From a virus (taxonomy: Duplodnaviria > Heunggongvirae > Uroviricota > Caudoviricetes): a DNA stretch of 5,802 nucleotides. Within the stretch, counting starts at the first letter, position 1. The number at the start of each line of letters is the position of its first letter. Location of the stretch: the IMG/VR virus record IMGVR_UViG_2737471861_000007. The stretch is one strand, 5' to 3'. Of the stretch, positions 1 through 5,802 are shown one piece after another. The notes under the pieces were generated by a model, which had not been told where the DNA came from, searched no databases, and worked only from the letters and a program-made list of their open reading frames with translations. The translations under genes were made by a program, and so were the position numbers.

Positions 1-2766
1 CTGGTCGGCGTGCAGGTGGATTCGGAGCAGTTCGGCAGCCAGCAGGTGAGCCGTAATTATCATCTTCGCGGGCGCATTCTGCAGGTGCCGTCGAATTATA
101 ACCCGCAGACGCGGCAATACAGCGGTATCTGGGACGGAACGTTAAAACCGGCATACAGCAACAACATGGCCTGGTGTCTGTGGGATATGCTGACCCACCC
201 GCGCTACGGCATGGGGAAACGTCTTGGTGCGGCAGATGTGGATAAATGGGCGCTGTATGTCATCGGCCAGAATTGCGACCAGTCGGTGCCGGACGGCTTT
301 GGCGGTACGGAGCCGCGCATCACCTGTAACGCTTACCTGACCACACAACGTAAGGCGTGGGATGTGCTCAGTGATTTCTGCTCGGCGATGCGCTGTATGC
401 CGGTATGGAACGGGCAGACGCTGACGTTCGTGCAGGACCGACCGTCGGATAAGGTGTGGACCTATAACCGCAGTAATGTGGTGATGCCGGATGATGGCGC
501 GCCGTTCCGCTACAGCTTCAGCGCCCTGAAAGACCGCCATAATGCCGTTGAGGTGAACTGGATTGACCCGGATAACGGCTGGGAGACGGCAACAGAGCTT
601 GTGGAGGACTCGCAGGCCATTGCCCGTTACGGTCGTAACGTCACGAAGATGGATGCCTTTGGCTGTACCAGCCGGGGGCAGGCACACCGCGCCGGGCTGT
701 GGCTGATTAAAACGGAGCTGCTGGAAACGCAGACGGTGGACTTCAGCGTGGGTGCCGAAGGGCTTCGCCATGTGCCGGGCGATGTCATTGAAATCTGTGA
801 TGATGACTATGCCGGTATCAGCACCGGCGGGCGCGTGCTGGCGGTAAACAGTCAGACCCGGACGCTGACGCTCGACCGTGAAATCACGCTGCCATCCTCC
901 GGCACCACGCTGATAAGCCTGGTTGACGGAAGTGGTAATCCGGTCAGCGTGGAGGTTCAGTCCGTCACCGACGGACTTAAGGTGAAAGTGAACCGGGTTC
1001 CTGACGGTGTTGCTGAATACAGCGTATGGGGGCTGAAGCTGCCGACGCTGCGCCAGCGACTGTTCCGCTGCGTGAGTATCCGTGAGAACGACGACGGCAC
1101 GTATGCCATCACCGCCGTGCAGCATGTGCCGGAAAAAGAGGCCATCGTGGATAACGGGGCGCACTTTGACGGCGACCAGAGCGGCACGGTGAATGGTGTC
1201 ACGCCGCCAGCGGTGCAGCACCTGACTGCCGAAGTCACCGCAGACAGCGGGGAATATCAGGTACTGGCCCGCTGGGACACGCCGAAGGTGGTGAAGGGGG
1301 TGAGCTTTATGCTTCGCCTGACCGTGGCAGCGGATGACGGCAGTGAGCGGCTGGTCAGCACGGCCCGGACGACGGAAACCACATACCGCTTCAGGCAACT
1401 GGCGCTGGGGCGTTACGCGCTGACGGTCCGGGCGGTAAATGCGTGGGGACAGCAGGGCGATCCGGCATCGGTATCGTTCCGGATTGCCGCCCCGGCAGCG
1501 CCGTCGCGGATTGAGCTGACGCCGGGCTATTTTCAGATAACCGCAACGCCGCATCTTGCGGTTTATGACCCGACGGTACAGTTTGAGTTCTGGTTCTCGG
1601 AAACGCGGATTACCGATATCAGGCAGGTTGAAACCACAGCCCGCTACCTTGGCACGGGGCTGTACTGGATAGCCGCCAGTATCAATATCAAACCGGGTCG
1701 TGATTATTACTTTTATATCCGCAGTGTGAACACCGTTGGCAAATCGGCATTCGTGGAGGCCGTCGGTCGGGCGAGCGATGATGCGGAAGGTTACCTGGAT
1801 TTTTTCAAAGGCAAGATAACCGAATCCCATCTCGGTAAAGAGCTGCTGGAAAAAGTTGATCTGACGGAGGATAACGCCAGCAGACTGGATGAGTTTTCGA
1901 AAGAGTGGAAGGACGCCAGTGATAAGTGGAATGCCATGTGGGCTGTTAAAATTGAGCAGACCAAAGACGGCAAACATTATGTCGCGGGTATTGGCCTCAG
2001 CATGGAGGACACGGAGGAAGGCAAACTGAGTCAGTTTCTGGTTGCCGCTAACCGTATCGCATTTATTGACCCGGCAAACGGGAATGAAACGCCGATGTTT
2101 GTGGCGCAGGGCAATCAGATATTCATGAATGACGTGTTCCTGAAACGCCTGACGGCCCCCACCATTACCAGCGGCGGTAATCCTCCGGCATTTTCCCTGA
2201 CGCCTGATGGCCGGCTGACGGCGAAAAATGCCGATATCAGTGGCAGTGTGAATGCGAACTCAGGGACGCTCAACAATGTCACGATAAATGAAAACTGTAC
2301 GATTAAGGGCATGCTGGAGGCGACCCAGGTCAGAGGTGACTTCGTTAAAGCAGTATCAAAATCATTCCCGAAGAAGGCTGGTACGTGGGGTAACACAGAA
2401 ACACCCAACGGGACGGTTACAGTTACCATCAGCGATGATCATAACTTTGACCGTCAAATCATTATTCCGCCCATTATTTTTAACGGTGTCGCATATGACG
2501 ATCCGGGGAGCGGAAATAACCCCGGAGGCACGCGATACACGGGTTATGGTTTTGAAGTTCGCAAAAACGGCGTATTAATCGCATCCAGAGAAACTAAAGG
2601 GGCCATTCCCGGTAGCTACAGTGCGGTTATTGATATGCCGAGTGGCAGGGGAAGCGTCACTCTGGAGTTTAAGGTTTTCCAGAAAGGCAATCAGGGGGCA
2701 GGTAATATCACCGACTGTACGGTGATTGTGACCAAAAAAGCCGCTTCCGGCATCAGTATTCGTTGA
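1..2766 (+). CDS. J: Tail-tip host-specificity protein J (central tail fibre), C-terminal 918 codons; 5'-partial. The frame is open from base 1, so the GTG at 10 used by the ORF track is not the real start. Stop is TGA at 2764-2766.
   Basis: Single 2.7-kb open frame with no internal stops. The translation ([46 protein letters not shown]...[21 protein letters not shown]...[16 protein letters not shown]...) matches the lambda gpJ sequence as I recall it over most of its length. It lies immediately upstream of lom and stf, as in lambda. The middle of the protein (about nt 1195-1780) contains two fibronectin-III-like segments ([10 protein letters not shown]...[17 protein letters not shown]; FQITATP...[14 protein letters not shown]). 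Confidence 0.92.
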
Positions 2767-2786
2767 AATTGTTATAACCCATATAA

Positions 2787-2813
2787 GGGCACCAGAAATG
2801 GTGCCTTTTTTAT
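2787..2813 (+). terminator. Rho-independent terminator downstream of J: 6-bp GC-rich stem GGCACC/GGTGCC with loop AGAAAT, followed by TTTTTTATT
   Basis: Read directly from the sequence: gGGCACCagaaatGGTGCCttttttatt, starting 21 nt after the J stop codon. The short stem makes it a moderate-strength candidate. Confidence 0.6.
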
Positions 2814-2824
2814 TGCAGAAAAGC

Positions 2825-2830
2825 GAGAGG
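2825..2830 (+). promoter_or_regulatory. Shine-Dalgarno sequence (GAGAGG) for lom, 5 nt upstream of the ATG
   Basis: The sequence reads GAGAGGtaattATG, with canonical purine-rich content and spacing. Confidence 0.55.
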
Positions 2831-2835
2831 TAATT

Positions 2836-3435
2836 ATGCGTAAACTTTATGCCGCCATTTTGTCCGCAGCCATCTGTCTGGCCGTATCCGGTGCGCCTGC
2901 ATGGGCGTCTGAACATCAGTCCACGCTGAGCGCGGGCTATCTTCATGCCTCGACGAACGTTTCCGGCAGCGATGATCTGAACGGGATTAACGTGAAATAC
3001 CGTTATGAGTTTACGGACACGCTGGGAATGGTGACGTCATTCAGCTATGCAGGAGACAAGAATCGCCAGCTTACCCGTTACAGCGATACCCGCTGGCATG
3101 AAGATTCCGTGCGTAACCGCTGGTTCAGCGTGATGGCGGGGCCGTCTGTACGCGTGAATGAATGGTTCAGCGCGTATGCGATGGCAGGCGTGGCTTACAG
3201 CCGTGTGTCGACTTTTTCCGGGGATTACCTCCGCGTAACTGACAACAAGGGGAAAACGCACGATGTGCTGACCGGAAGTGATGACGGTCGCCACAGCAAC
3301 ACGTCTCTGGCGTGGGGGGCTGGCGTGCAGTTTAACCCGACCGAATCCGTGGCCGTTGACGTCGCTTATGAAGGCTCCGGCAGCGGTGACTGGCGTACCA
3401 ACAGTTTCATCGTGGGTGTCGGTTATAAATTCTGA
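2836..3435 (+). CDS. lom: Lom outer-membrane protein, Ail/Lom/PagC/OmpX-type beta-barrel family, 199 aa, with a predicted 24-aa signal peptide (2836-2907, cleavage after AWA)
   Basis: Complete ORF with ATG start and an upstream RBS. The N-terminus ([24 protein letters not shown]) is a typical Sec signal peptide. The C-terminus ([26 protein letters not shown]) matches the lambda Lom C-terminus as I recall it and ends in the aromatic residue typical of outer-membrane beta-barrels. Other motifs ([21 protein letters not shown]) fit the Ail/Lom family. The position between J and stf is the classical lambda lom locus. Confidence 0.92.
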
Positions 3436-3461
3436 TTAGCCAGGTAACACAGTGTTATGAC

Positions 3462-3489
3462 AGCCCGCCGTTTCAGGCGGGCTTTTTTG
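3462..3489 (+). terminator. Rho-independent terminator downstream of lom: 8-bp stem AGCCCGCC/GGCGGGCT with loop GTTTCA, followed by TTTTTTG
   Basis: Read directly from the sequence: AGCCCGCCgtttcaGGCGGGCTtttttt, beginning 27 nt after the lom stop codon and ending about 10 nt before the stf start. Perfect GC-rich stem followed by a T-tract. Confidence 0.7.
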
Positions 3490-3499
3490 TGGGGTGAAT

Positions 3500-5802
3500 A
3501 TGGCAGTAAAGATTTCAGGTGTACTGAAAGACGGCACAGGAAAACCGGTACAGAACTGCACAATCCAGCTGAAAGCAAAACGTAACAGTACCACTGTGGT
3601 GGTGAACACGCTGGCCTCAGAAAATCCGGATGAAGCCGGGCGTTACAGCATGGACGTTGAGTACGGTCAGTACAGCGTTATTCTGTTGGTGGAGGGATTC
3701 CCGCCGTCACATGCCGGGACCATCACCGTGTATGAAGATTCTCAACCCGGTACGCTGAATGATTTTCTCGGTGCCATGACGGAGGATGATGCCCGTCCGG
3801 AGGCACTGCGCCGTTTTGAACTGATGGTGGAAGAGGTGGCGCGTAACGCGTCCGCGGTGGCACAGAACACAGCAGCCGCGAAGAAGTCAGCCAGCGATGC
3901 CAGCACATCAGCCCGTGAGGCGGCAACCCATGCGACTGATGCTGCAGGCTCAGCACGCGCAGCCAGCACGTCAGCCGGACAGGCCGCGTCGTCGGCTCAG
4001 TCAGCGTCTTCCAGCGCAGGAACGGCATCAGCAAAGGCCACTGAAGCATCAAAAAGTGCTGCCGCTGCAGAGTCCTCAAAAAGCGCGGCGGCTACCAGTG
4101 CCGGTGCAGCGAAAACGTCAGAAACGAATGCGGCAGCGTCACAACAATCAGCCGCCACGTCTGCATCCACCGCGACCTCGAAAGCGTCAGAAGCTGCCAC
4201 GTCAGCCAGGGATGCGGCGGTCTCAAAAGAGGCGGCAAAATCATCAGAAACGAGCGCAGCCTCGAGCGCCGGTAGCGCAGCTTCCTCGGCAACGGCGGCA
4301 GGAAATTCCGCGAAGGCGGCAAAAACGTCCGAGACGAACGCTAAGTCTTCTGAAACGGCAGCGGGACAGAGTGCCTCAGCTGCGGCAGGCTCAAAAACAG
4401 CGGCTGCGTCGTCTGCCAGTGCAGCGTCAACAAGTGCCGGGCAGGCCTCAGCCAGTGCCACCGCCGCCGGAAAATCGGCAGAAAGCGCCGCATCGTCCGC
4501 TTCAACAGCCACAACGAAGGCTGGCGAAGCCACTGAACAGGCCAGTGCAGCAGCGAGGTCTGCTTCCGCAGCGAAGACATCCGAGACGAACGCGAAAGCG
4601 TCGGAAACCAGTGCAGAATCCTCAAAAATGGCAGCCGCATCGTCCGCCAGTTCGGCGGCGTCATCGGCATCATCTGCGTCTGCTTCAAAAGATGAGGCGA
4701 CCAGACAGGCGTCAGCAGCGAGGGGCAGCGCCACGACGGCATCCACGAAGGCGACAGAGGCTGCTGGCAGTGCGGCAGCGGCAGCACAGAGCAAAAGTAC
4801 GGCAGAATCCGCAGCAACGCGCGCTGAGACAGCGGCAAAACGGGCAGAGGATATTGCATCCGCCGTGGCGCTTGAGGATGCGAGCACGACGAAAAAGGGG
4901 ATAGTCCAGCTAAGCAGCGCGACTAACAGCACTTCCGAGTCACAGGCGGCAACGCCAAAAGCCGTTAAGGCCGCGTATGACCTGGCTAACGGGAAATACA
5001 CCGCACAGGATGCAACGACAGCACAGAAAGGGATAGTTCAGCTCAGCAGCGCGACCAACAGCACATCTGAAATGCTGGCGGCAACGCCAAAGTCGGTAAA
5101 GGCAGCCTATGACCTTGCTAACGGGAAATATACTGCTCAGGACGCTACGACAGCACAAAAAGGAATTGTCCAGCTCAGTAGTGCAACCAACAGCGCATCT
5201 GAAACGCTTGCCGCGACACCGAAAGCAGTGAAAGCAGCTAATGATAATGCGAATGGTCGGGTACCTTCTGCCCGTAAGGTGAATGGTAAGGCGCTTTCAG
5301 CGGATATAACACTGACGCCGAAAGATATTGGTACGCTTAACTCAACAACAATGTCCTTCAGCGGTGGTGCTGGTTGGTTCAAATTAGCAACGGTAACCAT
5401 GCCACAGGCGAGTTCTGTTGTTTCAATTACGTTGATTGGTGGCGCGGGATTTAACGTGGGGTCACCTCAACAGGCAGGTATATCTGAACTTGTTTTGCGT
5501 GCAGGTAATGGTAATCCGAAGGGGATTACTGGTGCTTTATGGCAGCGCACATCGACAGGGTTTACAAATTTTGCCTGGGTCAATACATCTGGTGATACTT
5601 ACGATATTTACGTTGCAATCGGAAATTATGCGACTGGTGTAAATATTCAATGGGATTATACCAGTAATGCCAGCGTGACTATTCATACGTCACCAGCATA
5701 TTCTGCTAATAAGCCGGAAGGGTTAACGGACGGTACAGTTTATTCACTCTATACGCCATCAGAGCAGTTTTATCCGCCTGGCGCACCAATCCCGTGGCCA
5801 TC
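3500..5802 (+). CDS. stf: Side tail fibre protein Stf, N-terminal 767 codons; 3'-partial. The frame stays open to the window edge, which is why it is absent from the ORF track.
   Basis: ATG at 3500-3502 preceded by a G-rich SD (GTGGGG). I translated the frame by hand and found it open to 5802. The N-terminus (MAVKISGVLKDGTGKPVQNCTIQLKA...RYSMDVEYGQYSVIL...FPPSHAGTITVYEDSQPGTLNDFL...) matches lambda Stf (orf-401) as I recall it. This is followed by an Ala/Ser/Thr-rich shaft, a 'KGIVQLSSATNSTSE..AATPKAVK' fibre repeat, and the conserved 'FYPPGAPIPWP' motif at the window end. Confidence 0.9.
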   Translation, partial: MAVKISGVLKDGTGKPVQNCTIQLKAKRNSTTVVVNTLASENPDEAGRYSMDVEYGQYSVILLVEGFPPSHAGTITVYEDSQPGTLNDFLGAMTEDDARPEALRRFELMVEEVARNASAVAQNTAAAKKSASDASTSAREAATHATDAAGSARAASTSAGQAASSAQSASSSAGTASAKATEASKSAAAAESSKSAAATSAGAAKTSETNAAASQQSAATSASTATSKASEAATSARDAAVSKEAAKSSETSAASSAGSAASSATAAGNSAKAAKTSETNAKSSETAAGQSASAAAGSKTAAASSASAASTSAGQASASATAAGKSAESAASSASTATTKAGEATEQASAAARSASAAKTSETNAKASETSAESSKMAAASSASSAASSASSASASKDEATRQASAARGSATTASTKATEAAGSAAAAAQSKSTAESAATRAETAAKRAEDIASAVALEDASTTKKGIVQLSSATNSTSESQAATPKAVKAAYDLANGKYTAQDATTAQKGIVQLSSATNSTSEMLAATPKSVKAAYDLANGKYTAQDATTAQKGIVQLSSATNSASETLAATPKAVKAANDNANGRVPSARKVNGKALSADITLTPKDIGTLNSTTMSFSGGAGWFKLATVTMPQASSVVSITLIGGAGFNVGSPQQAGISELVLRAGNGNPKGITGALWQRTSTGFTNFAWVNTSGDTYDIYVAIGNYATGVNIQWDYTSNASVTIHTSPAYSANKPEGLTDGTVYSLYTPSEQFYPPGAPIPWP
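3850..4876 (+). repeat. Low-complexity Ala/Ser/Thr/Lys/Glu-rich shaft region of Stf, built from long imperfect direct repeats that include three copies of a roughly 27-nt core (4106-4132, 4315-4341, 4568-4594) encoding AAKTSETNA
   Basis: Seen in the sequence: gcagcgaaaacgtcagaaacgaatgcg, gcggcaaaaacgtccgagacgaacgct and gcagcgaagacatccgagacgaacgcg, each followed by Ser/Ala-rich stretches (SAGQASAS, ASSASAAS). The approximate period between copies is 210-250 nt. Confidence 0.65.
4877..5245 (+). repeat. Three tandem in-frame copies of a 132-nt (44-aa) phage tail-fibre repeat in Stf, at 4877-5008, 5009-5140 and 5141 to about 5245 (third copy diverges at its end)
   Basis: Translations of the three copies: DASTTKKGIVQLSSATNSTSESQAATPKAVKAAYDLANGKYTAQ; DATTAQKGIVQLSSATNSTSEMLAATPKSVKAAYDLANGKYTAQ; DATTAQKGIVQLSSATNSASETLAATPKAVKAANDNANGR... 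The copies differ mainly at synonymous positions (for example ata gtc cag cta / ata gtt cag ctc / att gtc cag ctc). Confidence 0.85.

Follow-up and report, generated by a model that had tools for sequence, protein, structure and literature searches.

On the basis of sequence comparison, the tip domain of the central tail fibre protein J analysed here can be assigned to the phage 434 (h434) host-range allele of the receptor-binding domain (RBD). Nucleotides 2310-2727 very probably code for an Ig-like RBD at the tip of a trimeric central tail fibre, in the h434 form and with OmpC as the predicted receptor. This domain is already known and is commonplace in E. coli prophages.

The window, which is the complete stretch of 5,802 nt that was analysed, is probably a fragment of a prophage, as its best matches are E. 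coli chromosomes with 96-97% sequence identity; the best complete genome reaches 96.7% over the full window. All annotated features are encoded on the plus strand. The window opens within a lambda-type J gene, of which the 3' part (1-2766, frame 1, stop codon at 2764-2766) with the last 921 codons is present. Its conserved part (1-2309) corresponds to residues 1-770 of the fragment and to residues 217-986 of full-length J, and spans the end of the hub, two Ig/FNIII domains, the alpha-helical shaft and the beta-prism fibre. A conserved linker (2263-2298, fragment residues 755-766) is located directly 5' of the variable receptor-binding cassette of the 434/h434 type (2310-2727, fragment residues 771-909, residues 987-1125 of J). 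The gene is completed by a conserved C-terminal tail with the stop codon (2728-2766), which carries the motif KKAxxGISI and forms the right cassette junction for most alleles. A terminator-like hairpin with a T-run (2785-2808) follows J, and a second terminator-like hairpin (3462-3483) follows lom (2836-3435, 199 codons), which codes for an outer-membrane beta-barrel protein of the Ail/Lom family (Pfam Ail_Lom, E = 1e-118) and represents the 434-type allele. In the phage 434 record, terminators are annotated at the same two places. The side tail fibre gene stf starts with an ATG at 3500 and remains open up to the end of the window at 5802, so that its N-terminal 767 codons are covered; it matches the Pfam families phage_tail_N and Phage_fiber_2.

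Assignment of the J tip domain

The Pfam domains of the J fragment occur in the same order as in full lambda gpJ, namely Phage-tail_3, Ig_J (fragment residues 394-498), Ig_J_second (500-602), Phage_Tail_Tip (630-756) and Ig_GpJ_C. The latter family (PF12421, C-terminal receptor binding domain) matches residues 785-920 with 89.8 bits compared to a cut-off of 26.2. The match covers profile positions 1-134 of 135 and ends one residue short of the stop codon. The C-terminal protein sequence quoted in an initial sequence-only reading was confirmed as the actual end of the ORF that stops at 2766. Profile score, extreme C-terminal placement and the Ig-like beta-sandwich fold of the predicted structure all agree with this family. 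The structure was predicted as an AlphaFold2 monomer for fragment residues 721-921, using an alignment of 27 sequences, and has a moderate confidence (mean pLDDT 80.8). When the model was compared to the PDB with Foldseek, the top four matches (E = 1e-15 to 1e-17, query-normalised TM scores 0.60-0.63) were the lambda gpJ fibre (8xcj, 8xck), the A8 gpJ fibre (9wca) and A8 gpJ with OmpC (9wcb), while the next match had only E = 7e-5. A PDB sequence search retrieved the same proteins, lambda gpJ (8iyk, 8xcj and others) and 'A8 gpJ 713' (9wca, 9wcb). The comparison with the lambda J RBD that had been proposed from the sequence thus retrieves the lambda and A8 gpJ fibres as best fold matches.

The J fragment was aligned with the J proteins of lambda (NC_001416), phage 434 (OL657226) and mEp460_ev081. 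Fragment residues 1-766 are 96.5% identical to lambda J, while residues 767-921 share only about 40% identity with it and the alignment has 17 gapped positions. This bears out the earlier impression of patchy similarity at the C-terminus and near-identity upstream, with a drop that had been expected near residue 750 and is seen after residue 766. For the cassette (residues 771-909), the identity is 37.5%, and it lacks the high identity that would mark it as the LamB-binding allele of lambda (J residues about 987-1132).

At the DNA level, blastn matches to lambda are confined to 1-2322 (94.2%) and 3308-4408, and no DNA match to lambda exists in 2323-2766. In bins of 30 nt, the identity with lambda does not fall below 93% as far as nt 2199 and amounts to 80% at 2260-2319. 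From 2320 to about 3310 it is 23-67%, except for an island of 93% at 2980-3009, and from about 3370 it is back at 83-100%. The sequences thus pass from 94% identity to being unalignable within about 60 nt, with flanks of 87-95% on both sides. Divergence had been proposed to start at about 2270, and the true left junction lies no more than about 40 nt away.

Upstream of the linker, a short segment (2200-2229) shows only 70-73% DNA identity to both lambda and 434, although it is flanked by sequence with 93-100% identity. In its protein sequence, the window agrees with lambda and with E. albertii-type sequences but not with 434 (SPPVFSLTSDGK).

The similarity to phage 434 passes through both lambda junctions. 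A single blastn segment with 94.9% identity is collinear over window positions 1-3921, and mEp460_ev081 is collinear over 1-5119 (95.4%). Within 2320-3310, the 30-nt bins have 77-100% identity to 434 and mostly reach at least 90%. Of the 155 residues at positions 767-921, 148 are the same in the J protein of phage 434 (UMO75286.1; 95.5%, no gaps), while mEp460_ev081 J is 96.8% identical over this region. The values for the cassette (771-909) are 95.0% and 96.4%, respectively, and along the whole J fragment protein identity to both phages stays at 95-98%.

The dN/dS ratio relative to 434 is 0.07 for the conserved part of J (1-2309) and 0.086 for the cassette. Within the 434-type allele class it is 0.06-0.09 across the RBD, indicating purifying selection, and this speaks for a conserved function. 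When 2270-2766 was compared to phage records with Megablast, 74 records were found, all with 90-95.2% identity. These include cdtI, mEp332, Ayreon, Perceval and many Stx1a- and Stx2c-converting phages.

The 434-type cassette was found in 2110 of 5426 complete E. coli genomes, at 2856 places and with 90-99% identity. Matches to the A8-type cassette occur in 2458 of these genomes, about 1515 of them at 90% identity or above. The window allele is therefore one of the two commonest natural ones. The LamB-type cassette of lambda is present in just 98 of the 5426 genomes, always with at least 99% identity and with laboratory strains as the three top matches, and the LamB-binding tip of lambda is thus a rarity among natural E. 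coli prophages.

Cassette borders and exchange of alleles

Phages with other alleles narrow down the cassette borders further than lambda does. Three of the comparison phages, PhiR30_1, Stx2a_JNE082796 and Stx2a_WGPS8, are A8-type, while Stx2a_2409 represents another type. On the left side, similarity ends at 2309 for the three A8-type phages, at 2322 for lambda and at 2354 for Stx2a_2409. On the right side, the A8-type and Stx2a_2409-type phages become similar again precisely from 2728 onwards, 39 nt ahead of the end of J. As similarity to other alleles stops at 2309 and resumes at 2728, the cassette was set to 2310-2727. These precise limits, from the linker to the KKAxxGISI tail, are useful for the design of chimeras. 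Across the 27 aligned RBD alleles, the linker (2263-2298) is invariant or nearly so, and it is likely to be the left recombination junction. The C-terminal KK..GIS motif is nearly invariant in the same 27 sequences.

For lambda, which has a different lom allele as well, the non-homologous stretch is therefore longer (about 2320-3310). We considered the possibility that the RBD and lom travel as one module. As a general rule this was rejected, as similarity to the A8-type and Stx2a_2409-type phages resumes at 2728; among the compared phages, only lambda differs in lom too.

The aligned RBDs fall into about seven discrete classes which have invariant scaffold residues in common. Between alleles, all indels are located in predicted loops, while substitutions are distributed over strands and loops. 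The idea that substitutions are confined to loops was not supported, as strand positions are 42% identical and loop positions 35% (Mann-Whitney p = 0.44).

Arms-race selection classically acts on RBDs, and together with the spread of substitutions over strands and loops this might suggest that the domain of a lambda-like ancestor diverged in place under rapid diversifying selection, with no exchange of a cassette. We consider this extremely unlikely. The change from 94% identity to unalignable sequence within about 60 nt, between flanks of 87-95%, is against it, as is the low omega within the allele class. The RBD identities obtained by tblastn over phage records are bimodal, with 74 matches at 90% or above, 184 below 60% and none in between. 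In addition, the A8-type cassette is shared by Stx phages and PhiR30_1 and occurs in J genes with bodies that are only 73-77% identical to that of the window. Taken together, the discrete classes, the bimodal identities and the presence of a cassette in diverged J bodies fit an exchange of cassettes but not divergence in place.

It appears that homologous recombination within conserved flanks shuffles the alleles among lambdoid prophages. The upstream flank would be the linker, while the KKAxxGISI tail, the terminator and lom would serve as downstream flanks. The earlier proposal of a domain swapped by horizontal exchange is supported by the 434 allele, the DNA collinearity with 434 and the bimodal identities. 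However, 'swapped' holds only relative to lambda, the allele of which is the rare one (98 compared to 2110 of 5426 genomes), and the swap is thus defined relative to a rare reference.

Several other mosaic spots were observed in the window. A second one within J, upstream of the RBD, is found at 1851-1934 (84 nt, 28 residues) in the alpha-helical shaft. At this position, ev099 and E. coli SCPM-O-B-8794 carry 169 nt without detectable similarity; the J gene of ev099 is overall 84 nt (28 codons) longer. The lom gene with its terminator (2815-3482) behaves as a precise insertion/deletion cassette. It is missing from Escherichia sp. E1V33 and from a 1350-nt contig of a Collinsella metagenome-assembled genome (MAG), where the equivalent of window position 2814 abuts that of 3483. 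In this lom-less junction, the ribosome-binding site of stf directly follows the T-run of the J terminator (L006 3542-3546; L005 1236-1240). Located between two terminators, lom is a textbook 'moron'.

The stf gene is also mosaic, with similarity ending at 3921 for phage 434, at 4408 for lambda and at 5119 for mEp460_ev081. Despite this mosaicism, several complete E. coli genomes span the whole window at 96-97% identity. A 132-nt tandem repeat in stf (4893-5205, 2.4 copies, 81% match) corresponds to the Pfam Phage_fiber_2 repeats. Two long ORFs overlap stf, one on the plus strand in another frame (3897-4904, 335 residues) and one on the minus strand (3997-5001, 334 residues). Their products are of low complexity (Arg/Pro/Gln-rich and Ala-rich, respectively) and resemble the annotated antisense orf206b of lambda. 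These ORFs are probably by-products of the GC-rich stf sequence with its skew of A over T (AT skew 0.3-0.5).

Base composition of J

In the sequence-only reading, the RBD had been described as visibly more AT-rich than the preceding sequence. The GC values estimated by eye were right and the quoted AT-rich run was located at 2456-2484. Nucleotides 1-2268 have a GC content of 58.2%, compared to 48.2% in 2269-2766, with GC3 values of 68.9% and 50.6%, respectively (Fisher p about 1e-5). However, the shift does not occur at about 2270. Maximum likelihood places the GC change point of 1-2766 at nt 1527, with a drop from 61.2% to 50.4%, and a second change point within 1-2766 is unsupported (permutation p = 0.95). 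When the RBD is compared to the preceding 740 nt, there is no significant difference in GC (48.2% versus 52.0%, p = 0.20) or in GC3 (p = 0.07). The step at nt 1527 is located where the two Ig/FNIII domains meet. The same step occurs in lambda and 434, within sequence that is common to all three (94-100% identity), and it may represent an old compositional seam inside conserved J.

The GC difference might suggest that the RBD was acquired from a compositionally foreign donor of low GC content outside the lambdoid gene pool; the GC content of the lambda cassette (55.6%) is also above the 48.2% of the window RBD. This is very unlikely. The junction does not coincide with a GC change point, the only one being that at 1527 in conserved sequence. 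The conserved 780 nt upstream, which are shared, have 51-52% GC in every phage compared. The cassette itself has 48-49% GC, similar to the A8-type and Stx2a_2409-type cassettes (48-51%) and within the 48-56% found for the RBD cassettes of other alleles. Moreover, a scan of GTDB with one genome per species found the 434-type allele only in E. coli, in Escherichia sp. E1V33 and in the 1350-nt Collinsella-MAG contig, the taxonomic assignment of which is probably a binning error. Protein matches to the allele are from E. coli, E. albertii and Shigella.

Foreign composition, which had been advanced as evidence of exchange, therefore has to be given up in that role, as the GC content does not break at the junction and is similar in other alleles and in the flank. 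Composition (GC or codon-based) was also rejected as a marker of the swap, given the change point at 1527 and an RBD without significant difference to the 740 nt upstream. The region is AT-richer than the J average, yet the junction is unmarked by composition.

Receptor use and comparison with known systems

In lambda, the C-terminal domain of J binds LamB. The h434 host-range determinant has been in genetic use since the 1960s. Its sequence has been reported (PMC9119081), and replacement of lambda J by 434 J retargets the phage to OmpC, which is the receptor of phage 434 (PMC3509688, PMC11101478, PMC12502783). The binding of the 434 fibre to trimeric OmpC has also been modelled with AlphaFold3 (PMC12502783). 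According to the lambda structures, four bottom loops of the Ig-like RBD trimer enter the porin at its extracellular mouth, and the splaying that occurs upon binding is relayed up the fibre so that the tail opens (PMC11101478).

By analogy to the structures of lambda and A8 gpJ, the bottom loops of the three RBDs of the window fibre would enter a trimeric porin at its extracellular mouth, and porin binding would be transmitted upwards along the fibre, leading to opening of the tail tip. Presumably, lambda and the window share this mechanism, with a trimer whose loops enter a trimeric porin. Given the 95-97% identity to phage 434, this porin would be OmpC and not LamB. A receptor other than LamB had been considered possible from the sequence; this is supported by the homology to 434, which points to OmpC. 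For annotation, this means that the central fibre of this prophage should be read as OmpC-type and not as LamB-type. The value as a discovery is small, as h434 has long been known and members of the family have already been used to retarget lambda particles (PMC11338833).

Within residues 767-921, seven substitutions lead from the window to the 434 RBD (S788A, A793V, N803D, V830I, R883G, Q894H, G899R). Some of these sites are in predicted loops, with R883 being part of PSGRGS and G899 part of NQGAG. It may be asked if such changes have shifted the specificity of a 434-type domain, either to a particular OmpC variant or to another porin such as OmpF. Single or few substitutions in J alter porin use in lambda and phage 21 (PMC11336670), and the OmpC-binding chimeras A8 and 1A2 tell OmpC variants apart (PMC11338833). 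However, the RBD is under strong purifying selection (dN/dS 0.06-0.09). In addition, the window residues at 803, 894 and 899 are common to mEp460_ev081, while R883, Q894 and G899 are also present in the widespread E. coli cluster P0001. As the window residues are shared with relatives, it is phage 434 and not the window which is the outlier at 803, 894 and 899. A shift in specificity has therefore only a slight chance of being correct, and we retain the reading as an h434-type domain that would use OmpC. It is also unlikely, if marginally less so, that the seven substitutions tune recognition to particular natural OmpC variants. If true, the common 434-type allele would represent a family of sub-specificities which track OmpC polymorphism in E. 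coli. A search of the literature on experimental receptors of close relatives (mEp460, mEp332 and the PhiR phages) found nothing relevant.

Three known systems can be compared to the window. The lambda gpJ RBD (8XCJ/8XCK) shares the Ig_GpJ_C family, the predicted Ig-like fold and the tip position on a fibre that is 96.5% identical. It differs by its LamB receptor and by a cassette identity of 37.5%, with the 17 gapped positions all being located in predicted loops. Its Lom protein is also distant from that of the window (46.5% identity, compared to 95.5% for the Lom protein of 434).

The A8 gpJ chimera (9WCA/9WCB) is the best PDB sequence match (E = 2e-58) and also a top fold match. Natural gpJ C-termini grafted onto lambda, as in the chimeras A8 and 1A2, result in OmpC-dependent particles and show that these C-termini are portable cassettes which retarget lambda to OmpC (PMC11338833). 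However, the RBD of the A8 gpJ allele is only about 50% identical to that of the window, which thus does not belong to the A8-type class that is carried by PhiR30_1 and many Stx phages.

The closest of the three is phage 434, the collinearity of which covers J, the terminator, lom and the start of stf. It differs from the window by about 5% DNA divergence, which is mostly synonymous (dS 0.17-0.26), by the seven substitutions in the RBD, and by an stf gene that diverges after nt 3921.

Follow-up and report, generated by a model that had tools for sequence, protein, structure and literature searches.

The lom gene between two predicted terminator hairpins in the J–stf region of a phage 434-like lambdoid phage or prophage

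Results

Organization of the J–lom–stf junction

The window, that is, the whole stretch of 5,802 nucleotides analysed here, spans the junction at which a phage 434-like lambdoid phage or prophage carries lom between J and stf (Table 1). The truncated J product matched the Pfam families Phage-tail_3, Ig_J, Ig_J_second, Phage_Tail_Tip, and Ig_GpJ_C, and its receptor-binding module (about 2296–2766) is of the phage 434 type. Compared with phage 434, window positions 1636–3615 showed at least 90% identity in nearly every 60-nt bin, with the lowest bins at 75–89%. The truncated stf product matched phage_tail_N (E = 5.8e-72) and, three times, Phage_fiber_2. The position of lom between these two genes is already known and belongs to textbook lambda biology, and terminators are annotated in deposited phage genomes: the records of phage 434 and Ayreon already mark both hairpins, here called T1 and T2, as 'terminator'. 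Other open reading frames at the junction (2575–2946, 3037–3294, 3423–3578, and 3436–3609 on the minus strand; 3457–3585 on the plus strand) had no Pfam match and were dismissed as spurious. Moreover, an Rfam scan returned only sub-threshold chance matches, one of T2 to Trp_leader (E = 0.48) and one, within stf, to isrG in antisense.

Table 1. Features of the J–lom–stf junction (window coordinates).
Feature	Position	Strand	Description
J, 3' 2.7 kb	1–2766	+	Tail-tip / host-specificity gene; 5' end lies outside the window; stop TGA 2764–2766
T1	2785–2814	+	Stem 2785–2794/2799–2808; loop GAAA 2795–2798; T-run 2806–2811, then ATT
Presence/absence segment	2815 to about 3487	+	About 673 bp; comprises lom, its leader and ribosome-binding site, and T2
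lom Shine–Dalgarno GAGAGG	2825–2830	+	5 nt before the ATG; read from the sequence
lom	2836–3435	+	ATG start; 199-aa Ail/Lom-family eight-stranded outer-membrane beta-barrel precursor
Lom predicted signal peptide	2836–2907	+	Residues 1–24, ending ...APAWA and followed by SE; read by eye from the translation
Palindrome TAACAC-A-GTGTTA	3445–3457		Perfect, 13 bp; lom–stf spacer; read from the sequence
T2	3462–3488	+	Stem 3462–3469/3476–3483; loop GTTTCA; six T 3483–3488
stf ribosome-binding site GGGGTGA	3491–3497	+	Directly after T2
stf, 5' 2.3 kb	3500–5802	+	Side tail fibre gene; 3' end lies outside the window

Lom belongs to the Ail/Lom/OmpX beta-barrel family

Profile and structure matches placed the lom product in the Ail/Lom/OmpX beta-barrel family, as the original prediction had proposed. 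The match to Pfam Ail_Lom (PF06316) covered positions 1–199 of 199 (E = 1.1e-118; bit score 394.6, cut-off 23), and the protein also matched phrog_108, 'Lom outer membrane protein' (8.2e-108). Among PDB entries, it matched lambda Lom (9wso_C, 5e-48) as well as OmpX (1orm/2m06) and Ail (3qra), the latter two at 1e-18 to 1e-19; its identity to lambda Lom was 46%. In addition, the C-terminus (...GYKF, with a terminal, aromatic Phe) was read by eye from the translation, and the features expected of a small outer-membrane beta-barrel homologous to OmpX, Ail, and Lom were present, the signal peptide as read by eye. We infer that Lom is an outer-membrane protein with a function in the host cell and no part in the virion. 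Lambda does not need lom to form plaques (PMC10695390).

The association with serum resistance, which had also been put forward, stood in part: it applies at the level of the family, whereas Lom scored 111.9 bits against a cut-off of 258 for the Rck/PagC-type complement-resistance equivalog (NCBIfam NF011777) and 99.5 bits against a cut-off of 176 for the OmpX equivalog (NCBIfam NF006917). Serum-resistance and invasion functions are therefore not simply transferable to this protein. Upstream of the start codon, the GAGAGG Shine–Dalgarno sequence was invariant in all 80 related viral-contig loci (L008–L087), in 434, and in Ayreon, and it is conserved in lambda.

T1 and T2 have the features of intrinsic terminators

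T1 and T2 were the two best terminator-like matches of the window scan. When a strict definition was applied to both strands (perfect stem of at least 7 bp, ΔG of −10 or lower, and at least five T in the next 7 nt), they were the only two loci found; together with the full-length lom match, this result bears out the claim that lom lies between two candidate intrinsic terminators. Dinucleotide shuffles scanned with the same definition yielded a mean of 0.135 sites, and two or more sites were present in 1.5% of shuffles. Both hairpins lie on the coding (+) strand and occupy the only two intergenic gaps of the window. The spacers, previously put at 10–20 nt, were roughly of that size: 18 nt from the J stop to T1, 24 nt from the T1 T-run to the lom ATG (21 nt when the trailing ATT is counted), 26 nt from the lom stop to T2, and 11 nt from the T2 T-run to the stf ATG. 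The end of T2 had been set at 3489 and was corrected to 3488, the last position of its T-run. Within the lom–stf spacer, the 13-bp palindrome listed in Table 1 was invariant in all related loci, lambda included.

Free-energy scoring, which had been suggested as a check on the terminators, gave a ΔG of −15.6 kcal/mol for the T1 hairpin and −17.6 kcal/mol for the T2 stem. For T1, the z-score was −4.5, none of 200 shuffles folded as well, and the hairpin persisted when a 171-nt stretch was folded. Furthermore, double compensatory changes were found at two of the eight T1 stem pairs (GC exchanged with AU, and CG with UA), 94% of cells were paired, and the observed value was reached in 8 of 500 shuffles. 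T2 is nearly invariant across the related loci and is therefore uninformative on compensatory change, the lambda variant excepted, in which the hairpin is kept and the inner pairs and loop are altered. Both elements combine a GC-rich stem with a T-run, follow a stop codon, and are more stable than expected by chance. Judged by these sequence features, T1 and T2 appear to behave like real intrinsic terminators, and transcription is predicted to terminate at them.

The lom segment is present or absent downstream of T1

When the window was aligned to empty sites, left homology stopped at ...TTTTTTATT and right homology restarted at TGTGGRGTGAATATG, placing the junctions at 2814/2815 and about 3487/3488. 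The segment ends are ambiguous by a few T because the junctions sit in T-runs. The lom-less phages ev207, 1H12, and ev017 carried the exact empty site, J–T1–stf, indicating that the segment of about 673 bp is a true presence/absence cassette, that is, extra DNA with discrete junctions that is absent from syntenic relatives. In lom-less phages, the same stf ribosome-binding site and start were found directly after T1. Beyond the T-runs, no transposon-like ends, target duplications, or direct or inverted repeats flanking the cassette were detected. Among 5,426 complete E. coli genomes, the occupied site was found in 4,084 and the empty J–T1–stf site in 1,145. Roughly three in four of these genomes therefore carry the cassette, and many copies per genome are frequent. 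These observations support the view of lom as a dispensable add-on.

The two hairpins differ in their relation to this segment. T1 was kept in ev207, 1H12, and ev017. Because T1 occurs without lom, it is assigned, on its predicted structure, as the resident intrinsic terminator of J, outside the lom insert and no part of the cassette. T2 is lom's own terminator, lying within the indel segment downstream of the lom stop, and of the two only T2 travels with lom. The description of lom as a terminator-flanked cassette consequently does not hold for the two hairpins as one unit. Two related loci that had been considered as alternative left cassette boundaries (L063 and L039) were rejected, as they represent IS insertions into T1 or the leader.

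Composition of lom and its status as a moron

The GC content of lom (0.563) was close to that of J (0.563) and stf (0.558), its GC3 (0.638) fell within the range of neighbouring chunks, and its synonymous-codon distance was 0.157 against a null of 0.167 ± 0.035. Compared with J and stf, lom gave no compositional sign of foreign origin in GC, GC3, or codon usage. The original prediction had named such a lack of distinction from the flanking tail genes among the outcomes that would count against it, and this is the outcome obtained.

Lom has been listed among moron-encoded proteins (PMC3594210). The moron definition of Juhala et al., 2000, as summarised by Cumby et al., 2012, counts among its criteria a promoter of the element's own and a GC content that departs from that of the neighbours (PMC3594210). 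The word is apt for the window's lom in that the gene is a dispensable presence/absence cassette with its own terminator, T2, but not in that no promoter was found and the composition resembles that of the neighbours. Although lom is routinely placed under the classical moron definition, these results show that it does not satisfy that definition in full. They add the exact anatomy of the locus: the upstream terminator is J's, and the indel unit consists of the ribosome-binding site, lom, and T2, joined at T-runs and carrying no recognisable promoter or compositional signature.

Search for a sigma-70 promoter of lom

A consensus scan of the 69-nt J–lom spacer revealed no convincing sigma-70 promoter, in agreement with the earlier reading of this spacer. 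As to the hexamers named at that time, TATAAG does lie at 2782–2787, but TTGAAA was found at 2763–2768 instead of 2764–2769, and the two are 13 nt apart. A sigma-70 weight-matrix scan of the window and 39 distinct upstream variants, the scores of which are approximate, likewise gave no site above background ahead of lom; the 99.9th percentile of the window was 7.0 bits, and its best-scoring sites lay elsewhere. Within the insert, where 21 nt precede the ATG, no sigma-70 promoter was found in silico, a result that leaves room for promoters of a non-sigma-70 or activator-dependent kind. No more than about 110 nt, made up of the last J codons, the spacer, T1, and the leader, is constantly linked to the 5' side of lom, and this stretch too held no convincing sigma-70 promoter.

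Several candidate sites were rejected. Promoter-like sites at −252 to −261 in three different J modules share their position, and this conservation was not accepted as evidence because the sites overlie a conserved protein motif, (L/F)xV(R/T)(K/R)NGxxI, that a lom-less phage shares. For an extended −10-like element, TGTTATAAC (2770–2778), the TG is not maintained across the other variants, and transcription beginning from it would include the whole of T1. TTTATT-17-AATTAT (2809–2837) cannot serve lom because its −10 overlaps the ATG.

It had further been concluded that lom either takes its promoter from within the 3' end of J or depends on read-through. Two points tell against the first of these. 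A transcript from there would meet T1 before lom. Moreover, the locus is a mosaic: of 76 related loci whose lom is more than 90% identical to that of the window, about half carry a non-homologous version of the J receptor-binding module (about 2296–2775). As the J module is swapped beside a near-identical lom, a J-internal promoter cannot be lom's constant partner.

The lambda prophage expresses lom (PMC7067206; PMC1151598), and the evidence from lambda lysogens is cited there from Reeve and Shaw, 1979 and Barondess and Beckwith, 1990. In phi24B lysogens, RNA-seq indicated constitutive lom expression, uncoupled from phage regulation and the lytic network (PMC4651098). One microarray study left lom undetected in a lambda lysogen and noted that little is known of its promoter (PMC2147009). 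No mapped lom promoter or transcription start was found in the literature searched.

Discussion

Proposed organization and alternative explanations

We consider it very likely that lom, its own ribosome-binding site, and T2 form an accessory segment of about 673 bp just downstream of T1, which is J's terminator with or without lom. The segment sits in the T-run/spacer right after T1, and T1 would close J in all relatives. During lytic growth, by analogy with lambda, Q-modified RNA polymerase would pass both T1 and T2 and carry J, lom, and stf on one late transcript. That Q-modified polymerase reads through terminators is well established for lambda, and read-through of T1 is also implied because T1 stands between J and stf in lom-less phages. 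In the prophage, T1 may halt stray transcription out of the tail genes and T2 may keep lom transcripts from entering stf–tfa. If the window's lom allele is expressed in the lysogen as its relatives are, a weak, as yet unmapped promoter would be needed.

The polymorphism itself could reflect deletion, with J–T1–lom–T2–stf as the ancestral state, lom-less junctions arising by deletion between the T-runs, and lom not being added DNA. We regard this as conceivable but doubtful. Both junctions lie in T-runs able to support microhomology-mediated deletion, and deletion does occur at this locus, as seen in phage D2, where J is fused to the last ~100 nt of lom; the occupied state is also commoner than the empty one, and the composition gives no sign of foreign origin. 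However, at the empty sites the T1 tail is complete, with TTTTTTATTT preceding GTGG, and the empty-site lineage has an stf 5' end that has itself diverged from the window's, indicating that these sites are not recent deletions of the window's allele. Related lom genes in unrelated phage contexts further indicate that the gene moves. From the junctions alone, insertion and deletion between T-runs are not separable. A different doubt concerns the hairpins, which might primarily be recombination-joint 'linker' sequences, or 3' elements that stabilise or process the late mRNA, and not terminators. Mosaic joints do coincide with them: the J-module variants, and lambda relative to the window, regain homology at T1 or its T-run, and half-and-half recombinant T1 hairpins were found in two related loci (L017 and L085). 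Nevertheless, this reading seems highly improbable to us. A GC-rich stem followed by six T, strand specificity, the location after stop codons, the compensatory substitutions in T1, and the unrelated hairpin and T-run that lambda has in its place point to selection for terminator architecture. The linker and terminator roles are compatible and not mutually exclusive.

For an accessory segment lying behind J's terminator, expression in the lysogen has to be accounted for. A classical self-contained moron would have its own promoter inside the J 3' end and an independent lysogen transcript that runs through or past T1 and ends at T2. The reported lysogen expression of lambda and phi24B lom fits this arrangement, AT content within J is highest at its 3' end (GC 0.45–0.50), and weak promoter-like sites occur there at 2447 (TTGACC-19-CATTAT) and 2552 (TTGAAG-16-ATTAAT). 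It nonetheless appears unlikely: these sites score no better than background (99.9th percentile 7.0 bits), their positional conservation is that of the protein motif V-R-K-N-G-x-x-I, also found in lom-less phages, the transcript must cross T1 (ΔG −15.6, six T) before lom, and about half of the loci with a lom more than 90% identical to the window's have a non-homologous J receptor-binding module. We are similarly disinclined to believe that lom lacks a dedicated promoter altogether and is transcribed essentially only in the Q-dependent late operon, with the signal from lysogen cultures due to spontaneous induction or leak-through at T1. Such an arrangement would agree with the absence of a promoter in the scans, the mere 21–24 nt from T1 to the ATG, the composition shared with the tail genes, and the negative lysogen array study (PMC2147009), but it conflicts with the lambda evidence as cited from Reeve and Shaw, 1979 and Barondess and Beckwith, 1990, and with the phi24B lysogen RNA-seq, in which expression was uncoupled from the lytic network (PMC4651098). 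T2 after lom would also be hard to explain if lom were never transcribed apart from stf, although T2 could be inherited.

Quite remote, in our estimation, is a role for T1 as more than an insulator. A weak promoter overlapping its left arm, for example TTCGTT-17-TATAAG (2759–2787), could possibly start the lom transcript in the T1 loop; the mRNA would then lack the T1 5' arm and escape the terminator that blocks all upstream transcription. Alternatively, weak promoters in the AT-rich J 3' end might yield a short RNA ending at T1, by analogy with Hfq-binding 3'-end sRNAs, and leak-through at T1 could possibly set lom expression. Either version, if true, would explain lysogen expression of a promoterless cassette.

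Comparison with known systems

The closest relatives of the locus are phage 434 (OL657226.1, 18940–19652) and Ayreon (MF807953.1), with about 96% DNA identity over window positions 2600–3700. Both share the J receptor-binding type, T1, T2, and the lom allele (95.5% at the amino acid level), and they differ from the window by point differences only, such as one base in the T2 loop. In its stf, the window has the long type, as in Ayreon, whereas 434 has the short type.

Lambda lom (NC_001416.1, 18965–19585) occupies the same place, between J and stf (orf-401), behind the same leader and ribosome-binding site, and its 3' end, T2, and the stf start are nearly identical to those of the window. A hairpin with a T-run is present at both equivalent positions, after J included. 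The lambda T1 hairpin, however, is unrelated in sequence to that of the window and weaker (6 bp, ΔG −9.7), the J receptor-binding domain is different, and the two Lom proteins share less than half of their residues (46%). The lambda protein has been reported as lysogen-expressed, located in the outer membrane, and non-essential (PMC7067206; PMC1151598; PMC10695390).

Like the classical morons as defined for gene 15 of HK97, the window's lom is an extra, dispensable gene between essential or structural tail genes, has its own downstream terminator, is missing from relatives that are otherwise syntenic, and codes for a membrane protein from which the lysogen would benefit. In contrast to those morons, no promoter was found for it, its GC content is like that of its neighbours, and the upstream terminator lies outside the element. 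The Ail, OmpX, Rck, and PagC barrels belong to the same Pfam family or clan as Lom, with homology to OmpX and Ail at 1e-18 to 1e-19, although Lom falls below the Rck-type and OmpX equivalog cut-offs (112 against 258 bits and 99.5 against 176 bits). Finally, in the short-tailed Stx phages VT2-Sakai and phi24B, lom lies after tail-fibre accessory genes and not between J and stf. The VT2-Sakai gene (NC_000902.1, 43734–44468) encodes a protein 41% identical to that of the window and has no DNA homology to it, yet it likewise carries a hairpin and T-run about 24 nt past its stop, and lom of the phi24B lysogen is reported to be constitutive (PMC4651098).

Results

The window carries three genes, all on the plus strand. 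The open reading frame between J and stf matches the Pfam family Ail_Lom (PF06316) from end to end (E = 1.1e-118), with a further match to PHROG 108, 'Lom outer membrane protein'. In addition, its product is homologous to the lambda Lom structure, chain 9wso_C (5e-48), and to the OmpX and Ail barrels (1e-18 to 1e-19), bearing out the original assignment of Lom to an Ail/OmpX-type family. PDB 9wso is a multi-chain entry whose chain C is the solved structure of the lambda 'Outer membrane protein lom'; no paper on this entry was found in the literature collection searched. The window Lom is ~95.5% identical to that of phage 434 but only 46% identical to that of lambda. The serum resistance cited in the original prediction is a family-level association; the protein itself falls short of the Rck and OmpX equivalog cut-offs.

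Features of the J–lom–stf junction
Feature	Position	Strand	Description
J	ends 2766	+	tail-tip gene, 3' 2.7 kb
T1	stem 2785-2808; T-run 2806-2811	+	AAGGGCACCA-GAAA-TGGTGCCTTT, then more T
lom	2836-3435	+	199 codons; Ail_Lom (PF06316)
T2	stem 3462-3483	+	AGCCCGCC-GTTTCA-GGCGGGCT, then TTTTT
stf	starts 3500	+	side tail fibre gene, 5' 2.3 kb
Presence/absence unit	~2815-3487		21-nt leader with RBS GAGAGG, lom, 26-nt spacer and T2

T1 and T2, each a hairpin followed by a T-run, were the top two matches of the terminator scan and the sole loci on either strand under a stricter definition, for which dinucleotide shuffles gave a mean of 0.135 sites and at least two sites in 1.5% of cases. The T1 hairpin has a dG of -15.6 kcal/mol (z = -4.5), with equally good folding in 0 of 200 shuffles, and it was still the dominant structure in a 171-nt fold; the T2 stem has a dG of -17.6. 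Both lie on the coding strand and occupy the only two intergenic gaps, T1 lying 18 nt after the J stop codon and 21–24 nt before the lom ATG, and T2 lying 26 nt after the lom stop codon and 11 nt before the stf ATG. The two hairpin and T-run sites described in the original prediction are real. The spacer between the lom stop codon and T2 also holds a perfect 13-bp palindrome (TAACAC-A-GTGTTA, 3445-3457) that shows no variation in any of the related loci examined, lambda included; this invariance alone proves nothing, because the whole lom–T2 spacer is equally conserved.

Both terminators are structurally conserved. In a set of 80 viral contigs with a Lom 95–98% identical to that of the window, together with reference phages, T1 is present in several sequence variants, 94% of the alignment cells are paired, and two stem positions show double-sided changes (G-C<->A-U and C-G<->U-A), a covariation reached by only 8 of 500 shuffles. 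T2 is nearly invariant among related loci. At the T1 position lambda has an unrelated, weaker hairpin with a T-run (CGTCCG-GGAA-CGGGCG TTTTATT, dG -9.7), and it retains a hairpin at T2, where the inner pairs and the loop are altered. Other annotators had already marked both sites 'terminator' in the phage 434 and Ayreon records.

Half-and-half recombinant T1 hairpins, whose stems contain one or two mismatched pairs, were found among the related viral contigs (L017 1142-1171 and L085 1450-1479). The recombinant stems read GGGCGCC...GACGCC and GGGCACC...GACGCC, suggesting recombination breakpoints inside the T1 loop. In L021 (1450-1479) the loop is the reverse complement, TTTC and not GAAA. Moreover, a transposase-like ORF ends within the J–lom spacer of two viral contigs (L063 54-1480 and L039 95-1460). 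In L063 this ORF adjoins an end reading ...GCACGCTTAC and abuts GAAAAGCGAGAGG, and T1 is lost; by its resemblance to IS66 ends, this insertion is putatively IS66-like. In L039 the transposase-like insertion replaces the left arm of T1. Both insertions could alter lom transcription.

Megablast matches in the 'spread' view included lambdoid phages with the end of J adjoining the start of stf. In the lom-less relatives ev207, 1H12 and ev017, the order is J stop codon, a spacer of ~18 nt, a T1-type hairpin, TTTTTTATTT and the stf start GTGGAGTGAATATG. In the alignment of the window with these empty sites, homology on the left runs through TTTTTTATT to 2814 and restarts on the right at TGTGGGGTGAATATG, from ~3488, limits that define a presence/absence unit of ~673 bp. 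T1, found with or without lom, belongs to J as its terminator and lies outside the lom element. Both states of the site are common: of 5,426 complete E. coli genomes, 4,084 have the occupied site, at up to 14 matching places per genome, and 1,145 have a contiguous empty site.

No direct or inverted repeats besides the T-runs flank the unit. The lom polymorphism may stem from an insertion or from a deletion between the T-runs, and the junctions do not tell the two apart. A clear deletion derivative does occur in phage D2, where J is fused to the last ~100 nt of lom. In this record (OM475427.1, 1103-1312), which contains N bases, a J-like frame enters the 3'-terminal ~100 nt of a lambda-type lom, beyond which come T2 and stf; the annotation calls the fused frame a second 'host specificity protein J'. 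In VT2-Sakai, the terminator after a distant lom (L088 1993-2021) ends in TTTTTTATTGC, an 11-mer that in the window (2806-2816) also follows the T1 stem, straddling the left end of the lom insert; the match may be fortuitous or may be a remnant of the way in which lom cassettes join.

Consensus and weight-matrix scans found no sigma-70 site above background in the J–lom spacer, in agreement with the original prediction, or in the 3'-terminal 500 nt of J. One hexamer of the original prediction, TATAAG, lies at 2782-2787 as described, but TTGAAA lies at 2763-2768, one base off, so that the two are 13 nt apart. The accompanying suggestion of a lom promoter inside J is doubtful, because any transcript started in J would meet T1 ahead of lom and because the J receptor-binding module is often replaced beside a near-identical lom. 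When 76 related loci with lom >90% identical to that of the window were mapped for mosaicism, this module (~2296-2775) proved to be replaced in about half by versions that do not align as DNA and have ~40–50% protein identity. Homology is regained no earlier than the last J codons or T1, and therefore the constant 5' flank of lom is at most ~110 nt, mostly T1. Promoter-like sites at -252 to -261 in three J module types were rejected as evidence, since all overlie the conserved protein motif V-R-K-N-G-x-x-I, which is present also in a lom-less phage.

The C-terminal receptor-binding module of J (2296-2775 against the 80 related loci, L008–L087) is a swap unit and is of the phage 434 type in the window; a second J swap unit lies at ~1636-2115. 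In stf, a long, low-complexity stretch rich in Ala, Ser and Thr (3850-4900; AT skew ~0.4, GC2 0.79) yields long spurious ORFs in other frames and on the opposite strand (335 aa on plus, 334 aa on minus), and 3' of it 2.4 tandem copies of a 132-nt unit (4893-5205) correspond to three Phage_fiber_2 repeats.

Discussion

The description of lom as a moron stands in part. The cassette is extra DNA with discrete junctions and its own downstream terminator (T2), but it has neither a recognisable promoter of its own, with only 21 nt of insert ahead of the ATG, nor a deviant composition. The GC content is 0.563 for lom, 0.563 for J and 0.558 for stf, and lom GC3 is inside the range of its neighbours. 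Furthermore, the synonymous-codon distance of lom to J and stf is 0.157, against 0.167 ± 0.035 for a null of equal-sized chunks of J and stf, 58% of which are at least as distant. A lom indistinguishable from J and stf in composition was one of two outcomes that the original prediction had counted against itself; this result is not treated as decisive, since the empty sites attest an indel directly. The refinements added here are that T1 belongs to J and that the cassette consists of the RBS, lom and T2, without a recognisable promoter or compositional signature, and the routine 'moron' label is therefore only partly accurate.

Lambda lysogens are reported to express lom (PMC7067206, PMC1151598), and its expression is reported as constitutive in phi24B lysogens (PMC4651098). 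It was undetected in one array study, and its promoter has been described as little known (PMC2147009). lom is non-essential for plaque formation (PMC10695390), and Lom has been listed with the moron-encoded proteins aiding adhesion (PMC3594210).

Late transcription in lambda is carried out by Q-modified polymerase from pR'. By analogy, this polymerase would read past T1 and T2, and J, lom and stf would be co-transcribed late. Even in phages without lom, T1 separates J from stf, which independently implies that late transcription must get past T1 if stf is to be made. In the prophage, T1 may shield lom and stf from upstream transcription, and T2 may keep lom transcripts from entering stf.

Lambda and the window have three stretches in common: the leader, which starts at the T1 T-run and reaches into the first lom codons, the last ~100 nt of lom, and T2 with the stf start (88–95% identity), whereas protein identity in the lom body is only 46%. 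Common flanks around a diverged body suggest that the terminators and their flanks serve as conserved linkers for module exchange, which the recombinant T1 hairpins of L017 and L085 fit. Around lom, phages ev099, cdtI, 434 and Ayreon are 96–97.5% identical to the window DNA, and, among the 5,426 complete E. coli genomes, the top full-length match reaches 96.7%. Each module is common, yet no complete genome in the collection exceeds this value over the whole window, which is therefore a mosaic combination unsampled before rather than new sequence. The junction itself, with both terminators already annotated in public records, is the known lambdoid J–lom–stf junction, essentially the phage 434 allele.

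Follow-up and report, generated by a model that had tools for sequence, protein, structure and literature searches.

The side tail fiber gene (stf) of a lambdoid E. coli prophage, analyzed here within a window of 5,802 nucleotides (the whole stretch of DNA under study), encodes a tandem array of three Phage_fiber_2 units (Pfam PF03406) that sits between a long coiled-coil rod and the distal, receptor-proximal modules of the fiber. We propose, with a probability of roughly 0.8, that this array is a modular, trimeric shaft element between rod and distal module that adds length and offers a conserved junction for module shuffling. The PF03406 motif is a long-curated Pfam repeat, and the array is already known in kind. 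What is described here is its structure in one allele, its frequency in E. coli, and its variation among relatives.

The stf gene is of the lambda type in both its N-terminus and its gene neighborhood. Its translation starts MAVKISGVLKDG, and PF08400 (Pfam phage_tail_N, the prophage tail fiber N-terminal domain), which forms the collar on the tail and is typical of lambda-type Stf, covers aa 1-134 (E = 6e-72). The genes follow the lambda-type order J-lom-stf-tfa, with the tail fiber assembly gene tfa located outside the window and seen in NZ_CP027342 (locus L001). The stf region is 99.1% identical to that genome, where the homologue is a 971-aa "prophage tail fiber N-terminal domain-containing protein" with tfa next to it. 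Feature coordinates are listed in Table 1.

Table 1. Coordinates of genes, fiber parts and repeat units in the window.
Feature	Coordinates	Strand	Description
J	10..2766		Window gene
lom	2836..3435		Between J and stf
stf, side tail fiber gene	3500..5802	+	5'-complete, ATG at 3500; continues beyond the window end
Ala/Ser-rich low-complexity rod	3900..4876	+	Predicted trimeric coiled coil
Repeat unit 1 (c1), DASTTKKGIVQLSSATNSTSESQAATPKAVKAAYDLANGKYTAQ	4877..5008	+	Head DASTTKK; full 44 aa
Repeat unit 2 (c2), DATTAQKGIVQLSSATNSTSEMLAATPKSVKAAYDLANGKYTAQ	5009..5140	+	Head DATTAQK; full 44 aa; contains SEMLAATPKSVK
Repeat unit 3 (c3), DATTAQKGIVQLSSATNSASETLAATPKAVKAANDNANGRVPSA	5141..5272	+	First 33 codons (to ~5239) are repeat
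Distal module, begins RKVNGKALSADITLTPKDIG	5273..5779	+	Matches PHROG tail fiber families only
GAPIPWP junction	5780..5802	+	Onset of the conserved C-terminal part; window ends here

The rod precedes the array. Residues 102-393 of lambda Stf are a coiled coil (PMC12617516), and the PCoil region, which is homologous to the rod, was determined to be a coiled coil by CD and SEC-MALLS (PMC3368898). The rod in the window is 105 aa (15 heptads) longer than that of Ur-lambda, and the first repeat unit begins at aa 460, versus aa 355 in lambda. Beyond the array, the distal module yielded no Pfam, NCBIfam or PDB sequence match and belongs to no curated family; its PHROG matches are phrog_3299, phrog_21552 and phrog_6722 (E = 1e-66 to 1e-90). 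The GAPIPWP motif that follows also occurs in lambda Stf (aa 533-539). In the full-length homologue, the C-terminal part comprises a Collar domain (PF07484, aa 761-808) and a His-rich, gp37-like tip; Phage_fiber (PF03335) was also matched, and an NCBIfam search of this protein returned nothing. Two antisense ORFs (4940..5158 and 5137..5400) were rejected, being without support and lying within the GC-rich Ala/Ser-codon composition of stf.

The units are in-frame and each spans 132 nt (44 aa). Unit 3 departs from the repeat at ~5239, giving an array of ~2.75 units; the remainder of that unit after codon 33, AANDNANGRVPSA, forms the junction with the distal module. Several searches recover the same periodicity. 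Tandem Repeats Finder reports a period of 132 nt at 4893-5205 (2.4 copies, 81% matches, score 409), and a repeat search places three copies spaced by 132 nt at 4875-5006, 5007-5138 and 5139-5270. Identity at a lag of 132 nt climbs to 83% at the array, compared with a mean of 32% (sd 5%, max 43%) elsewhere in stf, which excludes chance. The initial annotation had named PF03406 as the repeat model and described three tandem copies with a 132-nt period at 4877-5245, an extent that agrees with ~2.75 units; the profile indeed matches window Stf in three stretches (178.2 bits, E = 2e-53; gathering score 22 bits), the best of them at aa 463-503 over profile positions 1-41 of 42. The 44-aa period corresponds to the ~40-residue repeat of phage tail fiber proteins that this family describes, and the repeat region matches 27 PHROG tail fiber families.

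Comparison with characterized fibers places the array within a widespread motif family. The closest reference is the OmpC-binding Stf of Ur-lambda, which shares with the window the PF08400 collar domain, the GAPIPWP junction, the J-lom-stf-tfa order, an Ala/Ser coiled-coil rod (80% identity over aa 1-352), and a Phage_fiber_2 unit at the rod end. As the initial annotation had stated, lambda Stf carries a single unit (aa 355-398; PF03406 once) whereas the window has three, and the module that follows it (SPALTGTP...) is unrelated to the RKVNGK... module of the window. This single unit ends the proximal rod (102-393) and adjoins the hinge (394-422) (PMC12617516). At the other extreme, WP_106914331 (NZ_CP027342) and the Stf of an O157:H7 prophage have the same three units with 98-99% DNA identity over the array and distal module; these alleles differ from the window by point differences only (e.g., SESL versus the window's SESQ in unit 1).

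The motif extends to other fiber genes. P2-family gpH contains tandem 44-aa units with the period DATTA[QR]KG...AAYDLANGKYTAQ, as in the window, and their number varies from two in P2 to three in phage Chuche and four in P2 isolate OU784750; PF03406 likewise finds two stretches in P2 gpH and four in that of OU784750. The Chuche fiber also has a AANDNANGRVPS junction like that of the window, and its DNA is 82-86% identical at units 2 and 3. These myovirus fibers are nevertheless unlike Stf in having an N-terminal baseplate-attachment domain (PF12571) and no coiled-coil rod. The P1-like S region carries at least 10 units of the same motif with periods of 44 and 56 aa, the longer period arising from a 12-aa insertion in some units, and Mu S carries one (residues 111-154, placed by sequence on PDB 5yvq, 8ju3 and 9ki1). 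Unlike stf, the P1-like and Mu S genes are encoded beside invertible segments (Cin or Gin).

The units of the window are old. They are 67-78% identical to one another at the DNA level (c1-c2 78%), and 22 of the 29 nucleotide differences between c1 and c2 fall at third codon positions, with six amino-acid changes. By the NG86 method, c1-c2 gives dN = 0.08, dS = 1.7 and dN/dS = 0.05, while dS is saturated and not computable for c1-c3 and c2-c3. This count of synonymous and nonsynonymous differences bears out the earlier suggestion of old copies under purifying selection, as opposed to a recent slip or an assembly artefact. Efficient RecA recombination is usually quoted as needing ~25 nt of identity. 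The longest identical runs in the window array are 15 nt (c1-c2) and 11 nt (c2-c3), below that length, and the allele should thus be fairly stable. We therefore regard it as an old, stabilized three-unit version under purifying selection.

That the array results from a recent slippage or unequal-crossover duplication, or from an expansion during assembly, is extremely improbable. Such duplications do occur in this gene family, where units reach 98% identity in one four-unit fiber (L021) and 90-92% in three others (L007, L018 and L036), and many repeat proteins in the databases are partial and derive from very short contigs. In the window, a recent event is opposed by the saturation of dS, by identical runs no longer than 15 nt, and by units 2 and 3 having counterparts of 99-100% identity in independent genomes. 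The allele is also matched in a single piece at full length in more than 1,000 complete genomes, which bears out the dismissal of an assembly artefact by the initial annotation; with a difference between units at ~22% of positions, mis-assembly of these matches is unlikely. Taken together, unit divergence, independently recovered identical units and complete-genome matches refute both explanations for the window.

The same searches establish how common the allele is. Of 5,426 complete E. coli genomes, at a coverage of 80% or more, 1,160 match window positions 4600-5802 and 1,297 match a 471-nt probe made of the array and its flanks. In an evenly spaced sample, 14 of 50 rows had single-piece matches to the whole probe (94-99% identity, spans of 462-471 nt), and O157:H7 and O55:H7 are among such matches. 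The three-unit allele thus occurs in roughly a fifth of the complete E. coli genomes (~1,100-1,300 of 5,426) and is ordinary and common. The rarity that the initial annotation implied for the triplication is not supported; close relatives carry three copies as well.

Copy number was counted on IMG/VR loci, in 66 complete Stf proteins that share the N-terminus of the window Stf; a homologous-protein search gave almost exclusively short partial proteins, which are unsuitable for this purpose. The stf locus varies in unit number: two proteins have no unit, 25 have one, 24 have two, 14 have three, and one has four. The distal module of the window stands behind one (7 loci), two (2), three (13) or four (1) units, and other distal modules stand behind one or two. 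In the alleles with 90-92% identical units (L007, L018 and L036; c1-c2), identical runs extend up to 84 nt; in the four-unit allele the 98% identity is between c2 and c3; and across alleles with 90-98% identical units the runs are 53-84 nt. In some relatives the middle units are chimeric, joining a head like that of c2 to a body like that of c1. High identity, long runs and chimeric units together point to recent unequal crossing-over, duplication or gene conversion in these relatives. The near-identical units and long identical runs of a hypervariable or contingency repeat are seen only in L007, L018, L021 and L036, and not in the window. Accordingly, the earlier view that the array is not hypervariable through RecA-mediated exchange stands for the window allele but fails for the locus. 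Phage Red recombines diverged stf sequences (PMC3945230), and lambda-P2 Stf chimeras are functional, with module swaps tolerated (PMC11338833).

This variation raises the question of whether unit number matters to the phage. If the units were interchangeable spacers, with only reading frame and trimer register kept, their number could drift neutrally by recombination. The presence of one to four units with the same proximal and distal parts, and the dispensability of Stf for lambda plaque formation (PMC12617516), would fit such drift; we consider it somewhat unlikely given the strong purifying selection on each unit (dN/dS ~0.05), the retention of the three-unit form at 94-99% identity over diverse E. 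coli lineages, and the uneven distribution of copy number over distal modules. Three units occur in 13 of 23 knob-type fibers, two in all 18 QNGADIPG-type fibers, and one in 19 of 22 StfR-type fibers. The skew suggests linkage or co-adaptation, and shared ancestry could also explain it. A further reading is improbable, in which selection sets the number of units at the Stf knee for each distal module, so that the length fits the reach of that receptor-binding module to O-antigen or capsule thickness, and in which the saturated synonymous divergence is itself selected to guard a favored copy number from recombinational loss; the skew is compatible with this reading, and shared ancestry explains it equally well.

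The kinship of individual units bears on where the array came from. Stf alleles with one, two or four units have a first unit that shares 96-97% DNA identity with unit 1 of the window. H1 and L081 carry a second unit 99-100% identical to unit 2 here, and the last unit of these two and of L033 matches unit 3 at 100%. Units 2 and 3 are also nearer to the corresponding units of a P2-like phage fiber (82-86%) than to their own neighbors (67-78%). Judged from these identities, expansion in place is not the only possible history. Alternatively, homologous recombination at the conserved motif may have brought in all or part of the array from a different fiber gene, for example a P2-like gpH, in which case the divergence between units would predate their arrival in Stf. 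We place this possibility only slightly below even odds. In its favor, c2 has 86% identity with the second Chuche unit against only 78% with its own c1, the third Chuche unit is 82% identical to c3 (86% when only the first 99 nt are compared), and the Chuche fiber has the same three-unit layout and junction; moreover, one megablast match (H46, 83.6% identity) covers window positions 4904-5286, and the best tblastn protein matches to c2 (90.9%) lie in P2-like phages. Transfer in either direction would fit these identities, and the sharing of unit 1 with other Stf alleles indicates that the head of the array, if nothing more, is native to Stf. Import is compatible with the shaft-element explanation and would refine its history rather than replace it.

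The array, its family, purifying selection, population frequency, copy-number polymorphism and recombinant units in relatives are observed; we infer the fold of the unit, the length that each copy would add, and any effect on adsorption. In the trimer, each 44-aa unit would most likely form a small intertwined alpha/beta shaft domain, with the conserved Gly leading into a beta-strand and a helix capped by [ST]-Pro joining a central three-helix bundle. Hints of this fold come from the repeat of T4 gp34 and gp12, tandem units in a trimeric fiber shaft as proposed here for Stf, in which the beta-strand begins at a conserved Gly and the helix of the central three-helix bundle is capped by Ser/Thr-Pro (PMC5537660). 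Stf units resemble by eye the hallmarks of this "mixed alpha-beta fibrous domain" (G-h-h-x-h-[AS]-[ST] and [ST]-P-K; PMC5537660), but they differ in loop length and have no significant sequence match to it. A profile search of T4 gp34 and gp37 gave nothing above threshold, and PF03406 matched neither protein; the Stf-unit profile made only two alignments to the 1,289-aa gp34, both sub-threshold (~-1 bit), in register, and inside structural repeats (780-812 and 823-868) of the region 744-877.

PDB sequence searches with the region and with a 10-sequence unit profile retrieved only Mu fiber S, with T4 gp34 and gp12 absent. No experimental structure of the repeat was identified; the Mu S papers describe the resolved N- and C-terminal parts and are silent on the order of the motif residues. 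An AF2 monomer of window positions 4850-5371 (61-sequence alignment) was unusable (pLDDT 40.5, pTM 0.20), the only consistent element being a PKAVKAAYDLA helix in each unit. The unit might also be simply helical, since the Ur-lambda study assigns most of it to the "proximal coiled-coil" at 102-393 (PMC12617516).

Under the shaft-element explanation, each extra unit would add a fixed increment of shaft length immediately ahead of the fiber knee, and putative tuning of fiber length by the array is plausible. Conserved as it is in lambda Stf, P2 gpH, P1 S and Mu S, the motif probably also acts as a homology patch for distal-module exchange and for unit gain or loss.

Finally, the three-unit allele has little importance as a discovery, since more than 1,000 public E. 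coli genomes already contain it in annotated form. Tail fiber repeats of this kind account for frequent short-read assembly breaks inside these genes. For the design of chimeric fibers on lambda-based delivery particles, the units offer a useful natural boundary between Stf modules, and the one-to-four-unit polymorphism offers a ready series for relating shaft length to adsorption.

The three-unit array that the initial annotation described in stf, the side tail fibre gene, is confirmed; the positions, the period, the number of copies and the suggested family (Phage_fiber_2, PF03406) were all right. Tandem Repeats Finder returned a 132-nt period (score 409), a second repeat search (find_repeats) recovered three copies at the same spacing, and Pfam placed three PF03406 matches on the stf product (178 bits). 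When stf is compared with itself at a lag of 132 nt, identity rises to a maximum of 83% in the array versus 32 ± 5% (maximum 43%) in the rest of the gene. The final 11 residues of the third unit (c3) are already the junction to the next module. Likewise, the statement that lambda Stf carries a single unit was accurate, as Pfam shows one stretch (aa 358-396); K-12 StfR has one unit as well.

Features of the window discussed in the text
Feature	Position	Remark
gpJ (central fibre)	10..2766	C-terminal 918 aa
gpJ C-terminus	2290-2766	compared with lambda J
lom	2836..3435	between gpJ and stf
stf	ATG 3500	3' end beyond window end
stf rod	3900-4876	Ala/Ser-rich coiled coil
132-nt period	4893-5205	Tandem Repeats Finder
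Unit c1	4877-5008	in stf frame; DASTTKKGIVQLSSATNSTSESQAATPKAVKAAYDLANGKYTAQ
Unit c2	5009-5140	in stf frame; DATTAQKGIVQLSSATNSTSEMLAATPKSVKAAYDLANGKYTAQ
Unit c3	5141-5272	in stf frame; DATTAQKGIVQLSSATNSASETLAATPKAVKAANDNANGRVPSA
Distal module	5273-5779	follows the repeats
Antisense ORF	142..1977 (-)	611 aa, overlaps J
Antisense ORF	3997..5001 (-)	334 aa, overlaps stf

The stf product begins MAVKISGVLKDG, has a Pfam phage_tail_N match at aa 1-134 (E = 6e-72) and is 80% identical over aa 1-352 to Stf of Ur-lambda. The closest complete genome, E. coli NZ_CP027342, is 99.1% identical to window 4600-5802; its stf encodes 971 aa, annotated "prophage tail fiber N-terminal domain-containing protein", with a gene for tail fibre assembly next downstream. 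Elsewhere in the window, gpJ is ~95% identical to lambda J except over the last ~150 aa, where similarity is weak and gapped; the receptor-binding tip of the central fibre therefore differs from the LamB-binding tip of lambda. Most likely, the two antisense ORFs are not genes but artefacts of composition in GC-rich runs of Ala/Ser codons.

The units of the window are well diverged. DNA identity is 78% for c1-c2 (over 132 nt), 78% for c2-c3 and 67% for c1-c3 (both over the shared 99 nt), with longest identical runs of 15, 11 and 8 nt, respectively. Differences fall mostly at third codon positions (22/29 for c1-c2); by the Nei-Gojobori method, c1-c2 has dN = 0.08, dS = 1.7 and dN/dS = 0.05, and dS is saturated in pairs involving c3. 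Together, the third-position bias, low dN/dS and saturated dS indicate that this allele consists of old units under purifying selection, as had been proposed from the synonymous differences. The same divergence (67-78% identity, dS high to saturated) excludes a recent slippage event and an assembly expansion as sources of the window array, and bears out the initial annotation on both.

That the triplication is unusual, as implied at the outset, is not supported. Among the 5,426 complete E. coli genomes, 1,160 cover at least 80% of a probe of 1,203 nt (window 4600-5802), and 1,297 cover at least 80% of a 471-nt probe comprising only the array and its unique flanks, with 1,176 records at ≥95% identity for the latter. 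Of 50 rows sampled at even intervals from the 471-nt ranking, 14 matched the whole probe in a single piece (94-99% identity, spans of 462-471 nt); one row, H130, spans 339 nt and represents a two-unit variant; whole-probe single-piece matches include strains of O157:H7 and O55:H7. Based on this coverage and these single-piece matches, roughly one fifth of complete E. coli genomes carry the three-unit array. Close relatives with three tandem copies, which the initial annotation named as evidence against its view, do exist, although lambda itself has one unit. The window array is a common allele, and both the repeat and the protein it belongs to are already known.

For a survey of copy number, an HMM of the three window units was used to count units in 80 IMG/VR loci encoding the same Stf N-terminus. 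Of the 66 proteins that are complete, two have no unit, 25 have one, 24 have two, 14 have three and one has four; the first unit begins at aa 460 in 67 of 69 tabulated loci. Since copy number varies before a given distal module and the first-unit start is nearly constant, units are gained and lost independently of both flanks.

Number of units preceding each distal module type among Stf relatives
Distal module	1 unit	2 units	3 units	4 units
RKVNGK... (window type)	7	2	13	1
QNGADIPDK... (StfR-like)	19	3	none	none
SPALTGTP... (lambda-like)	2	2	none	none
QNGADIPGKDTF...	none	18	none	none

Two observations concern detection of the repeat. PF03406 is absent from the Pfam hmmscan list for K-12 stfR (L003:3050-6409), though the window-unit HMM finds a canonical unit at aa 460-503; the omission may be a filter effect in a low-complexity protein. 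In addition, of 120 repeat-containing proteins retrieved from the database, almost all are "partial" tail fibre fragments on contigs of 300-900 nt, suggesting that assemblies from short reads often break within or close to Phage_fiber_2 arrays.

Three-unit Stf occurs as two haplotypes. In type A (the window, H1, L014, L041 and L081), c1-c2 identity is 77-80% and identical runs reach at most 17 nt; in type B (L007, L018 and L036), identity is 90-92% and runs extend up to 84 nt. The second and third units of the four-unit locus, L021, are 98% identical. Position-by-position comparison shows that the middle units of type B, and those of L021, are chimeric, with a c2-like head (~first 30 nt) and a c1-like body. 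These chimeric middle units and near-identical units are the footprint of recent unequal crossing-over or gene conversion between units, and recombination is thus at work in the stf array locus taken as a whole; phage Red-type recombinases recombine diverged stf sequences (PMC3945230). The expectation of a non-variable locus is not supported, given the range of 0-4 units and the chimeras among relatives, but the window allele itself should be comparatively stable given its short identical runs.

Other fibre families share the array. A tblastn search with one unit matched 421 phage records, many with several matches each. Relative to the three units of the window, P2 gpH has two, P2 isolate OU784750 has four, and the S region of a P1-like phage has at least 10 with periods of 44 and 56 aa; the P2-like phage Chuche has three and shares the AANDNANGRVPS junction. 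At the DNA level, window c2 is closer to Chuche unit 2 (86% identity) than to its own c1 (only 78%), and window c3 is closer to Chuche unit 3 (82%, or 86% over the first 99 nt) than to its neighbours (67-78%). Units at corresponding positions in different fibre genes are therefore more alike than units within the array. The multi-unit array is either older than the split of these fibre genes or was transferred as a block from one to another. In PHROG, 27 tail fibre families match the repeat region, in keeping with the established view of tail fibre genes as mosaics (also cited in PMC3945230). In the P1-like phage vB_EcoM-813R1 (L085, 4365-7883), the S region is annotated as four successive "tail protein (Fragment)" CDSs, and its alternating 44- and 56-aa units are broken by frame changes that could be sequencing or assembly errors in repeats or real frameshifts.

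Cryo-ET and AlphaFold3 divide Ur-lambda Stf into a collar domain (1-91), linker (92-101), proximal coiled coil (102-393), hinge (394-422) and distal part (PMC12617516). The single lambda unit (aa 355-398) lies at the end of the proximal rod, immediately before the hinge; relative to Ur-lambda, the window has two more units (88 aa) that extend the proximal arm. Its rod extends that arm too, being longer by 105 aa, exactly 15 heptads; the first unit starts at aa 460 rather than aa 355. This is a second, independent difference in shaft length, and it matches the multiples-of-seven length variation of the homologous PCoil region (PMC3368898).

A structurally solved tandem "mixed alpha-beta fibrous domain" occurs in T4 gp34 and gp12, and the unit shares with it a conserved Gly starting a beta-strand and a Ser/Thr-Pro capping the central helix of a three-helix bundle (PMC5537660). 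Profile searches gave no statistically significant similarity to gp34, with only two sub-threshold alignments, both inside those repeats, and PF03406 had no match on gp34. A PDB sequence search with the motif returned only Mu fibre S entries, whose published models are silent on whether the segment is resolved, and an AF2 monomer model was too poor for use. The distal module had no Pfam, NCBIfam or PDB sequence match; it matches PHROG tail fibre families only, and NCBI gives some partial homologues the name "pyocin knob domain-containing protein".

Distal modules of relatives diverge directly after ...ATPKAVK, and Stf chimeras engineered between lambda and P2 retain function (PMC11338833). On the reading with the best support, each unit would be a small module of the trimeric shaft, adding a fixed length increment before the knee; copy number might also tune reach or adsorption. 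On the same reading, the conserved sequence of the unit would double as the junction for distal-module swaps.

Follow-up and report, generated by a model that had tools for sequence, protein, structure and literature searches.

A predicted beta-sandwich module shared among phage tail fibres takes the place of the lambda hinge and distal rod in a lambdoid side tail fibre gene

The side tail fibre gene (stf) at the end of a 5,802-nucleotide stretch of viral DNA, which was analysed in full and is here called the window, carries an AT-rich segment in place of the hinge and distal rod of lambda Stf. Homologs of this segment are found in the fibres of many unrelated phages, and its core is predicted to fold as a separate domain. 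The explanation that we prefer, and hold to be somewhat better than even, is that the segment is a portable cassette acquired by recombination that would form a structural knob in the fibre.

Results

Organization of the window

The window covers the last part of a tail gene block resembling that of lambda, with J and lom located upstream of stf:

10-2766, last 918 codons of J
2836-3435, lom
3462-3483, terminator-like hairpin
3500-5802, plus strand, stf (side tail fibre gene), 5' 2303 nt, translated as 767 codons and open at the window end

Rfam gave no match anywhere in the window. In closely related loci of two E. coli chromosomes the genes are ordered tape measure-M-L-K-I-J-lom-stf-tfa, with tfa after stf in both; the window itself stops before tfa. 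Among complete E. coli genomes the best match to the whole window was 96.7% identical, and the type of locus is common in this species. The closest full-length homolog of the fibre, WP_000279113.1, is 99.8% identical over positions 5200-5802 and is also followed by tfa. At 971 aa it falls short of the initial annotation, which had expected a full protein of well over 1000 aa. Overlapping open reading frames in other frames and strands at 5137-5686 were dismissed; the stf frame is backed by homology and by dN/dS.

The encoded fibre is composed of the following parts:

3500-3901, plus strand, N-terminal tail-attachment domain, aa 1-134 (Pfam PF08400 phage_tail_N, E 7.5e-72)
3902-4864, plus strand, Ala/Ser-rich proximal shaft, aa 135-455 (GC2 0.81)
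4883-5245, plus strand, three Phage_fiber_2 repeats, aa 462-582 (Pfam PF03406, three stretches)
5233-5772, plus strand, segment without DNA homology to lambda stf, in place of lambda aa 386-529 (blastn and lambda translations)
5246-5338, plus strand, linker, aa 583-613, bearing the motif RKVNGKALSADITLTPKDIGT (pLDDT <50 in the monomer model)
5339-5755, plus strand, core of the portable module, aa 614-752, a predicted beta-sandwich (jelly-roll-like)
5773-5802, plus strand, restart of the lambda homology (blastn) and collar start of the receptor-binding tip (FYPPGAPIPWP)

The triplicated repeat described in the initial annotation was recovered by Tandem Repeats Finder as a 132-nt unit in 2.4 copies (4893-5205) and by Pfam as the three stretches listed above; the third of these is AT-richer already. 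Codons 583-757 translate exactly to the peptide that had been quoted for the segment downstream. The module core is recognizable by the motifs GW.K.A.V.MPQ, GG.GFN.G, E(I/L)V.R.GN.NPKG and NTSGD.YD(I/V)Y. The Pfam domain PF07484 Collar begins at aa 761 (position 5780), and the window contains only the first 10 residues of the tip. The remainder was judged from the 971-aa homolog, in which PF07484 Collar and PF03335 repeats make up a collar and His-box needle of the T4 gp37 type.

Replacement of the distal half of lambda Stf

We compared the gene with lambda stf using blastn. The first 909 nt aligned at 87.6% DNA identity, and a 315-nt gap in the alignment (4409-4722) marks sequence that lambda lacks and that makes the shaft 105 aa longer. 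All three repeats aligned to the single repeat of lambda, nt 1080-1156. No lambda homology was detected by blastn at gene nt 1734-2273 (window 5233-5772), in agreement with the suggestion that the segment is missing from lambda Stf, and the homology came back at gene nt 2274, just before GAPIPWP, which corresponds to lambda stf nt 1589 (aa 530; 86.7% identity). The segment is accordingly flanked by lambda-like blocks on both sides, as had been proposed. At this site lambda has 144 residues of its own, aa 386-529, which run from LDSPALTG to GAGENSAFPA and are followed by GAPIPWPSD. Since different lambda residues are located between the same flanks, the segment is a replacement and not a pure insertion, which is how it had first been described.

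According to work on Ur-lambda by cryo-EM and cryo-ET (Yu et al. 2025, PMC12617516), lambda Stf aa 102-393 form the proximal coiled coil, the counterpart of the present shaft, while aa 394-422 form a hinge and aa 423-525 a distal coiled coil. The hinge and distal coiled coil (aa 394-525) are absent from the fibre studied here, with no DNA homology and a different peptide at this position. The edges of the segment match R393 and S528, the fusion points of working engineered lambda Stf chimeras (PMC11338833).

The two fibres are alike in the attachment domain, the Ala/Ser coiled-coil shaft, the Phage_fiber_2 repeat, the collar and His-box needle of the tip, with a C-terminal block that is 69% identical, and in the gene order J-lom-stf-tfa. 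They differ in that two extra repeats, the linker and the beta-sandwich module stand here where lambda has its hinge and distal rod, in the head of the tip, and in total length (971 aa versus 774 aa in Ur-lambda). Judged by these alignments, the present Stf is a variant allele rather than an ortholog of lambda Stf in its distal half.

Distribution of the module

The module had no sequence match in Pfam, NCBIfam or PDB, using the single sequence as well as a family profile and phmmer. A line for PrtP in the NCBIfam output scored 13.8 bits against a cut-off of 300 and was set aside as noise. The domain is also not named in the publications on Bas63, RBPseg or Ur-lambda that we consulted. Matches were obtained to five PHROG tail-fibre families (3299, 21552, 6722, 11029 and 22609), and tblastn identified the module in 296 phage records, including RB49, many other T-even relatives and Acinetobacter T4-like phages. 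It is absent from gp37 and gp34 of T4. The profile used in the exhaustive search took in the flanking repeats and the tip, and its 1011 matches are not specific to the module. When the proteins listed from this search were re-scored with an HMM of the module only, 93 of 133 new cluster representatives at 50% identity were positive. By the same module-only HMM, the module occurs at any position in proteins of 300-2682 aa, and two representatives contain two copies. In complete E. coli genomes, module DNA was found in 1423 of 5426, and the hinge and rod segment of lambda itself in only about 97 records at an identity of at least 95%, some of them at least being laboratory strains.

The alignments showed three or more kinds of sequence fused upstream of the module, and versions of the linker are interchangeable among different fibre contexts. 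Two kinds of tip follow the module, namely the collar and needle of lambda and T4, and a Mu/T2 type with the motif GGNSI.(L/F)GD.DTG.

Four relatives illustrate the range of contexts. In T2 gp37 the homologous module occupies an internal region, aa 819-925, with 48% identity over 104 aa (aa 822-924, E 7e-30) and a composition equal to that of the gene. This is a myovirus fibre of 1341 aa in which Gp34_trimer and Peptidase_S74 domains and a gp38 adhesin come after the module. The Felixounavirus fibre of Salmonella phage Mushroom (AJF40588, 839 aa) has the module at aa 474-611 with about 45% identity; a Gp10_C match at aa 645-750 and a Phage_fiber His-box repeat at aa 802-814 are located downstream. 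We interpret these as a tip like that of T4, so that the parts follow each other as in the present Stf, but the N-terminal part is unrelated and contains gp37_trimer repeats. In the Mu-like Yersinia phage vB_YpM_6, a module 83% identical to ours opens a protein whose gene adjoins that of the hin invertase, and here it is joined to a tip of the Mu/T2 type in a myovirus fibre. In the stf product of Escherichia phage JL22, 137 of the 139 core residues are identical (85.6% over the whole 175-aa query). The collar and needle tip is likewise common to both fibres, and DNA identity is 91% over 464 nt, although its fibre is that of a myovirus (P1-like S), unlike the lambdoid host fibre in the window.

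Composition and origin of the segment

The GC content in 200-nt windows fell from 0.58-0.65 at positions 3800-4900 to 0.425-0.485 at 5200-5800. We measured third codon positions because the high GC content upstream is partly due to the amino-acid content of the Ala/Ser shaft. The segment at 5246-5770 (Stf aa 583-757) has a GC content of 0.455 and a GC3 of 0.36, whereas GC3 values in the rest of stf were 0.59 for aa 1-134, 0.51 for aa 135-455 and 0.535 for aa 456-582. For the C-terminal block of the full-length homolog the value was 0.48. The GC3 codons amount to 62 of 175 in the module versus 417 of 796 in the rest (Fisher test, p=5.7e-5), which bears out the AT-richer character assigned to this stretch. 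The composition of stf is thus not uniform: in a two-breakpoint likelihood scan, codons 543-775 came out as the low-GC3 block, with a likelihood that no permutation out of 200 reached.

The scan puts the change in GC3 at codon 543; the AT-rich block therefore starts inside the third repeat, slightly before the boundary drawn in the initial annotation. The matches to the PHROG families begin at aa 544-547, close to this change point (position ~5126). The imported block therefore probably begins earlier than 5246, at about 5126 within repeat 3, as judged from composition and family matches.

In the temperate phages the module has a lower GC3 than the rest of the gene, with values of 0.345 versus 0.52 in the lambdoid Stf, 0.25 versus 0.41 in the Mu-like Sv and 0.33 versus 0.44 in the P1-like S. 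In T2 gp37 and the Mushroom fibre the module equals the rest of the gene, at 0.23 versus 0.23 and 0.29 versus 0.27, respectively. By composition, the most likely source of the module would be a lineage that resembles virulent T2-type or Felix O1-type myoviruses, which are rich in AT.

Between the window and the 118UI allele, dS was 0.097 over aa 1-455 and 0.008 over the module, and therefore the 3' part was swapped more recently than the 5' part. The most likely route of entry would be homologous recombination at two conserved joints, on the left the Phage_fiber_2 repeat (ending in ATPKAVK) and on the right the start of the collar (GAPIPWP). Both the direction of transfer, which is read from composition only, and the position of these joints are our inference.

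A low GC content could also result from amino-acid content or from local constraints on codons or mRNA in an stf gene that was inherited vertically, with no horizontal transfer. The GC2 of the Ala/Ser shaft does explain part of the overall contrast in GC content. We nevertheless consider this explanation highly improbable, since the shift is significant at third codon positions, the lambda sequence at the site is unrelated while its flanks are conserved, the same module is present in unrelated fibres, and the synonymous divergence of the module is 12 times below that of the 5' part in the comparison of the two alleles. Foreign at synonymous sites and present in many unrelated fibre backbones, the segment fits the earlier proposal of a horizontally acquired module in a mosaic fibre.

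In comparison with JL22, the module has a dN/dS of 0.035 at a dS of 0.32, corresponding to strong purifying selection, and its alignments contained no hypervariable stretch. Selection of this strength is as compatible with a conserved ligand as with a structural role.

Predicted fold and role of the module

The searches for homologous proteins gave only short sequences, none above 307 aa and most of them partial, and the alignments used for folding were shallow. A first AF2 monomer model had a pLDDT of 68 and produced generic beta-sandwich matches with Z scores of at most 8.0, and Foldseek returned nothing below 1e-3 for this model. The matches to Csp protease jelly-rolls, the ColH collagen-binding domain, GOLD domains and plant virus coats were set aside as generic. 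A second model, built on an alignment with slightly more diversity, had a pLDDT of 78.8 and singled out WceF, a tailspike-like trimer with a jelly-roll beta-sandwich of similar fold (PDB 6tgf, the aligned part being apparently residues 531-667). The jelly-roll domains of the Acinetobacter phage tailspikes 6c72, 8oq0 and 5w5p group with WceF as fold relatives. WceF and the module are 13% identical, with no match at the sequence level by phmmer or a PDB profile search, and in WceF and the tailspikes the domain is C-terminal to an enzymatic beta-helix, whereas in the present Stf it precedes the needle tip. The models thus place the module among the beta-sandwiches, as an independent, beta-rich, jelly-roll-like domain of about 140 residues, in line with the beta-rich domain that the initial annotation had suggested.

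The boundaries, composition, cross-family homology, purifying selection and fold class of the module are established by the comparisons given above. In the mechanism that we propose, the cassette at 5233-5772 would consist of a connector of about 30 residues and a self-folding beta-sandwich of about 139 residues. It sits in the Stf of a lambdoid prophage at the position of the lambda hinge and distal rod, immediately ahead of the collar, needle and head that make up the tip. The linker at aa 583-613 is probably, by analogy, an intertwined trimeric connector, and the three sandwiches of the trimer may splay from it into an in-line knob before the collar. Such a knob would hold the tip at a distance, add stiffness and set its orientation; receptor specificity would stay with the tip and the Tfa-assisted head. 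The role of the module would then be structural rather than ligand-binding. We prefer a structural knob because the module is strongly constrained and free of hypervariable stretches, and because it is the head of the tip that differs from lambda.

As the main alternative, the module may be an accessory lectin-like domain through which the side fibre touches a surface glycan, such as LPS core, O-antigen or capsule, weakly and in addition to the protein receptor of the tip. The closest structures are glycan-processing tailspike-like trimers, the first model gave matches to collagen-binding and GOLD domains, and the C-terminal domain of Acinetobacter tailspikes has been suggested to act in receptor binding (PMC11058221); two copies in some fibres would also suit avidity. 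Yet no CBM or lectin family matches the module in sequence, and at the dN/dS given above the protein is nearly identical across lambdoid, P1-like and Mu-like fibres with different tips, whereas the parts of fibres that contact receptors are usually the most variable. We regard the lectin-like role as possible but unlikely. A broader version, which we find rather doubtful, is that a conserved glycan-binding knob originated in virulent myoviruses of the T-even or Felix O1 type and spread to temperate lambdoid, Mu-like and P1-like fibres by providing a further contact with the enterobacterial surface that does not depend on the tip. If true, a glycan-binding knob would account for the presence of the module in about a quarter of the complete E. 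coli genomes.

The initial annotation had also raised an intramolecular chaperone, that is, an assembly domain that is removed from the mature fibre or dispensable in it. Some fibres, such as T2 gp37, do have a Peptidase_S74 chaperone domain, but in T2 this is a separate region (aa 1243-1300). The module is internal and not C-terminal, Pfam detected no Peptidase_S74 match in it, and in the homologous loci stf is followed by tfa, a distinct gene for tail fibre assembly. The chaperone idea was abandoned as very unlikely, and the structural knob is retained as the preferred role.

Discussion

Mosaicism of tail fibres has reportedly been known since the early 1990s, through the work of Haggard-Ljungquist in 1992, Sandmeier in 1994 and Tetart in 1998. 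The stf gene of the window is a clear and unsurprising case of module exchange among tail fibres, which adds an example and no new principle. The novelty lies in defining a fibre domain that is widespread but has neither a solved structure nor a model in Pfam or NCBIfam.

The match between the segment edges and R393 and S528 supports these engineering sites as natural recombination joints. For the construction of Stf chimeras, the module is a ready-made alternative distal scaffold that lacks the lambda hinge. In the favoured interpretation, the module would replace the hinge and rod of lambda and thereby set the reach and stiffness of the tip. It links the fibres of lambdoid, Mu-like, P1-like, T2-like and Felix O1-like phages, and merits both the definition of a family and the determination of a structure.

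Receptor-binding end of the central fibre and divergence of lom

The gene for the central fibre, J, is 94% identical in DNA sequence to lambda J over window positions 1-2322, and DNA homology to lambda J was not found in its last ~148 codons (2323-2766). Pfam still matched the Ig_GpJ_C receptor-binding domain in this end of the gene, where the GC content falls to about 0.47-0.52. The missing homology, the domain match and the drop in GC together indicate that the central fibre, too, has a swapped receptor-binding end, in addition to the exchange in the side tail fibre (Stf). The lom gene (2836-3435) shows DNA homology to lambda lom in patches only, at 2975-3019 and from 3308 onward, which makes it a divergent Ail/Lom allele. 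Terminator-like hairpins, each with a T run behind it, were located at:

window 2785-2808, 3' of J
window 3462-3483, 3' of lom

Judging from these hairpins, transcription of stf may be separated from that of lom.

Recombination within stf

We compared the window with the homologous locus in E. coli 118UI (L001), which contains these genes:

L001 3722-4180, IS200C transposase gene, between lom and stf
L001 7889-8479, pinQ invertase gene, 3' of tfaQ

In contrast to 118UI, the window has no IS in the lom-stf gap. The dS value between the two stf alleles was 0.097 in the 5' part (window 3500-4864), whereas the AT-richer, jelly-roll-like module (5246-5770) yielded only 0.008, a difference that points to a recombination breakpoint inside stf between prophages that are otherwise alike.

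Architecture of Stf and distribution of the module

The Ala/Ser-rich shaft contains 315 nt (105 aa; window 4409-4722) absent from lambda Stf, so the proximal coiled coil exceeds that of lambda in length. Two cluster representatives (50% identity) scored with the module-only HMM carry two module copies in one fibre protein, at residues 159-297 and 476-614 in P0104 and 565-698 and 885-1022 in P0139. The module was also detected in OR844957.1 (1843 nt, labelled Enterococcus phage Efm 3-10; 1313-1741, 57.6% identity) and MG065664.1 (labelled Campylobacter phage A132; 26667-27077, 40.9% identity), records that may be contaminated or mislabelled. Enterococcus and Campylobacter are surprising hosts for it.

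In the closest full-length homologue (971 aa), the tip, encoded past the window end (L001 6575-7213), keeps the lambda collar and His-box needle, while its central head region is shorter than that of lambda and different. Given this altered head, the homologue may use a receptor other than OmpC, the receptor of lambda.
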